In this document: piece after piece, positions 1-64,000 of the stretch
Numbering within the stretch: the stretch's first letter is position 1
How the letters are laid out: the number at the start of each line of letters is the position of its first letter
NCBI GenBank assembly: GCA_041686375.1
Contig: JAWLEB010000001.1
Location: 73,997 to 137,996, forward strand
Source: Bacteroidales bacterium
Lineage (GTDB): Bacteria; Bacteroidota; Bacteroidia; Bacteroidales; UBA12077
Length of the DNA: 64,000 nucleotides
Direction: 5' to 3'
Translations under genes and position numbers: made by a program
The notes under the pieces: model-generated
What the model was told of the DNA's origin: nothing
The model's input: the letters and a program-made list of their open reading frames with translations, nothing else
Databases searched by the model: none

Positions 1-3000
1 TACGAGTTACTCTTCCTTTATCATCAAAAATTCTGATGGTCGCTACATATCCAGGTTTTTTTAACTGGTAATGAATGGATAGAATGTCATCTTTCCCATC
101 ATTATCTGGAGAGAAAACTTCGGGTGACACTGTAAATCTCTTGTCTTTTGATTCCTTGTCAGTAAACTGGGAATTTTTATATCCTGGCGTGGCATATCCT
201 GCTGAGCTTGCTGCGGAATGCCAGTTTTCTGAATTGTTTGTCTTGCGGTCAAAATGAATTCTTTCAAGTGATATACCCTTTGTTGAGTTTAATAGTGGGA
301 AATGCATTTCATTGTCATAGTGAAAATAATCAATTGCGTTCAGAGCTTTATCATATAAGTAGACTGATCCGGATGTGCTGTTAAAATTGGAAATTTCTTT
401 GGCTTCAACAAAATTCTTTTTTTGTGGAGTATAGTAGTATGTTGCAATGAGTTCTTTGCTTTTGGTAAGGATTAGATATTCTCCCGGGAAAAGCAGATAG
501 TTATGATTAAACAAACAATATATTTTTTCATCTTCATTCGCCACACATAAGTCTGCGATTTCAAATGTTTTTTCAGACCTGTTGTAAAGTTCGATAAAAT
601 CTTCGCCACCGGGCCAGGGATCGTATAAGAGTTCATTTATGACAATATCGTTTCCCTTTGGTTTTTCGGGGATTTCAAATTTTCCTGTCAGATTTGTGTC
701 GTTTATATTCCCTGCACAATCTGTTATTTTATTTTCAATCTCTAGCGTATATCTGACCCGTTTTTTAAAGGGTTTTTCAAATGTCAGTACAACAGTTTTA
801 TAGTCCGGAGCAACAGGCTCTGCAAATACCGGTTCTCCTATATCCCTGACAGAGTATATTGATTTATCTGTTGCATTTTTTCTTCCATAAGCCTCATTAA
901 AATGAATTTTTATGGTGTATTCATCAAGTACAGAAATGGTTCTTATGAATAGAGGCTGATTATCCGGGTTATTGTTGTTAACAGAGTTGACTTCTCCTGG
1001 GGTTCCTCCGTTATAAGATTCCGAAGAGCTCCAGTTTGTTTTTTCACCGCAGGGATTATTGGGGTCTATCAATTCCAGTGACCATCCTCCACCCTCTTTG
1101 TAATCATTCTCGTGCCAGGATGACTTCAGTAGGGCGTAATCTATTATCATGTCTTTTTGGGTTTCCAAATATATCGGCGCTTCAGTATTGTTGATAACAG
1201 GAAATTTATTAATTCCCAACGTGGTGCCATATTCCTCAAAAAGCTCTTCGTGTTCAGTGTCGCAAAGTATGAGATATGATTTCGCTGGTATGATGTGTTG
1301 TCCCAGTTTTTTTGTCCTGCTTCCTGTCGTTATTGACCACCCGTCGATTGAAATATCGAAATCGGAACGGTTGAAAATCTCAATGTATTCTTCCTCCGGC
1401 AAACCTTTAGATGGATCGGGTTTAGCCATAACCTCATTAACGAGAATATCGTAAGGCTGAACTTCATGATATGTAAAGTCCATCTTGAAGGAGGTATCGT
1501 TAGCGCAAAGGTCATAAATATCATTAACCTGAAGCTGGTAGCTGCTGTCCTGTGCAAAAGATTGGTTAAACAGAAGTTCTATAGATTTTGCATCAGAAGA
1601 AGATTTTAATATTGAAAATGGATGACCTGCTGACGGGATGAAGAATTTATCTGGGCTGTCGAATATTTCAGGCGCAATTGATTCATTGAATATTATTTTT
1701 ATCTGGTTTGGTGAGATACAGGAAAAATATACCGGTTTAGGAGCTATTGTGTCTATATTCGGAGCATTGACAGAATTTATGTTTCCCGGCGTTCCCCCTT
1801 GAGATGCTTCTGATGCTGTCCAGTTTAAGCTTCCGCTACAATTGTTCAGAGGGTCTATTTTTTCGAGAGAAAATCCTCCGTTCTCCTTTTCTTCATCCTT
1901 GTACCATTTGTCACTGTAGCTAACAGCGTTGATTGTCTTGCCTGAAGAATCTATAATGGAAATGCTGGCTTCTGAGTTATTAAGAGCGGGGAAACTACTG
2001 AAGCTATAGGTATCTCCATAATCTGATAGTTCCATTGCTCCTTCATCACTGCAAAGGATAACATATTCACCGGGATGAAGTATATAATTTTGAAAAATAT
2101 TGGTTCTGTAGTTGACACTTAATTCCCAGCCTTCCAAGTTTATGGGTTTTTCATTCGGGTTCAAGAGCTCTATGTATTCCTTTTCTGGCAAACCTGCCGA
2201 GGGATAAGGGTCAGCCATGATTTCATTAATAATAACATCATTCTTTTCTGGTTTTTGAAAAAGGAATGAAATACTGGTATCTCTGATGGGATTCCCGTTT
2301 CTGTCTGTAACTTCCCTGATTTCCAGTTTATTTTCTACAGAGTCTGTAAAAGGACTTTCATAAATTAAACCTATTGATGAATAATTATCGTTCAAAGATT
2401 CTGTTTTTGAGGGTTTTTCAGTATTATTCAGAATATAGTTCCCGGTTTCAAACAATGTTACACTGTCAATGGGCTCTGAAAAAACAAGATGCAGATTGTT
2501 TTCTGAAACTACTTTATAGTCCTTCAAAACAGGCTTTGTAGTGTCAATCAGTTGAGTATCTACAGACAGTTCGTCAAACCATAATTTTGAATCGGCTGAT
2601 GAGGTATATTCGTAATAAAGCCCAATAAATTCACTCTGGTTGTAATCAATATTTTCCCCGTCCCCGATTTTTGTGAGGTTACTGAAGCCGCCATTTTCAT
2701 CAATTTTGATGGTCCACCAGCCGTTTTCGTCTTTTTCGACTTCAATGCCGATGGTTGTACCGGGTTCTATATTATCCTCCCAATTGTATTGGGTATTAAT
2801 AATTTGGTATCCAGCGCCTGATGAAATTTTCCATAGTTTTATCATGTCATCAGAACCACTATAATTCACTCCAACCAGATAGCCGTTTGCTGTTCCTGAA
2901 GGATGCATTTCCTTCGCATTTTGATCCGATATTAAGAACAGACCCCAATTATTACTACCGGAGGGATTATAGTCGTATTTTACAAGGAATTGCCAGGTAA

Positions 3001-3241
3001 TCCGGCAATTTGTAAGGTCTTTATTGAAAGGAAATGCAATGCGATCTCTGCTGCTTTCAGAGTTGTCATAATAATGTCTGAGCGAATATTCTCCTGCTAA
3101 GGGTGTTTGGTCGGTTATCATCCACCTATTTTCTGGATATTGATTGAAATCTTCTGGATTATGATCTTCAAAATCTATTGTTAATTGAGCTGCTGAGTTT
3201 TGGAACAGGAAAACAAAAACAGCAATATACACATACTTCAC
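1..3241 (-). CDS. Secreted multidomain protein with three lamin-tail-domain (LTD) modules; 3' end runs off the window
   Basis: Manual translation of the minus strand, with codon first bases at positions congruent to 1 mod 3, stays open from 3241 to position 1. It is absent from the ORF track because it is edge-truncated. The start is GTG at 3241-3239; an in-frame TAA lies at 3256-3254 with no ATG between. N-terminus VKYVYIAVFVFLFQNSAA|QLTIDF looks like a signal peptide. Three modules start NDVIINEIMADP.., YDILVNEVMAKP.., NDIVINELLYDP.. and end ..GGFSLEKIDP..NWTAS..GGTPG, ..GGWSLELIDP..NWSSS..GGTPG, ..GISLERIH..NWHSA..ATPG, typical of PF00932-type LTDs. The last visible part, FSPDNDGKDDILSIHYQLKKPGYVATIRIFDDKGRV, looks like an FlgD-Ig-like domain. 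Confidence 0.8.
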   Translation of the reverse strand, partial: MKYVYIAVFVFLFQNSAAQLTIDFEDHNPEDFNQYPENRWMITDQTPLAGEYSLRHYYDNSESSRDRIAFPFNKDLTNCRITWQFLVKYDYNPSGSNNWGLFLISDQNAKEMHPSGTANGYLVGVNYSGSDDMIKLWKISSGAGYQIINTQYNWEDNIEPGTTIGIEVEKDENGWWTIKIDENGGFSNLTKIGDGENIDYNQSEFIGLYYEYTSSADSKLWFDELSVDTQLIDTTKPVLKDYKVVSENNLHLVFSEPIDSVTLFETGNYILNNTEKPSKTESLNDNYSSIGLIYESPFTDSVENKLEIREVTDRNGNPIRDTSISFLFQKPEKNDVIINEIMADPYPSAGLPEKEYIELLNPNEKPINLEGWELSVNYRTNIFQNYILHPGEYVILCSDEGAMELSDYGDTYSFSSFPALNNSEASISIIDSSGKTINAVSYSDKWYKDEEKENGGFSLEKIDPLNNCSGSLNWTASEASQGGTPGNINSVNAPNIDTIAPKPVYFSCISPNQIKIIFNESIAPEIFDSPDKFFIPSAGHPFSILKSSSDAKSIELLFNQSFAQDSSYQLQVNDIYDLCANDTSFKMDFTYHEVQPYDILVNEVMAKPDPSKGLPEEEYIEIFNRSDFDISIDGWSITTGSRTKKLGQHIIPAKSYLILCDTEHEELFEEYGTTLGINKFPVINNTEAPIYLETQKDMIIDYALLKSSWHENDYKEGGGWSLELIDPNNPCGEKTNWSSSESYNGGTPGEVNSVNNNNPDNQPLFIRTISVLDEYTIKIHFNEAYGRKNATDKSIYSVRDIGEPVFAEPVAPDYKTVVLTFEKPFKKRVRYTLEIENKITDCAGNINDTNLTGKFEIPEKPKGNDIVINELLYDPWPGGEDFIELYNRSEKTFEIADLCVANEDEKIYCLFNHNYLLFPGEYLILTKSKELIATYYYTPQKKNFVEAKEISNFNSTSGSVYLYDKALNAIDYFHYDNEMHFPLLNSTKGISLERIHFDRKTNNSENWHSAASSAGYATPGYKNSQFTDKESKDKRFTVSPEVFSPDNDGKDDILSIHYQLKKPGYVATIRIFDDKGRVTR

Positions 3242-3347
3242 GTCAGTTGGAATTTAGTATTACAGTTATCTGAAAAAGGCCCGGCATACATAAGATTTTA
3301 TAATTAAAATAATTGCAGCGACTTTTCAGGAGTAAAAAATTAATGCT

Positions 3348-3355
3348 TAAATTTG
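3348..3355 (+). promoter_or_regulatory. Candidate Bacteroidota -7 promoter box (TAAATTTG) upstream of asd
   Basis: Exact match to the TAnnTTTG consensus described for Bacteroides promoters, about 40 nt upstream of the asd ATG. No clear -33 TTTG was seen. Confidence 0.3.
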
Positions 3356-3396
3356 ACATACTAATATATATTAAATATTTCTAAAAACAATATTCC

Positions 3397-4383
3397 ATGA
3401 AAGTTGCAGTAATAGGTTCAACAGGCATCGTTGGTCAGGAAATGTTGAAAGTTCTTGAAGAGCGTAAATTTCCTTATAAAGTCGTATTGCCGGTTGCTTC
3501 AGGTAAATCCACCGGGCTAACGGTTGAGTTTGAAGACAAGCCCATTGAAGTCATTACTATAAAAGAAGCATTAAAAGAAAAGCCCGATTTGGCATTGTTT
3601 TCTGCAGGAGAGGATATATCGAAAGAATGGGCTCCTAAATTTGCTGAAGAAGGGACAACTGTTATAGATAATTCATCTGCTTTCCGTATGGATCCTACTA
3701 AAAAACTTGTTATTCCTGAGATTAATTCTCACGTCCTTACAAAAGAGGATAAGATTATTGCGAATCCTAATTGCTCTACAATACAACTGGTAGTGGCAAT
3801 ATATCCTTTACATAAGAAGTATAAGATTAAAAGAATAATCGTTTCTACCTATCAGGCAGTATCCGGATCCGGGAAGGCTGCCGTAGACCAGATGAAAAAC
3901 GAAATTGCTGACCAGCCAGGAGAATCATGCTATCCTTATCCAATATACAACAACTGTATCCCACAATGTGGAAGTTTTCTCTTTAATCGCTATACAACTG
4001 AAGAATCGAAGATTATTAATGAAACGCAAAAGATAGTGGACTCCAATCTTTGGATTTCAGCTACAGCCGTCCGCGTTCCTGTATTCAGGGGACATGCTGA
4101 AACAATTAATCTTACATTTGACAAGGAATTTGATATACTGGATGTGAAAAATATTCTTAAACATGCACAGGGAATCGTAATTTATGATAATATAGAAGAA
4201 AATTTATATCCTATGCCGAAGACAGTCGAAAACAAGGATGAAGTATTTATCGGCCGGTTACGGCGCGATTTTTCTCATCCACAAAGTCTGAATATGTGGG
4301 TAGTAGCTGATAACCTCAGAAAAGGGGCTGCAACAAATGCTATTCAGATAGCCGAATACCTGGTTGACAAAGAAATATTGTAG
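3397..4383 (+). CDS. asd: Aspartate-semialdehyde dehydrogenase
   Basis: N-terminal Rossmann motif VAVIGSTGIVGQ, active-site Cys motif NPNCSTIQ, and QAVSGSGKAAV. The 328-aa length is typical. Confidence 0.9.
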   Translation: MKVAVIGSTGIVGQEMLKVLEERKFPYKVVLPVASGKSTGLTVEFEDKPIEVITIKEALKEKPDLALFSAGEDISKEWAPKFAEEGTTVIDNSSAFRMDPTKKLVIPEINSHVLTKEDKIIANPNCSTIQLVVAIYPLHKKYKIKRIIVSTYQAVSGSGKAAVDQMKNEIADQPGESCYPYPIYNNCIPQCGSFLFNRYTTEESKIINETQKIVDSNLWISATAVRVPVFRGHAETINLTFDKEFDILDVKNILKHAQGIVIYDNIEENLYPMPKTVENKDEVFIGRLRRDFSHPQSLNMWVVADNLRKGAATNAIQIAEYLVDKEIL

Positions 4384-4409
4384 CCAGTTGCCAGGGAATA
4401 TTAGCAATT

Positions 4410-4446
4410 ACTGTTTCCTATATTTCTCCAAAGAAATCAAAACAGT
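4410..4446. terminator. Imperfect two-tier hairpin between convergent asd and hflX (candidate bidirectional terminator)
   Basis: ACTGTTT(4410-4416)-cctat-ATTTCT(4422-4427)-ccaa-AGAAAT(4432-4437)-ca-AAACAGT(4440-4446). It lies in the 66-nt gap between two convergent stop codons. Confidence 0.5.
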
Positions 4447-4452
4447 TTCTTA
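4430..4452. repeat. 23-nt exact repeat copy 1 (aaagaaatcaaaacagtttctta), includes the hflX stop codon
   Basis: Identical to 44368-44390. An inverted 17-nt partial copy lies at 44281-44297. Confidence 0.85.
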
Positions 4453-5637
4453 ATAATAAAGATCGTCATAAGGATACCTTTGCACATGTATCTTTTTGAC
4501 TTCTTTGTAGAGCAGTTCCCGTAGTTGTTCGATATTTGTCTTAGTTTTAGCAGATATAAAAAGGCTTTTTTTATTGGTTTTAGCAATCCAGCTCTTTTTC
4601 ATTTCATTATAAGATTGAAGCATCATGTCTGAATTATCTACTTCATGATCTTCGGGCTCCTCTGTTTTTACCTTGTCTATTTTATTAAAGATAACAAACA
4701 TTGGCGTTTTATCTGCCCTGATTTCATGTAATGTATTATTGACAATATTAATTTGTTCCTCGAAACTGGGGTGGCTGACATCTACAACATGCAGCAGAAT
4801 GTCTGCCTCTCTCACCTCGTCCAAGGTTGATTTAAAAGATTCTACCAGACTGTGGGGAAGTTTCCTTATGAAGCCTACCGTATCGGTAACTAAAAAAGGA
4901 AGGTTGCCAATAGCAATTTTTCTTACTGTCGTATCCAGTGTTGCAAAAAGCTTGTTTTCTTCAAATACAGAAGCTTTACTTAATAGATTCATCAATGTTG
5001 ATTTGCCTGCATTGGTATAACCAACCAGTGCAACCCTGACCAGTTTTCCCCTGTTTTTACGCTGGGTAGCTTTTTGCTTGTCAATTTTTGCCAATTGATT
5101 TTTTAACCGTGTTATCTTATCTCTGACGATACGTCGATCTGTTTCTATTTCCCTTTCACCTGGCCCTCTTGTTCCAATTCCACCCCTTTGCCTTTCAAGG
5201 TGTGTCCACATTCCTGTTAATCTGGGCAGAAGATATTCATATTGTGCAAGTTCAACCTGAGTCTTCGCATGGGCTGTTTTCGCCCTGCGTGCAAAAATAT
5301 CCAGAATGAGATTAGCCCTGTCCATAATTTTGCACTTGAGTATTTTTTCTACATTTCTTAATTGCGTTGGTGTTAGTTCTTCATCAAAAATAACCGTGTC
5401 AATTTTTTCCTGATCTATAAATTCTTTGATTTCCGAGAGCTTTCCTATGCCTATAAAAGTTTTGGGATTAGGTTTATTCAGTGCTTGAGTGAATTTTTTG
5501 ATAGGTGTGCCACCGGCTGTTTTGGTCAGAAAAGCCAATTCATTTAAATATTCGTTAACCTGCCAGTCATTCTGCTCACTCTTTTTTATCCCTACAAGCA
5601 CAACCCTTTCTACGCTTTGTTTTGTTTTTTCTAGCAT
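4450..5637 (-). CDS. hflX: GTPase HflX
   Basis: HflX N-domain signature GTRGPGEREIETDRR, G1 GYTNAGKST, G3 DTVGF, G4 NKID. Confidence 0.9.
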   Translation of the reverse strand: MLEKTKQSVERVVLVGIKKSEQNDWQVNEYLNELAFLTKTAGGTPIKKFTQALNKPNPKTFIGIGKLSEIKEFIDQEKIDTVIFDEELTPTQLRNVEKILKCKIMDRANLILDIFARRAKTAHAKTQVELAQYEYLLPRLTGMWTHLERQRGGIGTRGPGEREIETDRRIVRDKITRLKNQLAKIDKQKATQRKNRGKLVRVALVGYTNAGKSTLMNLLSKASVFEENKLFATLDTTVRKIAIGNLPFLVTDTVGFIRKLPHSLVESFKSTLDEVREADILLHVVDVSHPSFEEQINIVNNTLHEIRADKTPMFVIFNKIDKVKTEEPEDHEVDNSDMMLQSYNEMKKSWIAKTNKKSLFISAKTKTNIEQLRELLYKEVKKIHVQRYPYDDLYY

Positions 5638-5833
5638 ATATTTTTTATTTGTACAAATCTACATTTTTTTAAACAGAGAATAAACTCAGCTCCGCATTGG
5701 AACAAATACCTCTTCATCTTGCACCCTCAAAAAAACATTCAATTTCACATGCATTATTCTTAACTTATCAATATTTTCAAGATTGTATTCTTTCTTTTAT
5801 TATTTTTGAAGGAAAACTTAAAAATTTTATCCT

Positions 5834-7468
5834 ATGAAACAATTAAACTATTTATTCTTTTTTACAATGATTCTACTCATGTTGTTCCCAAATTTGGCGG
5901 AATCTTATACGGGGGAAATTGTTAAAAGGTTTAAAACAAAGGGAGAAATCCCTACAGGATTGACTTATGACGGAGAACATATTTGGATGGCCGACCGAAA
6001 AGACAAAATGTTATACGCGGTTAATCCGGAAAGTGGGGAGGTAACCGCTAAATTAGAGTCGCCTGCCTATTGGCCTATGGGATTGACCTGGGATGGTGAA
6101 TCTCTTTGGAATATCGATGTAAAAGGAGGTATACCATTGTATGAAAACTATAAAGGGGTGGTGTATCAAATTAATCCTGATGATGGAACGATAATGCACA
6201 GTGTTACCGTTCCTGCCAGCCAACCCCGTGGTCTCACCTGGGATGGAGAATATCTTTGGTGTGTTGATAATGACAATAACAAGGTAATTCAGTTTAATCC
6301 GGAAGACGGCACTACCATTAAATCATTTAAATCACCTGCGACCGACCCCAGAGGATTGACTTTTGATGGCAATTATTTATGGATTTCTGACAGAATGAGA
6401 GATGAAGTTTACATGGTTTCGCCTGAGGATGGTTCTGTTATTATAATTACAGAATCGCCCGGTGAGTTCACCCGTGGCTTGGCATTTTTTGATAATCATC
6501 TTTGGGCTGTTGATTCAGAGGAAGATATGCTGTTTCAATTGACCGTGAGAGACGGTGAAAAATATAGACGAAGTAACCCCCATAAGGGTAAAGTTACACA
6601 TAATCACCAGATTACAAATTTCGGACAAGGAAATATCAAAGAATCAGGAATTCATTTCGCTATTCCAACTGATCGCAATAACCAGGAACTTGATTCCAAA
6701 GTAACATATAGCGAAGATTATGATAAAGTTGTAACCGATGATTGGGGACAGGAAACTGCATTTTTTAAAGATGAAAATATTGAACCCGGCACTACTATTG
6801 ATTATGAGATGCAAGTAGAGTGTACTTTATATGATGTAAGATGGTTTATTTATCCCGATGAGGTGGGTAGTCTTGATGATGTGCCGGACGACATCAAAGA
6901 CAGATATCTTGCTAATAATGAGAAATATCAGTACGATCATCCGATTATACAGGATGCCCTGAAAAAAGCTATTGACGAAGATGAGACCAATCCTTACTGG
7001 ATGGCGCGGGATTTATTTAATTATCTGATTGATAATATGTATTATGAAATGGTTGGAGGCTGGAATACTGCACCAGCAGTTCTTGAGAGAGGAAACGGAT
7101 CGTGTTCTGAATATTCTTTTGCTTATATTTCAATGTGCCGTGCGATAGGAATCCCTGCTCGATATGTTGGTTCCCTTGTGATACGGGGAGATGATGCGAG
7201 CATGGATGATGTTTATCACAGGTGGGTAGAAATTTACTTGCCAAACTATGGATGGATACCAGTTGACCCAAGCGGAGGAGATAAAAAGTTACCCAGAGAT
7301 CAGGCGAATTACATAGGGCATCTGGGTAATCGCTTTTTGATAACAACGCAGAGCGGCGGCGGTTCTGAAACAATGGAGTGGACTTATAATTCCAATGACT
7401 ATTGGATTACTGAACCAAAGACTTATGTCGTTTCTGATCATTTTGCAGATTGGGAGCCGGTAGAATAA
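5834..7468 (+). CDS. Secreted beta-propeller-repeat / transglutaminase-like cysteine peptidase fusion protein
   Basis: A signal peptide is followed by five repeats of about 46 aa (GLTYDGEHIWMAD.., GLTWDGESLWNID.., GLTWDGEYLWCVD.., GLTFDGNYLWISD.., GLAFFDNHLWAVD..). The C-terminal transglutaminase core is GNGSCSEYSFAYISMCRAIGIPARYV ... HRWVEIYL ... GWIPVDPS (Cys-His-Asp). Confidence 0.75.
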   Translation: MKQLNYLFFFTMILLMLFPNLAESYTGEIVKRFKTKGEIPTGLTYDGEHIWMADRKDKMLYAVNPESGEVTAKLESPAYWPMGLTWDGESLWNIDVKGGIPLYENYKGVVYQINPDDGTIMHSVTVPASQPRGLTWDGEYLWCVDNDNNKVIQFNPEDGTTIKSFKSPATDPRGLTFDGNYLWISDRMRDEVYMVSPEDGSVIIITESPGEFTRGLAFFDNHLWAVDSEEDMLFQLTVRDGEKYRRSNPHKGKVTHNHQITNFGQGNIKESGIHFAIPTDRNNQELDSKVTYSEDYDKVVTDDWGQETAFFKDENIEPGTTIDYEMQVECTLYDVRWFIYPDEVGSLDDVPDDIKDRYLANNEKYQYDHPIIQDALKKAIDEDETNPYWMARDLFNYLIDNMYYEMVGGWNTAPAVLERGNGSCSEYSFAYISMCRAIGIPARYVGSLVIRGDDASMDDVYHRWVEIYLPNYGWIPVDPSGGDKKLPRDQANYIGHLGNRFLITTQSGGGSETMEWTYNSNDYWITEPKTYVVSDHFADWEPVE

Positions 7469-7480
7469 TTTATCCAATAT

Positions 7481-7512
7481 CCCGGCCGTTTGAGGTGAAC
7501 GGCCGGGTTTAT
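7481..7512 (+). terminator. Rho-independent terminator after the transglutaminase-like gene
   Basis: A 10-bp GC-rich stem CCCGGCCGTT (7481-7490) / AACGGCCGGG (7498-7507) with a 7-nt loop, followed by TTTAT. Confidence 0.8.
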
Positions 7513-7522
7513 ACTATTTTGT

Positions 7523-8194
7523 ATGGAAGAAGACAAGAAAAGGTTTTATCGCAGTTTATTTTTTCCTGCATTTTTTGTTGTTTTGATTTGGTTTATTAAA
7601 ATATCTGAGTTAGTGTTGAATGAGCGGTTCATACAACTGGGATTATATCCGCTTAAAATTGAAAGATTACACGGGATAATAACATCTCCTTTGGTACACA
7701 GCGATTTAGGGCATCTGATAGCCAATACACTTCCTCTCCTTGTTTTAGGTGTCGGATTGTTTTTTTTCTATCGACCCATTGCCCCTAAAGTTTTTATTTT
7801 AATATATCTCTTAAGTGGTTTAATGCTTTGGCTTGGTGGGCGAGCCGGTAATCATATAGGTGCCAGTGGCATAATATACGGACTGGCTTCATTTTTGTTC
7901 TTTAGTGGTGTTTTACGGAAGTATGTCCGGTTAATGGCCATTTCACTGCTTGTGGTGTTTTTATATGGAAGTTTGGTCTGGGGCATTTTACCTGTAGATC
8001 CTGCTGTTTCATGGGAAGGACATCTTTATGGGGGTATTGCCGGGTTGGTTCTGGCTTTTTATTACAAAGAAGAAGGTCCCCAGAGGAAAAAATATGAGTG
8101 GGAAATTGAAGAAGAAGAACAGGAAGAGATGAATAAAGACTGGGATGAATACGACTGGGAGATTTATTATCATTATAAGAACAAAAAAAGATAG
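7523..8194 (+). CDS. Rhomboid-family intramembrane serine protease
   Basis: Multi-TM protein with GASGIIYGL (Ser) and EGHLYGGIAG (His) motifs. The C-terminal tail is acidic. Confidence 0.8.
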   Translation: MEEDKKRFYRSLFFPAFFVVLIWFIKISELVLNERFIQLGLYPLKIERLHGIITSPLVHSDLGHLIANTLPLLVLGVGLFFFYRPIAPKVFILIYLLSGLMLWLGGRAGNHIGASGIIYGLASFLFFSGVLRKYVRLMAISLLVVFLYGSLVWGILPVDPAVSWEGHLYGGIAGLVLAFYYKEEGPQRKKYEWEIEEEEQEEMNKDWDEYDWEIYYHYKNKKR

Positions 8195-8240
8195 ATGCCT
8201 TTTATGAAAATAATCTCCTCTATATTCCGTATGTTTTGTA

Positions 8241-9098
8241 TTAGCCCTGTGTCCTGAAATTATCTCCTATAGACAACTCTTTTGGTGTAATACTTAATAC
8301 CGGAAATGGTGATTTATTCAGCATGTCTTGAGCATTACCACCAATTATCAGTCCGGTAAGGCCCAGTGATTGTTCAGTCATTATTGATATGAGATCAGCT
8401 TCCATTTTTGAGGCATAATCAAGCGTTAAATCGGTAATATTATCGCCGGAAAGTGTTTCTGATGTATGTAATATTTCATGGCGATCAAGATATTCTTCGG
8501 TTTGTTTGGAATACGAATTTAATTTTTTTTCTATTTCGTTGGTGAGATTGGAGCAGACCTTAACTATATGAATCTTTGCATTGAAAAATTTTGCTATCTG
8601 GGTGGTAAAGACTATCTTTTGTCTGGTGTCATAGGTATTGTCAAGGGGTAAGACGATTTTTCTTATATCTTCCGGTGGTTTAGTTTCACGTATAGTGAAT
8701 ACCGGTTTTTTAGTAGCTGTAATTATTTTAAATGTATTACTTCCTATAAAAAGATTCTCAAAACCCGAAGCTCCGTGGGTCGATGATACAAGGAACGAAT
8801 CTTCAAAGGAGGCAGCCTGATTCACAACTTCCTGATAGATCTTGCCGGCCTTAACTATGTAACTTAGTTCTGCATGGGCTGGCAATAAGGGCTTGTATTG
8901 ACTAACAATATTGTCAAATTTTTTCTTTGCAAGCTTTTTTTCTTTTTCTTCACTGACATGGAAAAACTCGTTGGTTTTTTTCCTTACATACACCATTTCT
9001 ACATATGAAGGAATTTTTTTAGCTAAAGTAAAAGCAAGTTGTAAACCTTTTAATGATTCTTCTGAAAAGTCTATCGGAACTATGATGCGCTTTGACAT
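8241..9098 (-). CDS. Tandem universal stress protein (UspA-family) domain protein
   Basis: Two Usp-like halves: MSKRIIVPIDFSEES.. with ..SSTHGASGFENLFIGS, and KIVLPLDNTYD.. with ..GLTGLIIGGNAQDML. Confidence 0.75.
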   Translation of the reverse strand: MSKRIIVPIDFSEESLKGLQLAFTLAKKIPSYVEMVYVRKKTNEFFHVSEEKEKKLAKKKFDNIVSQYKPLLPAHAELSYIVKAGKIYQEVVNQAASFEDSFLVSSTHGASGFENLFIGSNTFKIITATKKPVFTIRETKPPEDIRKIVLPLDNTYDTRQKIVFTTQIAKFFNAKIHIVKVCSNLTNEIEKKLNSYSKQTEEYLDRHEILHTSETLSGDNITDLTLDYASKMEADLISIMTEQSLGLTGLIIGGNAQDMLNKSPFPVLSITPKELSIGDNFRTQG

Positions 9099-9545
9099 AA
9101 AACTGTATTTTTCACGAAAAAGTTTAAGGCTAATTTGAATGATATAAAATTACTTAATAATAATGTAAGATAAAAATCTTTTCCTTTTCGAACCTTAGTG
9201 ATTTATTATTATATACTTGTTTGAGTTCTGTGATTATGCTATATAAAGGAAAGAACGACAAGCTGAAAAATTTAATTTTGAAGTAAAAATGTGCTTCTGT
9301 TTCTATGCAAATATTATAAATATGTCTTAAATATGAATTGTTTATCATTTTTTTATTGAAAGATTCAAAAAACAGGAAAAACATTTGCATGGAAACGTAT
9401 TTCTGTTTACTTTCGGGCTATATAAGTTCTGGCAATTTTTATGGAGTGAGATAACTCCTCTGGTCAAAGGAAAAGGCGTGTCTTTATTTTGTTTAATACA
9501 GGATTGTTGATTATTAAAAACTCAATTTCCGGAAATTATAAACAG

Positions 9546-10244
9546 ATGGATTACACTACAAATCTGAAGATAAAGGACTGGGCGGTAGAAGACCGTCCTA
9601 GAGAAAAGATGGTGAGTAAAGGCGCAGACAGCTTATCGGATGCTGAACTGGTAGCTCTTTTAATCGGTTCGGGTTCACGTGAAGAAACGGCTGTAGAGTT
9701 AGCAAAACGTATTCTGAATAGTGTAGATAATAATTTAAATGAGCTTGGCAAACTCAATCTTGAAGATTTGAAAGAGTTTAATGGAGTGGGAGAAGCCAAG
9801 GCTATCAGCATAGCAGGAGCACTGGAATTGGGAAAACGAAGAAAGCTTGCTGAGGTTATTCACAGGCAGAAGATATCATCTAGTATTGATGTGTTTGAGA
9901 GATTTGCTCCAAAGCTACAGGATTTAACCCATGAAGAATTTTGGGTTGTATATTTGAACAGGGCAAATAAAGTGATATTTGAAAACAGGATAAGTAAAGG
10001 AGGAGTTGCCGGTACGGTAATTGACGTGAAGATTATCCTGAAAGCTGCACTTGAAAGGAAAATTGCCTCTTCATTAATTCTCTGCCATAACCATCCTTCG
10101 GGAAATATTAACCCCAGTAAGGCCGATATTCAGATTACCAACAAACTTAAAGATGCTGCCAAATTATTGGATCTCCAGGTGTTAGATCATTTAATCATAG
10201 GAGAGGATAATTATTTTAGCTTTGCTGATGAGGGATATTTATAA
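9546..10244 (+). CDS. radC: RadC-family JAB/MPN domain protein
   Basis: JAMM motif HNHPSGNINPSKADIQIT and an N-terminal HhH-like GVGEAKAISI. I prefer the ATG at 9546 (MDYTTNLKIKDW) over the upstream TTG at 9489 used by the track. Confidence 0.85.
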   Translation: MDYTTNLKIKDWAVEDRPREKMVSKGADSLSDAELVALLIGSGSREETAVELAKRILNSVDNNLNELGKLNLEDLKEFNGVGEAKAISIAGALELGKRRKLAEVIHRQKISSSIDVFERFAPKLQDLTHEEFWVVYLNRANKVIFENRISKGGVAGTVIDVKIILKAALERKIASSLILCHNHPSGNINPSKADIQITNKLKDAAKLLDLQVLDHLIIGEDNYFSFADEGYL

Positions 10245-10277
10245 GAGCAGCTAGCGACATGCGTTGATTAGGAAAGA

Positions 10278-10817
10278 TTATTTTACCCTTCCCGGATTTT
10301 TTGTAATAAAATCATGCCATGATTTGTATTTATTATCTCTACTTTCATTGCCAGGATTGTAAAAATGACAGACAGCTGCTGCCAGTCCATCTGTTGCGTC
10401 CAGGTTAGTGGGCATTTTTTCAATGGATAGCATTTTTTCCAGCATGCCTGCTACCTGTTCTTTTGAGGCATTGCCATTACCTGTAATCGACTGTTTGATC
10501 TTTCTCGGAGCATATTCATAAATTGGTAGTTTTCTATAAAGTGCAGCAGCCATCGCAACTCCCTGAGCTCTGCCCAGTTTCAGCATCGATTGCACATTCT
10601 TGCTATAGAATGGTGCTTCAAGGGCAACTTCGTCGGGGTGGTACGTATCAATTATCTGTAGAACACGGTTGAATATTCGCTGCAATCTTTCATAATGATT
10701 TGGTATCTTTTGTAGTTCAATTACACCAAGATACATCAGAACGGGCTCTTTTTCTTTTTTCTTTATTAGTCCGTATCCTGTTATTGCTGTTCCCGGGTCA
10801 ATGCCTAATATTATCAT
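10278..10817 (-). CDS. ruvC: Crossover junction endodeoxyribonuclease RuvC
   Basis: [16 protein letters not shown] at the N-terminus and [12 protein letters not shown] near the C-terminus. I prefer the ATG at 10817, which removes the overlap with the upstream peptidase gene. Confidence 0.9.
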
Positions 10818-10827
10818 AAATATAAAA

Positions 10828-12120
10828 TTACCATGCCCCAATCATGTCATGCAGACTTTTGTATTCAACCTTATTGTGGCGTGATCGGAGTACTGTTTTT
10901 TTGAGATCAAAACTTCCGTTTTCTATGTGATATAAAGCCTGTTGCAAACATTCTTCATCATCGCTGCCAAATACATTTTCCAGATCATCATTCGCCTCTA
11001 CGCTAGTCTCCAGTCCGTCATAATAATCTGCTTCCTTATCGGCATTTGCTATACTAAAGCATACAGGTACAAAAGCATAACGCTTATTGTTTTCATAAAA
11101 TGCATACATTCCAACGGGTTTCCCGTACGTATTTTCGCCGATTATATGCACATCCTGGTAGGGTTTTAGCCCGTTTATTAAAGCTTCACTCGCAGATGCT
11201 GTTTGTTCTGTAGTAATAAAATATATTTTCGGTAGATTCAAATTCAGATTAAGGTCATCCTGTTCAAACGTATGATCAAAATTTTCATTCTCTTTATTAT
11301 TGTTGTGCAGAATTTGTGCAAATACCTTGCCAATATGTTCATCCTGAATAACATAGTCCGCTGTCTCTTTTGCTTTCGCAAGCATTCCGCCTCCATTATA
11401 GCGCAGGTCAATGACTATGTTATCTATATTATCCTCTGTTAATTCCTCAAAGGCATCATATAATTCGTCAGATGTTTTTTGAATAAAGTCTTTTATAACT
11501 ATATAGCCTGTAGTTTTTCCGTTATTGTTTACCGTTTCTGAGTGCAGAACTGAATTGATTTGGATATCTTTTTTAGCGAACGAAGTGTCAACGGTGTCTC
11601 CTTGTGGTGATTCGAAAAGAAAGTCGTTTTCTATTCCTGTTTCTTCAGGGCCTAATATATCGCTCATATCAACCGATGGAGTTATTTGTTGCCCATTGAT
11701 CTCACGAATAATCCATCCACGAGTTATCTCCATATTGTTTAAAGGAGAATCCTGATAAATGAAAGAAATTCTCAGGTTATCGTCTGCGTCCCACTTTTGT
11801 CCGTATCCGTATCCAATGTATGCACCCTCCTCATAATACTGCTCGAATTTTTCGACAGTTGTAATGTAACTCCATCTGTCTTTTTTGTATCGAATCTCTT
11901 CTAAAACATCCATTGGAGTTTTATAGTCTTTTGGATTGATCTCAGGGATTTTGTCGTTCCAGAGATACCATTCTTTCATTAGGTTATAAAATGGTTCGTT
12001 GGCTTCATCGTATCGCTGGGAGTCATCGGGCATCACTTTTTCTTCCTCGCATCCAGTGTAAAAAATACCAGCAATAATCACTATAAATAATCTGAAGTAT
12101 ATGTTTTTAGCTTGAGGCAT
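10828..12120 (-). CDS. S41-family (C-terminal processing type) peptidase lipoprotein
   Basis: Lipobox FYTGC, LRYNGGG, and Ser-nucleophile region [11 protein letters not shown]. Confidence 0.75.
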
Positions 12121-13000
12121 ATTTTCTTTTTTGTTTGTTATGTATTTCTTGCATTATTATTCCTGAAACGATGAATATGAGGCCTATAACTGTCGTCAGG
12201 AATATAGTTTCTCCAAGGATAAAGTTAATAAATATTAATGCAAAGAATGGTGTCAGGTATATAAGATTACTTACATTTGCTGTTGAAGGAGCTGTTTTAA
12301 GCGCTTTAAGCCATAAGACAAATGTTATCCCCATCTCGAATGCACCTACATATAAGCAGGCAGCTATTCCATTAATTGAAGGGATTGTATGGTCGGTGAA
12401 CAGAATAAAAAATGGAGTAATGAAAATTAAAGAAAACAGAAAATTGAGAAATATTTTTGATACTTCATCTCTCTGGTCTTTCACGTTTAATATCCAGAAC
12501 ATAGCCCAGATAACCGAACTGCCAACGGCAAGAAATACACCAAGCGGTTCTGCAAACTGTAAGTTAAAAGGTGAACCTTCTGATGAAATTAAATATACTC
12601 CTATAAAACTGAGGAATAGCGCAATATAATTTATGACGGTTACTTTTTGCTTTAGAATTATTCCGGCCAGAAAGACAAGAACAATTGGCCATGTGAAATT
12701 CAGAGGCTGTGCTATTTGTGCCGGTAGAAGAGAATAAGCTTTTAGCAGGATCATATAATAAAAGAAAGGATTCAGGAAACCCAGAATGATGGAGCTTTTG
12801 TATTGTTTGCCAGTATAGCTGCCTAATTGTTTCAGTCTCCCCTGTGCCAGCAAGATAAAAAATAGTATAACAACTGTCGTGAGAATGGCATAAAATAATA
12901 GTTCTATATAATTCACATGTCTTAGGGCTATTTTAAAGGCAGAGGGAATCGTAGCCCAGAAGAATATGGTGAGACCGGCATATAAATAAGATTTGTTCAT
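12107..13000 (-). CDS. EamA/DMT-family transporter
   Basis: About ten hydrophobic helices in a two-fold EamA-like arrangement. 297 aa. Confidence 0.7.
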   Translation of the reverse strand: MNKSYLYAGLTIFFWATIPSAFKIALRHVNYIELLFYAILTTVVILFFILLAQGRLKQLGSYTGKQYKSSIILGFLNPFFYYMILLKAYSLLPAQIAQPLNFTWPIVLVFLAGIILKQKVTVINYIALFLSFIGVYLISSEGSPFNLQFAEPLGVFLAVGSSVIWAMFWILNVKDQRDEVSKIFLNFLFSLIFITPFFILFTDHTIPSINGIAACLYVGAFEMGITFVLWLKALKTAPSTANVSNLIYLTPFFALIFINFILGETIFLTTVIGLIFIVSGIIMQEIHNKQKRKYASS

Positions 13001-13015
13001 CGGTACGTCGTGTTT

Positions 13016-13510
13016 TTAATTTTGATCTGATTTTTTATTCAGGTATTGTTGTTTAATATTATTAATTTCTTGATCCAGCTTTATTATTTGTTCTTCAATA
13101 CGGGGTTTCATGTTGGAAAAGATCGTATCTTCTTTTTCGATTTTATTAAGCATCGTTGAATCATTTATTTTGCCGGAAACTGCTTCCTTTTTTGTTTTTT
13201 CCAGAAAATTTTTATTCAAAATTACTTCTTGATATACATCATCATACCATTGTATTATTGTATGGGTGTGATTTTGGATGGTTTGTAACTTTTTTGTTTT
13301 CTGGATACTTGAAGTATTCTCTATTTCTTGTTCCACCGAGTCGTTTAGTTGTATAACGGGTTCAATGTCAATTTTTTTTAGTTTGCTGTTTAACGTATCA
13401 ATTTCGGTTAACAGGCTGTCAATATGTTGAATGTGCTGGTTTCCACCGTTTTCTTTGGTGCATGAAATGGTTATAAAGGTCCCTAATATGATGAGGTAAA
13501 CTAAGCGCAT
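13016..13510 (-). CDS. Hypothetical coiled-coil lipoprotein
   Basis: Signal peptide with lipobox ITISC. The remainder is rich in K/E/Q/I heptad-like sequence. No family recognised. Confidence 0.5.
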   Translation of the reverse strand: MRLVYLIILGTFITISCTKENGGNQHIQHIDSLLTEIDTLNSKLKKIDIEPVIQLNDSVEQEIENTSSIQKTKKLQTIQNHTHTIIQWYDDVYQEVILNKNFLEKTKKEAVSGKINDSTMLNKIEKEDTIFSNMKPRIEEQIIKLDQEINNIKQQYLNKKSDQN

Positions 13511-13560
13511 GGATTTTTTATTTGTGTATAAAATTAGGAAAAGTTATATCATTAAACAAT

Positions 13561-13591
13561 AAGCACCGGTTTTATCAAAAAACCGGTGCTT
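13561..13591 (-). terminator. Hairpin terminator downstream of sppA
   Basis: A 13-bp inverted repeat AAGCACCGGTTTT / AAAACCGGTGCTT with a 5-nt loop, 20 nt beyond the sppA stop. Confidence 0.65.
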
Positions 13592-13611
13592 ATATCTATG
13601 ATTGAGGAAGG

Positions 13612-15378
13612 TTAGTAAATATCTATTTTGTATGGAATCCTTGCCTGAATTCCAGACATATTTTTTATTTCTTCAATTTGTTCGTAATATCTGTAATTAT
13701 CTCCCAGGCTACTTTTGATTATTTGTGCTTTTGCGCTAACAGTAAATTGTTTCATAAATTGTTCGAATGGATCTTTAAGTTTCGGGAGTTCAACCACACG
13801 ATATTTTTTAAGCTTGGCTTTTTCGCTGGCCAGGTCTACGGCTTTATTCATCCCACCGAGAAGGTCAATAAGCCCTATTTTTTTGGCATCTATACCGCTC
13901 CAGACGCGTCCTTGCCCAATTTCATCAACTTCTTCTTTTGTCATATTTCTACCATCTGCAACTCGTCCTACAAACGTGTCATAAACATCTTCGATACCAT
14001 TTTTTATTACTTGTCTTTCTGAAGCTGTTAATGACCTGAAAGGACTGCCTATGTCTGAATGTTCGTGAGTTTTGGCCACATCTACATGAATGCCCAGCTT
14101 ATCATTCATCAGTTCTTTAGCATTTGGGATTATTCCGAAAACACCAATGGAACCGGTTATTGTGTTAGGATTGGCTACAATTGTATCTGCAGGCGCTACA
14201 ATATAGTAACCCCCTGAAGCTGCTACATCACCTAAAGAGGCAATTACCGGCTTGGTTTCACCCGCAAGTTTTAATTCCCGCCAGATTACCTCTGATGCCA
14301 GTGCACTGCCACCACCTGAGTTAACTCTGAAAACGATGGCTTTAATGCTGGAGTCTTTCCTTGCTTCCCGAATTGCCCCTGATATTCTGTCTGAGCCTAT
14401 TGTTCCTTCTCCTCCTTCTCCCATAATTACAGACCCCATAGCATATACAACAGCAATTTTGTCTTTTGCCAGCCCTTTGTGTTCTTTGATTTTTGGAACC
14501 CGATTGTATTGTTTCAAATTCACAAATTGAGCATCATCCTTATCTGTTTTTGAGCTGTCTTTTAGCTCCCGGAAAATTTCATCTTTATATTTTAGTCCAT
14601 CAATAAAGTTGTTTTCTAATGCTGCATCCGCATCTTCTAATGCCAACTCCTCTGTGAGACCATTTATATTTTTAATATTAATTCTTCTCTGGTCAGCAAT
14701 CCCTTCTGCCATTTTGTTCCACAAATCTGAGACGTATTCCATAATTTGGGTTCTGTTTTCATCGCTCATTTCTTTTCTTGTAAATGGCTCTATTGCACTT
14801 TTAAATTTACCGTGGCGAATAATCTGCGGTTCCACACCCAGCTTGTCAAGTGCATCTTTGAAAAACATAACCTGTGAATTCAGGCCTGTGAGGTTTACCC
14901 GCCCTGCAGGATTTACATAAATTTTGTCTGCTGTCGAGGCTAGATAGTATGAGGTTTGCAGGTAGTCATCGCTGTAGGCGATAATAAATTTACCTGTTTC
15001 TTTAAATTCAAGGAGGGCTTCTCTTATTTCCTCAATCGTAGCCATGCCTGCTGGTATAGCAGTTAGTTCAAGGTAAATCCCTTTTATGTTTTCATCTTTC
15101 CCGGCTTTCTCTATATTGGCTAAAATTTCATTTAAACCTAATGATTTCTGGGGTTTTAAGCTTTGAAAATCAAAATTTTCAAAGGGATTTTTCGGACTGC
15201 GATCCATAATTATGTTGTCAAGCTCCACTTTTAATACTGTGTTGGGTTCAATTTCAACCGGTTTATCTTGCTTGGACATAATGGTTCCTATTGTTGTAAA
15301 GAAAATAAGAAAGAATAGTAACCCTGCAAGGATAACACCAACAATGGTCGCTAATGTGTATTTTAAAAAGCTTTTCAT
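13612..15378 (-). CDS. sppA: Signal peptide peptidase SppA, 67K type
   Basis: N-terminal TM helix and two ClpP/crotonase-like halves: SGGGSALASEVIWREL and ASGGYYIVAPADTIVANPNTITGSIGVFG. Confidence 0.9.
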   Translation of the reverse strand: MKSFLKYTLATIVGVILAGLLFFLIFFTTIGTIMSKQDKPVEIEPNTVLKVELDNIIMDRSPKNPFENFDFQSLKPQKSLGLNEILANIEKAGKDENIKGIYLELTAIPAGMATIEEIREALLEFKETGKFIIAYSDDYLQTSYYLASTADKIYVNPAGRVNLTGLNSQVMFFKDALDKLGVEPQIIRHGKFKSAIEPFTRKEMSDENRTQIMEYVSDLWNKMAEGIADQRRINIKNINGLTEELALEDADAALENNFIDGLKYKDEIFRELKDSSKTDKDDAQFVNLKQYNRVPKIKEHKGLAKDKIAVVYAMGSVIMGEGGEGTIGSDRISGAIREARKDSSIKAIVFRVNSGGGSALASEVIWRELKLAGETKPVIASLGDVAASGGYYIVAPADTIVANPNTITGSIGVFGIIPNAKELMNDKLGIHVDVAKTHEHSDIGSPFRSLTASERQVIKNGIEDVYDTFVGRVADGRNMTKEEVDEIGQGRVWSGIDAKKIGLIDLLGGMNKAVDLASEKAKLKKYRVVELPKLKDPFEQFMKQFTVSAKAQIIKSSLGDNYRYYEQIEEIKNMSGIQARIPYKIDIY

Positions 15379-15475
15379 AGAGTTTTATTTTTAAATGTTT
15401 TGACTATTTGACAAATTTATAATCTTCCTGTTAAAAAAGAAAGTTGCGTTTTGTTCTTCGAACTGCTCGAATACC

Positions 15476-16720
15476 TTATCCATTATTTTTCATAGGTTGA
15501 ATTTTACCATAAGTTAAACTTCTCCATAACCACTCGAAAGGCCCGAATCTGAATCGTTTTAACCACCATTTACTAAAGACTATTTGCGCTGAAAATATTA
15601 TAATTACCAGTACGATACCTTGCCAGGCCTCAACTTTACCAATTAGTCTCAAACCATGTGAGTAAAATAAAAAAGCGCTAATTATCGATTGCAATAAATA
15701 ATTTGTTAGCGCCATTCGTCCAACTGGCGCCAACAGGAAGCTAAGCCACCCCGATTTCCCTTTTGCGAATAATATAGCCATAGCCGATATAATGGACAAA
15801 CCAAAGGCTATTCCACCAAAGGTGTGCATGATAGAAGTAAGTAACATCCAGCCATCCGGAATGCATAAAATGGAATAGTGCGAAGCGATGGTATAAAGGG
15901 TGTTGGTTGGTACTCCAACACCAACACCCCACCAGAAGACTTTCTTAAAAAATGAAAGATTATTCACATATTCCGTTAACAATTTTTTTCGTGCAAATAA
16001 GACTCCTAATAAAAACATACCAAGAATAATCGGAAAGAAGGTCAATGTGCCGGGTAATAATGTTAAATATTCATCGATCCGCACAGTGATTATTTCAGAA
16101 AAACTCCCTTTTGCGTATATAGCAGCGGTATGCTCAACAAATTGGGTTATTTCATGAATTGATTCCTGAAAGGCTGAGTCCATAGCTTCTTTCGCTTCCG
16201 GGATTTGTGAAAGTGCCCAGATCATTGAAACTAGTAAGGTGATTACTACTGGCGGCACCAAAACCAAAGAGATTATCCATTTTTTTATTTTTTTCTCTGA
16301 TGCTTTTTTAAAAAGTATCAGTATAAAACCTAATAAGGTATAGTAAAGGAGAATATCGCCAACCCATAAAAGTACTATATGAGCAATCCCAAAAAGCATC
16401 AAAAAAAACAGTCTTCTTCGGAAAACAGGAACAACACTTGAACCGTCAGAAGTTGATTTGTTTAAAAAAATCCAAAAACCAAAGCCAAACAGCATAGAAA
16501 AAATAACATAAAATTTCCCTTCAAAAAAGAATTTAATAAATGATTCTGAAATCAATTGGTGTATAGGAGCATCCTGAGAAGAGCTAATTAACATTTTGGT
16601 CATGGGTTCATACATGTATTGCATGTTTACCATGAATATGCCAAAAATTGCCAGTCCTCTCAGGGCGTCAATTAAAACAATTCGTTCTGCAGGTCTCAGT
16701 GGTGAAACTCGTGTGCTCAT
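15476..16720 (-). CDS. DUF418/YeiB-like membrane protein
   Basis: N-terminal IDALRGLAIFGIFMVNM, polytopic, with C-terminal FRFGPFEWLWRSLTYG typical of DUF418. Confidence 0.75.
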   Translation of the reverse strand: MSTRVSPLRPAERIVLIDALRGLAIFGIFMVNMQYMYEPMTKMLISSSQDAPIHQLISESFIKFFFEGKFYVIFSMLFGFGFWIFLNKSTSDGSSVVPVFRRRLFFLMLFGIAHIVLLWVGDILLYYTLLGFILILFKKASEKKIKKWIISLVLVPPVVITLLVSMIWALSQIPEAKEAMDSAFQESIHEITQFVEHTAAIYAKGSFSEIITVRIDEYLTLLPGTLTFFPIILGMFLLGVLFARKKLLTEYVNNLSFFKKVFWWGVGVGVPTNTLYTIASHYSILCIPDGWMLLTSIMHTFGGIAFGLSIISAMAILFAKGKSGWLSFLLAPVGRMALTNYLLQSIISAFLFYSHGLRLIGKVEAWQGIVLVIIIFSAQIVFSKWWLKRFRFGPFEWLWRSLTYGKIQPMKNNG

Positions 16721-16916
16721 TTTTCCCGTTTAATAATACATTGCTGATGTTAGTTGAACGATTTACAGTTATTAGTATTAATTTTTCTTTTGGTATTACA
16801 TTTTTAGATAGGATAAATTTTTATGGTGATAAAATTTTTAGAATTTTACCCCATGAAAAAGTATTTCCTGTTAACAAATCAACTAGTTAATCTTTGTCAA
16901 TTATTTTTAATGTTTT

Positions 16917-17405
16917 ATGGATAGGCTATATTTATTATTGGGAAGTAATCAGAATAACAGAGAAGCTTTGCTTCAGACTGCAACAGAACAAATTAAATCC
17001 CAAATAGGGGATCTTATACAGTGTTCGTCTATTTATGAGACTGAACCATGGGGGTTTAAAGATGATATGTATTTTTTAAACCAGGTTGTTGTTTTTGAAT
17101 CCGGGAAACCACCCTTGCAAATTCTTGATCAGATTAATGAAGTAGAGAAGAAATTGGGCAGGAAGAGAGAGAATGTTGATCAATATACCAGCAGACCTAT
17201 AGATGTTGATATATTGTTCTATGGGAATCGCATTTATAACATGGAACAATTAAAGATTCCCCATCCGTTAATTCAGGAGAGGCGATTTGCCCTGGTTCCA
17301 ATGGTTGAGATTGAGCCTGATTTTGTACATCCGCAATTGCAAAGGAGGATATCTGCCTTGCTTGACGAGTGCCCAGACCCTTTGGAAGTGCACAGGTATA
17401 AATAG
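16917..17405 (+). CDS. folK: 2-amino-4-hydroxy-6-hydroxymethyldihydropteridine diphosphokinase
   Basis: YETEPWGF, RPIDVDILFY and IPHPLIQERRFALVP. Confidence 0.9.
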   Translation: MDRLYLLLGSNQNNREALLQTATEQIKSQIGDLIQCSSIYETEPWGFKDDMYFLNQVVVFESGKPPLQILDQINEVEKKLGRKRENVDQYTSRPIDVDILFYGNRIYNMEQLKIPHPLIQERRFALVPMVEIEPDFVHPQLQRRISALLDECPDPLEVHRYK

Positions 17406-17445
17406 ATTTGACAGGTTATTTATCTTCCTTTACCGGCAGAGTGTC

Positions 17446-18141
17446 TTATTTATCAGAAAAACCCAGAGTGGCAATGCTAATGGAAGTATTTTTGGTCTCC
17501 AGAATGGTATTTGCACATGCCTCAAGTGTAGCCCCCGTGGTTAATATATCATCTACCAGGAGGATATGCTTATTGCGAAATGTGAACTTGTCTTTGAGTT
17601 TAAAGACCTTTTCTACATTTAACCATCGTTCATATTTACTTTTCTTTGTCTGGCTGTCTGTATATTCTGCTCTGTAAAGGATGTCGGTTGATAAGGGTTT
17701 GTTTAATTTTTCAGCCATTCCTTTTCCAATCCATTCACTTTGGTTAAATCCTCTTTTCCTCAATTTCTTTTTATGCAGGGGCACAGGAACAATATAATCT
17801 ACTTCAGAGAAAGGAGAACTTTTTAATTCGTTGCCCATTTTTCCTCCCAGCTCATAACCTATGTTTTTTTTTCCGTTATATTTCATTTCGTGTATAAGCC
17901 GCTGATATCTGCTTCCTTTGGTATAGAAAAAATAGGAGGTCGCATACTGAATTGGAATTCTTCCCCAGAATATTTGCTCAACTGGATTTTCAGGCTCCTT
18001 GTGATAATTCGTTTTGGGTAAGTCCAACAAACAATGTGGGCACAGATACTTTTCTTTTGGGGGCAGTTCTCCACCACATGCAATACATGTTTCTGGGAAA
18101 ATTAAATTGATAAAATCATTTATAAATTGAGGTATGGTCAC
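17446..18141 (-). CDS. comF: ComF-family phosphoribosyltransferase-like protein
   Basis: N-terminal Cys pairs CIACGG...CPHC and PRTase motif ILLVDDILTTGATL. Confidence 0.85.
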   Translation of the reverse strand: MTIPQFINDFINLIFPETCIACGGELPPKEKYLCPHCLLDLPKTNYHKEPENPVEQIFWGRIPIQYATSYFFYTKGSRYQRLIHEMKYNGKKNIGYELGGKMGNELKSSPFSEVDYIVPVPLHKKKLRKRGFNQSEWIGKGMAEKLNKPLSTDILYRAEYTDSQTKKSKYERWLNVEKVFKLKDKFTFRNKHILLVDDILTTGATLEACANTILETKNTSISIATLGFSDK

Positions 18142-18165
18142 TTTATACCGGATTAGTTAGTGTTT

Positions 18166-19041
18166 TTATTCAGATAGAGCATCCACGGCCGTGGGGTCGA
18201 AACTTTTTTCTTTTGCAAATTCTATGCATTTAGACCAGTCATCATAATAATAGGCTTTAATTTTTTCCAGTTCTTCATTTCCTATAATTTTTTCATCCAA
18301 AAACCATTTTTTTGGCAGCAAATAGGCTGCATATAATATTAAGTGGCATAAAAGCCAACGCGAACGAAAATTAATATAATGAAGTGTTTTATTTTTGATT
18401 TCTTTTTTTTCCCGTGGGAAGATTTTTGTACTGATGCGCTTTAATACCTTTAGTTGTTTTGTACTGTAGGATTTATGTTGAGGATTTATATCTATTTTGT
18501 TTTTCTCATATTCGGCTCCGGTATATTTTGCAATACGGTCAATGAAAGAGAAGGGATCATTTTTTAATTCATCGTGAAAGAGCACCAGTGGTTTGTTGGG
18601 AAATATTTCTTCTATCAACTGAAGTTTCTTATGAAAGAATCCTTCTTTTAAGTCCCAGTGTCCCTGGTTATTCTCAATATCTACAAATTCACCAAAGGAT
18701 TTATATCCTCCGTTTTTTACATAACGTCGGTACTGTGAAGCGAGCCAGCTGTCATTTCTGCGCAGAACAATAATGATGCTGGCATATGGATAGTGGGATG
18801 CCATCCTTCTGACTTCCCGTTCAAATTGACGGTCAAATTCTCGTGAAATCAGATATGTTTTGTGGTTGGTTTGTTCAATAATTTTTGGGTACTTTTCGTA
18901 CCGGGTACGTTGTATATAATAAATTCCTTTAAATTTTGGAAAAACTTTATACTGGAGATATGTGGATGCGGTTTTCCCGAGTCCTACATGAAAGTAGATT
19001 TCTTTATTGAGATTTTCCATAGTTATTTGTTGTGTGTCCAA
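18166..19041 (-). CDS. Sulfotransferase-like protein (paralog A)
   Basis: FHVGLGKTASTYLQ resembles a PAPS 5'-phosphosulfate-binding loop. VLRRNDSWLASQYRRY resembles a 3'-phosphate-binding motif. There is a C-terminal hydrophobic helix. It is clearly paralogous to 20354-21199. Confidence 0.55.
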   Translation of the reverse strand: MDTQQITMENLNKEIYFHVGLGKTASTYLQYKVFPKFKGIYYIQRTRYEKYPKIIEQTNHKTYLISREFDRQFEREVRRMASHYPYASIIIVLRRNDSWLASQYRRYVKNGGYKSFGEFVDIENNQGHWDLKEGFFHKKLQLIEEIFPNKPLVLFHDELKNDPFSFIDRIAKYTGAEYEKNKIDINPQHKSYSTKQLKVLKRISTKIFPREKKEIKNKTLHYINFRSRWLLCHLILYAAYLLPKKWFLDEKIIGNEELEKIKAYYYDDWSKCIEFAKEKSFDPTAVDALSE

Positions 19042-19226
19042 AAAATTTAAGTTTCCAAATTTACAGATTTTATGATAATTTATAAATGAGGCCTGAGTAA
19101 AAAGGATGCTAATCTTCCGTATTCTTGGGATAATATTTTTGACCTAATTATTTGTAAAATTAAGGTGTATGATAGACCTTAAGGAATCAATTTGTTTAAC
19201 TTTGCAAGGAAATAAATCTTGAATGA

Positions 19227-20330
19227 ATGGCTATAAAGGTTTTAGTTATAAGTAGTTATGAGGGTCCTCTTACATCTGTTCGGCCAGAAGCCGAAATGGT
19301 TTTGGGATTGAAGCATGCAGGTGTGGATATTAGCGTGATGACAGGGAAGGATACTTTTTATGCCCGGAAATTTGAACAGGAAGGTATGACAATTTATCCT
19401 TATGAACCTGGTAAGAAAATTGCTGTCAGTGAAATCAGGTATATCAGAAAAGTTCTGAAAGAGGGCAATTATGATATAGTGCATGTTTTTAATAATCGCG
19501 CAGTTACCAATACTGTTTTTGCCTCTCTTGGCTTACCCGTCAAAGTTGTAACCTATAGAGGCTTCACAGGCCATGTTCTTTGGTATAAACCTTCTTCTTA
19601 TATAAGCCACTTGCACCCGAAAGTCAGTAAAATTACATGTGTTTCAAACGGTGTGAGAGACCAGGTAAGGGATCAGCTTGCCTTTAATAAAGAAAAAGCG
19701 GTTACCATTTATAAGGGCCATAATAACCAATGGTATGAGAATATAGAACCTATTTCAAAAGAAAAGTATGGAATACCAGAGAATAGTTTTGTTGTGGGTT
19801 GCATAGCCAATGTACGCAGAATGAAAGGAATTATTTATCTTTTGCAGGCAACGCACTTTCTTAAAAAACATAAGGATATTCATTTTCTCCTGATTGGTAA
19901 GGGCATGGATAACCATAAATTCATGGGAATTATTAACAGCTCTCCGTTATCTGAGAATATTCATCTGTTGGGTTTTCGTGATGATGTTTTGAATTGCCTG
20001 AAAGCATGCAATGTTTCTGCTTTACCTTCGATAAAGGGAGAAGGATTGTCTAAAGTTACCATCGAATCTATGAGTCTTGGTGTTCCTGTGATTGCAACTG
20101 ATGTTGGTGGAAATTCAGAACTGGTGATTAGTGGGAGGACAGGAAAACTAATACCTCCCCGTTCTCCTGAGAAAATTGCCAGTGCTATTATTGACTTTAA
20201 AAGGAATCAGGACTGGACTAAGGAGTTGGGTAAAAATGCTCAGAAACATATCAAAGAACATTTCCATGTGGATAAAACTGTCCGGAATATACTGGAAATG
20301 TACAATGCATTAATAGATAAAGCTGGATAA
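19227..20330 (+). CDS. Glycosyltransferase, GT4 family
   Basis: GT-B C-terminal motif GEGLSKVTIESMSLGVPVIATDVGGNSELV. Confidence 0.85.
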   Translation: MAIKVLVISSYEGPLTSVRPEAEMVLGLKHAGVDISVMTGKDTFYARKFEQEGMTIYPYEPGKKIAVSEIRYIRKVLKEGNYDIVHVFNNRAVTNTVFASLGLPVKVVTYRGFTGHVLWYKPSSYISHLHPKVSKITCVSNGVRDQVRDQLAFNKEKAVTIYKGHNNQWYENIEPISKEKYGIPENSFVVGCIANVRRMKGIIYLLQATHFLKKHKDIHFLLIGKGMDNHKFMGIINSSPLSENIHLLGFRDDVLNCLKACNVSALPSIKGEGLSKVTIESMSLGVPVIATDVGGNSELVISGRTGKLIPPRSPEKIASAIIDFKRNQDWTKELGKNAQKHIKEHFHVDKTVRNILEMYNALIDKAG

Positions 20331-20353
20331 GCCAATAATTTAATAATGCTCCT

Positions 20354-21199
20354 ATGACTAAGAATAGTGATAAGATAGTATTTTTTCATGTAGGGCTTCC
20401 GAAAACAGCTTCTACCTTTCTACAGGTGAAGGTGTTTCCGAATTTTTCCGGAATTGAATACATTAAGAAGCATGATTTTAAACGGAAAGATAAGATAATT
20501 GAAAAATCAGATTTTGAGCGGATATTGCTTTCTATTGAACTTGATCTGGATGTGAAGGAAGGAAGGCGTAAAGCTTGGGATGTGGCTTCAAAATACCCCA
20601 ATAGTTATCCGATTATTGTGTTGCGAAAGCATGGTTCCTGGTTAAGCTCAAAATATAAATATTATCTAAGAAAACACGGAACAAAAAGATTTCAGGAATA
20701 TTATCAACCTGATGAGGAGCAGAGTGTGTTGAAAAATAAACATTTACGTTTTTTTCCGAAAATACAGTTTTTGGAAGATACTTTTAACAGTACTCCATTA
20801 GTCCTTTTTCAGGAAGAACTGCAAAATGAACCCTTTAAAGTGATTGACCTTATTGCTGATTATACCGGAGCAACTTATTCAAGGAAGGAAATAAAAGTCA
20901 AAACCGTTAAAAAGGCCTATTCTGCCAAACAACTTAAAGTGGTACGAAAATTTAACAAAAAATATAAATTTGATAAGTCCGGCAGAAAATCAGGTTTTGC
21001 TAAATTCATTTATAAAAAATTCAGTGCCTTTTTATTACATTTGGTAGCTTACTTAAGTGTTTTGTATCCAAAGCATCTTGATGAGAAGGAAACGTTAATT
21101 CCCAGGAAAATGATAGAAAAGGTTAATTATGCTTTTTCAGAGGATTGGGAGAAGTGCCTGGAATATTCGAAAAAACAAAGAGAAAAACTTTATCTATAG
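20354..21199 (+). CDS. Sulfotransferase-like protein (paralog B)
   Basis: FFHVGLPKTASTFLQ and IVLRKHGSWLSSKYKYY. It is colinear with paralog A throughout, for example PLVLFQEELQNEPFKVIDLIADYTGATY versus PLVLFHDELKNDPFSFIDRIAKYTGAEY. Confidence 0.55.
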   Translation: MTKNSDKIVFFHVGLPKTASTFLQVKVFPNFSGIEYIKKHDFKRKDKIIEKSDFERILLSIELDLDVKEGRRKAWDVASKYPNSYPIIVLRKHGSWLSSKYKYYLRKHGTKRFQEYYQPDEEQSVLKNKHLRFFPKIQFLEDTFNSTPLVLFQEELQNEPFKVIDLIADYTGATYSRKEIKVKTVKKAYSAKQLKVVRKFNKKYKFDKSGRKSGFAKFIYKKFSAFLLHLVAYLSVLYPKHLDEKETLIPRKMIEKVNYAFSEDWEKCLEYSKKQREKLYL

Positions 21200-21234
21200 G
21201 AACCTATTGATTAATAAATTTGGAATACTAGCTT

Positions 21235-23055
21235 ATGAGCCCATTAAAATATTTATTTAGATATATTTTCCCGTATTGGAGAAATGGATTATTGAGTGTT
21301 TTCTTTAATATACTGGGAACCATGTTTTCTTTGTTTTCTTTCACAATGGCCATACCTTTTCTTGGCATTCTTTTCAATACCAAAGAAATGGTTACAGAGC
21401 CTGTTGCTTTTGAATTTTCGGCCAAGGCAGTGCAACATAATTTTAATTATTTTATTACACAAATTATTCAAAGTGAAGGACCTAGTACTGCTTTGATTTA
21501 TATTAGCATTTTTATGGTTTTCATGGTTTTTTTGAAAACTTCGTTTAATTATTTGGGTAACTTTACCATTATACCATTGATTAATGGAATAATTCGTGAT
21601 ATTCGCAATAAGCTCTATAAAAAAATAGTTAACCTTCCGGTTGCTTATTATTCTGAGGAGAAACGCGGTGATGTGATGCTTAAGGCTACAGGGGATGTGC
21701 AGGAAATTGCCAATACAATTTTCCGGCCGTTACGAAAAGCTATTCCTGCACCTATCCAGATTATTGTATATATTGGTGCTCTTTTTTATATGAATTATAA
21801 GCTTACCATTTTTGCCTTGATATTGATTCCGGTCAGTGGCTATGTTATTGCGTTGGTAGGGAAAAATCTTCGTAAAGCTTCCGTGAAAGGACAGGATTCA
21901 CTGGGTGTTTTGTTGTCAATTATTGAAGAAACCCTATATGGGTTGAGAATAATAAAAGCTTTTAATTCAGAAAAAAGATCAACTCAGAAGTTTGGTAAAC
22001 AGAATCAGCATTATACGGATATCATGAATAAGGTGTTGCGGAAGCGAATTCTTGCCCATCCTTTCAGTGAATTCCTTTCGACAACCGTGATAGTGATTAT
22101 CATGTGGTATGGAGGTAGTCTTGTCCTTCAGAATGCGACAACTTTAACTCCACAGGCTTTTATCGCTTATCTGGCGATTTTTTCACAGATAATTCAGCCA
22201 TCAAAGACATTATCCAATTATTATTATAATGTTAAAAAAGGTTTGGCTTCATTTGACAGAGTCAATTCAATCCTTGATGCCGAGGAGACTATAAAAGAGA
22301 AACCTAATGCCCGGTCGATTGAGAATTTCGAACAGTCTATTGTTTATAAGGATTTATCTTTTAGATATAACACTGACTGGGTGCTTAAAGATATCAATCT
22401 TGAGATTAATAAAGGCGAGATGGTTGCTATTGTAGGCCAGTCAGGTGCAGGGAAATCTACTTTGGTGAATTTATTGCCGCGCTTTTATGATGCAACCCGT
22501 GGTGATATACTTATAGATGGAAATTCCCTGAAAGACTTGAAGATAAAGCATCTTAGAGACCTGATGGGACTTGTAAGTCAGGAATCCATCTTGTTTAATG
22601 ACACTGTGTTTAATAATGTTGCATTTGGACGAGATGAGGTAGCAGAAGAAGATGTAATTCAGGCTGCAAAAGTTGCCAATGCTCACGTATTTATAGAAGA
22701 ACTACCAGAAGGATATCAGACTTATATTGGAGACATGGGCAATAAACTTTCCGGTGGACAGCGGCAGCGACTGAGCATCGCAAGAGCGGTATTGAAAAAT
22801 CCACCTATCCTGATATTGGACGAAGCGACAAGTTCGCTGGATACAGAGTCTGAAAAACTCGTTCAGGATGCTTTGAGCAGGCTCATGCATAACCGTACGT
22901 CTATTGTTATTGCTCATAGATTGTCTACAGTCAGAGAAGCAGATAAAATAGCCGTTATGTATCAGGGTAGCATTTCTGAAATTGGTTCACATGACAAGTT
23001 AATCAAAAATGATGGGATCTATAAAAAGCTGCATGAAATGCAGATGTTTTCTTAA
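21235..23055 (+). CDS. ABC transporter, fused permease/ATPase (MsbA-like lipid/glycolipid exporter)
   Basis: Six-TM N-domain, Walker A GQSGAGKST, signature LSGGQRQRLSIARA, Walker B ILILDEATSSLD. Confidence 0.85.
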   Translation: MSPLKYLFRYIFPYWRNGLLSVFFNILGTMFSLFSFTMAIPFLGILFNTKEMVTEPVAFEFSAKAVQHNFNYFITQIIQSEGPSTALIYISIFMVFMVFLKTSFNYLGNFTIIPLINGIIRDIRNKLYKKIVNLPVAYYSEEKRGDVMLKATGDVQEIANTIFRPLRKAIPAPIQIIVYIGALFYMNYKLTIFALILIPVSGYVIALVGKNLRKASVKGQDSLGVLLSIIEETLYGLRIIKAFNSEKRSTQKFGKQNQHYTDIMNKVLRKRILAHPFSEFLSTTVIVIIMWYGGSLVLQNATTLTPQAFIAYLAIFSQIIQPSKTLSNYYYNVKKGLASFDRVNSILDAEETIKEKPNARSIENFEQSIVYKDLSFRYNTDWVLKDINLEINKGEMVAIVGQSGAGKSTLVNLLPRFYDATRGDILIDGNSLKDLKIKHLRDLMGLVSQESILFNDTVFNNVAFGRDEVAEEDVIQAAKVANAHVFIEELPEGYQTYIGDMGNKLSGGQRQRLSIARAVLKNPPILILDEATSSLDTESEKLVQDALSRLMHNRTSIVIAHRLSTVREADKIAVMYQGSISEIGSHDKLIKNDGIYKKLHEMQMFS

Positions 23056-23108
23056 CCTGAAAAAGACAGCAGAAAAAATATATATACCTGTTATAAGCGT
23101 TTTTATTT

Positions 23109-23870
23109 ATGGATAAGGTATCAGTTGTTATTCTGACATTGAATGAAGAAAAAAATATAGGCCGGTGTATTGACTCGGTTAAAAACACGGCTGACGAAAT
23201 TATTGTAGTAGATTCTTTTTCAGATGATAGTACAAGAGCGATATGTGAAAGTAAAGGAACTACATTTATTCAACATGAGTTCGAAGGCTATATTGAACAA
23301 AAGAACTGGGCTAAGAACCAGGCAACCTATGATTATGTTCTGTCACTCGATGCTGATGAGGCGCTTTCAGAAAATTTACAGCAACAAATATTGAATCTGA
23401 AAACCAATGGATTTCAATACGATGGCTATATTTTTAACAGACTAACGAAATATTGTGGCAGGTGGATCAGGCATTGCGGATGGTATCCCGATAGAAAATT
23501 AAGACTTTGGAATCAACACAAAGGTGACTGGAAAGGTCAGAATCCTCATGATAGGTTTGAGATGGAGAAAAATGCAAAAATTCAGTCTATAAACGGGGAT
23601 ATTCTGCATTATTCATTTTATACGGTTGAACAACATATAGAAACAATTAACAAGTTTTCTTCCATTTCAGCTAAAGTTCTTTATGGGAGGGGGAAAAGGT
23701 TTTCTTTTCTGAAAATGATTTTTAGCCCGGTTTGGAAGTTTTTTCATGCCTATTTTATTAAAGGCGGTTTGCGTGATGGATTTTATGGGTTTGTAATTTG
23801 TTGCAATTCTTCTTATTCTAAGTTTCTGAAACAAGTTAAATTATACCAGCTTTGGAATCAACAAAAATAA
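23109..23870 (+). CDS. Glycosyltransferase, GT2 family (LPS-core type)
   Basis: VSVVILTLNEEKNI, VVDSFSDDST and a DxD motif in LSLDADE. Confidence 0.8.
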   Translation: MDKVSVVILTLNEEKNIGRCIDSVKNTADEIIVVDSFSDDSTRAICESKGTTFIQHEFEGYIEQKNWAKNQATYDYVLSLDADEALSENLQQQILNLKTNGFQYDGYIFNRLTKYCGRWIRHCGWYPDRKLRLWNQHKGDWKGQNPHDRFEMEKNAKIQSINGDILHYSFYTVEQHIETINKFSSISAKVLYGRGKRFSFLKMIFSPVWKFFHAYFIKGGLRDGFYGFVICCNSSYSKFLKQVKLYQLWNQQK

Positions 23871-24958
23871 ATGGGGTTGTATGTTTTTTTAATTCTTGCA
23901 AAGCATGGGGAGGAGGAGAAAAGTGGCATTTTGAAATGGCCAGAAGATTGCAGGAACAGGGAGTAAAGCTGATTCTCTGTGCTTATCCCGGGAGTCCTTT
24001 GTATAAAAAAGCCATTGAAGCGAATCTTAGGGTCTTTTCTTTTAAAGTTGGGAACCTGAGCTTTCTAAATTTGATACTATTTCAAGAGCTTGTTGAATTT
24101 TTTAAAGCGGAGGAAATCACCCATCTGATTGTGAATATGTCTTCCGATGTGAAAACAGCGGCCAGAGCTGCTAAGAAAGCTGGTGTCCCCAATATCATCT
24201 ATCGAAGAGGAAGCGCAATACCGATAAATAATTCTCCATCCAACAGGTATTTGTTTAGGCATGTTGTTACTCACATTATAGCAAATTCTCAGGAAACCAT
24301 GCGTACAATTCTGGCAAATAATCAGAATCTCTTTGATGAAAGGAAGATTCAGGTGATATATAATGGTATTGATTTGAGTGATCTTTCTTTTGATACGAAG
24401 TGCAGTAAACCTGATCATCAGAAAGAAATTGTACTGGGTAACGCTGGAAGATTGGAGAAACAGAAAAATCAGGAATTTTTAATTGATCTGGTTGTACGTC
24501 TAAGACAGAAGGGATATCCTTTAATACTTAAAATAGCCGGGACAGGTCGTTTGGAGGATAAATTGAAAAAGGCTATAGAAAATAGAGGATTAAACGCTTA
24601 TGTTGAACTTACTGGCTTCAGTGAAAATATCAGCTCTTTTCTGGAGTCTGTGGATATTTTTGTTTTATCATCTCTGTGGGAAGGGTTTGGCTATGTTCTT
24701 GTGGAAGCTCACGCTTGCGGAAAACCTGTTGTAGCTTTTGATGTTAGTAGTAATCCTGAAATAGTTAATAATAATGAAGATGGTATTTTGGTTCCTGTGA
24801 ATGATTTAGAGGGATTTGCTGATGCTGTTGAATATTTAATACAGAATCCGGAGATAAGGTTTATTATGGGGAAAAATGGACAAAATAAGGTTTTGGAAAA
24901 ATTTGATATAGAGGTAACTACGCATAATCTGCTAAACTATTTGAAGAGTCTTGAATAA
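23852..24958 (+). CDS. Glycosyltransferase, GT4 family
   Basis: N-terminal CKAWGGGEKW and C-terminal EGFGYVLVEAHACGKPVVAFDVSSNPEIV. The TTG start overlaps the upstream GT2 gene by 19 nt, so the start is uncertain. Confidence 0.8.
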   Translation: MESTKINGVVCFFNSCKAWGGGEKWHFEMARRLQEQGVKLILCAYPGSPLYKKAIEANLRVFSFKVGNLSFLNLILFQELVEFFKAEEITHLIVNMSSDVKTAARAAKKAGVPNIIYRRGSAIPINNSPSNRYLFRHVVTHIIANSQETMRTILANNQNLFDERKIQVIYNGIDLSDLSFDTKCSKPDHQKEIVLGNAGRLEKQKNQEFLIDLVVRLRQKGYPLILKIAGTGRLEDKLKKAIENRGLNAYVELTGFSENISSFLESVDIFVLSSLWEGFGYVLVEAHACGKPVVAFDVSSNPEIVNNNEDGILVPVNDLEGFADAVEYLIQNPEIRFIMGKNGQNKVLEKFDIEVTTHNLLNYLKSLE

Positions 24959-25030
24959 ATTAACTTTTTGTGGAAAAATATTTTATGAATTATTTGGGAT
25001 AAAAAAATTGGTTCTTATTGTAAAGTTTTA

Positions 25031-25038
25031 TATTTTTG
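25031..25038 (+). promoter_or_regulatory. Candidate -7 promoter box (TATTTTTG) upstream of rplU
   Basis: Matches TAnnTTTG, 32 nt upstream of the rplU ATG. Confidence 0.3.
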
Positions 25039-25069
25039 CCCACCGCAAATAAAACATTAAAGTATTAGA

Positions 25070-25384
25070 ATGATGTATGCAATTGTAGATATAGGAGGAT
25101 TTCAGTACAAAGTACAGAAGGATGACAAATTGTATGTTAGTCGTCTGGAAGGCAAAGAAGGCTCAGATGTTGAGTTTGATAAAGTTTTACTTGTCGACAA
25201 TGAGGGCAGTGTAGCAGTTGGAAAACCAACTGTGGAAGGCGCAAAAGTCTCTGCAAAAATACTTTCTCATTTAAAAGACGATAAGAAAATTATATTTAAG
25301 AAAAAACGCAGAAAAGGATATAAGAAAAAGCAGGGTCATCGTCAGTCACTGACGCAAATTCAAGTAGAAAATATTGTTGCTTAA
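25070..25384 (+). CDS. rplU: 50S ribosomal protein L21
   Basis: MYAIVDIGGFQYKV... The real start may be the second ATG at 25073. Confidence 0.95.
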   Translation: MMYAIVDIGGFQYKVQKDDKLYVSRLEGKEGSDVEFDKVLLVDNEGSVAVGKPTVEGAKVSAKILSHLKDDKKIIFKKKRRKGYKKKQGHRQSLTQIQVENIVA

Positions 25385-25402
25385 TATAAAAAATTTTTAA
25401 CT

Positions 25403-25660
25403 ATGGCGCATAAGAAAGGAATGGGTAGTACCCGTAATGGACGGGACTCTGAAAGCAAACGCTTGGGTGTAAAAATCTTTGGCGGTCAATATGCAAAAGC
25501 AGGAAACATACTTGTAAGACAACGGGGAACAAAACATTATCCCGGTAAAAATGTTGGTATGGGTAAAGACCATACACTTTTCGCTCTTGTGGATGGTAGT
25601 ATCGAGTTCACAAAAAGACGTAACAAGTCTTATGTAACAGTCAATCCTATAGAAGAATAA
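25403..25660 (+). CDS. rpmA: 50S ribosomal protein L27
   Basis: [24 protein letters not shown]. Confidence 0.95.
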
Positions 25661-25682
25661 TTTAAAATACCTAACAAAAGTT

Positions 25683-25725
25683 ACACCTGTATTTGCTATT
25701 TTTGTAAGTACAGGTGTTTTTATTT
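25683..25725 (+). terminator. Rho-independent terminator after rpmA
   Basis: Stem ACACCTGTA (25683-25691) / TACAGGTGT (25709-25717) followed by TTTTTATTT. Confidence 0.75.
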
Positions 25726-25738
25726 AAAATCATTTATT

Positions 25739-27013
25739 ATGCTTTCATTGCAATACATCCGGGAGAATTCAGAGTATATTATCCAGCAGCAAAAAGTGAG
25801 AAATAAAGATTTTTCTGATATTATTCAACAATTGTTGCAACTTGATGATGACCGCCGTCAGACACAAAAGTCCCTGAACACGGAGCAATCTGAGTTAAAT
25901 AAGTTTTCGAAACAAATTGGAAAACTTTTTAAAGAAGGTAAAACCCAAGAAGCCAATCAGGTTAAAGAAAAAAATTCACAGCTAAAGGAAAACATAAAGG
26001 ACAAAGAAAAAAGGCTGGATGAAATAAAAACAGAAATAGACAGCCTTCTTGTTCAGGTACCTAACGTTCCCCATGAGTCTGTTAAACTTGGCAAAGGGGA
26101 AGAGGATAACGAAGAAATAAGATCGGATGGAAAAGCCCCCAAATTAGAAGGGGATGTACTTACACACTGGGAATTGGCTAAAAAGTATGATATCATTGAT
26201 TTTGAACTGGGTAATAAAATTACAGGACGTGGATTTCCTGTCTATAAAGGAAGTGGAGCAAAGCTGCAAAGGGCTTTGATAGCGTATTTTCTTGATAAAG
26301 CATATGAAGCAGGTTATTATGAGGTCATACCACCCCTGATGGTTAATGAAGATAGTGGATTTGGAACAGGACAATTGCCAGATAAAGAAGGACAAATGTA
26401 TCATGTGCCGATTGATAATTATTACCTTATTCCTACCGCTGAAGTTCCGGTGACGAATATGTACAGGGATAGAATTCTGGAACATAAGGAATTACCGCTT
26501 AAATTGACTGCGTATACACCATGTTTTCGACGAGAAGCGGGTTCATGGGGGAAGGATGTTCGTGGACTGAACAGGCTGCATCAGTTTGATAAGGTTGAGA
26601 TTGTTCAAATCCAGCACCCTGAGAAATCCTATGATACACTGCAGGCAATGTTAGAATATGTAGAAAGTTTGCTGAAAGAGCTTCAGTTGCCTTACCGTAT
26701 GATGAGATTATGTGGGGGAGATTTGGGTTTTGCTGCTGCTTTGACCTATGATTTTGAAGTTTATTCGGCTGCACAGGATAAATGGCTTGAAGTAAGCTCA
26801 GTATCAAATTTCGAGTCTTATCAGGCAAATAGGTTGAAACTCAGATATCGTGATGAGCAAAACAATAAGCCTAAGCTTGCTCATACCCTGAACGGAAGCG
26901 CCCTTGCATTACCCCGCTTGCTGGCTGCTATTCTGGAGAATAATCAAACTGCCGGGGAGATTGTCATACCTGAGGTGTTACGCCCTTATTGCAAATTTGA
27001 TTTTATTAAATAA
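25739..27013 (+). CDS. serS: Serine--tRNA ligase
   Basis: N-terminal coiled-coil arm and class II core motifs IPTAEVPVTN, CFRREAGSWG, NGSALALPR. Confidence 0.95.
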   Translation: MLSLQYIRENSEYIIQQQKVRNKDFSDIIQQLLQLDDDRRQTQKSLNTEQSELNKFSKQIGKLFKEGKTQEANQVKEKNSQLKENIKDKEKRLDEIKTEIDSLLVQVPNVPHESVKLGKGEEDNEEIRSDGKAPKLEGDVLTHWELAKKYDIIDFELGNKITGRGFPVYKGSGAKLQRALIAYFLDKAYEAGYYEVIPPLMVNEDSGFGTGQLPDKEGQMYHVPIDNYYLIPTAEVPVTNMYRDRILEHKELPLKLTAYTPCFRREAGSWGKDVRGLNRLHQFDKVEIVQIQHPEKSYDTLQAMLEYVESLLKELQLPYRMMRLCGGDLGFAAALTYDFEVYSAAQDKWLEVSSVSNFESYQANRLKLRYRDEQNNKPKLAHTLNGSALALPRLLAAILENNQTAGEIVIPEVLRPYCKFDFIK

Positions 27014-27173
27014 ATCTTAGCGTTTTTTCATAATTCTGACCGGTAAAGCTTTTTTCCGGTTTGTTTACGTTATGTATTTTCAATGGTACCTGCGTTTAAA
27101 GGGTTATGTTAATAAATTACAAAACTTTGGAAACTTTATCCTCTTAAATAGTTTCTATGGTATTAAATTTTTA

Positions 27174-27181
27174 TATATTTG
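27174..27181 (+). promoter_or_regulatory. Candidate -7 promoter box (TATATTTG) upstream of the TetR/efflux operon
   Basis: Matches TAnnTTTG, 54 nt upstream of the TetR ATG. A direct repeat AAATTGTT x2 lies between it and the start codon. Confidence 0.25.
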
Positions 27182-27234
27182 CGACTTATTATTTGTCAAC
27201 CAAATTGTTTTGAAATTGTTAAGAATCGAAATGT

Positions 27235-27852
27235 ATGAATGAAGAATTTAAATTTATTATCGATAAGGTAAGCTCTTTATACCTTCAATATGGGATTAGG
27301 AGTGTTACTATGGATGATGTGGCGAAAGAGTTGGGCATGTCGAAAAAAACTTTGTATAACTATGTTACAAATAAAGATGATCTTGTAAATCATTTTGTCG
27401 ATTATCTTCTCAACGAGAGGCTTTGCAATGTCCGTAAAATACAGCAGGAAAACAACAATGCTATTGAAGAACTATTTAAAGTGAATGAGTTTGTTATAGA
27501 GATGCTGAAGAATTATAATCCTTCTACGGAGTATGACTTGAAAAAGTATTATCCTCAGTATTACACGAAAATTCGGGAGCATAGACGAACCAATATGTAT
27601 CAGGCTGTCCTTGAAAATATTCGAAAGGGTAAAAAGGAAGGTTTGTTCCGTAGCGAATTAAACGAGAACATTATTGCCAAGGTGCATGTCAGCAGGATTG
27701 AAAATAGTTTTGCCAATGAGATGTTCAAAATTGAAGAGCTGACTTCCCGGGAGTTTGTTTTGGAGATGATGGGATACCATATTCGCGGTATTGCCAGCAA
27801 AAAAGGCATAGAATTTTTTGAAAGCAAAATGAAAGAATTTAAAATAAAATGA
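27235..27852 (+). CDS. TetR/AcrR-family transcriptional regulator
   Basis: N-terminal HTH VTMDDVAKELGMSKKTLYNYV. It lies immediately upstream of an efflux operon. Confidence 0.85.
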   Translation: MNEEFKFIIDKVSSLYLQYGIRSVTMDDVAKELGMSKKTLYNYVTNKDDLVNHFVDYLLNERLCNVRKIQQENNNAIEELFKVNEFVIEMLKNYNPSTEYDLKKYYPQYYTKIREHRRTNMYQAVLENIRKGKKEGLFRSELNENIIAKVHVSRIENSFANEMFKIEELTSREFVLEMMGYHIRGIASKKGIEFFESKMKEFKIK

Positions 27853-27907
27853 TACAAACATATTCAGAAAGAAAAATATTAACCTGTAAATCAAATTTTA
27901 TATAGCT

Positions 27908-29314
27908 ATGTGCAGAAAGATGAGTTTATTACGGATGATTTTAATTTTATTATTCGTATTGCCCGGTATTGTTTATGCCCAAGAGACTGCGGATACTATG
28001 CGATTAACACTTGATGTAGCATTAGACAAGGCTTTAGAGCATAATACCGAAATAAAAAATGCTGAGCTTGATGTTAAGATTGCCGATAAAAGAGTTTGGG
28101 AGACAACAGCACAGGGATTGCCTAAAATTAGTGGCAGCAGCTCTTATAATAATAATTTAAGTCTGGCAACACAGTTGTTTCCAAATTTTATTGAACCTAC
28201 TATAATGCAGATTCTTATGGAAGAAGGTGTGATAGACCAGCAACCCATACCGGAACCGGAAAAGATAGAAGTTCAATTTGGAAATCAGCATACTTTTGCA
28301 GCAAATCTTGAAGTTTCGCAGCTTGTGTTTAGCGGACCTTATATTGTCGGACTTCAGGCTTCCAAAGTGTATAAAAGTCTGGCCAAGAAGCAGTCGGAGC
28401 TCACAGCGTTGAATGTTAAGTCTAATGTTATAAACACCTATCATTCCATTTTACTTACCCAAAAAAATATTGATATTCTTGGTGAAAACCTGGATAATTT
28501 GGATAAAACCCTGAAAGACACAAAGTTAATGTATGAAAATGGGCTGGCAGAGGAAACGGACGTAAACCAAATTCAGATTAATGTTACCTCACTGAAAAAC
28601 AATCTTAAATCAACTGAGCGACAATTGGAGAGTCTGGAAAATTTGTTGAAAATTCAGATGGGCATTAGTCTCAATACTCCTTTAGAGTTGACCCAATCTC
28701 TCGATCATTTTATTCATGAAAATAATTTGGAACATTCTTATGGCACTGACTTTAATGCTGAGCAGAATATAACATATCAACTAAATCAAACAGAAGTAGA
28801 GCTCTCTGAATTGGATCTTAAAAGAGAAAAGTCCAATTACCTTCCTTCAGTTTCAGCATTTTATAATTATTCTCAAAATGCTATGCGCGATGAGTTCAAT
28901 GTTTTTGACTTTGATGAGCCCTGGTATGAATCAAGCGCAGTTGGATTTCAGCTTAACATTCCGATATTCAGTAGTTTTGAAAAACGCTCCAAAGTGCAAC
29001 AAGCCAGGTTGAATTTGAAAAAATCCAGGAACGATCTGGAAAATACACGCAAGGCGATGAAAAACAATTATCTCCAGGCGCGGAATGATTATTTAACAGC
29101 TTTGGAAAGGTATCAGAGCGATGAACAGAATAAGGAACTAGCCAGGAAGGTTTTTAAACAGACCAATAAAAAATATAATCAGGGTATGGCTACCAGTATG
29201 GAGCTAACTCAGGCAAATGATAAATATCTTCAAATGGAATCAGCATATATTAATTCTCTTGTAGAATTATTACAAGCTAAAGTTGAACTTGAAAAGATTT
29301 TAAACGAATTATAA
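27908..29314 (+). CDS. TolC-family outer membrane efflux protein
   Basis: Signal peptide (..IVYA|QETAD) and two-fold coiled-coil/beta-barrel repeat architecture. First structural gene of the efflux operon. Confidence 0.85.
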   Translation: MCRKMSLLRMILILLFVLPGIVYAQETADTMRLTLDVALDKALEHNTEIKNAELDVKIADKRVWETTAQGLPKISGSSSYNNNLSLATQLFPNFIEPTIMQILMEEGVIDQQPIPEPEKIEVQFGNQHTFAANLEVSQLVFSGPYIVGLQASKVYKSLAKKQSELTALNVKSNVINTYHSILLTQKNIDILGENLDNLDKTLKDTKLMYENGLAEETDVNQIQINVTSLKNNLKSTERQLESLENLLKIQMGISLNTPLELTQSLDHFIHENNLEHSYGTDFNAEQNITYQLNQTEVELSELDLKREKSNYLPSVSAFYNYSQNAMRDEFNVFDFDEPWYESSAVGFQLNIPIFSSFEKRSKVQQARLNLKKSRNDLENTRKAMKNNYLQARNDYLTALERYQSDEQNKELARKVFKQTNKKYNQGMATSMELTQANDKYLQMESAYINSLVELLQAKVELEKILNEL

Positions 29315-29325
29315 AATTACAGACA

Positions 29326-30474
29326 ATGAAGAAATTATTGATTGTTTTAGGAATTCTATCCTTGATTTCGTGTGAGCAGAAATCAGAAAGAGAAAAAGTG
29401 CAAGATAAATTGGCAGACAAAAAAAAGGAAATGAGTTCCCTTCGTAAAGACATAACCTCTTTAACACAACAGTTGGAAGAATTACCCGGAGAGCGTGGAG
29501 GGGTGTATCAGATACCTGTTTATGTAAAAGAAATAGAGCAGGAAAGGTTTAATCATTTTATCAAAACCAGCGGAAAGGTGGAAGCCGTCTGGGAAGCGGT
29601 TATGAGTCCTGAGACGAGCGGCCAGATTACTGAGATTTATGTTGAGGAAGGTGAGCGGGTGCGAAAGGGGGAACCCTTGTTCTCACTGAATACAAAAGTG
29701 ATAAGAAGTAATATTGAAGAAGTAAAAACGAATCTTGAACTGGCGCAAAAAACTTATGAGAAACAAAAGCGGCTTTGGGAAGAAGAGGTTGGTTCGGAAA
29801 TGGAGTATTTGCAGGCTAAAAATCAAAAAGAGAATCTTGAAGGGCGTCTGGAAACCCTTAACGAGGAATTAGATATGGCACGCGTCAAAGCTCCCTTTGA
29901 AGGTTTTGTAGAGAGTATAAGTCAGAAAGAAGGTGAATTGGGTACTCCCGGCATAGAAGTATTGCATCTTGTTAATATGCAGAAATTAAAAGTTAAAGCA
30001 GATATTTCAGAACAATATCTTACTCACGTAAACGAAGGGGATATAATAGAGGTTACTTTTCCTGCATACTCTGATATAAAAAAGGAAATCCCGGTAACAA
30101 GAAAAGGGCAAACCATAGATAATGAGAGCAGGACTTTTGTGATTGAATCAAGAATAAACAATGAGGATGAGATTATCAAACCTAATCAGATTAGTGTTGT
30201 GAAAGTCAGAGATTATTCCAGGGATTCTGCCTTGGTTGTTCCTGCTGAGGTCATAAAGCAGGATATGAAGGGAGATTATGTGTATGTAGCAGAAGAGGAA
30301 GAAGGAAAAGTTATTGCTGACAAGGTTTATGTTAAAACCGGACTTTCATATAATAATAGGACAATGATTTCGGAAGGACTGAATCCCGGAGATAAGATTA
30401 TTACTTCCGGGTACACACAGGTTTCTGATGGTGCTGAAATTACAGTAAAAGAAAATCAAGCGGACGTTGATTAA
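29326..30474 (+). CDS. Efflux RND periplasmic adaptor (membrane fusion protein), lipoprotein
   Basis: Lipobox LISC, coiled-coil hairpin region, and barrel-sandwich motifs VRKGEPLFSL and VKAPFEGFV. Confidence 0.9.
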   Translation: MKKLLIVLGILSLISCEQKSEREKVQDKLADKKKEMSSLRKDITSLTQQLEELPGERGGVYQIPVYVKEIEQERFNHFIKTSGKVEAVWEAVMSPETSGQITEIYVEEGERVRKGEPLFSLNTKVIRSNIEEVKTNLELAQKTYEKQKRLWEEEVGSEMEYLQAKNQKENLEGRLETLNEELDMARVKAPFEGFVESISQKEGELGTPGIEVLHLVNMQKLKVKADISEQYLTHVNEGDIIEVTFPAYSDIKKEIPVTRKGQTIDNESRTFVIESRINNEDEIIKPNQISVVKVRDYSRDSALVVPAEVIKQDMKGDYVYVAEEEEGKVIADKVYVKTGLSYNNRTMISEGLNPGDKIITSGYTQVSDGAEITVKENQADVD

Positions 30475-30508
30475 TCGTCTCTGGTAAATTAAAAATGAAG
30501 AATAGACA

Positions 30509-33500
30509 ATGGCTAAAGAAAATACTTCAATCAAAAAGAAGGTAGTAAGACAATTTAAATTAACTACATTAGCTTTAAACAATAGAAATACCATTTTGTT
30601 GTTGGCAATTGCTATAGTGGGCTTTGGAATATTTTCCTATAAGAATCTACCTAAAGAATTAACTCCGGAAGTCGTTATTCCTACTATAATGATCCAAACT
30701 TCTTATCCTGGCAATCCACCTGTCGACATTGAAAATCTTATTACCCGCCCGATAGAAAAAGAAGTTGAAAGTGTTCGCGGTATCAAAGAAATCAATTCCA
30801 CATCATCTCAAGGATTTTCTCTGATTTTTGTGGAGTTTAACACTGATGTCAATATAGATAAGGCGCTGCAAGATGTTAAAGATGCTGTAGATAAATCTAA
30901 GAGAGATTTGCCTAACGACTTACAAAGCGATCCGAATGTTGAGGATATTGATTTTTCTGAATTTCCGATTATTAATATTAATCTTTCCGGAGATTATAGC
31001 ATTGAGGCGCTAAATGATTATGCTGAATACTTTGAAGACATGATTGACGAAATTGATCAAATTTCTAAGGTAGAGATAAAAGGGATTAATGATCAGGAAA
31101 TCCAGATTAATGTGGATCCTCATAAGATGGAATCCGTGGGCTTGAATTTTGTAGATATTGAGAATGCCATAAAGGCTGAAAACCTATCTATGCCAGGAGG
31201 GGAATTGCGTTTTGACAGGACCAACCGGTCGGTGAGAACCATAGGGGAGTTTGAAGATGTTTTGGAAATCAAGGATATAGTTGTTAAGAATGACAATGAT
31301 AAATTAGTGTATCTTAAAGATATAGCCGAGGTACAAATGGGTTATGAATATCCTGAAAGTTTTGCCAGATTGGATAATAGCCCGGTTGTTTCTTTACAGG
31401 TTATAAAGAAAAGTGGAGAAAATTTATTGGCTGCGACAGATCAGATATTTGATATTCTGGATGAGGCTGTAGAAAATCGTGAAGTGCCAGAAGATTTGAA
31501 AATTTCTATAACGAATGATCAAAGTGATATGATTCGACAGCAATTGAATAACCTGGAAAATTCAATCATTCTCGGTGTTATCTTCGTTATCCTGGTTCTT
31601 TATTATTTTTTAGGTACCAAAAATTCCCTTTTTGTGGGAACGGCAATCCCGATGTCAATGTTTTTGTCTTTTATAATAATTGGCCTGTTGGGTGGACGGT
31701 TAAATATGATTGTATTATTCTCGCTTATACTTGCCTTAGGATTACTTGTAGATAATGCCATTGTTGTGGTAGAAAATATTTACCGTTTTGTGCATGACAA
31801 AGGACATGATGCATATAATGCTGCATGGCAGGCTGTTGGAGAAATTGCCTTGCCAATTATTACTAGCACAATTACAACACTCTCTGCATTTTTACCGCTG
31901 GCCTTTTGGGGAGGAATTACAGGTGAATTTATGAAAAACCTGCCGATTACTCTAATTATCGTACTTTCTTCGTCTCTTTTTGTTGCATTGGTCATAATCC
32001 CTGTACTTGCAGCTACCTTTATTAAGTATGGCAAAATGAAAAATGATGGAAAAATAGATAAAAGGAAGAATTATAAGATAATTCTTGTATTAGCTGCCCT
32101 GGCAGGAATTTTCTATCTGCTTAAGGTTTATTCTATTGCCAATATATTGATGATTATTGTGCTGATTGTTTTATTTAATGTACTCTATTTCCATCGTGCA
32201 CAATACTTGTTTCAGAATGTCTTTCTCACAAGACTGGAAAATGGCTATAATAAATTGCTTCTGTTTGCTCTTCGTGGTAAAAATCCTGTTAAATTCTTTT
32301 TGGCAACTATCTTAACCCTGGTTTTAGCTGTGGTTTTTGTTGCCGTGAGAAGTCCGGATATTTTGTTCTTCCCGGATAATGAACCGGATTATATCAATGT
32401 TAGGGCTGAATTACCTATAGGGACTGACATTCATGCCACAGATTCAGTAATGAGAAACATTGAAGACGATATTGTTCTCTTCCTTGAGCCAAATAAAAAA
32501 ATAATAGAATCAGTACTTACAACAGTGGGATCTGGTGCAGGAGAAGGAATTTCAGCAGATGCAACTCCGAATATGGGCCTCACAACAATTTCATTTGTTG
32601 ATTATGAAGACAGGAAGTATGAAAATACCTCTGAAATCATGTCTGACCTTAGCGACAGACTGATTGGTGAATATCCTGGAGTGTCAATTTCGCTTGAAAA
32701 AAATAATATGGGCCCCCCAGCCGGCGATCCAATAAATCTTGAAATCAGTGGTGAAGATTTTACAGAACTTATTCAACTGACCGATTCTTTAAAAAATCAC
32801 ATAGATGATGCTAAAATACCTGGAATTGAAGGTCTTAAAATGGATTTGGATGTGGGTAAGCCTGAGGTTCTTGTGGATATTGACAGAGAGAATGCACGAA
32901 GATTTGGGTTGTCAACATCTCAAATTGCAAATAAAATCAGAACGGCGCTATTTGGAAAAGAAATATCCGATTTTAAGGTTGGAGAAGATGATTACCCAAT
33001 TCAATTGAGAATGAAGGAACCTAACCGATATGATTTGTCTACACTTCTGAATCAGAAAATTTTTGTGATGCACAATGGCACTAGGAAAAAAATACCCATT
33101 TCTGCTGTGGCTGATGTTAAATATAGCACTACTTATGGCGAAGTTCAGAGAAAAGATCTTGACCGTGTTATTACCTTGTATTCAAATGTATTAGAGGGGT
33201 ATAATGCTACAGAGATTAACAATCAGATGAAGATATTACTTGAAAACTTTGATATGCCGGAGGGTTATGATTATGAATTTACTGGTGAACAGGAAGAACA
33301 GAGGGAATCTATGGATTTCCTTTTTCAGGCTTTAATTATTGCTGCTGTTTTAATCTTAATTATCCTGGTAACTCAGTTTAATTCTCTGGTAAAACCATTG
33401 ATCATTATTTCAAGTGTTATTTTTAGTACAATTGGCGTGTTTTTGGGTATCGGAATATTCAATATGGATATAGTGATTGTTATGACAGGTATAGGAATAG

Positions 33501-33940
33501 TTTCTCTCGCCGGAATTGTGGTAAATAATGCTATCGTACTTGTTGATTATATAGAATTGCTTAAAACACGCAAGCGTAAGGAATTGGGCCTGGAACCCAG
33601 GGAATATTTACCTTTGAGAGAAGCTACAGAATGCGTGGTGCAAGGTGGAAAAACCAGATTAAGGCCTGTGTTGCTTACTGCAATTACAACAATTCTGGGA
33701 TTACTCCCCTTAGCAATAGGTCTTAATATTGATTTTGGAGGACTTCTGAATGAGTTTAAACCAAATCTCTATATTGGTGGAAACATGACTAGTTTCTGGG
33801 GGCCCATTTCATGGACAGTAATTTTTGGCCTGACATTTTCAACTTTTCTTACACTCGTTATTGTTCCAGTTATGTACAGGATAACAATTATTATCCAAAA
33901 AAAATTAACGAAGTTGTTGAATAAGAGTATTACGGGATAA
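30509..33940 (+). CDS. Efflux RND transporter permease (AcrB/HAE-type), 1143 aa
   Basis: ACR_tran-type organisation with two large periplasmic loops. Motifs include GLLVDNAIVVVENI and AGIVVNNAIVLVDY. There is an extra hydrophobic hairpin in the central cytoplasmic linker. Confidence 0.9.
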   Translation: MAKENTSIKKKVVRQFKLTTLALNNRNTILLLAIAIVGFGIFSYKNLPKELTPEVVIPTIMIQTSYPGNPPVDIENLITRPIEKEVESVRGIKEINSTSSQGFSLIFVEFNTDVNIDKALQDVKDAVDKSKRDLPNDLQSDPNVEDIDFSEFPIININLSGDYSIEALNDYAEYFEDMIDEIDQISKVEIKGINDQEIQINVDPHKMESVGLNFVDIENAIKAENLSMPGGELRFDRTNRSVRTIGEFEDVLEIKDIVVKNDNDKLVYLKDIAEVQMGYEYPESFARLDNSPVVSLQVIKKSGENLLAATDQIFDILDEAVENREVPEDLKISITNDQSDMIRQQLNNLENSIILGVIFVILVLYYFLGTKNSLFVGTAIPMSMFLSFIIIGLLGGRLNMIVLFSLILALGLLVDNAIVVVENIYRFVHDKGHDAYNAAWQAVGEIALPIITSTITTLSAFLPLAFWGGITGEFMKNLPITLIIVLSSSLFVALVIIPVLAATFIKYGKMKNDGKIDKRKNYKIILVLAALAGIFYLLKVYSIANILMIIVLIVLFNVLYFHRAQYLFQNVFLTRLENGYNKLLLFALRGKNPVKFFLATILTLVLAVVFVAVRSPDILFFPDNEPDYINVRAELPIGTDIHATDSVMRNIEDDIVLFLEPNKKIIESVLTTVGSGAGEGISADATPNMGLTTISFVDYEDRKYENTSEIMSDLSDRLIGEYPGVSISLEKNNMGPPAGDPINLEISGEDFTELIQLTDSLKNHIDDAKIPGIEGLKMDLDVGKPEVLVDIDRENARRFGLSTSQIANKIRTALFGKEISDFKVGEDDYPIQLRMKEPNRYDLSTLLNQKIFVMHNGTRKKIPISAVADVKYSTTYGEVQRKDLDRVITLYSNVLEGYNATEINNQMKILLENFDMPEGYDYEFTGEQEEQRESMDFLFQALIIAAVLILIILVTQFNSLVKPLIIISSVIFSTIGVFLGIGIFNMDIVIVMTGIGIVSLAGIVVNNAIVLVDYIELLKTRKRKELGLEPREYLPLREATECVVQGGKTRLRPVLLTAITTILGLLPLAIGLNIDFGGLLNEFKPNLYIGGNMTSFWGPISWTVIFGLTFSTFLTLVIVPVMYRITIIIQKKLTKLLNKSITG

Positions 33941-33962
33941 AATTTTATTTGTTTTTAACTTT

Positions 33963-34002
33963 AAAGTCTGGTTTGATATTATTTTCGGACCAGGCTTTTT
34001 TT
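33963..34002 (+). terminator. Rho-independent terminator after the RND operon
   Basis: Stem AAAGTCTGGT (33963-33972) / ACCAGGCTTT (33989-33998), one G-U pair, followed by a T-run. Confidence 0.75.
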
Positions 34003-34118
34003 ATAAATGATTAGTATATCGGAAAACTGGTAGTTTACAGGAACAAAATATGAATTGTTTTGTTTTAAAGTAATATTAAACTTAATGTTTCCGTATGTAT
34101 TTTGAACAAAATATTAAA

Positions 34119-34126
34119 TACCTTTG
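34119..34126 (+). promoter_or_regulatory. Candidate -7 promoter box (TACCTTTG) upstream of small ORF/mutL
   Basis: Matches TAnnTTTG, 19 nt upstream of the ATG at 34145. TTTG occurs at 34101-34104. Confidence 0.3.
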
Positions 34127-34144
34127 CAGTTAAATTTGTTAATT

Positions 34145-34423
34145 ATGGGATTAAAGTTTTTTCACATACCAAGAGCCAGAGAATATGGGTACAAACCCAT
34201 TTTTTACGATGAGCGGAAAGAGGAGCTTGAGAAGAGGAAAAGAGCGATTGACCAGGAATTGGCTATGGAAGAACGAATGGGCAAAGAAACTTATATTGCA
34301 AATATAAAGGGTCATATGCGAGGCCACATGAGGATGGCAAGAAAAGAACGGAAAAAATATAATATCCGCGTGGCTGTTATATTGGCAATCCTAATTTCTC
34401 TTGCATATTTCCTTCTTCGTTAA
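34145..34423 (+). CDS. Small basic tail-anchored hypothetical protein (92 aa)
   Basis: The ORF has an ATG at 34145, while the track uses an upstream TTG at 34124. The body is highly charged K/R/E-rich, with a single C-terminal TM helix VAVILAILISLAYFLL. It ends 13 nt before the mutL ATG. Confidence 0.45.
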   Translation: MGLKFFHIPRAREYGYKPIFYDERKEELEKRKRAIDQELAMEERMGKETYIANIKGHMRGHMRMARKERKKYNIRVAVILAILISLAYFLLR

Positions 34424-34436
34424 TAAGTTCATTTCT

Positions 34437-36284
34437 ATGGCAGATATTGTTCAGGTTCTCCCGGATTCAGTGGCAAATCAGATTGCAGCAGGAGAAGTTA
34501 TACAGCGTCCTGCATCTGTGGTTAAAGAAATGGTTGAGAATGCTGTAGATGCAAATGCTACTGAGATAAAAGTCATTTTAAAAGATGCCGGCAAAACTTC
34601 TATTCAGATTGTCGATAATGGAACGGGAATGACTGATACTGATGCTCGTTTGGCCTTTGAAAGACATTCTACTTCCAAAATTAAAAATGCCGAAGATTTA
34701 TTTGCTATTAAAACAATGGGTTTCAGGGGAGAAGCGCTTGCTTCAATTGCTGCGATTGCTCATGTGGAGATGAAAACAAGAACCAAGGGAGACGAAATTG
34801 GCACGTATATTCGCATTGAAGGAAGCAAAGTGATTAGCCAGGAACCCGCACAATGCCCTGTGGGAAGTAATTTTACTGTAAAGAATCTTTTTTTTAATGT
34901 CCCGGCAAGACGAAAATTCCTGAAAAAAGATTCTACGGAGTTAAACCACATAATTAAAGAATTTCAGCGAATTGCTCTTGCTTATACACATATAAAACTG
35001 TCTTTGTACCATAACGAAAACGTTCTTTTCCATTTGCCTGAAGAAAACTACGGTAAGAGAATTCTTTCTGTTTTCGGATCCAAGATGAAAGATAATCTGA
35101 TACCCCTTGAGACGAATACAAATATTGTGAAAGTTTTTGGTTATGTTGGTCTTCCGCAGAAAGCCAAAAAGAGATATGGAGAGCAGTTTTTCTTCGTGAA
35201 TAACAGGTTTATGAGAAGCCCATATCTCCATAAAGCTATAATGGAATGTTACGATAATCTTGTTCGCCCGGGGAATGTTCCTGTATATTTTATATATCTT
35301 GAAATTCCACCCGGTTCAATCGATGTAAATATTCACCCTACGAAGACAGAAGTTAAATTTGAAGACCAGCAAGCTGTATGGCAAGTACTGCATGCTTCGG
35401 TACGAGAAGCATTAGGAAAACACAATATAGCTCCTTCTATTGATTTTGACCAGGATGGGAATATTGGAATCCCTACACCAACACGAAAGAGAGAAGTGCA
35501 AACCCCGCGCATTGAAGTTGATCCTACATATAATCCTTTTGAGAACAATAAGTCAACGGAACAGTTTGATTCAGCGAATGCGGGAAAATCAAAAAAGAAC
35601 AGTGATTTTCTGAACTGGGAAGAACTTTATGATACTTTTGAGAATAAAGAGAATCAGCCAACTCTTAAATTCGAATCAGCAGCAGGCAAGGAAAATAAAA
35701 TGGAAAGGGAAGAGTTTTCTAACACCGAAGGAAACAGGTTTTTTCAATATAAATACAAGTATATTCTTACTCCTGTCAAATCAGGCTTGATGCTGATACA
35801 TCAACAGCGGTGTCATGTTAAGATTTTATACGAATACTTTTTAGCAAACCGGAAAAAGGAGAGCAATATAGTGCAGAAGCGTTTATATCCGGAAGAAATA
35901 GAACTTAATCCTGCTGATTTTGCAGTTTTTCAGGATATTTATGAGGATGTTAAAAAAACAGGATTTCAGATAGAACTAAAAGATAATCGAATTGTTGAAA
36001 TACATGGTGTTCCTGCTGAAACTGATTTTACCAATGTTAAAACGCTTATGGAAGATTTCCTGGCAAGATATGATACATTGAAGAATTCAGATATCAGTTC
36101 TCATGAGGGTATAGCTTTAAGTTTAGCCCGAGCTGCTGCAATATCTTCTGGAACTCCGCTGACATATGAAGAAATGCGCGAGTTGGTTGATAAATTGTTT
36201 GCATGTTCAACCCCAAATTATACTCCTGAGGGACAAAAAATAATATCTTTGATAAAATTAGAGGAAATTGAAAAATTATTTTAA
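34437..36284 (+). CDS. mutL: DNA mismatch repair protein MutL
   Basis: GHKL ATPase motifs NQIAAGEVI, EMVENAVDA, DNGTGM, GFRGEALASI. The start is taken at MADIVQVLP (34437). Confidence 0.95.
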   Translation: MADIVQVLPDSVANQIAAGEVIQRPASVVKEMVENAVDANATEIKVILKDAGKTSIQIVDNGTGMTDTDARLAFERHSTSKIKNAEDLFAIKTMGFRGEALASIAAIAHVEMKTRTKGDEIGTYIRIEGSKVISQEPAQCPVGSNFTVKNLFFNVPARRKFLKKDSTELNHIIKEFQRIALAYTHIKLSLYHNENVLFHLPEENYGKRILSVFGSKMKDNLIPLETNTNIVKVFGYVGLPQKAKKRYGEQFFFVNNRFMRSPYLHKAIMECYDNLVRPGNVPVYFIYLEIPPGSIDVNIHPTKTEVKFEDQQAVWQVLHASVREALGKHNIAPSIDFDQDGNIGIPTPTRKREVQTPRIEVDPTYNPFENNKSTEQFDSANAGKSKKNSDFLNWEELYDTFENKENQPTLKFESAAGKENKMEREEFSNTEGNRFFQYKYKYILTPVKSGLMLIHQQRCHVKILYEYFLANRKKESNIVQKRLYPEEIELNPADFAVFQDIYEDVKKTGFQIELKDNRIVEIHGVPAETDFTNVKTLMEDFLARYDTLKNSDISSHEGIALSLARAAAISSGTPLTYEEMRELVDKLFACSTPNYTPEGQKIISLIKLEEIEKLF

Positions 36285-36307
36285 AAGAATTATAAAATAA
36301 CTGAAAG

Positions 36308-37054
36308 ATGATAAACTACAGGACAAGCGGTTTTATGGGAACTCCTCCCGTGGTAAAAAATTTAATTATCATAAGTGTTTTGATGCTGTTAGCTAGTTTT
36401 ACGGCTGAGCATGTTTTTCATATACGACTGAATCAGGTACTCGGCTTGTATTACCCTGGCTCACAGAAGTTTGAACCCTATCAGCTTATTTCTCATATAT
36501 TTATGCATGGGGGATTAGCCCATTTGTTTTTTAATATGTTTGCTTTATGGATGTTTGGTCGTGTTTTAGAAAATGTATGGGGGCACAAAAGATTTTTCCT
36601 CTACTTTTTTATAACAGGTTTAGGGGCGGCCTTTCTGCATATGCTGGTTAATCATATTCAGATACAAGTTTTATTGAACCAGATGGACTCACAGCAAATA
36701 TCTACCGTGGTAACAGAAGGGTTTGATACCATAAGACAAGGGAAAAACTTTTCTGATCCACAGATGGGGCGACTGAATTTGATGATGAATATTCCTACAG
36801 TTGGAGCCTCTGGTGCAGTATTTGGTGTTTTGTTGGCATTTGGTATGTTGTTCCCGAATACTCAGCTTTTGCTTATTTTTCCCCCTATTCCTATTAAAGC
36901 AAAGTATTTTGTGATTTTTTATGGAATTCTTGAATTATGGCTGGGAATTACCCAACCGGGTAGTAATGTTGCGCATTTTGCCCATCTGGGAGGTATGCTT
37001 TTTGGCTTTATTATGATAAAATTCTGGAACATGAATAAACATACTTTTTATTGA
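36308..37054 (+). CDS. Rhomboid-family intramembrane serine protease
   Basis: HIFMHGGLAHLFFNMFALWMFG, GASGAVFGVL (Ser), AHFAHLGGMLFG (His). Confidence 0.85.
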   Translation: MINYRTSGFMGTPPVVKNLIIISVLMLLASFTAEHVFHIRLNQVLGLYYPGSQKFEPYQLISHIFMHGGLAHLFFNMFALWMFGRVLENVWGHKRFFLYFFITGLGAAFLHMLVNHIQIQVLLNQMDSQQISTVVTEGFDTIRQGKNFSDPQMGRLNLMMNIPTVGASGAVFGVLLAFGMLFPNTQLLLIFPPIPIKAKYFVIFYGILELWLGITQPGSNVAHFAHLGGMLFGFIMIKFWNMNKHTFY

Positions 37055-37176
37055 GTCAGTCTGTTTTTCTTATATGTGTCCTGACAGTATAAATATGCTC
37101 TTAAAAACACAAGATTATTGTATGTTAAAAGAAACTTTTGTAATATAGTTAATGTTTCTTTAATAAATTACATTTT

Positions 37177-38064
37177 ATGAGTGATATTGGACAACAGATA
37201 AAAGATAATTTTAAAAAGGGAAACTCACTTATTAAGTTGATTTACATTAATCTTGCCGTTTTCCTGGTGATAAAACTTATACAGGTGATTGCTTTTCTCT
37301 TTGGATTTAGTGGCATTTCTTCCTTGTTTATACCATGGCTCGCTGTACCGGCAGATGTAGAGGTTCTATTGACACGACCATGGACGCTTTTTACCTATAT
37401 GTTTTTACATGAGCAATTTTTCCACATCCTGTTTAACTTATTGTGGCTTTATATATTTGGACGTATATTTTTGATGTACTTGAATGAAAAACGCCTTCTA
37501 AGTTTGTATTTGACAGGTGGACTTGCCGGCGCTGCTTTATATATTATTGCATTTAATATTTTCCCTGCTTTCACCGATATGGTGCCTCATGCTATTGCAT
37601 TAGGCGCCTCAGCTTCTGTTATGGCAATTGTTATAGCAACAGCAGTTTATGCCCCTGATTTTACTATTCATTTATTATTTCTGGGCCCTGTAAAACTTAA
37701 ATATATCGCTATCGTTTCCATTGCACTTGATATTTTGAGTATAGCCGGTTCAAATGCAGGAGGGCATATAGCCCATTTGGGGGGTGCACTTTTTGGCTAT
37801 TTATATATTGCTCAATACAGAAAAGGAAAGAATTTAACTTATGGCTTTGACCGTTTTATGGATAGTGTGTTTTCTTTATTTAAGCCCAAACCAAAAATAA
37901 GGGTGACTTATAAAAAACCTAAGACGGATATTGAGTATAATAAAGAAAAGGTTAAAAAGCAGGAGCGAATCAATAAAATATTGGATAAAATATCTAAACA
38001 TGGATATGAAAGTTTGACCAAAGAGGAAAAAGAATTGCTTTTCAGGGCAAAAGATGAAGAATAA
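37177..38064 (+). CDS. Rhomboid-family intramembrane serine protease with basic C-terminal extension
   Basis: YMFLHEQFFHILFNLLWLYIFG, GASASVMAIV, HIAHLGGALFG. The C-terminal soluble tail is K-rich. Confidence 0.8.
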   Translation: MSDIGQQIKDNFKKGNSLIKLIYINLAVFLVIKLIQVIAFLFGFSGISSLFIPWLAVPADVEVLLTRPWTLFTYMFLHEQFFHILFNLLWLYIFGRIFLMYLNEKRLLSLYLTGGLAGAALYIIAFNIFPAFTDMVPHAIALGASASVMAIVIATAVYAPDFTIHLLFLGPVKLKYIAIVSIALDILSIAGSNAGGHIAHLGGALFGYLYIAQYRKGKNLTYGFDRFMDSVFSLFKPKPKIRVTYKKPKTDIEYNKEKVKKQERINKILDKISKHGYESLTKEEKELLFRAKDEE

Positions 38065-38093
38065 AATCAAGTCTGTCAAATTGTTTTCAAACG

Positions 38094-39206
38094 TTGAAAA
38101 AGCTTATTCATAAATTTTTAGTATATCTTACTTACGTGTTGGCTGTTTTTATCCTGCTGGCGGATATTTCTGTCTTTATATCTCCGGCGGAAGTCTGGCC
38201 TGCAGCTTTTTTCGGATTAGCTTTTCCTTACCTGATGATTCTGAATTTTGTTTTCTTTGTCTACTGGATCATCACTCGAAAGAAAGTATTCATGATTTCT
38301 TTGATTGCCTTACTTTTAAGCATCAATAATGTGAGCCACACTTTTCAACCCCCAAAATCTAACCGGGAACAAATTTCATCTCAAGGAATTGACAGCGCTG
38401 ATAAGTCTATGAAAATTTTAACATATAATGTGCAGATATTTAATTTGTTTGGAAATAGTCTGTTTGGGGATCAACAACAGAAGATTTTTGATTTTATATT
38501 TAAGGTAGACCCGGATATTATCTGTTTTCAGGAATTTTACGTAAATGAGCTCAAGAATTTTAGCATATATAGGGTAAATGGTTTATTAAAGCAATATGAG
38601 CACCGTCATATAGTTTGGATACAAAAGGGTGAATATTCGCGGTATGGTATAGCTATCTATAGTAAATTTCCCCTTATAAATAAAGAAGAGCTTTCATTTC
38701 AGAATTCCAGTAATATAAGTATTTATAGTGATGTAGCCATGGGCTATGATACGGTAAGAATATTTAATAATCATTTGCAATCTATTAATTTTGACAACAA
38801 AAGCTACGAGTTTATTACCAACCAGAAAACTTATTCACAGAGCGAGAAAATCAGGGAACTTCAGAATATATCTGTCAGGCTGAAGGATGCATTTATTAAG
38901 CGGGGACAGCAAGCAAATTTTTTAGCGAAAAAAATAGATGAGTCTTCTTATCCAGTTGTGGTTTGTGGCGATTTTAACGACACTCCTGTATCCTATACCT
39001 ACAGAACTATAAGAGAAGACATGAAAGATGCTTTTATAGAAGCAGGTAGTGGTTTTGGAAGCACTTACGGCGGACGGTTCCCTTCATATCGGATAGATTA
39101 TATTTTGCATAGTTCATCTTTAAAAACACAATCTTTTAATACGGAAAGAATTAAACACTCCGATCATTATCCTGTGATGGCCAGAATATTCTGGAGCACT
39201 GAGTAA
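38094..39206 (+). CDS. Membrane-anchored endonuclease/exonuclease/phosphatase (EEP) family protein
   Basis: TTG start; the next in-frame Met would delete the first TM helices. Three N-terminal TM helices are followed by an EEP fold ending in SDHYPV. Confidence 0.75.
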   Translation: MKKLIHKFLVYLTYVLAVFILLADISVFISPAEVWPAAFFGLAFPYLMILNFVFFVYWIITRKKVFMISLIALLLSINNVSHTFQPPKSNREQISSQGIDSADKSMKILTYNVQIFNLFGNSLFGDQQQKIFDFIFKVDPDIICFQEFYVNELKNFSIYRVNGLLKQYEHRHIVWIQKGEYSRYGIAIYSKFPLINKEELSFQNSSNISIYSDVAMGYDTVRIFNNHLQSINFDNKSYEFITNQKTYSQSEKIRELQNISVRLKDAFIKRGQQANFLAKKIDESSYPVVVCGDFNDTPVSYTYRTIREDMKDAFIEAGSGFGSTYGGRFPSYRIDYILHSSSLKTQSFNTERIKHSDHYPVMARIFWSTE

Positions 39207-39214
39207 ACTGGTGT

Positions 39215-40183
39215 TTAGAATGCATTTTCTTTATTGAATGGCAGCTCATTAAGATTCAGGTTTCCACCTGAAAGGATTACTCCAACCTTTTTTGATTTAA
39301 ATATAAATCTGTTATCCATTATTGCTGCAAGGGCTACTGCTGCCGATGGCTCTGTTACGAGTTTCATTCTTTCCCATAAAAAACGCATGGCTTTTACTAT
39401 AGTATCTTCTTTCGTAGTAACGATATCGTCAAGATATTTGTTAATAATTTTGAAGGTAAATGGACTTAAGGATGTTAAAAGTCCATCGGCAATGGTATTG
39501 GGTCGGTCCACCGGGATGAGAAATCCCTGGTTAAATGATCGATAAGCATCATCTGCCATTTGAGGTTCTGCAGCATAGACACGTATATTATTTTTTATAT
39601 GCTTTGCCGCAATTGATGTGCCGCTTATTAATCCCCCCCCGCCTACCGGTGCGATTATTACCTCTAAATCCGGAATGTCTTCAAGCAATTCTTTGGCTGC
39701 TGTTCCCTGGCCACAAATAACATTGGCATCACTTGAAGGATGAATAAATTTAGCATTTGTTTTTTTGCTTACGTCCCTGTAGGTTTCTTCTCTCGAGTCA
39801 AGAGAAGGTTCACAGTAAGTAATCTTGGCCCCGTAATGTTCTGCTGCTTTTCTTTTTGAAGGACTGGACGTTTTTGGCATAACAACATAGGCATTGATTC
39901 CTGCTAGTTTTGCTGCAAGGGATAATGCTGCAGCGTGGTTCCCCGAGGAATGGGTACCTACCCCGTTTCCTGACTCTTCTTTTGTCAGCTTAAGTATAGC
40001 ATTACTGGCTCCACGAAACTTAAAAGAACCTGTTTTTTGAAAATTTTCACATTTGAAAAATAACTCTACATCAATAATATCATTGATACTGGAACTTGTA
40101 TGAATTGGTGTTCTTTTGATTTGCCTATATATACGCTTGTGAGCGTCTTCGATTTCTTTGAATGCAGGAATCTTATTTTGCAT
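39215..40183 (-). CDS. PLP-dependent serine/threonine dehydratase family enzyme (fold type II)
   Basis: PLP-lysine motif GSFKFRGA, glycine loop APVGGGGLISG. 322 aa. Confidence 0.8.
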   Translation of the reverse strand: MQNKIPAFKEIEDAHKRIYRQIKRTPIHTSSSINDIIDVELFFKCENFQKTGSFKFRGASNAILKLTKEESGNGVGTHSSGNHAAALSLAAKLAGINAYVVMPKTSSPSKRKAAEHYGAKITYCEPSLDSREETYRDVSKKTNAKFIHPSSDANVICGQGTAAKELLEDIPDLEVIIAPVGGGGLISGTSIAAKHIKNNIRVYAAEPQMADDAYRSFNQGFLIPVDRPNTIADGLLTSLSPFTFKIINKYLDDIVTTKEDTIVKAMRFLWERMKLVTEPSAAVALAAIMDNRFIFKSKKVGVILSGGNLNLNELPFNKENAF

Positions 40184-40961
40184 TGTTTTGAGTTTTGATT
40201 GAATCTTTATAATGTTGATATTTTTCTTTTACTCTTTCAAGAATATCATATTTGCTTGTTTCAAGCAAATATTCATCACTGAAGTTACAAAACTCCATAA
40301 ATCTTATAACTTCTTCACCTTCTAAACCTGTTATTTCACTTACAATTTTTTGGTTATATTTTGAACGAATTTTTTTCTGGATTGTTTTTTCTATTTGCAA
40401 TTCCTTTAGTTTTCTTTTTGATTTACCTTCCTTGCTCAGCAGCGAATAAATTAATGAGATGGGATTCCCTATATTTGGTTCGTGCGGTATAACCGTGTCC
40501 GGCGGCTCTTGAATGCCATCCCAGAATAATGGATGTATTTCATCTCTGGGGTTTACAGTTTCCAGGTTGAAAAATTTTTCTTTGAAATCGTTATATGTTC
40601 CCCAAGGTGTAATTTCTACCTTTTCAATTGAATATGTCTTGTCAGACATAGGAATACTCTCAAACACAAAAGTTTGATGCTTTCTGTCATTAACGAATTT
40701 TTCATTTTCATAGCCAATGGAAGTAATTAAAAGGGTGTCGCCCGGGAAGGCATCTATTTTAAAATTCCCAGAAGTGTCCGATATTGTTGCAAAATAGTTA
40801 GTGGTATTGATAATATGTGCATACTCTATAGGTTTTAAGGTCTTTTTATCGTAAAGATTCCCCATTATTGTGATTAAAGAATCTCTCTCTTGGGCATTTA
40901 ATGCATCAATACCTGAAAACAGAATAAATAGGACAAATGCTATGTGAATTTTTAACTTCAA
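40173..40961 (-). CDS. Secreted carboxypeptidase-regulatory-like domain protein
   Basis: Signal peptide (..DALNA|QERD) and a CarboxypepD_reg-like beta-sandwich (ITIMGNLYDKKTLKPIEYAHIIN..SDTSGNFKIDAFPGDTLLITSIGYE). Confidence 0.6.
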   Translation of the reverse strand: MKLKIHIAFVLFILFSGIDALNAQERDSLITIMGNLYDKKTLKPIEYAHIINTTNYFATISDTSGNFKIDAFPGDTLLITSIGYENEKFVNDRKHQTFVFESIPMSDKTYSIEKVEITPWGTYNDFKEKFFNLETVNPRDEIHPLFWDGIQEPPDTVIPHEPNIGNPISLIYSLLSKEGKSKRKLKELQIEKTIQKKIRSKYNQKIVSEITGLEGEEVIRFMEFCNFSDEYLLETSKYDILERVKEKYQHYKDSIKTQNNAK

Positions 40962-41269
40962 AATATTAGCTTGTTGTAAAAGTATTATAGTATTCTCAAT
41001 TATGCAATTTGTTTTTTATATCTTAACACTAGTTAACATAGTTTCTGTTTTGTGACTTACCCTGAAATTGATGCATGATTATTATTGATTTTACAAACTT
41101 CTTTTTTTGTTTAATTTTGTCAGCAAAGAAAAAAGGAATTTAGAAAAATTATTCATCATCAGCTAAAAAATGGTAGATTTTCCGCTTTTGGTAGAATTAC
41201 TGCCTTCGGCGGACAAACATCTGTAAATAAAATATTTAAAAATAAACATATTAATTTAAAAATATAGCT

Positions 41270-42082
41270 ATGAGTATAAAAGATGACATTGTACAGATAT
41301 GGAATAATCGTGAATTGTTGAAGGAAGAAAAATACCGAAGGATAATTCGGGAGGTGATAGAGAAGCTTGACAAGGGCCGTCTCAGAGTGGCGCAGCCTGA
41401 TGGCGAAAAGTGGAAGATAAATGATTGGGTAAAAATGGCTGTTATTCTGTATTTTCCTATTCAGGAAATGCAGAAAATTCAAGTTCCTCCGTTTGAGTTT
41501 TATGATAAAATAGGATTGAAGAAGGATTATGACAAGATTGGTGCTCGTGTTGTGCCCCATGCAATAGCCCGTTATGGATCATTTTTGGCTGGTAATGTGA
41601 TTATGATGCCTTCTTATGTTAATATTGGTGCTTATGTTGATAGCGGTAGTATGATTGACACATGGGCAACTGTGGGTTCCTGTGCACAAATTGGGAAAAA
41701 TGTTCATATTAGTGGAGGCGTTGGAATAGGAGGAGTGTTAGAACCTGTTCAGGCAGCGCCTGTCATTATTGAAGACAATTGCTTTATCGGTTCACGATCA
41801 ATTATTGTTGAAGGAATACGGGTAAAAAAAGAAGTGGTAATAGGAGCCAATGTGACAATTACGAAATCTACTCACATAATCGATGTTTCTCAGGATACTC
41901 CGGTTACTTTGCATGGAGAAATCCCGGAAAGAGCTGTTGTAATTCCGGGGAGCTATACAAAGAAGTTTCCTGCAGGTGAATATCAAGTGCAATGCGCATT
42001 GATTATTGGAAGGAGAAAAGTGTCCACAGATGTAAAAACTTCTCTGAATGATGCTCTCCGAGAATTTAATGTTCCTGTTTAA
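41270..42082 (+). CDS. dapD: 2,3,4,5-tetrahydropyridine-2,6-dicarboxylate N-succinyltransferase
   Basis: Left-handed beta-helix hexapeptide repeats (..GAYVDSGSMIDTWATVGSCAQIGKNVHISGGVGIGGVLEP..). 270 aa, with a DapD-type N-domain. Confidence 0.85.
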   Translation: MSIKDDIVQIWNNRELLKEEKYRRIIREVIEKLDKGRLRVAQPDGEKWKINDWVKMAVILYFPIQEMQKIQVPPFEFYDKIGLKKDYDKIGARVVPHAIARYGSFLAGNVIMMPSYVNIGAYVDSGSMIDTWATVGSCAQIGKNVHISGGVGIGGVLEPVQAAPVIIEDNCFIGSRSIIVEGIRVKKEVVIGANVTITKSTHIIDVSQDTPVTLHGEIPERAVVIPGSYTKKFPAGEYQVQCALIIGRRKVSTDVKTSLNDALREFNVPV

Positions 42083-42236
42083 AAAATTTTTTAAAGAATG
42101 AAATTTTCATTCACTAATGTAGACAATAAGACGATGCATAAAACATGGGGCTTCTATGGGCTGCAGAATCAAAAAAATACTGACTTTAGTAGTAATAACC
42201 CTCAGGGTGAGAAACTAATAATCTAACTTTATCCAA

Positions 42237-43364
42237 ATGAATATAGGTTTTGATGCCAAGCGTGCATTTTTTAATAAGAGTGGTCTTGGCAATTACAGTA
42301 GAAGTACAGTCCAATTGTTGAGCAAATATTATCCTGATAATTCTTATTTTTTGTATACACCCAAATTTTCTGAGGCTAATAATGAATTTATCGATAGTTC
42401 AAACATACATGTGAGAACACCCCGGCAATGTTTTTTCCGTGCCTTCAATCCATACTGGCGGAGCTATAGGATGGCTTGTGATTTTAAATATGATGATATA
42501 GATCTGTTTCATGGCCTAAGCAACGAATTACCCATGAATATCCGGAAAAGTAATGTCAAGTCAGTCCTTACGGTTCATGATCTGATTTTTATGCGATACC
42601 CTACATTATATAAAAAGGTTGACCGTTGGATATATGAGAAAAAGTTTAAGCTGAGCTGTCAGAGGGCTAATACAGTAATTGCCGTAAGTCAGCAAACAAA
42701 AGATGATCTCATTCATTATTTTAAAATAGAGGAAGATAAGATTAGGGTGGTTTATCAAGGATGTAATCCTATTTTTTATGATGCAAAAACAGAGGCGGAG
42801 AAAAATAAACTAAAACAAAAGTATAATCTTCCCGAATCATTTTTATTATATGTAGGTACAATCGAAGAACGAAAAAACGCCTTAGGTATAGTCAAAGCAC
42901 TTCATGAGGGTGGTATTGACATCCCTCTTGTTCTTGTTGGGAAACCTACCGCCTACAAGCGCAGAATTGAGCAATATATAGCTGATAAGAACGTAAAGAA
43001 TGATATCCGCTTTTTTTCGGAGATACCCTATGAGGAATTACCTGTTTTTTATCAATTGTCAAGTGCTTTTATTTATCCTTCATTTTTTGAAGGTTTTGGG
43101 ATACCCATCCTTGAAGCGTTGAATTCAGGAGTACCTGTGATAACATCCAGCGGAGGATGTTTCCATGAAACAGGAGGTCCAGCTTCTATGTATGTTGAGC
43201 CTTCCAGTACAGAAGAAATTGCGAATGCTATAAGGAAAGTTTTATTTGATGATCAACTGAGGCAAGTTATGAAGGAAAAGGGTTTCGCACATGCTATGAA
43301 ATTTAGGGATGGAAATGTTGCTAAGGCAATGATGCAAGCTTATCTCGACACCTTTAAAAAATAA
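42237..43364 (+). CDS. Glycosyltransferase, GT4 family
   Basis: C-terminal motif FFEGFGIPILEALNSGVPVITSSGG. Confidence 0.85.
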   Translation: MNIGFDAKRAFFNKSGLGNYSRSTVQLLSKYYPDNSYFLYTPKFSEANNEFIDSSNIHVRTPRQCFFRAFNPYWRSYRMACDFKYDDIDLFHGLSNELPMNIRKSNVKSVLTVHDLIFMRYPTLYKKVDRWIYEKKFKLSCQRANTVIAVSQQTKDDLIHYFKIEEDKIRVVYQGCNPIFYDAKTEAEKNKLKQKYNLPESFLLYVGTIEERKNALGIVKALHEGGIDIPLVLVGKPTAYKRRIEQYIADKNVKNDIRFFSEIPYEELPVFYQLSSAFIYPSFFEGFGIPILEALNSGVPVITSSGGCFHETGGPASMYVEPSSTEEIANAIRKVLFDDQLRQVMKEKGFAHAMKFRDGNVAKAMMQAYLDTFKK

Positions 43365-43394
43365 CCGATTACTATGAATTTTGAATATAAAAGG

Positions 43395-43436
43395 CTCAAT
43401 AAAAAATCCCGCTGTTTGGCGGGATTTTTTATTGAG
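43395..43436. terminator. Perfect 18-bp palindromic bidirectional terminator between GT4 gene and tonB
   Basis: CTCAATAAAAAATCCCGC (43395-43412) - tgtttg - GCGGGATTTTTTATTGAG (43419-43436). A/T runs sit on both arms and it lies between convergent stops. Confidence 0.85.
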
Positions 43437-43441
43437 TTATT

Positions 43442-44128
43442 CTATTGTAATTGAAATACAATCGGAATAGTAAACTGTACCCTTACTGGTTTACCTCTTT
43501 GTTTCCCAGGTTCCCATTCTGGTGCATCTCTAATGGCTCTTACGGCTTCTTCATCCAGAGCAGGGTCAACTCCTCTTAATACTTCTACATTTGATATGGA
43601 TCCATCTTGATCGACAACGAATTTTACAAAAACAGTACCTTCAATACCATTTTCAGCAGCTACAGTTGGATATTTGAGATTTTCCTGGATATAATTCCTG
43701 AAACCTCCAATTCCGCCGCCTCGGAATTCCGGCATATCTTCAACTTTCATAAAGACCTGGTTTTCCTCTTCTTCCTCTTCCTCCTCATCACTGAATGAAT
43801 CGTAGGAAGTTTCAGTTTCCTGGTCAGCTTCAGTCTCTTCCAACATAAGTTCGTCCTCAATTTCAACATCATCATCTACAATGTTGATTTGTTCTGTACT
43901 TTGGGGTGGAGGTGGAGGTGGCTCTTTTTGCTGTTCCTGTCTGGTTACAGGTACTTCTTCCTGTTCAACCTCCTCTTCTTCCCCGCCAGTAAAGGAGTCA
44001 TTTTGTGAGGGTTGTGTTGTCCACTCAAATGCTAAAAGCACTAATCCAAGTGCTACAACAAAACCTATCTCGAGGAAGAGGCTTTTTTTCTTTTCTAAAT
44101 CGGCTTTTGGTGACTTTTTAACTTCCAT
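43442..44128 (-). CDS. tonB: Energy transducer TonB
   Basis: N-terminal TM anchor, acidic and Pro-rich spacer (EPPPPPPQ), and C-terminal TonB domain YPTVAAENGIEGTVFVKFVVDQDGSISNVEVL. Confidence 0.85.
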   Translation of the reverse strand: MEVKKSPKADLEKKKSLFLEIGFVVALGLVLLAFEWTTQPSQNDSFTGGEEEEVEQEEVPVTRQEQQKEPPPPPPQSTEQINIVDDDVEIEDELMLEETEADQETETSYDSFSDEEEEEEEENQVFMKVEDMPEFRGGGIGGFRNYIQENLKYPTVAAENGIEGTVFVKFVVDQDGSISNVEVLRGVDPALDEEAVRAIRDAPEWEPGKQRGKPVRVQFTIPIVFQLQ

Positions 44129-44280
44129 ATATTTAATATTTTTGCTGGGCTAAAATTAAATAATTATTCGTTTATTATCAAAATATATTAAAAAATTAAT
44201 GTATGATTTTTATTATTTTTAAGTAGCTATTTGTTAATTAGCTTTTTATAATTTAACGAGATTATTTTGTATAATATTTT

Positions 44281-44297
44281 AGAAACTGTTTTGATTT
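44281..44297. repeat. Inverted 17-nt copy (agaaactgttttgattt) of the 23-nt repeat
   Basis: Exact reverse complement of 44372-44388, separated from it by 74 nt. Confidence 0.8.
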
Positions 44298-44367
44298 TGT
44301 TCTACTTTAACAAATTAGTTTTATATGCAAAATATCATCTTCAAAATTTGGTAAAGCAAAATTTCTA

Positions 44368-44390
44368 AAAGAAATCAAAACAGTTTCTTA
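44368..44390. repeat. 23-nt exact repeat copy 2, includes the stop codon of the alanine-dehydrogenase-family gene
   Basis: Identical to 4430-4452. Confidence 0.85.
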
Positions 44391-45608
44391 GAAAGCAGCC
44401 ATTAAAAGATCAATATCTCTTGATGGAATGTCAAAATGCTTTCCAATTTGATTGCTTGTCAATATGCCATTGTAAATATAAACTCCGTTTCTTAGTCCTC
44501 TGTTTTCTTTCAAGAAGTTTATGATACCTCCGTATTCTCCCGTTTTAACCAAGAGTGGGCAGAATACATTACTTAATGCGATTGAAGCTGTGCGTCCAAC
44601 TCTGGATGCTATATTCGGAACACAATAATGAATGACTCCGTGCTTGATATATGCGGGATTGTCGATTGTCCTGGTTTCAGATGTTTCCAGGCAACCTCCC
44701 TGATCGATACTTAAGTCAACTATGACGGAGCCTTCTTTCATCTGTTTTATCATGTCTTCGTTAATCAGTATTCTGGGCTGATCATCTTTGTGATACATTG
44801 CTCCAATAACTGCATCTGCCGACTGTAGATCTTTCATAAATACACTTGGATGAAAAACTGAACTATACAATCGCGTTGATATTCTTTTCTGTAGCCTTCT
44901 TAGCTTAATAAGAGAATGGTCAAAAATTTTCAATGATGCTCCCAGTCCTAAGGCTGCCCGTGCTGCATATTCTGCGGCTGTTCCGGCTCCAAGCACAACG
45001 ATTTCTGTCGGAGTGATGCCTGTTACGCCTCCCAGCATAACACCTTTTCCATTGCGTGATTTACTTAGATATTCAGAAGCGACAAGAATTGCGGTTGTTC
45101 CTGCAATTTCACTCATGGCTCTACGGACAGGGAAACTATTATCTTCATCTTTTAAATATTCAAAAGCTATTGCAATAATTTTTTTTTGCATCATTTTTCT
45201 GATACATCGCTTATCCTGCTGGGGGAGGTTCAAGCTTGTAATGACTAACTGATCCCCTCTTAGCAAGTCTATGTCTTCCTCTGTCAAAGGTGAAATTCGT
45301 AAAATGATGTCACATTGATATACCTGATTCTTACTATCTACAATAAATCCCCCTTTTTCGCTGTAATCTGTATCTTTGTATTTAGCTTCTTTGCCGGCAT
45401 CGTTTTCAATAATTACTTCGTGTCCCTGGTTAACTAATAATTCAACTGCTTCCGGAGTTAAAGCAACTCTGCTTTCAATGTTCTGATTGTCTTTAGGCAT
45501 CCCAATTAATAATTTTGAGCTTTTTCGGCCTATTTCGAGCATTTCTTCTTTAGGAAATAATCCCGTATTGCTGAATGGAATATTGTGAGAAACCCCTCTT
45601 TTACTCAT
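44388..45608 (-). CDS. Alanine dehydrogenase / PNT-family NAD(H)-dependent dehydrogenase
   Basis: AlaDH/PNT N-domain (ESRVALTPEAV), Rossmann motif VVLGAGTAAEYAARAA, IVDLSIDQGG. Confidence 0.7.
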   Translation of the reverse strand: MSKRGVSHNIPFSNTGLFPKEEMLEIGRKSSKLLIGMPKDNQNIESRVALTPEAVELLVNQGHEVIIENDAGKEAKYKDTDYSEKGGFIVDSKNQVYQCDIILRISPLTEEDIDLLRGDQLVITSLNLPQQDKRCIRKMMQKKIIAIAFEYLKDEDNSFPVRRAMSEIAGTTAILVASEYLSKSRNGKGVMLGGVTGITPTEIVVLGAGTAAEYAARAALGLGASLKIFDHSLIKLRRLQKRISTRLYSSVFHPSVFMKDLQSADAVIGAMYHKDDQPRILINEDMIKQMKEGSVIVDLSIDQGGCLETSETRTIDNPAYIKHGVIHYCVPNIASRVGRTASIALSNVFCPLLVKTGEYGGIINFLKENRGLRNGVYIYNGILTSNQIGKHFDIPSRDIDLLMAAF

Positions 45609-45647
45609 ATGTTAATTTTTTAAGGTATTACAAAGTCTGTTTGTCCA

Positions 45648-46061
45648 TTAAAATTGAACAGTCCGTTTCCCTTCTTTCCCTTCTTCTATTTTTACGAATA
45701 GAATGTCGTCCGGTAAAATCCCTTCTATTTTTTCCGGCCATTCAATAAAACAATAGTTGTGTGTATAAAAATAGTCCTCTAAACCTATATCTTGAGCTTC
45801 ACTAATATTTTCTATTCGGTAGAAGTCCATATGAAATATTTTTTCCCCTGATTCTGTTTGGTATTCATTTATCAATGAGAAGGTAGGACTACTAACTATA
45901 TCTATTACCTCCAGTTCATTGCAAAGCGCTTTAATGAATGTAGTTTTACCAGCCCCCATATTCCCGTAAAAAGCAAATTTTCTTTTGCCTTTTGTATGAG
46001 ACAGGAACTTTTCTGCTGTTATAGAAAGCTCATTTAATGTATTTAATTCTAGTCTTTCCAT
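45648..46061 (-). CDS. tsaE: tRNA threonylcarbamoyladenosine biosynthesis ATPase TsaE
   Basis: Walker A GNMGAGKTTF and SPTFSLINEY. 137 aa. Confidence 0.9.
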   Translation of the reverse strand: MERLELNTLNELSITAEKFLSHTKGKRKFAFYGNMGAGKTTFIKALCNELEVIDIVSSPTFSLINEYQTESGEKIFHMDFYRIENISEAQDIGLEDYFYTHNYCFIEWPEKIEGILPDDILFVKIEEGKEGKRTVQF

Positions 46062-46079
46062 TTCTTTAATGTAAGCAAA

Positions 46080-47645
46080 TTACATTTTTGGATTTAAAAT
46101 TACAAATGGAATCATCATTTCTTCCATGGATATCCCCCCATGTTGAAAGGTGTTTTTGTAATAATTGACAAAATAATTGTAATTATTTGGATATACGAGG
46201 TAATTCTGGTTTGTTGCGAAAATATATTTAGAGCTTACATGTCTTTTAGGAAGGTGGATCTTATAAGGATCTTCAGTCTCAAAAACTTGCCCTTTTTTAT
46301 AGGATAGGTTTTTACCTGTTTTGTATCTCAGGTTTACAGATGTATTGCGATCGCCTATTACTTTTATCGGATTTTGAACCTGGATACTGCCATGATCTGT
46401 GGTAATAATGACTTTAATATTTTTTTTGTCTGACAGGCTTTTTAATAAAGCTAATAAAGGAGAGTGCTTGAACCACGATAAAGTTAAAGTTCTGAATGCG
46501 GATTCATTATTAGCCAGTTCTTTTATTACCTCCATTTCAGTCTTTGAATGGGATAACATATCTATATAATTAAAGATTAGAACAGATAAATTATAATTGA
46601 ACAAATCCGTTATATTCTGGAGGATTTTTTTTCCTGTTTTGGCATGGTTAATTTTTTCATAAAAGAATTTAATGTTGTGCCCTGAACGTTCAATTTGTTT
46701 TTTAAGCAATTCTTTTTCTTGTAAATTTTTTCCGCCCATTTCTTCATCGTCAAGCCAGAGATTAGCGTATAGTTGAGATATTTCAAGGGGCATTAAGCCT
46801 GCAAACATTGAATTTCTGGAATATTGAGTTGCTGTTGGCAGAATACTTGAGTAGATTTCTTCTTTTTCAATTGAATAATATTCATTGATATATGGCATTA
46901 TTACTTTCCAGTGATCATAGCGGAAGTTGTCAATCAATAACATGATTACTTTCTCCTCGTTCATCACTAGAGGGAAAATCCTTTCCTTGAAAAGATTTGG
47001 AGATAAGAGAGGCCTGTCAGCTGCTGTATCTTCGTTAAACCAGTTGTTGTAATTTTTTGTAATATATTTAGTAAATTCATTATTGGCTTCCGTTTTTTGC
47101 ATCTGCAAAACTTCATGCATTCCATCTTCCTGATTATCTGATAGTTCTAGTTCCCAGTATACAATTCGTTTGTAAATATCAACCCAGCCATTCCATGATT
47201 TTGCCTGGGCTATTAAACCACTCAATTCTTGAAATTGCGATTGATAAGCGGATATGGATTTTGCCGAGATTAATTTATTAAATTCTGTGTTTTTTTTAAT
47301 TGTAGATAGAATTTGTTTCGGGTTAACTGGTTTGATCAGGTAATCATCAATTTTTGAACCTATAGCTTCTTCCATTATATCTTCTTCTTCACTTTTGGTT
47401 ATCATGACAACCGGGATATTTGGTTGTATGGATTTAATTATCCCAAGAGCTTCAATTCCACTTGTTCCTGGCATATGTTCATCCAAAAAGATGATGTCAT
47501 AAGAATTGTTGTTAATTTTTTCTATTGCATCATCGCCGTTGGTTGTAGTCGATACATGATAACCTTTTTCCTCCAGAAACAAAATGTGAGGTTTTAATAG
47601 ATCAATTTCATCGTCTACCCATAGTATTTTTATTTCTTTCATCAT
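46080..47645 (-). CDS. porX: CheY-receiver / PglZ (alkaline-phosphatase-like) response regulator, PorX-like
   Basis: Receiver domain KILWVDDE...IIFLDEHMPG...IKP, followed by a PglZ-type domain (LIDNFRYDHW, TDHGS). The ~520-aa architecture equals the T9SS regulator PorX. Confidence 0.7.
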   Translation of the reverse strand: MMKEIKILWVDDEIDLLKPHILFLEEKGYHVSTTTNGDDAIEKINNNSYDIIFLDEHMPGTSGIEALGIIKSIQPNIPVVMITKSEEEDIMEEAIGSKIDDYLIKPVNPKQILSTIKKNTEFNKLISAKSISAYQSQFQELSGLIAQAKSWNGWVDIYKRIVYWELELSDNQEDGMHEVLQMQKTEANNEFTKYITKNYNNWFNEDTAADRPLLSPNLFKERIFPLVMNEEKVIMLLIDNFRYDHWKVIMPYINEYYSIEKEEIYSSILPTATQYSRNSMFAGLMPLEISQLYANLWLDDEEMGGKNLQEKELLKKQIERSGHNIKFFYEKINHAKTGKKILQNITDLFNYNLSVLIFNYIDMLSHSKTEMEVIKELANNESAFRTLTLSWFKHSPLLALLKSLSDKKNIKVIITTDHGSIQVQNPIKVIGDRNTSVNLRYKTGKNLSYKKGQVFETEDPYKIHLPKRHVSSKYIFATNQNYLVYPNNYNYFVNYYKNTFQHGGISMEEMMIPFVILNPKM

Positions 47646-47710
47646 TTTTTTATTATGTACACATGTAACGTCAACAGGGAATTACTTTCGGTATCTGATG
47701 TCTTACTTTA

Positions 47711-50431
47711 TTAATTGTTTGCTACACTTTTTTGGAAAAAATCCATATATTCCATTACCGATTTATTTTCAAGTAATGTAAGATAATTTTTTACTGAGAT
47801 GTAGAAATAGCTGTAATCTTTAGAATTTACCTCAGAAAAGACCCTGTCTTCCCTTTTCTGTAAAGTGCTATAGTACTCCTGAGTTTCTTCCACGTCTTTG
47901 AATCGTTTCACAGTAATAAGTGTTTGATAGTCATTTAGCTCTTTGGTTTCTGTGCTATAATCCTTTTGTAAAAAGTAATCCAGGTTGAAATTAATTAAGT
48001 CAAAATTGAGCCTTCCTATGTCAATGTTTTCTTTATTTATTACGACTACACAATAATAATTATCTTCCTCTCGTATTTTGTATTTACTCTTTTCTTCTTC
48101 GCTTTCCTCTTCAGCTTCTTCTGAATCCTGTGATTGTTTTTCTTGGTTTGCTTTATTAGCAGCAAAGTGTTCTCCTAGTTTTTCAAGTTCGGTTTTATTT
48201 AAATAGGAAAGCATGTCGTTTGCCGTTGAGCCAACTTCTGTGTCGGGATACTCCTTGTTTATTTTCTCCAGCGCTCTCCGATACGATATTATATCTTCTG
48301 TTTGGCCAATGGATAAAGCTTTCAAAAATTCAAAGCGAGCTAAATATTGGGAATCTGAATAATTTTCTTTTGCAAGTTCATCGTTTTGAATGACTTTATT
48401 GAAATTTCCTTTTTTGAAATCTTTTAGTGTACTGGCATAAAAATTCTTTACTTGATTTTGTTCTTCTTCTAATTTTTTAAAATAGTCCGGGTCTTTTAAA
48501 ACTTTGGCATGATTACTCTCTGGGTATTCGGATATTATTTTATTTTTGTAATTTTCTGCCATAGAAGAATTCCCTTGTTCGTTGTATAGTTTGTACAGAT
48601 AATAGAAGCTTGACAATTTATGGAAATGTTCCTTATATCTTTCGTTTAGCTCTTCAAATGTTTCAATTGCTTTTTCATTGTTTCCCAGTTCATTCATATA
48701 GGTCATTCCTACATTGAAATATGCATCCTGAATTTTGTTATGTGAAGCTTCCATGGCTGAATCGGTAAGCGGGAGTTTGTTTATATAATATTGTCTGTCT
48801 GTTCTGGGGAGTTGCTCAGTTGTTGTGTCTTCAACTTCTTTAGGAATTTCTTCTCCAGAGAAGTCAGCAAAATCACCACCCCCTTTCTCTGCTCTTCTCC
48901 AATTGTCTTCAAGCTCTCTTTCACCCCATTTTTGTCTGAAAGATGCCACTCCTCTTTCAGTTGCCGTTTCGCTGTAGAAATACCATTTTGACTGGTCTTG
49001 AAGGTTGTTACGTGTACCTGATGCTTGCCTGCTTGTCTGGCTTAGTTGTTCCTGTCGTTCTTTTTCTTTTTTTGCTCTTTCTTCGTTTTCATATTTAGCA
49101 ATCATATTGTTAATGGCTGAGTTGCGCTCTGAATCATTCATTTGTGCTATCCTCTGAAGGCTATCCTCCATGCGGATTATATTAAGATTACTCACAAGCT
49201 CGCTCAGATTGGTGTTTTTTATATACAAATCTGTATACCCCGGATAATCTTTTTCAAGTGAGGTAACTGCGCTGTCATAGTAGGCCTGAGCGTTTTCATA
49301 TTGTTTTTCTTCAAAGAATATATCTGCCAGCGAGAGGAATGCGAGTCCTTTCTGATTAGGGGTTTTAGAGTTATGTTTTGCTGCAAGTTTATAGTTCTCT
49401 ATTGCTTCATCGGTATGGTTATTATTTTCGGCAATTTTTGCCAGAGCATAATAGATTTGGTCCTTGAATTCAGCATTTTTATCTTCCTTCAGCATTTTTT
49501 CGAGGTCTTTTTTTATCCCTTCATTTTTAATTTCCGCTGAATGTGCAAGTTTTGCTTTTTGAAGTTTAGCGTTAAAATTCATTTCATAATCAGGCTTGAG
49601 CTTTATCACCTGGTCGTAAGTAGCATATGCTTCTTCATGTTGGTCATTTTCCGCGTAAAGTTGGGCTAAAATATAGGTGTACCTGACTTTTTTGCTTTCT
49701 TTTCCGGTCTTATTGATTGCCTTTTTAAGCGGTGGTATGGCTTCCTTTTTTTTGTTTTGCTTCAGGTATAAATCTGCATATGTTGCAAAGAATTCTGCTT
49801 TTATTTTTTTAGGCAGGCTATCTATTTCATCTAAATCCTCTAATGTTTCTTTCCCATCCCGGAACCTTTCTCTTTCGATATAACTTCTTGCAAGCCATAT
49901 ATAAGATTCAAGTACGGTATTATTTTCTTCAAAGTTATTTACTGCATATTCTAATATTTCGGTGGCTGTTGAATAGTCCATTTGCCAAAAATAGGCTTGC
50001 CCCATTAGGAGGTAACTGTCATCGACAAATCTGTTATATTCCGTTTTGTTATAAAATTCTTTTTCTTCCTGAGTGAGTTTTCTTTTATTTTTTAGTTTCT
50101 CTGGTTTTTCTGTGATGGAATGTAAACGAATTACTTTACTGGATTTTTCTATGGTTCTTTCCATTTGAGGGGTTATGCTTTCCGATAATTCCTCATCTCC
50201 GTGTATAAAAATTGGTAGCGTTCTGGTATAGTCGTATTGATAATTTTCAGTATAGCGATCTATTCCTTCTTCAAAACTTTCGTTGCCGTTGAAAAGGATA
50301 TTAAAATAGGCAGTTAGATTATGATATGACCTCCGCAGGGGAGTGTTTTTTTCTGTTCCGCATTGCGAAAACAACACTATAATCCCCACCCCTAATATTA
50401 TGAAGCTGTAAATGTTTTTATTAATCTTCAA
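47711..50431 (-). CDS. TPR-repeat lipoprotein, SprE/PorW-like (T9SS)
   Basis: Lipobox LFSQC and an N-terminal RRSYHNLTAYFNILFNGNESFEEG motif, as I recall for SprE/PorW. Many TPR units and an acidic stretch. 906 aa. The family assignment rests on memory and architecture only. Confidence 0.55.
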   Translation of the reverse strand: MKINKNIYSFIILGVGIIVLFSQCGTEKNTPLRRSYHNLTAYFNILFNGNESFEEGIDRYTENYQYDYTRTLPIFIHGDEELSESITPQMERTIEKSSKVIRLHSITEKPEKLKNKRKLTQEEKEFYNKTEYNRFVDDSYLLMGQAYFWQMDYSTATEILEYAVNNFEENNTVLESYIWLARSYIERERFRDGKETLEDLDEIDSLPKKIKAEFFATYADLYLKQNKKKEAIPPLKKAINKTGKESKKVRYTYILAQLYAENDQHEEAYATYDQVIKLKPDYEMNFNAKLQKAKLAHSAEIKNEGIKKDLEKMLKEDKNAEFKDQIYYALAKIAENNNHTDEAIENYKLAAKHNSKTPNQKGLAFLSLADIFFEEKQYENAQAYYDSAVTSLEKDYPGYTDLYIKNTNLSELVSNLNIIRMEDSLQRIAQMNDSERNSAINNMIAKYENEERAKKEKERQEQLSQTSRQASGTRNNLQDQSKWYFYSETATERGVASFRQKWGERELEDNWRRAEKGGGDFADFSGEEIPKEVEDTTTEQLPRTDRQYYINKLPLTDSAMEASHNKIQDAYFNVGMTYMNELGNNEKAIETFEELNERYKEHFHKLSSFYYLYKLYNEQGNSSMAENYKNKIISEYPESNHAKVLKDPDYFKKLEEEQNQVKNFYASTLKDFKKGNFNKVIQNDELAKENYSDSQYLARFEFLKALSIGQTEDIISYRRALEKINKEYPDTEVGSTANDMLSYLNKTELEKLGEHFAANKANQEKQSQDSEEAEEESEEEKSKYKIREEDNYYCVVVINKENIDIGRLNFDLINFNLDYFLQKDYSTETKELNDYQTLITVKRFKDVEETQEYYSTLQKREDRVFSEVNSKDYSYFYISVKNYLTLLENKSVMEYMDFFQKSVANN

Positions 50432-50752
50432 TTTTTATACCCTTTTTGTAAAATTAACTTAAAAAAGTTAATGTTATTATACCCCTTAGTTGCGAATTTT
50501 TAGAATGCAGAATTAAAAATAATACAGCAACTGTTTAACAGGGAGGGTAATTCAAACACAGATATTACAAGCATTAAGGCCCTATTATGTTATGAAACTC
50601 TTATCCACTATCGTAGACAAAAGCCTATGAATAAACCCGTACCTGTCGGTAGACAAATAAGCATGAAAGTTCGATTTGACCATTAATTAAAAAAATCCAA
50701 ATGAAACATCTTATTAATTATTTTAGATAGCCGTTAACTTAGATTTACAGTA

Positions 50753-50998
50753 TTATGATTGATTTATGGCTACAACTTCTTTAACCTCAGGTATCTCTTT
50801 TTTCAGGGCTTGTTCAACCCCATTTTTTAAAGTAAACATACTAAACGGGCATGTGCCGCATGCTCCTGTAAGTTCAACTTTTACTGTTAAGTCATCCGTA
50901 ATTTCGTGTAATGTTATATCTCCACCATCTGCCAATAAATATGGTCTGATTTTTTCGATGATTTCTTTTATTTTATCGTCCATTTTTTGTTTGTCCAT
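50753..50998 (-). CDS. NifU-like Fe-S cluster domain protein (Nfu C-terminal type)
   Basis: LADGGDITLHE and CxxC motif GACGTCPFS. 81 aa. Confidence 0.85.
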   Translation of the reverse strand: MDKQKMDDKIKEIIEKIRPYLLADGGDITLHEITDDLTVKVELTGACGTCPFSMFTLKNGVEQALKKEIPEVKEVVAINQS

Positions 50999-51009
50999 TT
51001 TTTGACTTT

Positions 51010-52128
51010 TTATTTATGTTTTATTTCAACACGTTTTGTTGGATCTATTTTTTTATTTCTTTTCTCAATTTCTTCTTTTAATTTTTGGGCCATTTTTTTA
51101 AAGGCTTCTCCCTCTCGTGAACTTTCATCAATTGCGGAAGGTTTACCTTCTTCTCCGCTTTCCATAATGCTTTGAACCAGTGGAATTTGCCCTAACAGTG
51201 GAATGTTTTCTTTTTCTGCTAATTTTTTGCATCCTTCTTTTCCAAAGATGTAATATTTATTATCTGGTAATTCAGCGGGTGTAAACCATGCCATATTCTC
51301 CACCAATCCAAGAATTGGGACATTAATCTCGTCATTGGTGAACATGCGTATTCCTTTAAGAGCATCTGCCAGAGCAATTTTTTGGGGTGTACTGACAATA
51401 ACTGCTCCGGTCACTGCCAGTTCCTGGACAAGTGTGAGATGAATATCACTTGTTCCCGGAGGAAGGTCTATAATCATATAGTCAAGCTCTCCCCAGTCTC
51501 CTTGTTGTATGATTTGTTTCAGGGCATTTGTGGCCATAGGTCCCCTCCAAATCAATGCATCTTCTGGATTTACAAAAAAACCAATGGAGAGCATTTTCAC
51601 ATCATATTTTTCTAAGGGGATTATCCTTTCGACACCATCAACTTTTTTTCCTGTGGGTTTTGTATCCTCAACATTAAACATTTTTGGAATGGAAGGACCA
51701 AAAATGTCTGCATCAAGGAGTCCAACTTTTACGCCTGTTTTTGCCAGAGCCACAGCAGTATTTGCAGCTATGGTGGATTTACCAACACCTCCTTTCCCTG
51801 ATGCTATGGCAACGATATTTTTTACACCTGGCAACATTTCATCTTGTTTAGGATCCTTACTGCTTTTTCTTTCAGGTACCTTAACATTGATGTTACCACG
51901 GATATGAACATTATTTTTTCCTAACTCTTCCTCAATTGCCTTTACACATGTTTTCTTAATTGAAGAAATCAGGGGGTCATTTGATTTTTTGACTATGAGG
52001 TTAAACCCTATCTTATTTCCTTCGATATTAATATCGTCAATCATTCCCTGTGATACTATATCCTGACCCGTTTCGGGGTGTTTTACTTTTCTGAGTATAT
52101 TGAGTATTTGTTGATGTGAATAATTCAT
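51010..52128 (-). CDS. Mrp/ApbC/NBP35-family Fe-S cluster carrier ATPase
   Basis: N-terminal DUF59-like region, deviant Walker A ASGKGGVGKST, and DLPPGTSD. Confidence 0.9.
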   Translation of the reverse strand: MNYSHQQILNILRKVKHPETGQDIVSQGMIDDINIEGNKIGFNLIVKKSNDPLISSIKKTCVKAIEEELGKNNVHIRGNINVKVPERKSSKDPKQDEMLPGVKNIVAIASGKGGVGKSTIAANTAVALAKTGVKVGLLDADIFGPSIPKMFNVEDTKPTGKKVDGVERIIPLEKYDVKMLSIGFFVNPEDALIWRGPMATNALKQIIQQGDWGELDYMIIDLPPGTSDIHLTLVQELAVTGAVIVSTPQKIALADALKGIRMFTNDEINVPILGLVENMAWFTPAELPDNKYYIFGKEGCKKLAEKENIPLLGQIPLVQSIMESGEEGKPSAIDESSREGEAFKKMAQKLKEEIEKRNKKIDPTKRVEIKHK

Positions 52129-52194
52129 TGAATTTTAATTTGATTTAAATAAACGTCAAAATTAATTATAATATCTTTAACTTCAATGTTTTTG

Positions 52195-52527
52195 TCAAAT
52201 TAATTCTTTGCCGGGATCCCAGAAAATTCGCTCGTAATCAACAACTTTGTCGTCTTTGACCTCAATTCCTTCATTTTCCAGAAGCTGTTTCATAACATCC
52301 GGCCCCTGAAAGTGACTTTTCCCTGTAAGCATGCCTTTTTTGTTAACTACTCTGTGAGCGGGAATGAAATCTTCTTTGTCTTTTGAGCTGTTAAGCGCCC
52401 ATCCTACCATTCTTGCTGCTGCTGATGAGCCAAGAAACCTGGCAATGGCTCCGTAAGAGGTTACTCTTCCAGCAGGTATTTGCTTTGTTACACGATAAAC
52501 TTTTTCGAAGAATGTTTCATCATTCAT
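52195..52527 (-). CDS. Alkyltransferase-like (ATL) protein: MGMT DNA-binding domain lacking the acceptor cysteine
   Basis: VTSYGAIARFLGSSAAARMVGWAL and IPAHRVV in place of the MGMT PCHRVV motif. I prefer the ATG at 52527 (MNDETFFEKVY), 2 nt after the trmB stop. The longer track ORF overlaps trmB. Confidence 0.75.
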   Translation of the reverse strand: MNDETFFEKVYRVTKQIPAGRVTSYGAIARFLGSSAAARMVGWALNSSKDKEDFIPAHRVVNKKGMLTGKSHFQGPDVMKQLLENEGIEVKDDKVVDYERIFWDPGKELI

Positions 52528-53221
52528 TGTCAGGCTCTTTGAGTATTTTGTTTTTATCCAGATTAAAGGCCAGATATTTGATTGTCTTGTTTTGTTCAAT
52601 AAATTGTTCTTCGTAGAAGGTTTTGATCGTTCGCAACATTTGCAGACTTTCATCTTTTGTTCCATGGATATCTGTATGATCATGAATCAGGTTGAGATTA
52701 TTGAGTTTGATAATTTCACCTGTGTAATGATAGAGGTCGTAGTTATCTGTTTTTAGGTGAATTATACCTTTATCCTTTACGAATTGTTGATATCTTGATA
52801 GAAACATTTTGGACATAAGCCTTTTTCTGGCTTTTTTGGGTTGTGGATCAGGGAAAGTAATCCATATTTCGTCTATTTCGTCTTCCTCAAAGAACGAAGT
52901 TATGAAATCTATTCTAGTTCTTAGAAAAAGTGCATTTTGAAGGTTGTCTTCCAGCGCTTTTTTCGCTCCTCTCCACATCCTGGCTCCTTTAATATCTATT
53001 CCTATAAAATTATAAGAAGGAAAATTTTTAGACATATTAACGGTATATTCTCCTTTCCCGCACCCTAGCTCCAGAATAACCGGATTGTTATTTCTGAAGA
53101 CATCTTCTCTCCATCGTCCTTTTAATTTGTAATCTGTTTGAAATACTTCGTGAAATTTTGGTTCTAAAACGTTTGGAAACGTTTTCATTTCTTCAAAACG
53201 TTCTAATTTTCTTTTTGTCAC
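52520..53221 (-). CDS. trmB: tRNA (guanine46-N7)-methyltransferase
   Basis: SAM motif ILELGCGKGEY and FPDPQPKK. The GTG start overlaps the gldH stop (GTGA). Confidence 0.9.
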   Translation of the reverse strand: MTKRKLERFEEMKTFPNVLEPKFHEVFQTDYKLKGRWREDVFRNNNPVILELGCGKGEYTVNMSKNFPSYNFIGIDIKGARMWRGAKKALEDNLQNALFLRTRIDFITSFFEEDEIDEIWITFPDPQPKKARKRLMSKMFLSRYQQFVKDKGIIHLKTDNYDLYHYTGEIIKLNNLNLIHDHTDIHGTKDESLQMLRTIKTFYEEQFIEQNKTIKYLAFNLDKNKILKEPDNE

Positions 53222-53706
53222 TGTTCAGAGATTTTTGCTTTTTCGATTTGAATGCCAAAATCAGTAACATGTTTAAGCGGATTTGCACGCATTCCCTGCT
53301 GTATGTCAATTGTGTAAGTTCCGCTTTTTGGGAAACGCACATACTCTTTATATGGAACGGATACCTCAAATACATCTCCCCAACCTTTTCCGTACCATTG
53401 TCCTTTATCATTCGCCAGCATTAATTCCAGCGTATCTTTAACTGTAAATCCTTCAGGGGATGTGGTTTCAACAAACAAGTATAAGTTTTGGTACTGGTAT
53501 TCAGAAGTGTGGCGAACATAGAAAAAGACATGATGTGCGTTTATGGTATCTTCTATGTTGAAACGGTAGCTAAGAACGTTGGAAGTATCCCACTTAGCAT
53601 TTTTTAGATCAGTGCTTTCATTATAAATACGGTCTGGGTTGCAGCTATAAACAATAAGAAGTGTCGCCAATACTGTTATAGTTGTGCTAATTTTTTTTCT
53701 TTCCAT
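53218..53706 (-). CDS. gldH: Gliding motility lipoprotein GldH
   Basis: The start is taken at MERKKIST (53706). Lipobox VYSC. The CNPDRIYNES..W.....F...NLYLFVETTSPEG..VKDTLEL.LA...G...G pattern matches the GldH family. The position after holB-PSP1 is typical. Confidence 0.75.
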   Translation of the reverse strand: MERKKISTTITVLATLLIVYSCNPDRIYNESTDLKNAKWDTSNVLSYRFNIEDTINAHHVFFYVRHTSEYQYQNLYLFVETTSPEGFTVKDTLELMLANDKGQWYGKGWGDVFEVSVPYKEYVRFPKSGTYTIDIQQGMRANPLKHVTDFGIQIEKAKISEQ

Positions 53707-54844
53707 TCGATTTTCTTTTTTTTCTTGTTGATTTCCGCTTTTTCTTATTCCTAGCCTTTTTATCAAAGCGATCCAGACTTTCTTGCCCTACATTATTTTC
53801 AAAATCGATGGAATCATTCATTAAACTTTCAGTGTCTATTAATGCATCTGGCTTATTTCCTCCCTGATTGATTGAGATGATTTGTTTCACTCTTTCGACT
53901 GACACCGGAATTAAACTTTCTGAGGAATCAGTACTGAATGAATACCAAAGTGTCTTTTTGAAAATATCTGTTTTTTGATGATAAGCCGTTCCTTGTTTCG
54001 TTTCCAGAAGAATCTCTGTATCCGGGAAATTCTTCTTGGCATCAATATAACAATCTAGTTCATAATTCAGGCAGCATTTTAGTTTGCCACACTGGCCTGC
54101 AAGCTTTTGAGGATTAAGTGATAGTTCCTGATGTCTGGCTGAATTTGTTGTAACAGAAACAAAATCTGTTAACCATGAGGAACAACATAACTCCCTGCCA
54201 CATGATCCAATCCCGCCAATTCTCCCTGATTCCTGCCGGGTTCCTATCTGGCGCATTTCTATACGGATTTTAAACTCTTCTGCCAGAATTTTTATAAGCT
54301 CTCTGAAATCAACACGTTCTTCTGCAATGTAATAAAAGATGGCTTTTGTCTTATCTCCCTGGTATTCAACATCTCCAATCTTCATCTCAAGGTTTAAATC
54401 TCTTGCTATTTTCCGTGCTTTTATCATTGTTTTATGTTCCAGGGATACAGCTTCGCGCCATTTCTCAATGTCTGTTTCTTTGGCTTTGCGATAGATATTT
54501 TTAAACTCAGTCTCTTCTGGTGAGGTATCGAGTTTTTTCAGTTTTCTCAGCACTAACTCTCCGGTTAGGGATACGATTCCAATGTCGTGCCCTGGAGATG
54601 CTTCTACTGCCACTATATCTCCTTCTCTCAGTCTTAGTTGATTAATGTTATGAAAAATTTCTTTCCGGGTATTTTTAAAGTGTACTTCAACCAAATCGGT
54701 TGATCCGCTATACGAAGGGATATCCTTCAGCCAGTTGATATTATTCAGTTTTGTGTAATGCTCTGGCTTACAAAAGCTACATGGCCAATTTTGTTCCTGT
54801 TGCTTTGTCTTATCTATATATTGATTATTGTTTGTATTGTCCAT
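53687..54844 (-). CDS. PSP1 domain protein (RicT/YaaT-like)
   Basis: PSP1 C-terminal core with Cys cluster GSCGRELCCSSWL...CGKLKCCLNYE and a Lys-rich tail. Confidence 0.85.
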   Translation of the reverse strand: MDNTNNNQYIDKTKQQEQNWPCSFCKPEHYTKLNNINWLKDIPSYSGSTDLVEVHFKNTRKEIFHNINQLRLREGDIVAVEASPGHDIGIVSLTGELVLRKLKKLDTSPEETEFKNIYRKAKETDIEKWREAVSLEHKTMIKARKIARDLNLEMKIGDVEYQGDKTKAIFYYIAEERVDFRELIKILAEEFKIRIEMRQIGTRQESGRIGGIGSCGRELCCSSWLTDFVSVTTNSARHQELSLNPQKLAGQCGKLKCCLNYELDCYIDAKKNFPDTEILLETKQGTAYHQKTDIFKKTLWYSFSTDSSESLIPVSVERVKQIISINQGGNKPDALIDTESLMNDSIDFENNVGQESLDRFDKKARNKKKRKSTRKKRKSNGKKKN

Positions 54845-54924
54845 AATTTATACTTTTTAACTCATTTTCATTAATAAACATGAGTTAGAAAATGGGATTT
54901 TAGTTCCTGCAAAATTAATGAAAA

Positions 54925-56049
54925 TTATAGTCTTAACAATTTCATCAGTTTAATGGAGAGATCGAGAAAAAGGGTTTTATTATGCGCATTCATTTGAATA
55001 TCACGTGATGCATTATTAATCTCAGTGAAAATTTTATGAGCATTGTTATTGTTAATAAACTGAGAAAATTTTATGGAGAAATCTTTTTCTTCCTGGGTAA
55101 GATATGTTATTTTTTCCATTTCCAAATTAAGCATAAAATTTTCTCTTACCATTCTTGCCGCATATTGAAGGAATATTTTTTGTCTTTCTCTTCCAAGTGA
55201 TGACATTTCATCTACCCAGTTCAGGATGTCGGTTACCTTTTTGGCATAGCTTAGACGCATTAATTCAACAAAACGTTTGAAATTGTTTTGTTCTTCCTCT
55301 CCGGTACGAAAATAGTGTAGCGCATCCAGGTAGCTCCCGTTCGCCAGGTGCACAATCTCTTGTGCCTTTTTTACTTCCAGCCCCATATGGTCTGTTAATG
55401 CATTAAACATACTTTGATCATCAATGCCGGGCACTTTAATATTTTGGGTTCTTGAAAGTATTGTTGGAAGCAGAAGGTCGGAGTTTTCAGAGACCAGAAA
55501 AAACAATGTGTTTGGTGGTGGTTCTTCAATGATTTTAAGCAGCTTATTTGCTGCACTGGTATGCATTCTTTCCGGAAGCCATATTATCATCGTTTTATAG
55601 GGAGACTCATAACTTTTATAATTTAACTTTTTTATGATGTTGTGGCTTTCATTTGCCGGAATAATTCCCTGTTTGTTTTCCAGTTCCAACTTGTGGTACC
55701 AGTGGTTTGGGCTAAGGTATGGGTTTTCGAGTATGGTGTTTCTCCATAATTCTGCGTAATTGTCACTGGTTTCAGGATTGGTCTGTGATGCCTTTTTTAC
55801 GGGATAGACAAAATGTAAGTCAGGGTGTACAAGCCTCCGATATTTTTTACAAGAATTACATATACCACATGAATCATTTTCCTGTCTGTTTTCACAATTA
55901 ATATACTGAGCATAAGCAATTGCAAGGGCTAATTTGCCTGTTCCCTGAGGACCCAGGAAAATTTGGGTGTGGCTTATTCTCTCATCTTTAACTGTTTTTA
56001 TCAGTTGTTGCTTTATTTTGTACTGTCCAATAATTTCTTTGAATTGCAT
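54925..56049 (-). CDS. holB: DNA polymerase III subunit delta'
   Basis: AAA+ N-domain GPQGTGKLALA, zinc module CGICNSCKK, and SRTQ sensor. Confidence 0.85.
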   Translation of the reverse strand: MQFKEIIGQYKIKQQLIKTVKDERISHTQIFLGPQGTGKLALAIAYAQYINCENRQENDSCGICNSCKKYRRLVHPDLHFVYPVKKASQTNPETSDNYAELWRNTILENPYLSPNHWYHKLELENKQGIIPANESHNIIKKLNYKSYESPYKTMIIWLPERMHTSAANKLLKIIEEPPPNTLFFLVSENSDLLLPTILSRTQNIKVPGIDDQSMFNALTDHMGLEVKKAQEIVHLANGSYLDALHYFRTGEEEQNNFKRFVELMRLSYAKKVTDILNWVDEMSSLGRERQKIFLQYAARMVRENFMLNLEMEKITYLTQEEKDFSIKFSQFINNNNAHKIFTEINNASRDIQMNAHNKTLFLDLSIKLMKLLRL

Positions 56050-56164
56050 ATCTGTTATTTATGGCTATATTTCTATGTTTTCATTATCTTCGCTGTTTGT
56101 AACAACTCTTCAAAGTTAATTAAAATAAAATTTTTATATTTAACTAAAAAAATAATACCAACCC

Positions 56165-58549
56165 ATGTATTCAATAGACAATTATAACTTTAAAGGTAAG
56201 AAAGTTTTAATGAGAGTGGATTTCAACGTTCCCCTCGATAAAAATCAAAAGATAACCGATGATACCAGGATAGTGACAGCTTTGCCCTCTATCCAGAAAG
56301 TTTTAAGCGAGAAAGCAGCACTAATTTTGCTTACACATCTGGGTAGACCTAAAGGCAAGTATGATGAAAAATTATCGGTAAAGCATATTGTTCCCTATCT
56401 TTCAAATATATTGGAACGTGAGGTTCAATTTGTCGATGGGTGCATAGGCGATAAAGTTAAAAAGAAAGTAAGTGAATTAAAGCCCGGCGAAGTTTTGATA
56501 TTAGAAAACTTGCGATTTCATCCGGAGGAAAAGAGGGGCGGTAGTGAATTTGCCCGGCAACTTGCTGAGTTAGGGGATGTATATATTAATGATGCATTTG
56601 GAACAGCCCATAGGGCTCATGCTTCTACTTATACGGTGGCTAAATATTTTTCCAAAGATAAGATGTTGGGTTATTTGGTAGAAAGTGAAATTAAGAATAT
56701 GGACAGGGTGCTGAATGAGCCAGAACATCCATTTACAGCAATTATAGGAGGGTCAAAGATTTCTACTAAAATACACATTATAAAAGCCTTAATTGAAAAA
56801 GTTGATAATTTAATAATTGCTGGAGGTATTGCTTATACATTTAGTAAGGCTACCGGCGGCAAAATTGGGAATTCCATTGTTGAGAATAATTATTTAGATG
56901 TGGCGCTTGAGATAATAGAAAAGGCAAATAAATTTAAAGTGAATCTTTATTTACCGACCGACTGTATTATTGCGGATGAATTTAAGAATGATGCTAATAT
57001 TAAACATACTGAAATAGACAGCATCCCTGACAACTGGATTGGAATGGATATTGGAATTAAATCTGCCAACCAGTTTGCAAATGTTATTGAAAATTCAAAA
57101 AAGATACTTTGGAATGGTCCCATAGGAGTTTTTGAGATGTCTAATTTTTCTATGGGGACCTTAAAAATTGCTATGGCAGTGGCTTCAGCAACAGACCGTG
57201 GTGCTTTTTCTGTGTTAGGAGGTGGAGATAGTATTTCTGCTGTTAATAAATATGGACTATCAAACCGTATTAGTTTCGTTTCAACGGCTGGAGGCGCTTT
57301 ACTGGAATATCTGGAGGGAAAAGAATTACCTAGTTTACGGGCAATTCGTGAACAACTGACGATTGATAATTATGATTTTAATGGGAAAAGAGTTTTAATG
57401 CGAGTTGATTTTAATGTCCCTATGGATGAAAATTATAATGTTTTGGACAACACCCGTATCATAACTGCTTTGCCAACTGTGCGGAAGATTCTAACAGATG
57501 GTGGTTCTATAATATTTTTGACTCACCTTGGGCGGCCGGTTGGCGAATATGATGAGCGTTTATCTCTCAAACATATCGTGCCTTATCTTTCCCGTATTCT
57601 GGATAAAGAAATAAAATTTGTTGATAACTGTCTGGGGCGCAGAGCTAAATTAGCTGCAGAAAACTTACAACCGGGAGAGATTCTGTTATTAGAAAATCTG
57701 AGATTTCATAAAGAAGAATTTGAAGGAGACGAACAATTTGCCAAAGAACTCGCTGAATTAGGCGATGTTTATATTAATAATTCTTTTGGTACAGCCCACA
57801 GGGCTCATGCTTCCACTTATACAATTGCCAAATTTTTCCCTGACAATAGAATGTTAGGATATTTGGTTGAAAATGAAATAAACAATATCAATAGAGTTCT
57901 GAAAAGGCCTAAAAGACCATTTACTGCTATTTTAGGAGGATCTCAGGTCTCTACCAAGATACATATCATTCTTTCATTGTTACAAAAAGTTGATAACCTG
58001 ATTATTGCCGGGGGTATTGCTTATACTTTTGTCAAAGCCATGGGTGGAGATGTCGGCGATTCATTAGTGGAGGAGGATTATCTTGATGTTGCTAAAGATA
58101 TCTTGGATAAAGCAGAAGAATTAGATGTAAGTTTATTATTGCCAATCGATTGTGTTATCGCCGACGATTTCAATAATAATGCTAATATAAAGCATAGTGA
58201 TATTAACAAAATAGAAAAGGGCTGGAGAGGGATGGATATTGGTATTAAATCTGCCAACAAATTTGCAGAAGTAATAGAAAGTTCATCTTCCCTGCTCTGG
58301 AATGGGCCAATTGGTGTTTTCGAGATGTCGAATTTTTCCAGTGGTACACTTCGCATAGCTTTGGCTGTTACCCGTGCTACTGATAAAGGTGCATTTTCTT
58401 TAATCAGTGGAGGTGACTCTATTGCAGCATTGAATAAATATAATCTGGCTCATAAAGTAAGCTATGTGTCTACAGCAGGTGGTGCTCTGCTGGAATTTAT
58501 TGAAGGGAAGCAATTACCTTCCCTGAAGGCTATTGAGGAAAATATTTAA
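56165..58549 (+). CDS. pgk: Tandem-fused phosphoglycerate kinase (PGK-PGK didomain, 794 aa)
   Basis: Two full PGK units with a period of about 396 aa and no gaps. Each carries RVDFNVP, HLGRP, ENLRF, GTAHRAHAS, GGS(K/Q).STKI, WNGPIGVFE, (G/S)GGDS, STAGGALLE. The junction ..LRAIREQ|LTIDNYDFNGKRVLMRVDFNVP lies near nt 57353-57358 with no stop. Confidence 0.9.
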   Translation: MYSIDNYNFKGKKVLMRVDFNVPLDKNQKITDDTRIVTALPSIQKVLSEKAALILLTHLGRPKGKYDEKLSVKHIVPYLSNILEREVQFVDGCIGDKVKKKVSELKPGEVLILENLRFHPEEKRGGSEFARQLAELGDVYINDAFGTAHRAHASTYTVAKYFSKDKMLGYLVESEIKNMDRVLNEPEHPFTAIIGGSKISTKIHIIKALIEKVDNLIIAGGIAYTFSKATGGKIGNSIVENNYLDVALEIIEKANKFKVNLYLPTDCIIADEFKNDANIKHTEIDSIPDNWIGMDIGIKSANQFANVIENSKKILWNGPIGVFEMSNFSMGTLKIAMAVASATDRGAFSVLGGGDSISAVNKYGLSNRISFVSTAGGALLEYLEGKELPSLRAIREQLTIDNYDFNGKRVLMRVDFNVPMDENYNVLDNTRIITALPTVRKILTDGGSIIFLTHLGRPVGEYDERLSLKHIVPYLSRILDKEIKFVDNCLGRRAKLAAENLQPGEILLLENLRFHKEEFEGDEQFAKELAELGDVYINNSFGTAHRAHASTYTIAKFFPDNRMLGYLVENEINNINRVLKRPKRPFTAILGGSQVSTKIHIILSLLQKVDNLIIAGGIAYTFVKAMGGDVGDSLVEEDYLDVAKDILDKAEELDVSLLLPIDCVIADDFNNNANIKHSDINKIEKGWRGMDIGIKSANKFAEVIESSSSLLWNGPIGVFEMSNFSSGTLRIALAVTRATDKGAFSLISGGDSIAALNKYNLAHKVSYVSTAGGALLEFIEGKQLPSLKAIEENI

Positions 58550-58775
58550 TTTTAGTTTATAATTTTAATGATTTATTTAACCCGAATTATTCAAAAATTT
58601 AAGTTCACCTAAGTCGGCATCACCTTTGCTTTGTCAATATTGCGGAGTAAGGGTTTAATCTGCATTTAATCCAAATATTTTATAAATATGAATTATGTTA
58701 GGTATTAATCAAATGAACAATTCATCGGAATATAAACTATTATATAGTAAGATGTAGAATAAAAAAGTTAAAGCC

Positions 58776-60065
58776 ATGATAGAAAAATACAATTTACCCT
58801 TGATACAAAATGCCGATCTGGATGGAAAGGTCGTTTTGGTAAGAGTTGACCACAATGTTGTAAAAAAAGGAGAAATCCATGACCCTTATCGTATTGACGC
58901 TACAATTGGAACACTATATCATATCAATGCAAAAGGAGGAAAAATTATTTTGATGACTCATGTGGGTCGTCCCAGAGATAAGAAAACGGGAAAGATAGAA
59001 ATTAGTGATGATTTATCAGTTCAACCCATTGTGGATTATTTGCAGAATAAACTTCATATATCTCTTAAAGTTCCGGAGTTTCAGCAACACGGGGATAAAG
59101 GCTATCTGGGAATTGAAACTTCCGTCAACCATTTAATACGTGAATTACGTGAAGGTAAGATTGATGGTATTTATTTGCCTAATACTCGTTGGTTTTATGG
59201 TGAAGAAGCAGGAGGGGAAGAAGCCGATAGGTTTGCTCATCAATTGGCCGGTCTGGCAGATATTTTTGTTAATGATGCTTTTGGTTCATGGCAACCACAT
59301 GCTTCCACTGTTGAAGTGAATAAATACCTTCCTTCTTATGCAGGTTTTTTGATGCAAAGTGAAATAGAAAACCTGGAGCGAATTTACAATCCAAGGAAAC
59401 CATTTGTTGCTGTAGTAGCAGGGGCAAAATTTGATACCAAGGCGGAACCCTTGTATGCTCTACTGGAGAAGGTAGATTATCTTATTTTAGGAGGCGTTAT
59501 ATACAACGCTTATCTTGCGGCTAAATATGGTTTTGAAATTAATGGAATCACGGAGGAAGACCGTAAGCTGGCAAAAGAATTTATAGATTATGCAGAAAAG
59601 TATCAAAATAAAGTAGTGGAACTTCCTTATATTATTGAGTCTGATACACTTGAGGGCAGGATTGAAGGGAAATACAGAGAACACTATATTCATGATTTAA
59701 AATTCGGTACCAAACTGAATTATGTTTTGGATGTGTCACACAAATCCTTTGAAGAGGAAAGGGTACAGGAAGTATTTCATAATGCACAGACTATATTTGT
59801 AAATGCTGTCATGGGTTTCACTCCATATTTTAATGAAGGAACCATAGCTCTTGACCAGCTTATTGATGAAAATGTTGATGCTGTGAAGTTATATGGTGGA
59901 GGAGATACAATGCAAGAATTGAAACGCCTGTTGCCTGGCTTGTATATTGTTGCACTGGATCATCCAAAATATTATATTTTCACCGGCGGAGGAGCCGTTT
60001 TGAAGGCTATACAAGAAGGAACAACACTTGGGCTTGAACCTGTCAAAGCCCTTAAAAATTCGTGA
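58776..60065 (+). CDS. Divergent phosphoglycerate-kinase-family protein (429 aa)
   Basis: The PGK scaffold is recognisable but altered: RVDHNVV, HVGRP, NTRW, NDAFGSWQPHAS, AGAKFDTK, GGGDT, FTGGGAVL. There is extra sequence between the HVGRP and NTRW motifs. Confidence 0.7.
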   Translation: MIEKYNLPLIQNADLDGKVVLVRVDHNVVKKGEIHDPYRIDATIGTLYHINAKGGKIILMTHVGRPRDKKTGKIEISDDLSVQPIVDYLQNKLHISLKVPEFQQHGDKGYLGIETSVNHLIRELREGKIDGIYLPNTRWFYGEEAGGEEADRFAHQLAGLADIFVNDAFGSWQPHASTVEVNKYLPSYAGFLMQSEIENLERIYNPRKPFVAVVAGAKFDTKAEPLYALLEKVDYLILGGVIYNAYLAAKYGFEINGITEEDRKLAKEFIDYAEKYQNKVVELPYIIESDTLEGRIEGKYREHYIHDLKFGTKLNYVLDVSHKSFEEERVQEVFHNAQTIFVNAVMGFTPYFNEGTIALDQLIDENVDAVKLYGGGDTMQELKRLLPGLYIVALDHPKYYIFTGGGAVLKAIQEGTTLGLEPVKALKNS

Positions 60066-60227
60066 TTTAGTTCATCGCAATAGAAATTTTGTTTTATTTT
60101 TGCTACAATCACCAGCGCTTTTTTCATTGGTTACAGGAAAAAATGACATTATAATGCTGGTGGTCATTATGGCAAAATTTGCGTTACAGCTTTTACAGCA
60201 AGATAGTTAATTTGGCTAAAAATTATT

Positions 60228-60854
60228 ATGAAAGGATTTGTAGTTTACGATATTCGGGGAATATTCAATTCGGATTTTGATAAAAATGATGTTTATAAAT
60301 TCGGATGTTTTATACCAGAGCTTTCAGATGCGGATAAAGTTTTGGTGGGAATAGATGTACGTGAAGGCCGGGATGAAATTTTTGACTACTTGCTTAAGGG
60401 ATTAACTGACAGAGGAGTTGATGTGTACGAGGTAGGGCTCGCCATTACCCTAATGGTATATTATCTTGTTGGGAAATATTCGTTTAAGCTTTCTGTACAA
60501 ATTACTGCTTCGCACAACCCAAAGGAGTATAATGGTTTCAAAGTATCCGGAGAAGAAGTTTTACAGGATATTCGTTGCTCAAAATCTGTCCAGGAGTATT
60601 TAGAAAAATTTGATGCTCGGGTTCATACCTGGAGGGTTGGAATAGCATTTGCATCGTCACGGCTGAAAGGGATTGACGAGCCTTATGGTGGAGACCTTGC
60701 AGGTCATTATTCCTTTAAAGATTTTTATTATTCTGATTCGGGTATTATGGCTGTCTTGATAGTTTTGGGCATAACAGCACAATTCAAAGAGCAGGAGAAG
60801 TCCATTTCTGATGTTATGGATGAAATTAAAAATTTGATAGTACCCTATCACTGA
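60228..60854 (+). pseudogene. Phosphomannomutase/phosphoglucomutase-family remnant (domain I plus fragment of domain III; intact 208-aa ORF)
   Basis: Domain I has YDIRG and phosphoserine motif ITASHNPKEYNGFKV. The sequence then jumps directly to GGDLAGHYSF...DSGIMAVL (domain III sugar loop). No DGDGDR-type metal loop and no domain IV are present. The stop overlaps the rnhB ATG (TGATG). Confidence 0.55.
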
Positions 60855-61462
60855 TGGCCTTGAAACAATATTATAACAAGGGAGTAGTTGAGGCTGGCTG
60901 TGATGAGGCTGGCAGAGGATGTCTTGCAGGTCCGGTTTTCGCCGCTGCCGTGATCTTTCCAAAAGATTATGATAACCAGGATGTAAATGATTCAAAAAAG
61001 CTTAAGGCAGGTAAACGTGACCAATTATGTAAACAAATAGAAGAAGACGCTTTAACTTATGCTGTATCAAGGGTGGATGCGGAAGAAATTGACGAGCTAA
61101 ACATTTTTAGAGCCTCAATAGTAGCTATGCACAGGGCTATAGCTAAATTATCCATTGACCCTGATCATTTACTTATTGATGGCAAATATTTTTATAGCTA
61201 CAAATCTTTCTCCCATACGTGTGTAATCAAAGGCGATTCCAAATTTCTATCTATTGCCGCTGCTTCTATACTTGCTAAAACTTACAGGGATGCGTTTATG
61301 ATCAAATTGCATGAGGATTATCCTGAATATCAATGGCATAGCAACAAAGGATATCCAACAAGACACCACAGAGAGGCGATAAAAATCCATGGCATTACTC
61401 CATATCACCGGAACAGCTTCCGGCTATTACCAGAAGCTTATCAGGTGAAACTGGATATTTGA
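60854..61462 (+). CDS. rnhB: Ribonuclease HII
   Basis: GCDEAGRGCLAGPV and DSKKL. 202 aa. Confidence 0.9.
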   Translation: MALKQYYNKGVVEAGCDEAGRGCLAGPVFAAAVIFPKDYDNQDVNDSKKLKAGKRDQLCKQIEEDALTYAVSRVDAEEIDELNIFRASIVAMHRAIAKLSIDPDHLLIDGKYFYSYKSFSHTCVIKGDSKFLSIAAASILAKTYRDAFMIKLHEDYPEYQWHSNKGYPTRHHREAIKIHGITPYHRNSFRLLPEAYQVKLDI

Positions 61463-61472
61463 GTTGTTTAAT

Positions 61473-61988
61473 TTATTTGTCTTCTTTCGTTTCGTCTTCA
61501 AACTTTCTTTCGGCTAATTCTCTGTCAACCATAAGCAATGCATGCCCACTGCCTTCTAACATTTTCAGCTTTTGCAGAAGTTCATCGGCAGAGGCCTCTT
61601 CTTCTACTTGCTCTGACACAAACCACTGAAGCATATTATCTGTACTATGATCTTTTTCTTCTCTCGCCAAATCAACTAAATCATGAATCATTTTTGTCAC
61701 TTTTTGTTCATGCTGGTAGACTTCTTCCATCACTTTGACCGGGTTGTCCCATTTAGCTGGCGGCTCCTCTATAGCCTTTAGTGAAACTTTACCTCCCCGA
61801 TCAAATATATAGTTGTAGATCTTCATTGCGTGAGTCATCTCTTCCTGTGCCTGAATATACATCCAATGTGCAAATCCTGAAAGATTCATGTCCTCAAAAT
61901 ATGCGGACATGGAAAGATAAAGATAAGCGGAATACATCTCTGCATTTACTTGTTCATTAAGAGCTTTTTCCATTTTTTTTGATAACAT
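61473..61988 (-). CDS. Ferritin (non-heme, FtnA-like)
   Basis: Four-helix ferritin-like ferroxidase residues: NEQVNAEMYSAYLYLSMS, QEEMTHAMK, EQVEEE. Confidence 0.85.
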   Translation of the reverse strand: MLSKKMEKALNEQVNAEMYSAYLYLSMSAYFEDMNLSGFAHWMYIQAQEEMTHAMKIYNYIFDRGGKVSLKAIEEPPAKWDNPVKVMEEVYQHEQKVTKMIHDLVDLAREEKDHSTDNMLQWFVSEQVEEEASADELLQKLKMLEGSGHALLMVDRELAERKFEDETKEDK

Positions 61989-62073
61989 AATTTTTCCTCC
62001 TTTTTAGTAAGTTTATATCAATTATCGACAAAGTAAGTTAATTCTGGTTACTTTTAACAATATTCTTTATGAA

Positions 62074-62574
62074 TTGTTTTCTATTAAAAAACCTATGTTT
62101 ATTTTGCCATTTAAATATATAAGAATTGAAACTCCTCTGAGCTCCGAGGAAGTGCTCAGGAAGATTTCTGAATCTACGGATCAAGATAGGAAAAGTATTT
62201 ATTGGGGGAAACGTTTTTATAAGACATTCAGTGGTAAGGTGGGAGCCCGAAGTTTTATCATTAGTCCTGTAGTACCTTACTGGAACATATCGCCTGTTGA
62301 CATTGAAGGCAATTTTTCCTCTGGTAACAAGTATGTGAGCAGGTTACATTTACGTATGGTTTGTCCTTATTTGCGATTTGTTATTCCTTTGGTAATATTG
62401 ACGTTAGTTTTGTTTTTCATTAATTTTGGAACTGAAATCATTTTATTTAAGGGTATTCTTATTACTCTTGCTACAGCATATCTACTAGTCAATATTCCGT
62501 TTCAGCTTCAGTCAAAAAGGAGCCTTGATTACATAGTGCGGATGGTTGAGGGGAAAATTGTACATTACAAGTAG
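62074..62574 (+). CDS. Hypothetical membrane protein
   Basis: ORF with a TTG start at 62074 (alternative ATG at 62095) and two C-terminal TM helices. No family recognised. Confidence 0.4.
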   Translation: MFSIKKPMFILPFKYIRIETPLSSEEVLRKISESTDQDRKSIYWGKRFYKTFSGKVGARSFIISPVVPYWNISPVDIEGNFSSGNKYVSRLHLRMVCPYLRFVIPLVILTLVLFFINFGTEIILFKGILITLATAYLLVNIPFQLQSKRSLDYIVRMVEGKIVHYK

Positions 62575-62771
62575 TTGTGATCCTACTGTTGCAGAAGGAA
62601 TATATAGCTTAGAGAATTTTTATTTAATCTGAAGAGTCAGGAAAGATGATTGTGTTTACCACTATCCTCCCTTGATTAATAATTATCTGATAATTAAATT
62701 CCTATTGATTATTTTAAAAAAAATTATATCTTAGCATTTTCAGTCTTTTATTCTAACTCAATTAGATTTTT

Positions 62772-64000
62772 ATGAAAAGATTTGTGTTATTGCTTTTTTG
62801 TCTTTCTTACGTGAGTCTAAATGTATTTGCACAGCAGCAAATTAGGGGTAGAGTTACTGAAGTAGGAACTCAGGAACCTATATTAGGCGCTTCTGTTGTT
62901 ATAAAAGATTATCCTGAAATAGGAACTACAACGGATTTGGATGGTTATTATTCACTGGAAAATATCCCTGATGATGCATCCGCCATTGAGGTGAGTTATG
63001 TTGGAATGCATAAGCAATATATTGCAATTAAAAGTCGTGATACCATCAATATAACATTAAAACCGAAACTTACTGAATTAGATAGGGTTATTGTTGCAGG
63101 AGTAGCTGTAGAAACGTCACCGGAGAAGATGACTGTTTCGGTAGAGCGCCTTGATGCAGATCGGCTCAGCCAGGTCCCTTCCCTGAGTGCATCAACCTCA
63201 TTACAAGGTAAAGTTGCCGGAGTAAATGTTACGCAACCTTCTGGTCAACCTGGATCAGGAGCCACAATACAGCTTAGAGGAGCCACATCTATGATAGGTA
63301 GTCAGGAGCCTTTGATTATTGTTGATGGAACTATATTTCAGGGAAATCTTGGGGATATTGGCTCTGATGATATAGAAAGCATTGAAGTTGTAAAAGGAGC
63401 TTCTGCTTCCGCCTTATATGGTTCTCAGGCAGGGAATGGCGTTGTGGTTATTAACACCAAAAGAGGAGATCAGTTGGAAGAAGATGAAACTGCAATTGAG
63501 ATAAGAAATGAGCTTGGCGTCAGTTATATAAATAATTATATTGACCTTGCCGAACATCATCAATATTCTCTTAAAGACCCTGATAATCCTGGAGATACAT
63601 ATACCGACTATGCAGGGGTTTATTTTCCTGAAAATTATTCTCATGGTTCACATCCAGAAATTCTTGGTTCCAGGGGTATTGATCCTGACCATTATGTGGA
63701 TAATTTATATGCTTTTACTAATGATTTACAAAAGCAGTTTTTCAAGAGAGGGCAAAACTCTGTAAATTATGTGGGTATTAGCAGGAAAACAGAGGGAACA
63801 AATTTTCATCTTTCTTTTGAAAATAACCAGCAAGGAGGCATTATCGAAGAGACTGAAGGATATAATCGAAAGACATTTCGGGCTAATATTGATGTTGATT
63901 TAGCCGATTATTTAACCGTTTCAACCTCTAATATGTTTTCCAATGTTTTATCTAAAAATCCCGGAGGGGTGAACCTGTTTAATGGTGGTGCATTTTTTGA
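62772..64000 (+). CDS. SusC/RagA-family TonB-dependent outer membrane receptor (5' part; runs off the window)
   Basis: Not in the ORF track because it is edge-truncated. ATG at 62772. Signal peptide ..NVFA|QQQ. CarboxypepD_reg-like domain IRGRVTEVGTQEPILGASVVIKD..TTTDLDGYYSL. Plug domain with LQGKVAGVNV and IEVVKGASASALYGSQAGNGVVVINTKRG. Confidence 0.85.
   Translation, partial: MKRFVLLLFCLSYVSLNVFAQQQIRGRVTEVGTQEPILGASVVIKDYPEIGTTTDLDGYYSLENIPDDASAIEVSYVGMHKQYIAIKSRDTINITLKPKLTELDRVIVAGVAVETSPEKMTVSVERLDADRLSQVPSLSASTSLQGKVAGVNVTQPSGQPGSGATIQLRGATSMIGSQEPLIIVDGTIFQGNLGDIGSDDIESIEVVKGASASALYGSQAGNGVVVINTKRGDQLEEDETAIEIRNELGVSYINNYIDLAEHHQYSLKDPDNPGDTYTDYAGVYFPENYSHGSHPEILGSRGIDPDHYVDNLYAFTNDLQKQFFKRGQNSVNYVGISRKTEGTNFHLSFENNQQGGIIEETEGYNRKTFRANIDVDLADYLTVSTSNMFSNVLSKNPGGVNLFNGGAFF

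Follow-up and report, generated by a model that had tools for sequence, protein, structure and literature searches.

Phosphoglycerate kinase duplicated and fused in a Bacteroidales lineage and linked to a divergent PGK-like protein and a phosphomannomutase relic

Why would a Bacteroidales bacterium carry three phosphoglycerate kinase (PGK) modules and a phosphomannomutase (PMM) fragment side by side between holB and rnhB? Few enzymes are as conserved and as well studied as PGK, which is normally monomeric. The window analyzed here is a stretch of 64,000 nucleotides (GCA_041686375.1), for which an original prediction, made from the sequence alone, had proposed one ORF with two PGK units, a divergent PGK paralog and an internally deleted PMM-like ORF, and had considered either a specialized or decaying phospho-acid/phospho-sugar module or simple gene-family expansion. 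All three ORFs were found on the plus strand where they had been placed (Table 1). Profile and tblastn searches of the 64-kb window revealed no gap and no tpi, as predicted, and no further PGK or PMM. The locus, we propose, is a lineage-specific yet stable trio of PGK-fold modules accompanied by one recently dead gene (probability roughly 0.6).

Table 1. Features of the PGK locus (positions counted from the first nucleotide of the window)
Feature	Position	Strand	Remarks
holB (DNA polymerase III delta prime)	54925..56049	-	Divergently oriented; marks the ancestral holB-pgk neighborhood
Didomain phosphoglycerate kinase, 794 aa	56165..58549	+	Two full-length PF00162 matches
PGK unit 1	56165..57355	+	No substrate-binding or catalytic residue lost; Lys198 (codon 56756-56758) corresponds to Lys215
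PGK unit 2	57356..58549	+	Lys215 to Gln594 (CAG, 57944-57946); Gly371 to Ser748 (58406-58408); remainder intact and conserved
Didomain PGK/PGKL spacer, 226 nt	58550..58775	+	Without terminator-like site, stable structure or Rfam match
PGK-like protein (PGKL), 429 aa	58776..60065	+	Full-span PF00162 match (2e-81); belongs to a conserved PGK-superfamily clade of its own
PGKL signature Trp172-Gln173	59289-59294	+	In place of His169-Arg170
PGKL shortened ribose-binding loop VNAVMGF--TP	around 59799-59825	+	From the residue alignment
PGKL/PMM relic spacer, 162 nt	60066..60227	+	One TAnnTTTG match (60095-60102)
Phosphomannomutase/phosphoglucomutase relic, 208 aa	60228..60854	+	Domains I and III only; deletion junctions at ~60552-60557 and ~60831-60836
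rnhB (RNase HII)	60854..61462	+	ATG overlaps the relic TGA by one base (TGATG)

Profile searches detected PF00162 in all three PGK modules, each of which matches the whole model of the canonical monomeric enzyme (EC 2.7.2.3; B. stearothermophilus 1PHP, human PGK1). A single-unit PGK has about 390 to 420 aa, a length exceeded by the 794-aa protein; PGKL is a single unit. Indeed, the first ORF encodes two complete PGK units in one chain (total E = 5e-297), unit 1 covering model positions 1 to 379 of 379 and unit 2 a second full stretch. The two halves (397 + 397 aa) could be aligned pairwise without gaps at 66% identity, and they are joined head to tail, seamlessly and without a linker (AIREQ/LTIDNY). 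Both carry canonical motifs and share 45 to 47% identity with Firmicutes PGKs. AF2 modeled both units of the didomain protein confidently, but the pTM was 0.55 and no confident inter-unit arrangement was obtained.

The best NCBIfam match was the PGK-TIM fusion NF010569. In Thermotoga maritima and T. neapolitana, the fus gene encodes a PGK covalently joined to a second glycolytic enzyme (PMC7729029). Both proteins have a fused second unit of the size of a glycolytic enzyme, but the partner is TIM in Thermotoga and a second PGK here. The NF010569 match covered only positions 5 to 393 of 645, and no C-terminal triosephosphate isomerase domain (PF00121) was detected. Literature searches on PGK-PGK fusions, PGK-like paralogs and Cloacimonadota PGK retrieved only one relevant item, a 2020 PGK review, and no PGK-PGK fusion.

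An assembly artifact was ruled out: a separate assembly made from reads (Logan SRR31818009) contains an identical 794-aa ORF, and about 120 related proteins of 794 aa are known (metagenomic clusters at 90% identity, at least 120 of them). The 794-aa ORF is carried on more than 100 independent contigs; a didomain PGK was found in about 11 of 185,579 species genomes and in two full-length representatives among 1.84e9 clusters. In the phylogeny, the N-halves were orthologous across genomes, as were the C-halves, and both together nested among single-copy Bacteroidota pgk genes; this orthology is kept at 55 to 91% identity. The holB gene adjoins a single pgk in locus L046 and didomain PGKs in L082 to L091. 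These data identify the double PGK as the housekeeping pgk, passed on vertically and in Bacteroidota normally a single gene adjoining holB. A single tandem duplication took place in the common ancestor of an uncultured Bacteroidales (Marinilabiliales-like) lineage, and the two copies fused seamlessly. PGK-PGK fusion has arisen at least twice: an independent double PGK, P0124, is encoded upstream of tpi, a position that favors a housekeeping role of double PGKs in glycolysis.

The residue states of the two units were compared in human numbering. In PGK, Lys215 is catalytic, Asp23, Asn25, Arg38, His62, Arg65, Arg122 and Arg170 are ligands of BPG, and Arg38, Lys219, Asn336 and Glu343 are essential for domain closure (PMC3900376). 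All seven 3PG/1,3-BPG ligands are present in unit 1 and in unit 2. The catalytic lysine is found in unit 1 and in PGKL (Lys218) but not in unit 2, where glutamine takes its place. Lys219, Asn336, Glu343 and the GGGD374 loop are all conserved in unit 1, and unit 2 has all of them except Gly371 (SGGD). Among 118 didomain proteins, K215Q was limited to the protein in the window and its seven closest relatives, eight distinct proteins of 82 to 91% identity. Most didomain proteins keep every catalytic residue in both units.

Synonymous sites were saturated in the comparison of the window with L086 (pS about 0.7), and Tajima relative-rate tests were used instead of dN/dS. The dN values were 0.059 for unit 1, 0.060 for unit 2 and 0.041 for PGKL. 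Neither unit 2 nor PGKL was accelerated, no rate asymmetry was seen among the PGK modules, and C-unit conservation was only slightly below that of the N-unit. By this comparison, purifying selection acts strongly on each of the three PGK modules. The predicted partial degeneration of the didomain kinase was thus borne out at two positions of unit 2 (K215Q and G371S), and not elsewhere.

A didomain protein with both units intact would be a covalent double PGK for the ordinary reaction (1,3-BPG + ADP <-> 3PG + ATP). In the subclade of the window, unit 1 probably carries catalysis, and unit 2 may now be a weakly active module or a non-catalytic substrate-binding, structural or regulatory one. The consequences of K215Q and G371S are extrapolated from human PGK, and some activity could remain with Gln. 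Several PGK modules at one locus are also found in kinetoplastids, which have tandem PGKA/B/C genes, PAS-PGK, a flagellar PGKL and "catalytically dead" PGK-like ORFs; in some members, essential residues are substituted and non-catalytic roles are presumed (PMC7729029). The kinetoplastid modules are eukaryotic and encoded by separate genes or fused to PAS, cNMP or transmembrane domains, whereas the modules described here are bacterial and two of them are fused together. Furthermore, only one residue class is lost here in unit 2, and the bacterial PGKL retains its catalytic residues.

PGKL shares 32% identity with unit 1 and about 30% with unit 2 (tblastn). PF00162 matched it at model positions 1 to 377 of 379. 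Its AF2 model (pLDDT 90.2) retrieved only PGKs in Foldseek and superposed on PDB structures with TM of 0.75 to 0.86, yet its identity to any solved PGK is 24 to 31%. The predicted change in the substrate-site motif was confirmed: FGS-WQPHAS replaces canonical FGTAHRAHAS, with Gln173 at the position of Arg170 and Trp172 at that of His169. Both replacements are invariant across the PGKL clade, one divergent member having Gly, and Arg170 and the ribose-binding Glu343 are missing throughout. The other six 3PG/1,3-BPG ligands (Asp23, Asn25, Arg38, His62, Arg65 and Arg122) and all phosphotransfer residues (Lys215, Lys219, Asn336 and GGGD) are retained. In contrast to canonical PGK, PGKL has three insertions, of which a Lys-rich one beside Arg65 is conserved, and a remodeled nucleotide pocket: two residues are missing from the 335-351 loop, which has no acidic residue at 343 (loss of Glu343), and G238V and P338V replacements are present. 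To our knowledge, this pocket is described as conserved in all PGKs studied.

Members of the PGKL clade, which come from Bacteroidales, Desulfobacterales, Spirochaetes, Cloacimonadota and Nitrospirae, are 55 to 92% identical; identity then drops to about 33%. They share a 20-plus-residue signature that is fixed across five phyla, and over the same divergence they show 72% conservation versus 54 to 66% for housekeeping PGK. In the phylogeny, a long stem sets the clade off from canonical PGKs, and its crown spans phyla. No NCBIfam equivalog covers PGKL, and every source annotates all three modules as phosphoglycerate kinase. Judged by this pattern, PGKL is a xenolog from an old, separate and horizontally spread clade and not a recent local duplicate, and simple gene-family expansion does not account for the third module.

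Most likely, PGKL still acts as a kinase on 3PG/1,3-BPG but differs in its nucleotide use or its regulation. It would be an active, second and specialized PGK isozyme with either a different nucleotide preference or different domain-closure and regulatory behavior. A possible model is the guanine-nucleotide-selective PGK (EC 2.7.2.10) of the anaerobe Entamoeba histolytica, in which glycolysis is PPi-linked (PMC7729029): there, pocket changes in the canonical fold switch the nucleotide preference. The two enzymes are likened by description, and the changes in PGKL (Glu343 loss, G238V and P338V) are more drastic. The loss of Arg170 could equally point to a different acid substrate.

Synteny was analyzed in relatives. 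The co-occurrence of PGKL homologs with didomain PGKs, proposed as a check, was seen in every didomain-bearing genome examined. PGKL lies within 4 kb of the didomain PGK in each of the 16 didomain loci whose sequence extends far enough, even in the rearranged contexts L002, L093 and L167. The spacer in relatives is 20 to 250 nt; the two genes lie on different strands in L167 and are separated by an extra gene in L083. A full-length PMM gene follows in most loci and is absent from L002, L093 and L167. Since the linkage of didomain PGK and PGKL stems from one ancestral event, it counts phylogenetically as a single observation. About 30 PGKL loci were inspected; outside Bacteroidales, no conserved partner gene of PGKL was found, so that its substrate cannot be inferred from context. 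PFK adjoins PGKL in Nitrospirae. Genomes listed with PGKL alone include OY781965.2 and CP070789.1. A conserved PGKL operon was rejected as a candidate; the recurrent MGMT-like and PMM-family neighbors in other phyla come from other subfamilies or are seemingly coincidental.

The transcription signals were in line with the original prediction that the spacers lack a strong terminator: sigma-70 and terminator scans of the locus performed no better than on shuffled sequences and yielded nothing in the spacers. The Bacteroidetes -7 motif TAnnTTTG was not enriched in the window (97 found versus 89 expected). A promoter-like block upstream of PGKL is common to three relatives, and an operon of didomain PGK and PGKL is for this reason only putative. 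A riboswitch or structured leader was rejected, because a chance snoRNA hit was the only Rfam match and folding of the 226-nt and 162-nt spacers yielded z-scores of -1.3 and -0.9.

Could PGKL have acquired another reaction altogether? A neofunctionalized PGKL would act on another carboxylic acid or use a non-nucleotide donor within a separate pathway and, in Bacteroidales, form with the didomain PGK and PMM the specialized phospho-acid/phospho-sugar module of the original prediction. The invariant loss of the 3-phosphate ligand Arg170 with Trp at 169, the conserved Lys-rich insertion, the pocket lacking Glu343 and the missing equivalog are consistent with this, as are a conservation above that of housekeeping PGK (dN of 0.041 versus 0.06) and the lasting linkage to the didomain PGK, in most cases along with PMM. 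However, six of seven BPG/3PG ligands and the complete phosphotransfer machinery are kept. In the three loci without PMM, and in the window, where PMM is dead, PGKL is still intact; outside this Bacteroidales lineage it stands alone, and its thematic neighbors are only ordinary glycolytic or sugar-phosphate enzymes (PGK, PFK and PMM). A dedicated phospho-acid/phospho-sugar pathway is not supported by this distribution, and we regard neofunctionalization as unlikely. A somewhat different scenario is tentatively conceivable: PGKL could represent an uncharacterized enzyme family of anaerobes, with another nucleotide (e.g., GDP/GTP), another donor or another acyl-phosphate/acid pair, and the double PGK of the window subclade an enzyme/pseudoenzyme pair in which unit 2, carrying Gln for Lys215, is the non-catalytic substrate-binding or regulatory part. 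Together they might form a specialized control point of lower glycolysis and gluconeogenesis.

It is rather improbable that the locus simply provides three interchangeable PGKs for high glycolytic or gluconeogenic flux, the fusion and the PGKL signature being functionally meaningless. Such redundancy fits the uniform annotation of the modules, the intact catalytic residues in both units of most didomain proteins and the normal pgk-tpi context of P0124. It would not lead one to expect lineage-wide conservation in the fused state with N and C orthology preserved, a signature fixed across five phyla, or loss of the catalytic Lys of unit 2 without pseudogenization; moreover, PGKL appears to be a xenolog and not a duplicate.

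The PMM-like ORF has a different fate. As predicted, it is internally deleted: Pfam detected only PGM_PMM domains I and III, while intact orthologs have four domains and 445 to 446 aa. Like the alpha-D-phosphohexomutases (PF02878-PF02880 plus PF00408; NF007088), the relic has domain I with the catalytic phosphoserine loop TASHNP (residues 93 to 98, Ser codon 60510-60512) and domain III. In contrast to these four-domain enzymes, it lacks the DxDxDR loop and the R-x-S-x-T-E-P loop. A deleted segment of 157 aa comprised domain II with its metal-binding loop (DGDGDR/DGDADR in L001, L082 and L083), and one of 81 aa comprised most of domain IV with the phosphate-binding loop (RPSNTEP in orthologs). 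Both segments are flanked by direct repeats in L001. Relative-rate tests revealed accelerated substitution (24 to 28 unique changes versus 7 to 9 in intact orthologs), and invariant sites are substituted. With the loops of domains II and IV lost and invariant sites changed, the copy in the window, judged from its sequence, cannot be a functional mutase. Its inactivation is due to two in-frame slipped-strand deletions between short direct repeats.

The predicted overlap of the relic stop codon with the rnhB start codon was also found (CACTGATGG), and the arrangement in the intact L001 locus is alike (TAATG). Translation of the relic may deliver ribosomes to the rnhB start, which is plausibly why the relic is still in frame. 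Two in-frame deletions have a chance of about 1 in 9, which counts against this coupling argument.

The term "decaying module" thus applies to the PMM gene, in this genome only, and not to the kinases. That unit 2 and PGKL are turning into pseudogenes like the relic, as K215Q, G371S and the dead neighbor might suggest, or that the fusion is an assembly or annotation artifact, as a 384-aa PGK called within a 795-aa ORF of one relative in the NCBI annotation might suggest, is already contradicted by long intact ORFs with low dN and without the acceleration seen in PMM, by eight distinct proteins sharing K215Q, and by the recurrence of the ORF in an independent assembly and on more than 100 independent contigs.

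In summary, the locus is an unusual variant of a familiar enzyme and not a new kind of system. Natural PGK-PGK fusions exist and persist across a whole bacterial lineage, one subclade of which is probably turning the second unit into a pseudoenzyme. As a compact natural experiment, the double PGK shows how a hinge-bending enzyme is duplicated, fused and deprived of catalysis. Annotation can miss part of a didomain gene: in one NCBI record, only half of the ORF is called. The PMM relic reflects ordinary gene decay, but is a clean case of in-frame slippage deletions upstream of a gene that is putatively translationally coupled. Finally, a large, very conserved and horizontally mobile PGKL family of anaerobes is annotated merely as phosphoglycerate kinase, although two residues regarded as important for binding of the substrate and for domain closure are missing from it. 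Should the activity of PGKL prove different, the PGK step would be mis-annotated in metabolic reconstructions of Bacteroidales, Cloacimonadota, Desulfobacterales and others.

The original prediction placed three plus-strand ORFs between holB and rnhB, and they were present at exactly the coordinates it gave (see table). Pfam matches, with which the NCBIfam calls were consistent, agreed with its reading of two complete phosphoglycerate kinase (PGK) units in one ORF, a divergent PGK-family member (PGKL, for PGK-like) and an internally deleted phosphomannomutase/phosphoglucomutase (PMM/PGM) ORF. No additional PGK or PMM copy was detected in the 64-kb window by tblastn. Furthermore, scans of the 226-nt and 162-nt spacers revealed neither terminator-like sites nor stable RNA structures nor Rfam families, in line with the predicted lack of a strong terminator hairpin. 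Upstream of the cluster, the GldH-like and PSP1 ORFs overlap by 80 nt as listed, which is probably an artefact of start-codon choice in a mechanical ORF list.

Features of the PGK/PMM cluster and of related loci
Feature	Location	Strand	Remarks
MGMT-like gene	window 52195-52683	-	
GldH-like ORF	window 53218-53766	-	
PSP1 ORF	window 53687-54844	-	
holB	window 54925-56049	-	left flank of cluster
Didomain PGK ORF, 794 aa	window 56165-58549	+	two full-length PF00162 matches, E 5e-297
PGKL ORF, 429 aa	window 58776-60065	+	single end-to-end PF00162 match, 2e-81
PMM relic ORF, 208 aa	window 60228-60854	+	Pfam match to PGM/PMM domains I and III only
rnhB	window 60854-61462		right flank of cluster
Secreted Endonuclease_1/Por_Secre_tail gene	L083 6256-7905		between didomain PGK and PGKL
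Tandem unfused PGKL pairs, Cloacimonadota	L004 484-3099; L006 2119-4736		74% and 61% identical to window copy
MGMT-like gene, Cloacimonadota	L004 3355-3663; L006 4797-5150; L014 11244-11546; L016 6600-6908		directly downstream of PGKL
Phosphofructokinase, Nitrospirae MAG	L012 11370-12584		PF00365, 4e-59
P0124 locus, bacterial	L166 8001-11174		ENA ERZ21831019 ctg33840l

The two units of the double PGK share 66% identity across 395 residues with zero gaps, and the identical 794-aa ORF was recovered in an independent read-level assembly. In metagenomes, proteins of ~794 aa fall into at least 120 distinct clusters at 90% identity, named phosphoglycerate kinase except for one, which is listed as a hypothetical protein from a Marinilabiliales bacterium. 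The fusion was found in approximately 11 of 185,579 species-representative genomes, every one a Bacteroidales/Bacteroidota MAG, and the best matches after the fusion proteins were single-copy pgk products (50 to 60% identity). When 1.84 billion cluster representatives were searched exhaustively, P0121 and P0124 were the only full-length PGK-PGK representatives; the larger proteins with multiple PGKs were molluscan. These mollusc proteins have two to four PGK-like stretches (P0126, P0128/P0274 and P0205; Aplysia, 1918 aa; Bulinus, 1031/1755 aa; Physella, 958 aa). Some public annotations appear to cut didomain PGKs short: at L084 3480-5867 (NCBI MEOE01000023.1), NCBI annotates only a 384-aa PGK (4713-5867), ENA and JGI call a 795-aa ORF on the identical DNA of L083/L085, and the P0121 cluster also contains 400-aa NCBI entries.

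In a neighbour-joining tree, the Bacteroidales halves formed a single clade nested within single-copy Bacteroidota PGKs. The N-halves and the C-halves each constituted an orthologous group, which means that a single duplication and fusion took place and that the halves then diverged without being homogenised. The related MAG L046 carries PSP1-holB and then a single pgk, presumably the ancestral state. At the junction, the entire unit 1 C terminus enters unit 2 directly without a linker, and one residue stands for the unit 2 initiator Met and the residue next to it. AF2 modelled each unit confidently (pLDDT 88); with a pTM of 0.55, no fixed packing between the units is predicted. We conclude that the double PGK is genuine and ancient and goes back to the housekeeping gene. 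The architecture arose at least twice, since the halves of P0124 (797 aa) are sisters in the tree, 72% identical to each other and ~41% identical to the window protein. The P0124 gene is located directly upstream of tpi, which supports a role of double PGKs in ordinary glycolysis. No PGK-like gene was present at its locus.

Residue states were assigned by transferring numbering through the alignment from human PGK1, the motifs of which are unambiguous. Unit 1 has the full set of substrate-binding and catalytic residues. In unit 2, Lys215 is replaced by Gln594 (codon CAG at 57944-57946, one base from AAG) and Gly371 by Ser. Among 118 didomain proteins, these residues are kept in both units except in the window protein and its seven closest relatives (at least 82% identity); K215Q is common to all eight and G371S is found in six of them. 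Both units belong to the PGK family, unit 2 without one catalytic residue. A passage of PMC3900376 citing Flachner et al. 2005 speaks of "the catalytic Lys 215", and Gly371 lies on the ADP signalling path (PMC3900376). The dN to the closest genome was 0.060 for unit 2 and 0.059 for unit 1, relative-rate tests detected no acceleration of unit 2, and conservation within the subclade was only marginally lower, at 83.1% versus 86.6% for unit 1. By these values, unit 2 is not decaying. In our reading, it is a catalytically impaired yet functionally retained module. In the deepest didomain branch (L092 7001-8194, P0121), it is the N-unit and not the C-unit that changed at otherwise invariant sites (N336D, F291K/N, A171N and G312A), suggesting that asymmetric specialisation occurred more than once, independently.

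PGKL is 32% identical to unit 1 and ~30% to unit 2 (tblastn). A genome search with the 429-aa protein recovered a tight clade (55 to 92% identity) with members in Bacteroidales, Cloacimonadota, Spirochaetes, Nitrospirae and Desulfobacteraceae MAGs, beyond which identity drops to ~33% and the matches are ordinary PGKs of many phyla. More than 120 PGKL clusters at ≥75% identity are present in the protein database, the named ones all as phosphoglycerate kinase. In a tree of PGKL and canonical PGKs, a long stem separates the clade from the latter. The deep diversity is in Cloacimonadota, Nitrospirae and Desulfobacteraceae, and in a shallow crown Bacteroidales, Desulfobacterales, Spirochaetes and one Cloacimonadota copy are intermixed, which indicates horizontal spread. 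Simple gene-family expansion, offered originally as one explanation of the locus, gives way to this more structured picture: PGKL is a separate family and not the product of local expansion. Its conservation also exceeds that of the housekeeping units (dN 0.041; 72% versus 54 to 66% identity across the deepest didomain divergence).

The PGKL clade has a fixed signature consisting of VDHNVV, LPNTRW, FGS-WQPHAS (His169Trp, Arg170Gln), LGGVIYNAY (Gly238Val) and VNAVMGF--TP (Pro338Val), the last a loop that is two residues shorter and lacks Glu343. It also has three insertions, one of which adjoins Arg65 with a nearly invariant Lys (~70, window numbering). Asp23, Asn25, Arg38, His62, Arg65, Arg122, Lys215, Lys219, Asn336 and GGGD374 are kept. 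In published accounts, Arg170 binds BPG and takes part in a closure salt bridge; closure also requires Glu343, which contacts the ribose hydroxyls and was equated by alignment with Asp323 of B. stearothermophilus. The AF2 model of PGKL (pLDDT 90.2, pTM 0.86) matched PGK structures only (TM 0.75 to 0.86), and no solved structure nearer than these PGKs of 24 to 31% identity was found. Based on the retained catalytic residues, the confident PGK fold and the strong conservation, PGKL looks like an active kinase in which the changes cluster in the parts serving nucleotide binding and closure and one phosphate ligand is missing. It shares superfamily and fold with classical PGK but departs from it in two residue-level criteria. 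The GTP-selective PGK of Entamoeba, an example of the fold changing its nucleotide preference, is a precedent for a switch that PGKL might possibly have undergone.

In each of the 16 didomain loci for which enough sequence was available, PGKL was located ≤4 kb from the didomain PGK. In 12 of them (L001/L086, L087-L091, L093, L002, L010, L015, L019/L089 and L082), it is directly downstream on the same strand, with spacers of ~20 nt (L093, L002) up to ~250 nt. A secreted Endonuclease_1/Por_Secre_tail gene separates the two in L083-85 (Bacteroidetes bacterium GWF2_33_16), and in L167 two other genes do so and PGKL is encoded on the other strand. In most loci, PGKL is followed by a full-length PMM/PGM of 445 to 446 aa, whose best NCBIfam match is NF007088. 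Co-occurrence of the three genes, which the original prediction proposed to check, was borne out in most loci, PMM being absent from L002, L093 and L167. These three loci are also without the holB/PSP1 flank, and since the pair is kept there, it persists through rearrangements. The didomain-PGKL linkage still traces to one ancestor. In L087, L088 and L089, a conserved promoter-like block, TTTCGTTTGAAAATGA..AACATCTTTTGTAATTT, is located ~30 to 60 nt upstream of the PGKL start (alignment A5, columns 200-245). It resembles the Bacteroidetes -33/-7 promoter, and its window counterpart (58720-58760) is degraded. Given this candidate promoter in three relatives, co-transcription with the didomain gene is possible but not required.

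Outside the Bacteroidales lineage, PGKL is mostly a stand-alone gene in unrelated contexts. Exceptions are the tandem pairs of Cloacimonadota and the phosphofructokinase gene directly downstream of PGKL in a Nitrospirae MAG, the only glycolytic PGKL neighbour found outside Bacteroidales. An MGMT-like DNA_binding_1 (PF01035) gene adjoins PGKL in four Cloacimonadota loci, and in the Bacteroidales block a gene of this family is found four genes ahead of the didomain PGK; its proximity to PGK-family genes thus recurs in two phyla.

Alignment to intact orthologues revealed two clean in-frame deletions in the PMM ORF: ~157 aa comprising the whole domain II with the DGDxDR metal loop, and ~81 aa of domain IV with the RPSNTEP phosphate loop. 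Otherwise invariant residues are also substituted. Each deletion is bounded by short direct repeats that the intact L001 gene still carries, GGRGAAAARGT (encoding GEKVL) and ATAAAAAATTA, the signature of slipped-strand deletion. In Tajima relative-rate tests, 24 to 28 window-specific versus 7 to 9 L086-specific substitutions were counted (chi-square 6.8 to 12.6), and five control genes were symmetric. This excess on the window side means that the remnant is under relaxed constraint. The closest genome, at 92% PGKL identity, has an intact PMM gene, which makes the decay a recent event confined to the window lineage. The predicted overlap of the relic stop with the rnhB start was seen as TGATG, and the TAA of the intact L001 gene overlaps likewise. 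Retention of the frame through both deletions, which has a chance probability of ~1 in 9, may reflect translational coupling to rnhB.

PGK-TIM fusions, PAS-PGK, cNMP-domain PGK-like proteins, tandem PGK gene arrays and the dead PGK-like ORFs of kinetoplastids have been described; in the literature searched, we found no description of a bacterial PGK-PGK fusion or of a PGKL-type divergent bacterial family. The locus does not amount to a novel type of system. What is most interesting about it is a conserved, mis-annotated PGK-like family, together with a trend towards enzyme and pseudoenzyme in the fused PGK, the functions of which we infer.

Follow-up and report, generated by a model that had tools for sequence, protein, structure and literature searches.

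The stretch of Bacteroidales DNA analysed here (64,000 nt in full, hereafter the window) contains a gene in which two complete phosphoglycerate kinase (PGK) units are fused head-to-tail within a single reading frame. A tandem-fused PGK, encoded by a genuine chromosomal gene, is in our opinion the probable overall explanation of this locus. The fusion is a real, conserved and apparently undescribed form of an ordinary enzyme and does not represent a new kind of system. It is new as a description and not as data, since metagenome collections annotate such proteins as 'phosphoglycerate kinase'. No relevant paper emerged from literature searches on PGK-PGK proteins (double, fused or tandem PGK) or on bacterial paralogues described as atypical or PGK-like, and no chain with two PGK units was found in the PDB. 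The novelty claimed in the original prediction thus stands with respect to the literature and the PDB, but not with respect to metagenome protein collections, where the architecture is abundant.

Results

The features of the locus are as follows.

54925..56049, reverse strand: holB (Pfam DNA_pol3_delta2), which marks the ancestral pgk locus
56165..58549, forward strand: PGK-PGK didomain gene (794 aa + stop), a single ORF with two PF00162 matches
56165..57352, forward strand: N-terminal PGK unit, aa 1-396, fully canonical with complete PGK residues
57338..57367, forward strand: fusion junction ...RAIRE/QLTID..., boundary 57352/57353, in a continuous reading frame
57353..58546, forward strand: C-terminal PGK unit, aa 397-794; its active-site substitutions are confined to the window's subclade
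57944..57946, forward strand: codon CAG for Gln594, aligned with the position of the catalytic Lys215 (human PGK)
58776..60065, forward strand: PGK3, a third, divergent PGK paralogue of 429 aa (PF00162, E = 2e-81)
60228..60854, forward strand: internally deleted remnant of a PGM/PMM-family (alpha-phosphohexomutase) gene, 208 aa, domain I and part of domain III

Architecture of the double PGK

The ORF at 56165-58549 is unbroken and encodes two full-length PGK units, since Pfam finds PF00162 twice in the 794-aa protein, each match covering about positions 1-379 of the 379 in the profile (E = 5e-297). BLASTP aligns aa 1-396 with aa 397-794 with 259/394 identities (66%), 86% positives and no gaps; the colinear arrangement at an offset of 396 residues had been predicted correctly, coordinates included, and the guess of 60-70% identity was right as well. 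The unit boundary lies at ...LPSLRAIRE(396)/Q(397)LTIDNY... (nt 57352/57353), where a stop codon, a linker and a Met are all absent, and the peptide across the junction reads ...AIREQLTIDNYDFNGK. The GC content of the gene is 36.6%, against 35.9% across the whole window.

PGK is the textbook monomeric hinge-bending enzyme and serves as a model in studies of protein folding and of domain closure. Compared with the monomeric bacterial enzymes of Geobacillus stearothermophilus (1PHP) and Thermotoga maritima (1VPE), each unit of the window protein is complete (46-48% identical, TM 0.89-0.95; 48% for the N unit against 1PHP), and the ligand and catalytic residues as well as the chromosomal position in Bacteroidota are common to both types. 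The differences are the presence of two units on one chain with no linker and, in the window, a second unit without Lys215. An AF2 model of the 794-aa protein has a mean pLDDT of 90, with 68 for residues 391-400. Each modelled unit superposes on 1PHP with a TM of 0.95 and an rmsd of 1.5 Å over 393 columns (Foldseek), and the two-lobe Rossmann-like hinge fold is accordingly predicted to be kept in both. The pTM of the model is only 0.55, so that a fixed placement of the units relative to each other is not predicted with confidence, and therefore no conclusion is drawn about an interface between them. Both chain termini of PGK are located in the 3-PG-binding N-lobe, and for this reason the linker-less join should tether the two N-lobes while leaving the nucleotide-binding lobes free to hinge.

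The fusion is an old and genuine gene

At the DNA level the two halves are 65% identical, with an identity of 40% at third codon positions, a saturated pS of 0.78, a dN of 0.27 and a longest in-register identical run of 15 nt. This divergence, together with the saturation of synonymous sites, excludes an assembly duplication. The identical gene of 2385 nt, without a single mismatch and between the same flanks, is also present in an independent Logan assembly (L001, run SRR31818009). More than 100 homologous protein clusters (791-797 aa, 100% coverage, 60-91% identity) come from Bacteroidales-type MAGs. In all 114 aligned didomain homologues, on which the conservation counts given here rest, the junction is gapless and without a conserved internal start codon. 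An open junction with neither stop nor linker, and an old duplication-fusion in place of an assembly duplication, were both part of the original prediction and are borne out by these data. Unfused tandem pgk genes were also considered and rejected, as the ORF is continuous, with no stop, spacer or second start, and the homologues have no conserved Met at the junction. A scan of genome contigs gave mostly single-domain Bacteroidota pgk genes, which made good outgroups, with two didomain loci among the matches listed.

It could be argued that the junction is an assembly or sequencing error through which two ordinary tandem pgk genes, or a single one, became merged or duplicated. Such artefacts exist. 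In P0413 (L089) the halves are 99% identical at the nucleotide level and the same operon contains oversize calls for TIM (379 aa) and enolase (568 + 174 aa); this contrasting case is a probable artefact or a very recent duplication, and it was rejected as a third bacterial origin of the fusion. Plant two-PGK proteins of 865-909 aa likewise resemble merged gene models, and NCBI annotation sometimes splits the fusion to give a 401-aa protein. However, these 401-aa models start at an Ile codon within the continuous ORF and hence reflect annotation choices, not stop codons. Error at the junction is contradicted by the diverged halves, by the identical sequence in an independent assembly and by a junction that is open in homologues from many samples and assemblers. 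The artefact reading is already effectively refuted and we give it next to no credence.

Active-site residues and the C unit of the window's subclade

The window protein has the 3-PG-binding residues D23, N25, R38, H62, R65, R122 and R170 (human PGK1 numbering) in each of its units, and none of them varies among the 114 homologues. In the N unit, K215, K219, N336, E343 and GGGD are likewise invariant (114/114), and the window N unit has all of them, the last as GGGD(T/S). In 106/114 homologues neither half lacks any of the classical ligand and catalytic residues of PGK, and the site-by-site conservation profiles of the N and C halves are strongly correlated (r = 0.89). Family-wide subfunctionalisation was rejected, since not a single position distinguishes N from C halves across the 114 homologues.

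The exceptions concern the subclade to which the window protein belongs. Its C unit carries A540S, K594Q, G748S and Y778F at sites that are at least 97% conserved in all other halves, compared with one partial deviation at such sites in its N unit. In human PGK numbering K594Q is K215Q, and G748S falls on the G371 site. The window C unit thus lacks two residues of the nucleotide/phosphoryl-transfer set (Q594 for K215, S748 for G371) while the PGK fold and all residues of the 3-PG site are kept. Lysine occupies the K215 position in 190/191 diverse single-domain PGKs, in 114/114 N units and in 106/114 C units; glutamine is found there only in the C units of P0002-P0008 and P0010, the eight clusters of the window's subclade. 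Each of these C units has two or three changes besides K215Q, and G748S occurs in five of the eight clusters. The dN to the nearest relative is of similar size in the N half (0.098) and the C half (0.113). Judged by its residues, the window C unit is probably impaired. The size of the K215Q effect assumed here follows the mutagenesis of human PGK reported by Flachner et al. in 2005 and Cliff et al. in 2010; among the papers searched, none gave quantitative data on K215 mutants.

Origin, concerted evolution and recurrence

The didomain gene adjoins holB (reverse strand; DNA polymerase III delta'), from which it is divergently transcribed. About 22 other loci in Bacteroidota show the same order, holB(-)/pgk(+), with a pgk that has a single domain. 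Since a single-domain pgk occupies this place in many Bacteroidota, the fusion probably arose beside holB, at the ancestral pgk locus. In phylogenetic trees the N and C halves together cluster apart from the single-domain Bacteroidota PGKs (99/100 bootstraps, with or without PGK3), and they are not reciprocally monophyletic. The N-C distance across lineages exceeds that within a protein in 78/78 group pairs, the distance between orthologous halves is smaller than the cross-half distance in 71/78, and in P0114 the two halves are sisters (195/200 bootstraps). The halves thus evolve in concert, with gene conversion as the probable cause, although a convergence in composition within individual lineages could produce some of the same signal. 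Because concerted evolution has reset the clock in several lineages, the 34% divergence of the halves cannot date the fusion. Because all members share the same gapless junction, several independent fusions inside the Bacteroidales family were rejected in favour of one fusion followed by gene conversion.

In bacteria as a whole, PGK-PGK fusion has arisen at least twice. A Mesoterricola-type protein of Acidobacteriota (797-799 aa; L003, L090, P0259, P0406-P0411) has the same linker-less architecture with both units intact, and its gene lies just upstream of tpiA. It is 41% identical to the window protein and forms a narrow clade of 7 clusters with at least 87% identity. Its own halves are 73% identical and sisters in 100/100 bootstraps; as they are closest to each other, this fusion is independent of the Bacteroidales one. 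In an Aminicenantes-labelled MAG, a horizontally acquired copy of the didomain gene is found directly upstream of gap-pgk-tpiA. The independent recurrence and these positions beside glycolytic genes speak for a functional relevance of the fusion.

The region downstream of the didomain gene

The gene at 58776-60065 is a third member of the PGK family, which had been missed in the original prediction. PGK3 is about 31% identical to either didomain unit. Its subfamily is highly conserved but differs from other PGKs in the substrate pocket: H169W, R170Q, G212A, P338V and the deletion of E343 are invariant in it. Where the window has the PGM/PMM remnant, relatives have a four-domain PGM/PMM gene of 445-446 aa, and by tblastn and DNA alignment the ORF of the window corresponds to the L082 gene over no more than two separate stretches. 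A sigma-70 scan of 55900-61600, which does not cover Bacteroidota promoters, gave 25 promoter-like sites for 21.4 expected, and the 5 terminator-like sites in the same interval compare with 3.7 expected; both are at chance level. Neither the Rfam scan nor the tRNA scan of the window gave a hit.

Discussion

We propose that an ancestral Bacteroidales pgk gene, divergent beside holB, was duplicated in tandem and that the two copies were joined in frame when the stop codon of the first and the start codon of the second were lost. This would have given a single polypeptide with two complete two-lobe PGK units, which recurrent gene conversion would keep alike. Across the family both units appear to be built as working, functionally equivalent PGKs. 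Their residues predict the reaction 1,3-bisphosphoglycerate + ADP <-> 3-phosphoglycerate + ATP, and the protein would serve glycolysis and gluconeogenesis as a double PGK held together covalently. It need not be the sole housekeeping enzyme, since one carrier, L092, also has a separate canonical pgk. In the window protein the canonical N unit presumably carries the activity. Its C unit, with Gln in place of the phosphoryl-transfer Lys215 and two or three further changes at invariant sites, is still under equally strong purifying selection; it is probably weakly active or inactive, and would still bind ligand and be kept for a structural or regulatory role.

These properties recall the 100-kDa vertebrate hexokinases, which are duplicated and fused 50-kDa units. 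In both cases a hinge-bending kinase has been duplicated and fused head-to-tail, and in the window's subclade a catalytic residue is substituted in one half. The analogy had been drawn in the original prediction, and by extension the point of the fusion could be a division of labour, with one unit catalytic and the other a regulatory unit or allosteric ligand sensor. K215Q speaks weakly for this because it probably impairs the window C unit, and the substitutions at sites invariant elsewhere, in a unit that has kept its 3-PG-binding residues and is still subject to purifying selection, point in the same direction. Unlike the hexokinases, however, most PGK-PGK proteins have intact and interchangeable halves, and a consistent loss in one half was not encountered. 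Intact sites in 106 of the 114 homologues, the absence of N-versus-C signature positions and the tolerated gene conversion between halves rule out specialisation as the original reason for the fusion or as a general one; both Lys residues are also retained in the Mesoterricola-type protein. Division of labour as the point of the fusion is therefore unlikely in our view. The hexokinase analogy fails for the family and survives in the K215Q changes of the eight-cluster subclade, which are a hint, and no demonstration, of one half specialising. That this sub-lineage is in transition to a catalytic-plus-sensor enzyme, in which the C unit (K215Q, A540S, G748S, Y778F) would be a non-catalytic 3-PG/nucleotide-binding module regulating the N unit, strikes us as quite improbable. 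In a wider version of this reading, the didomain, the R170Q/E343-deleted PGK3 and the neighbouring mutase would also constitute an undescribed phosphotransfer module.

The neighbouring genes suggest another possibility, namely that the didomain, PGK3 and the PGM/PMM mutase operate in a separate phospho-sugar or phospho-acid pathway and not as housekeeping PGK. Possibly, 1,3-bisphosphoglycerate would be supplied as phosphoryl donor to the mutase or to a bisphosphate synthase, an idea for which we take mammalian PGM2L1 to be a precedent. The order didomain, PGK3, PGM is conserved in L082 and L084-L087, and in L002, where neither holB nor the PGM gene was detected, the didomain and PGK3 still occur as a pair. 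The conserved PGK3 subfamily with its altered pocket and the carrier with an additional canonical pgk would fit such an accessory role. On the other hand, the didomain occurs without PGK3 or PGM in L091, L092 and L094, and PGK3 occurs alone in a Desulfobacterales genome, so an obligate linkage of the three was rejected. The window itself has intact didomain and PGK3 genes but only a remnant, reduced by deletion, of the PGM gene. The three are separated by 226 nt (didomain-PGK3) and 162 nt (PGK3-PGM), and the didomain occupies the ancestral pgk position. An accessory pathway is accordingly very unlikely to be the explanation.

Taking the protein as a double PGK, a conserved linker-less covalent dimer that has evolved at least twice raises the question of what tethering buys. 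Candidate benefits are stability, dosage, cooperativity and interaction with GAPDH. The family also provides a graded natural series, mostly with two intact sites and in one subclade with K215Q in the second site, which makes it suitable for following the drift of one half of a duplicated enzyme toward pseudoenzyme status. At the same time it illustrates cleanly how the parts of one ORF can evolve in concert.

Large PGK-containing proteins have been described in Kinetoplastea, where PGK domains occur in unusually large multidomain proteins, some of them without catalytic residues (PMC7729029). In these eukaryotic PGK-like proteins the additions are PAS, cNMP-binding and transmembrane segments and not a second PGK. 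The same 2020 review of PGK mentions neither PGK-PGK nor Bacteroidetes.

The PGK-TIM protein of Thermotoga (NF010569) is likewise a PGK extended at its C terminus by a glycolytic enzyme. The didomain has no match to PF00121 and its fusion partner is a second PGK; without a TIM domain it is not of the Thermotoga type, in agreement with the original prediction. It nevertheless scores 1004.7 bits against NF010569, above the cut-off of 883, because both PGK copies contribute to the score: the match is confined to positions 5-393 of the 645 in the model and occurs twice. This creates an annotation pitfall, in that the fusion passes the NCBIfam cut-off for 'bifunctional PGK/TIM' and appears in some NCBI records as an artificial 401-aa protein.

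A tandem-fused PGK encoded by one gene

The protein encoded at 56165-58549 consists of two phosphoglycerate kinase (PGK) units joined head to tail. The window features considered here are:

56165-58549, + strand: PGK-PGK didomain gene, a single uninterrupted ORF of 794 aa
57944-57946, + strand: codon for aa 594, Gln in place of Lys215 in the C unit
58776-60065, + strand: PGK3, a third PGK-family gene, 429 aa, ~31% identical to either didomain unit
60228-60854, + strand: remnant of a PGM/PMM-family gene, 208 aa, domain I and part of domain III

The N unit (aa 1-396) and the C unit (aa 397-794) align with 66% identity, 86% similarity and no gaps, well within the 60-70% of shared residues estimated by eye in the original prediction, and Pfam returns two full-length PF00162 (PGK) matches (E = 5e-297), which bears out the claim of two colinear units in one ORF. 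At the unit boundary, nt 57352/57353 (...LPSLRAIRE/QLTIDNY...), neither the DNA nor its translation contains a stop, a linker or a Met. The junction is thus open as predicted; it is also gapless across an alignment of 114 full-length members, with no conserved Met at this point.

An assembly artefact was considered as the source of the double gene and rejected. The two halves share 65% of their nucleotides and only 40% at third positions, with a longest in-register identical run of 15 nt; pS between them is saturated (0.78) and dN is 0.27. In a separate Logan assembly (L001, SRR31818009) the gene recurs over its full 2385 nt with 0 mismatches and between identical flanks. Both results support a duplication-fusion over an assembly duplication. 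The GC content of the gene (36.6%) is close to that of the window (35.9%). In a protein search more than 100 clusters, formed at the 90% identity level, matched with 100% coverage and identities of 60-91%. Their proteins have 791-797 aa and derive from NCBI, JGI, ENA and Logan assemblies; those carrying a name are called 'phosphoglycerate kinase' and come from Bacteroidales, Marinilabiliales or Bacteroidota MAGs. A useful negative control, by contrast, is the 789-aa 'PGK-PGK' P0413, whose halves are 99% identical at the nucleotide level:

L089, 3734-13518: Firmicutes-like cggR-gap-pgk-tpi-gpmI-eno operon containing P0413

The same operon has further oversize calls (TIM of 379 aa, enolase of 568 + 174 aa), and P0413 itself probably results from misassembly or from a local duplication of very recent date. 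The window didomain, with its divergent halves, gapless junction and many relatives, is a real, conserved tandem-fused PGK.

Rarity and annotation

HMMER was run exhaustively over 1.84 billion representatives clustered at 50% identity (E <= 1e-30) and recovered 5066 PGK representatives, of which only two are full-length bacterial didomains: P0256 (795 aa), a member of the Bacteroidales-type family of the window, and P0259 (797 aa, 41% identical). Apart from them the search gave fragments and some long multi-PGK proteins (P0261, P0263, P0340) that are probably eukaryotic; a different search returned plant proteins of 865-909 aa with two PGKs, which resemble merged gene models. No PDB chain contains two PGK units, and full-text literature searches turned up no description of a PGK-PGK protein. 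A comprehensive 2020 review of PGK covers PGK-TIM and the kinetoplastid multidomain PGKs, while both the PGK-PGK architecture and Bacteroidetes are absent from it (PMC7729029). The didomain is a variant of a well-known enzyme that we have not found described rather than a new kind of system. Its interest is moderate: the protein breaks with the monomer paradigm, the fusion has recurred by convergence, the halves evolve in concert within one gene, and the family includes a natural series toward a possible pseudoenzyme half.

Automated annotation could misname such proteins. The didomain scores 1004.7 bits against the NCBIfam 'bifunctional PGK/TIM' equivalog NF010569 (cut-off 883) because its two PGK copies add up, although the window protein has no TIM domain. 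In the NCBI records P0131 and P0132 (401 aa) only the C half has been called, starting at an Ile codon within the continuous ORF.

Origin and concerted evolution of the halves

In the window and in the related loci L082-L087 the didomain gene adjoins the divergently oriented holB, beyond which lie PSP1, gldH, trmB-like, ogt-like, mrp and nifU genes. A single-domain pgk stands in this holB(-)/pgk(+) arrangement in ~22 other Bacteroidota loci, mostly Flavobacteriales, which places the didomain at the ancestral pgk position. The simplest origin starts with a tandem duplication in situ: an ancestral pgk beside holB would have been copied in place and the copies then joined in frame, giving a covalent double PGK.

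A neighbour-joining tree that included 78 single-domain Bacteroidota PGKs placed the Bacteroidales halves, N and C alike, in one cluster separate from the single-domain enzymes in 99/100 bootstraps, whether or not PGK3 was part of it. Within this cluster N and C are not reciprocally monophyletic, and at no alignment column do >85% of N halves share one residue while >85% of C halves share another. Between proteins of >80% identity the orthologous halves always resemble each other most; under 70% identity this signal is nearly gone. With the family divided into 13 groups, orthologous-half distances are smaller than cross-half distances in 71 of the 78 group pairs, and in all 78 the N and C halves of different lineages are farther apart than N and C are on average within a protein (mean excess 0.088). 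The two halves of P0114 and P0080 are sisters in 195/200 and 116/200 bootstraps, respectively, and a split of all N from all C halves was never recovered. Together with the invariant junction, this pattern points to one fusion, after which episodic gene conversion acted between the halves. Given such conversion, the 34% divergence of the halves in the window dates the last homogenisation, before the radiation of its 67-member group, and not the fusion.

Catalytic status of the two units

All classical PGK residues (D23, N25, R38, H62, R65, R122, R170, K215, K219, N336, E343 and GGGD; human numbering, mapped via alignments to the PGK structures 1PHP and 1VPE) are invariant in both halves of 106/114 members. 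Site-wise entropies of N and C halves are correlated (r = 0.89; means 0.81 and 0.88 bits), and inside the large group of the window only five positions distinguish N from C, none of them catalytic. In an AF2 model (80-sequence alignment; mean pLDDT 90) each unit matches 1PHP with a TM of 0.95, while the pTM of 0.55 and a pLDDT of 68 for the junction block mean that no fixed inter-unit geometry is predicted. Since both chain termini of PGK lie in the N-lobe, the linker-less join should tether the two 3-PG-binding lobes. In most members the halves appear equivalent and homogenised by gene conversion, and the didomain is best read as a covalent double PGK.

The subclade of the window differs in its C unit. 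The Lys215 position, a Lys in 190/191 diverse single-domain PGKs, is a Gln in the window and seven close clusters (P0003-P0008, P0010; 82-91% identical). The same eight clusters show further C-unit deviations, A540S (NDAFGTAHR motif), G748S (GGGD; 5/8) and Y778F, at sites with >=97% conservation across the remaining halves; their N units have one partial deviation at such sites. Lys215 is a key catalytic residue in contact with the phosphoryl group under transfer; mutating it reportedly reduces the kcat of human PGK strongly. The C unit is not decaying: dN between the window and L082 is 0.113 for this unit and 0.098 for the N unit. We infer that it is probably impaired in catalysis and kept as a folded, ligand-binding unit. 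The likening to the 100-kDa hexokinases, with one half turned regulatory, finds its one point of support in this C unit and does not extend to the rest of the family, where both halves are intact. The family offers a natural series toward a possible pseudoenzyme half.

Independent fusion and probable horizontal transfer

Didomain genes were also found in other settings:

L003, 1477-3876: PGK-PGK of 799 aa, a single ORF immediately before tpiA on a GC-rich contig labelled Mesoterricola sp.
L090, 8001-10394: Mesoterricola-type PGK-PGK, again before tpiA
L092, 7001-12414 (also L093): Bacteroidales-type didomain immediately ahead of a native gap-pgk(398 aa)-tpiA-secG operon
L091, 6070-6516: DDE transposase gene just upstream of a didomain that is a distant family member

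The L003 halves are 73% identical in amino acids and 77% in nucleotides and are sisters in 100/100 bootstraps. The protein belongs to a narrow Acidobacteriota clade (seven clusters, 797-799 aa, 87-94% identity) that represents a fusion independent of the Bacteroidales family. The L092/L093 didomain, from a sediment MAG labelled Aminicenantes/Acidobacteriota, shares 62% identity with the window protein and coexists with a canonical pgk. Bacteroidota PGKs are 58-59% identical to its N half, while the native PGK reaches only ~40% with either half, which makes a horizontal acquisition probable. The transposase gene in L091 fits an occasional mobility of the didomain gene.

Downstream genes

The original prediction overlooked PGK3 and the truncated PGM/PMM gene behind it. 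PGK3 (~428 aa) lies behind the didomain in L002, L082 and L084-L087, is absent in L091, L092 and L094, and stands alone in a Desulfobacterales genome. The family is highly conserved (75-93% identity over the best 120 clusters, including Desulfobacterales and Desulfobulbaceae MAGs), and we found no description of this subfamily. It retains D23, N25, R38, H62, R65, R122, K215, K219, N336 and GGD, with H169W, R170Q, G212A, P338V and a deletion removing E343 in 121/121 sequences; PGK3 probably acts as a kinase whose substrate pocket, or substrate, differs.

In relatives the PGM/PMM-family gene is intact at the same position (445-446 aa, four domains; below every NCBIfam equivalog cut-off). The window remnant, which aligns with the L082 gene in just two separate stretches and stops immediately ahead of RNase HII, therefore looks like a lineage-specific pseudogene. 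The linkage of PGK3 and the PGM/PMM gene to the didomain is partial, and both are left out of the main explanation. In L082, cydA and cydB (cytochrome bd oxidase) and a DUF4492 gene lie between RNase HII and ferritin (16064-19123); in the window these two genes are only 10 nt apart (61462-61473), so that the three are absent there.

Follow-up and report, generated by a model that had tools for sequence, protein, structure and literature searches.

A tandem phosphoglycerate kinase fusion in Bacteroidales whose second module, altered at three invariant positions, may be a catalytically weakened partner of the first

One gene in the 64,000-nucleotide stretch of Bacteroidales DNA analysed here (the window) encodes two complete phosphoglycerate kinase (PGK) modules in a single chain. 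Module 1 is canonical, and module 2 differs from it at three invariant active-site positions, one of which is the lysine that in other PGKs contacts the transferring phosphoryl group. The loss of this lysine marks a single sub-clade within a larger family of PGK-PGK fusions, module 2 continues to be constrained there, and the genome is redundant for PGK. We prefer, at about even odds, an explanation in which module 2 is weakened as a catalyst but would still bind its ligands and be maintained to support module 1 in a structural, and possibly a regulatory, role. That activity is lost, that 3-PG and nucleotide binding persists, and that there is any regulatory role is what we infer from the sequence.

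Layout of the fusion gene and the altered sites of module 2

Textbooks present PGK as a monomeric enzyme that works by hinge bending, and the lysines of its active site are regarded as invariant. The fusion gene and its parts are located as follows (positions are those of the window):

56165..58549, + strand: PGK-PGK tandem fusion gene, 794 aa (an open reading frame with two full PF00162 matches)
56165..57355, + strand: module 1, residues 1-397, a fully canonical PGK (507.1 bits to PF00162; K198 and K202 present)
57356..58546, + strand: module 2, residues 398-794, a PGK altered at three invariant columns (481.9 bits to PF00162)
57317..57370, + strand: inter-module junction, residues 385-402, modelled as flexible (the only region with AlphaFold2 pLDDT <50)

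Each module covers positions 1-379 of the 379 in PF00162 (profile search of the genome; cut-off 27 bits), and the two align with each other without gaps, with 259/395 identities (66%; BLASTP). Module 2 is a member of the PGK family, with a full-length PF00162 match across both Rossmann-like domains. It also matches the monomeric bacterial PGKs of Geobacillus stearothermophilus (1PHP; E 1.6e-115) and Thermotoga maritima (1VPE; E 7.9e-115) over the full length in fold and motifs, and shares their binding residues. The fusion differs from these enzymes in having two units per chain and a hydrophobic patch on the C-domain, and in a module 2 without the first loop lysine and with serine at two invariant positions.

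The single open frame is kept in the 16 fusion-bearing genomes of the family (f1), with frameshifts or stops in none of them (0/16), and at least 120 database proteins among the matches listed are the same fusion. Their records are labelled simply “phosphoglycerate kinase”, and our literature search found no description of a tandem PGK-PGK fusion. Contigs from RNA libraries, which may contain DNA, span parts of the fusion gene only, none of them across the module junction. Between 55900 and 60300, promoter-like and terminator-like sites are uninformative (21 versus 18.8 expected, and 4 versus 2.7 expected, respectively).

The invariant set used here comprises 48 columns, each with a conservation of 95% or more across 142 diverse PGK domains. 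At these columns module 1 has no deviations (0/48), which bears out an earlier reading of the sequence alone (the sequence-only reading) that had described it as canonical throughout. Module 2 deviates at exactly three, K594Q, A540S and G748S. Together with a neighbouring asparagine, these are:

57944..57946, + strand: Gln594 (CAG), in place of the phosphoryl-transfer Lys (putative equivalent of human K215); the loop reads GGSQVSTK, and that of module 1 GGSKISTK, with K198 encoded by AAG
57782..57784, + strand: Ser540 (TCT), in place of the Ala of NDAFG (Ala in 138/147 representative domains)
57779..57781, + strand: Asn539 (AAT), where NDAFG has Asp; shared across the family (N in 16/16 module 2s)
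58406..58408, + strand: Ser748 (AGT), in place of the Gly that opens the GGGD phosphate loop (Gly in 137/147 representative domains)

The changes at 594 and 748 (the latter turning GGGDS into SGGDS) are present with the codons and coordinates that the sequence-only reading had given. In the HMMER alignments residue 594 falls on the first Lys of the loop in both 1PHP (GGAKVKDK) and 1VPE (GGAKVSDK), so that the lysine lost is, as had been proposed, the first Lys of the GGAKVxDK motif. Among 147 diverse PGK domains, which come from 142 representative proteins, this column is near-invariant (K in 140, Q in 2, E in 2, N in 1, S in 1 and a gap in 1), and all seven non-Lys domains are heavily degenerate, with 4-11 deviations each among 15 key residues. 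The idea of a weakened half had also hinged on Gln being rare in single PGKs. Among the best 120 single-PGK-length proteins by loop similarity, Gln occurs in the loop only of the query and of two truncated fusion fragments, and none of the 120 is a full-length single PGK with Gln at the K215 column.

Counting back from D374, Ser748 corresponds to human G371; it takes the place of the loop's first Gly, and the subsequent G-G-D is intact. The remaining motif change, NDAFG to NNSFG, is present at 57776-57790, one base away from where it had been placed, but only its Ala-to-Ser part is clade-specific. The Asp-to-Asn part is found across the family and in both halves (N in 11/16 module 1s as well as in every module 2 of the 16 genomes). 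In the 147 representative domains this column holds D in 136, E in 9 and N in 2, and P0122, a representative from the fusion family, has N in both modules.

None of the three changes hits a residue that binds 3-PG or the nucleotide base. Module 2 keeps RVDFNVP, HLGRP, ENLRF and AHRAH, in agreement with the earlier claim that its 3-PG-binding basic residues are retained, and its 3-PG basic patch is complete (R431, H454, R457, R513 and R546, which we take to be the equivalents of human R38, H62, R65, R122 and R170). The nucleotide and phosphate residues K598, N713, E720 and D751, equivalent to K219, N336, E343 and D374, are kept as well.

The primary mutagenesis study of K215 is reportedly that of Flachner (2005), and our literature search found no report of a K215A variant of PGK. 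The human number of the Q594 position, K215, is deduced from the K215-V216-x-D218-K219 register (PMC6040698, in excerpt). In a transition-state-analogue complex of human PGK, a fluorine of MgF3- accepts a hydrogen bond from the ammonium group of K215 (PMC5594045, in excerpt), and the charge of the transition state is described as balanced by R38, K215 and K219 (PMC6040698, in excerpt). Replacement of the neighbouring lysine, K219, by Ser lowers kcat/KM 400-fold. Human PGK with Ser219 became functional again after two mutations and then tolerated many residues at that position, and K219 is said never to be present in archaeal PGKs (all PMC3723536, in excerpt).

Distribution, constraint and redundancy

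Gln occupies position 594 in 5/16 fusion genomes and in 11/130 distinct two-module fusion proteins (residue counts for the 130 fusions are from an HMM-based alignment). Its codon is CAG in four genomes and CAA in one, the Ser540 codons likewise differ synonymously, and the three genomes with Ser748 all use AGT. An RNA library and a DNA run of other studies also contain contigs that match the window exactly over codon 594. Because it recurs in genomes, in proteins, with both codons and in independent contigs, Gln594 is neither chance nor a sequencing error. A DNA pattern for the Gln loop matched 4/56 family genomes and missed the Gln-bearing genome G013, so this last count is an underestimate.

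Lys is kept in both halves of the other 119 of the 130 fusions, and the 11 Gln-type proteins form one sub-clade within one genus. The sequence-only reading had proposed an asymmetry between a catalytic and a weakened half; this holds for the protein studied here (0 versus 3 invariant changes) but is not a property of the fusion as such. In Gln-type module 2s, K594Q is found in 11/11, A540S in 10/11 and G748S in 6/11, with no other invariant column broken, and the module 1s of the same 11 proteins have no deviations at the 48 columns. In Lys-type fusions the mean number of such deviations is 0.01 for module 1 and 0.05 for module 2. By a rough hand estimate from tree lengths, about 0.2 hits to invariant columns would be expected on the module-2 branches of the sub-clade, versus at least 3 seen.

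Ser540 occurs in only one of the 119 Lys-type fusions, P0010. This protein is nested inside the Gln sub-clade and has Lys594 together with Ser540 and Ser748, so that position 594 has changed at least twice. This history is compatible with near-neutral toggling or with selection for regained activity. An origin of the P0010 lysine by recombination or chimerism was considered and rejected, since its module 2 is clade-like at 13/18 informative sites, including the flanks of 594, with no patch of foreign type. As the alignments and tree read, Gln is a state derived within one sub-clade, and across the fusion family an intact module 2 is the rule.

The dN/dS comparison of the two halves, suggested along with the earlier claims, gives omega values (Nei-Gojobori; module 1 / module 2) of 0.032 / 0.019 for the pair L001-L028 and 0.021 / 0.029 for L022-L026; these estimates rest on two pairs because dS was saturated in 8/10 within-clade pairs. 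By this measure, module 2 is still under strong purifying selection, with omega of about 0.02-0.03. The ratio of dN in module 2 to that in module 1 is 1.0-1.5 inside the sub-clade and 0.88-1.74 in Lys-type pairs, and the corresponding ratio of branch lengths is 1.35-1.37 inside the sub-clade versus 1.04 elsewhere. The mild acceleration of module 2 starts on the stem of the genus (ratio 1.92), before the K-to-Q change, and the ratio in Lys-type congeners is 1.24.

A third PGK gene lies next to the fusion:

58776..60065, + strand: PGK3, a divergent third PGK gene, 429 aa (PF00162 at 274 bits)

PGK3, a source of redundancy that the sequence-only reading does not mention, starts 226 bases downstream of the fusion gene. 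It deviates at 15/48 invariant columns, including the R170 and E343 positions, and keeps both loop lysines. According to the profile search, modules 1 and 2 and PGK3 are the only PGK modules in this genome. The fusion is absent from the syntenic site in 8/15 other genomes of the genus; there, holB adjoins PGK3, which is the sole PGK homolog. These eight genomes form one clade, and so reflect a single event and not a recurrent tendency. GAPDH and TPI are still present in 4/4 fusion-less congeners checked, and by this completeness of the pathway PGK3 would be a competent PGK. The adjacent PGM/PMM gene is a remnant in the genome studied here.

Predicted contact between the modules

Structure prediction places the two modules against each other through matching faces of their C-domains:

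56960..57268, + strand: face of the C-domain of module 1, residues 266-368, with a predicted contact to module 2 (complex prediction and column conservation)
58148..58444, + strand: matching face of the C-domain of module 2, residues 662-760, symmetric to that of module 1 (its residue set minus 396 is the module 1 set)

The complex prediction for module 1 with module 2 scores 0.65 (0.65, 0.00 and 0.70 in individual runs), and the best control scores 0.09. The predicted contact has at least 65% contact agreement and a partner pLDDT of at least 86, a mark that is reached by 116/157 solved complexes and 2/215 mismatched pairs, although these counts are only roughly valid for the custom alignment used here. 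The interface columns are hydrophobic and conserved in both modules across the 130 fusions, and polar and variable in 142 single-type domains. R737, for example, is found in 130/130 fusions, and single PGKs mostly have E, K or D at that column. In the full-length AlphaFold2 model (pLDDT 84.5; pTM 0.61) the modules themselves are good, and their relative placement is not fixed. From these predictions, the modules probably pack via a symmetric contact between C-domains, on a hydrophobic patch that belongs to the fusion family.

Some changes specific to the sub-clade fall in or near this region. R341S in module 1 and S760N in module 2 form a predicted contacting pair, and there are new Arg residues at 492-493. 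The interface helix (330-344) comes directly after the ribose-binding Glu in the sequence.

Interpretation and significance

In the explanation that we prefer, a single duplication event at the root of this Bacteroidota family would have fused two complete PGKs in one chain, and most of the family keeps every catalytic residue in both halves. In the sub-clade of this genome, the module 2 lysine that contacts the transferring phosphoryl group was exchanged for an uncharged Gln, and two more invariant active-site changes, Ala to Ser and Gly to Ser, would have followed later in the same module. Since module 1 and PGK3 still supply PGK activity, selection on the chemistry of module 2 could relax; there would have been no such relaxation on its fold, its substrate-binding residues or its contact with module 1. 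Ser540 and Ser748 could be compensatory and not degenerative, because Gln is still a hydrogen-bond donor and two background mutations are enough to restore function to a PGK that lacks an “essential” lysine (PMC3723536, in excerpt).

A somewhat unlikely alternative is that module 2 is still a working PGK site, in a background (including Ala540Ser and Gly748Ser) that has made the K215 position permissive. Such permissiveness has a precedent in the “transition sequences” obtained in the laboratory, in which K219 can be lost, and in archaea without K219 (PMC3723536, in excerpt). In module 2 itself 45/48 invariant columns are untouched, including all other ligand-binding residues, and both K and Q occur on the Ser540/Ser748 background within the sub-clade. 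However, no otherwise intact non-Lys PGK was found among the 147 domains or the best 120 loop-matched proteins, and the charge that contacts the transferring phosphate is lost and cannot be replaced by Ser side chains. The omega of about 0.02-0.03 would be expected of a working site, but is equally explicable by a structural or binding role. A wider version of this idea, which we consider unlikely, is that module 2 is a natural “permissive” PGK with an exchangeable K215, which would either catalyse without that charge or sense 3-PG or nucleotide via a C-domain pseudo-dimer.

That the changes are the early decay of a redundant half, with the double PGK dispensable in the genus and module 2 en route to loss, seems to us distinctly improbable. 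The fusion is indeed missing from the syntenic site in eight congeners, but these represent the single event described above. Module 2 does evolve 1.2-1.4 times faster than module 1 in the genus, versus 1.04 in other genera, but with its low omega and without a frameshift or stop in the 16 genomes. The three invariant-column hits were built up stepwise, beside a PGM/PMM gene that is a remnant; yet beyond these sites none of the 11 sequences breaks an invariant column, and Gln and Ser540 persist across synonymous codon changes. We give very little credence to the remaining alternative, in which module 2 would either have changed its substrate and chemistry or act as a metabolite sensor of 3-PG or ATP/ADP, adjusting module 1 through the contact between the C-domains. 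The case for it is wholly inferential, with neither a new motif nor a ligand signature to be seen, although the changes do cluster at the phosphoryl-transfer centre with the binding residues kept. The clade-specific R341S/S760N pair, Arg492-493 and the position of helix 330-344 after the ribose-binding Glu could be read as parts of a communicating interface, but these co-changes are single events on one branch, and P0010 has S341 and N760 yet Lys594, so that they are not tied to Gln.

Duplication and fusion of kinases is known from the mammalian 100-kDa hexokinases (type I versus type II) and eukaryotic phosphofructokinase, where in some lineages both halves are catalytic, and in others one half is silent, conserved and ligand-binding. 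The fusion described here resembles the hexokinase I type in having homologous halves in one chain and a module 2 that lacks a catalytic Lys and is under purifying selection. It differs from the hexokinases in fold and chemistry, and in that its silent state would be recent, limited to one bacterial sub-clade, due to a single catalytic residue, and predicted from sequence. As in human K219S PGK and the archaeal PGKs without K219, an “essential” Lys of the GGAKVxDK loop is exchanged and second-site changes occur nearby; there, however, the second Lys is concerned, in working enzymes of a whole domain of life (PMC3723536, in excerpt), whereas here K219 is kept and the first Lys, K215, is lost from a redundant fused module. 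The PGKL proteins of kinetoplastids and diplonemids have PGK-fold domains within larger proteins that were judged inactive from sequence. Those are described with substitutions and deletions in substrate-binding residues and with unrelated fusion partners (PMC7729029, in excerpt), unlike module 2, with its 3/48 changes and its binding residues kept.

The family offers its own natural controls, namely double PGKs with both halves intact, the sub-clade with Lys loss, one apparent revertant, and a sister clade that no longer has the double enzyme and depends on the divergent third PGK. It makes testable how far catalysis in a bacterial PGK depends on K215, whether an “essential” residue can drift under redundancy, as argued from the laboratory evolution of K219, and whether a fused duplicate can turn into a structural or regulatory partner. 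If the permissive or sensor reading were true, module 2 would put the charge-balance model of phosphoryl transfer to the test in nature, and would be a counterpart in bacteria of the regulatory halves that animal hexokinases have.

The fused gene and its second module

The tandem phosphoglycerate kinase (PGK) gene encodes two modules (module 1, residues 1-397; module 2, residues 398-794), with the following features.

56165..58549, + strand: tandem PGK fusion, a single open frame of 794 codons
57776-57790, + strand: NNSFG at the NDAFG position of module 2
57944-57946, + strand: Gln594 (CAG), within GGSQVSTK of module 2
58406-58408, + strand: Ser748 (AGT), within SGGDS of module 2

The frame contains two Pfam PF00162 (PGK) matches, each spanning profile positions 1-379 of 379, which score 507.1 bits (module 1) and 481.9 bits (module 2) in a whole-genome search. 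The modules align without gaps at 66% identity (259/395). By fold and sequence module 2 belongs to the PGK family, but it departs from a competent PGK in having lost the phosphoryl-transfer lysine as well as the GGGD loop's first Gly. The three module-2 differences named in the sequence-only reading were all found, with coordinates exact or at most one base off, and RVDFNVP, HLGRP, ENLRF and AHRAH are retained in module 2, as that reading held. In HMMER alignments with the solved PGKs 1PHP and 1VPE, Gln594 falls on the first of the two GGAKVxDK lysines, and the K215-V216-x-D218-K219 register given in PMC6040698 places it at the position of human K215. Contigs identical to the window, from salt-lake metatranscriptome libraries and a sediment DNA run of other studies, span 57862-58012 (codon 594) and 58231-58501 (codon 748) with zero differences; these independent data confirm the sequence, though they do not prove transcription. 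A 92-aa antisense ORF inside module 2 (58078-58356, - strand), which has no supporting evidence, is probably spurious.

Published work agrees on the role of this lysine. In the human transition-state-analogue complex its ammonium group is reported to bond a fluorine of MgF3- (PMC5594045), and K215 has been termed an essential catalytic residue (PMC2441801). Transition-state charge is described as balanced by R38, K215 and K219 (PMC6040698), and both loop lysines are reported as invariant across 48 bacteria (PMC5705920).

Module 2 was searched against 1.84 billion cluster representatives, and the best 150 of 26,122 matches yielded 147 full-length PGK domains from 142 proteins. Among these 147 domains, the Gln594 column holds K in 140, Q in 2, E in 2, N in 1, S in 1 and a gap in 1; the Ser748 column is G in 137, and the column of Ser540, a further module-2 residue, is A in 138. 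Each non-lysine domain in this best-150 set is altered at 4 to 11 of 15 key residues as well, and these cases belong to two multi-PGK-like proteins (1918 and 1031 aa) and two other deviant proteins. The 1918-aa protein (P0128) has three full-length, heavily degenerate PGK-like domains and the 1031-aa protein (P0132) has two, each with 5-11 of the 15 key residues deviating; the lysine column is occupied in them by Gln, Glu or a gap. A loop-only search with module-2 residues 180-222 against proteins of single-PGK length gave 232 candidates, 159 of them past the E-value cut-off. In the 120 of these 159 that were examined, the sole Gln-bearing sequences are the query and two fragments of fusion genes that lack the N-terminal part. 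Many active single PGKs with Gln, which would speak against a weakened module 2, were thus not seen among the 147 domains and 120 loop-matched proteins.

Origin of the fusion and of Gln594

Among 41 genomes (the window's own and 40 relatives), the fusion is present as one open frame in 16 genomes of the window's family, in four genera, and genomes from other families of the order encode one canonical PGK each. A protein search listed at least 120 matches, nearly all close to 794 aa in length, with a few truncated; the named sources of the listed fusion proteins are Bacteroidales, Marinilabiliales or Bacteroidota metagenome bins. In the module tree, a branch with 100% support splits fusion modules from single PGKs, and the fusion modules form one subtree of all module 1s and one of all module 2s. 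The two subtrees are congruent, which indicates that the fusion stems from a single duplication at the family's base.

Gln594 is much more restricted. Of the 16 fusion genomes 5 carry it, all within the window's genus, as do 11 of the 130 distinct two-module proteins; searched with a DNA pattern of the Gln loop, 4 of 56 family genomes matched and one known carrier was missed. Both modules keep the lysine in the remaining 119 fusions, so the asymmetry noted from the sequence alone belongs to the Gln sub-clade, as a recent, derived state, and does not extend to the fusion itself. The D-to-N change in NDAFG, which had been counted as specific to module 2, affects all 16 module 2s as well as 11 of the 16 module 1s, and is therefore a family trait compatible with lysine-bearing modules.

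The asymmetry is sharp at 48 columns conserved in at least 95% of 142 single-type representative domains. In the 11 Gln-type fusions, module 1 has 0 deviations in every sequence, and module 2 has K594Q (11/11), A540S (10/11), G748S (6/11) and no other deviation. The 119 Lys-type fusions average 0.01 deviations in module 1 and 0.05 in module 2, or six in total in module 2, two of them from the database protein P0010. By a rough Poisson estimate, made by hand from FastTree branch lengths with the five remaining singleton deviations outside the clade counted as events, about 0.2 such events are expected on the clade's module-2 branches versus at least 3 observed (P about 0.001). On the tree the changes are nested: Gln594, then Ser540, then Ser748 in one branch. 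Gln594 and Ser540 persist through synonymous turnover, as their codons vary (Gln594: CAG in four genomes, CAA in the fifth; Ser540: TCT, TCA and TCC).

P0010 is a 779-aa fusion from a metagenome contig, nested within the Gln clade, that carries Lys594 together with Ser540, Ser748, Ser341, Asn760 and other clade-diagnostic residues; of 18 informative sites in its module 2, 13 carry the clade's state. Site 594 has therefore changed at least twice, either by one gain and one reversal or by three gains, which sits badly with irreversible fixation of Gln in the clade. Recombination was rejected as the source of this lysine, there being no recombination patch across the informative sites.

The third PGK and the predicted contact between modules

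A whole-genome PF00162 search finds three PGK modules in all, the two fused and a third, divergent one downstream.

58776..60065, + strand: PGK3, 429 aa, PF00162 (274 bits)

PGK3 retains both loop lysines, but 15 of the 48 invariant columns are altered; among other changes, AHRAH has Gln in place of its Arg, WNGP reads VNAV, and there is no ribose-binding Glu. Bins labelled Bacteroidales contain homologs of PGK3 at 75-93% identity, and so do bins labelled Desulfobacterales or Desulfobulbaceae, a distribution that suggests transfer between phyla. PGK3 is the sole PGK homolog in 8 of 15 other genomes of the genus (G003, G005-G009, G012 and G014; loci L033-L040). In all eight, holB and PGK3 are immediate neighbours, with no fusion at the syntenic position, and in the PGK3 tree they form one clade (100% support) behind a long branch, which points to a single event. 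GAPDH and TPI are present in all four PGK3-only congeners tested; from this pathway completeness, we infer that PGK3 can act as a PGK. Directly 3' of PGK3 lies rnhB in G008, G014, G003 and G009. In the window, a 208-aa ORF (60228-60854, + strand) has only domains I and III of phosphoglucomutase/phosphomannomutase and has the appearance of a remnant left by internal deletion; its two matching parts are separated by about 450 bases in G006 and G012, as in a full gene.

A full-length AlphaFold2 model (113-row alignment; pLDDT 84.5) has both modules well folded, with an unconfident junction (385-402) and a pTM of 0.61. Predicted as a complex, module 1 and module 2 score 0.65 (runs 0.65, 0.00 and 0.70; best control 0.09), with contact agreement of at least 65% and partner pLDDT of at least 86; of solved complexes, 116 of 157 attain this mark, as do 2 of 215 mismatched pairs, counts that hold roughly here because our own alignment was supplied. 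The pass could echo remembered crystal contacts of solved PGKs. The predicted interface is symmetric, module-1 residues 266-368 meeting the same residues +396 in module 2, all in the nucleotide-binding C-domains. In both modules of the 130 fusions, its columns (I298/I694, L333/L729, M337/M733, H281/H677 and R341/R737) are conserved and mostly hydrophobic; they are variable and polar in the 142 single-type domains, where column 694 is Pro in 93 and K, E and R dominate column 733. Such a family-specific patch at the predicted contact is what would be expected of a real intramolecular pseudo-dimer. Two clade-specific changes, Arg341 to Ser in module 1 (57185-57187) and Ser760 to Asn in module 2 (58442-58444), are predicted to touch across the interface; Arg737, the symmetric partner of Arg341, is invariant in 130/130 fusions. 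Gln-clade module 2 has also gained RR at residues 492-493 (57638-57643), positions occupied mostly by Glu, Asp or Lys in other fusions.

Constraint on module 2 and its possible role

Since dS is saturated in most pairs, omega was computable for two within-clade pairs only (module 1/module 2: 0.032/0.019 and 0.021/0.029). Module 2 to module 1 dN ratios range over 1.0-1.5 within the clade and 0.88-1.74 among Lys-type pairs. On a fixed topology, the corresponding branch-length ratio is highest on the genus stem (1.92), followed by the clade (1.37), the Lys-type congeners (1.24) and other genera (1.04); the 130-fusion tree gives 1.35 in the clade (1.109/0.822) and a derived 1.04 for the rest. Module 2 is thus mildly accelerated in this genus yet strongly constrained, and the acceleration predates the K-to-Q change.

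Module 2 is not decaying in the usual sense, and we consider early decay improbable. The main rival, which we think unlikely, is that site 594 is permissive and module 2 still works as a PGK. P0010 fits relaxed or permissive constraint at residue 594 alone, and there is precedent within PGKs: K219S is reported to cost 400-fold in kcat/KM and to be rescued by two mutations, and archaeal PGKs are described that do without the K219 lysine altogether (PMC3723536). A new sensor or substrate function, for which the retained binding motifs would leave room, seems to us quite improbable.

The reading we favor, at about even confidence, is that module 2 of the sub-clade is a catalytically weakened, ligand-binding half, kept as the packing, and possibly regulatory, partner of module 1. 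By analogy, the fusion would resemble duplicated, fused kinases with one silent half. Mammalian hexokinases I and II are of this duplicated, fused kind, in which one half is silent in some. Kinetoplastid "dead" PGK-like domains differ from module 2 in that they are described as having lost substrate-binding residues (PMC7729029). In the window's genome, PGK activity would be supplied by module 1 and PGK3, which would free module 2 from the need to catalyse.
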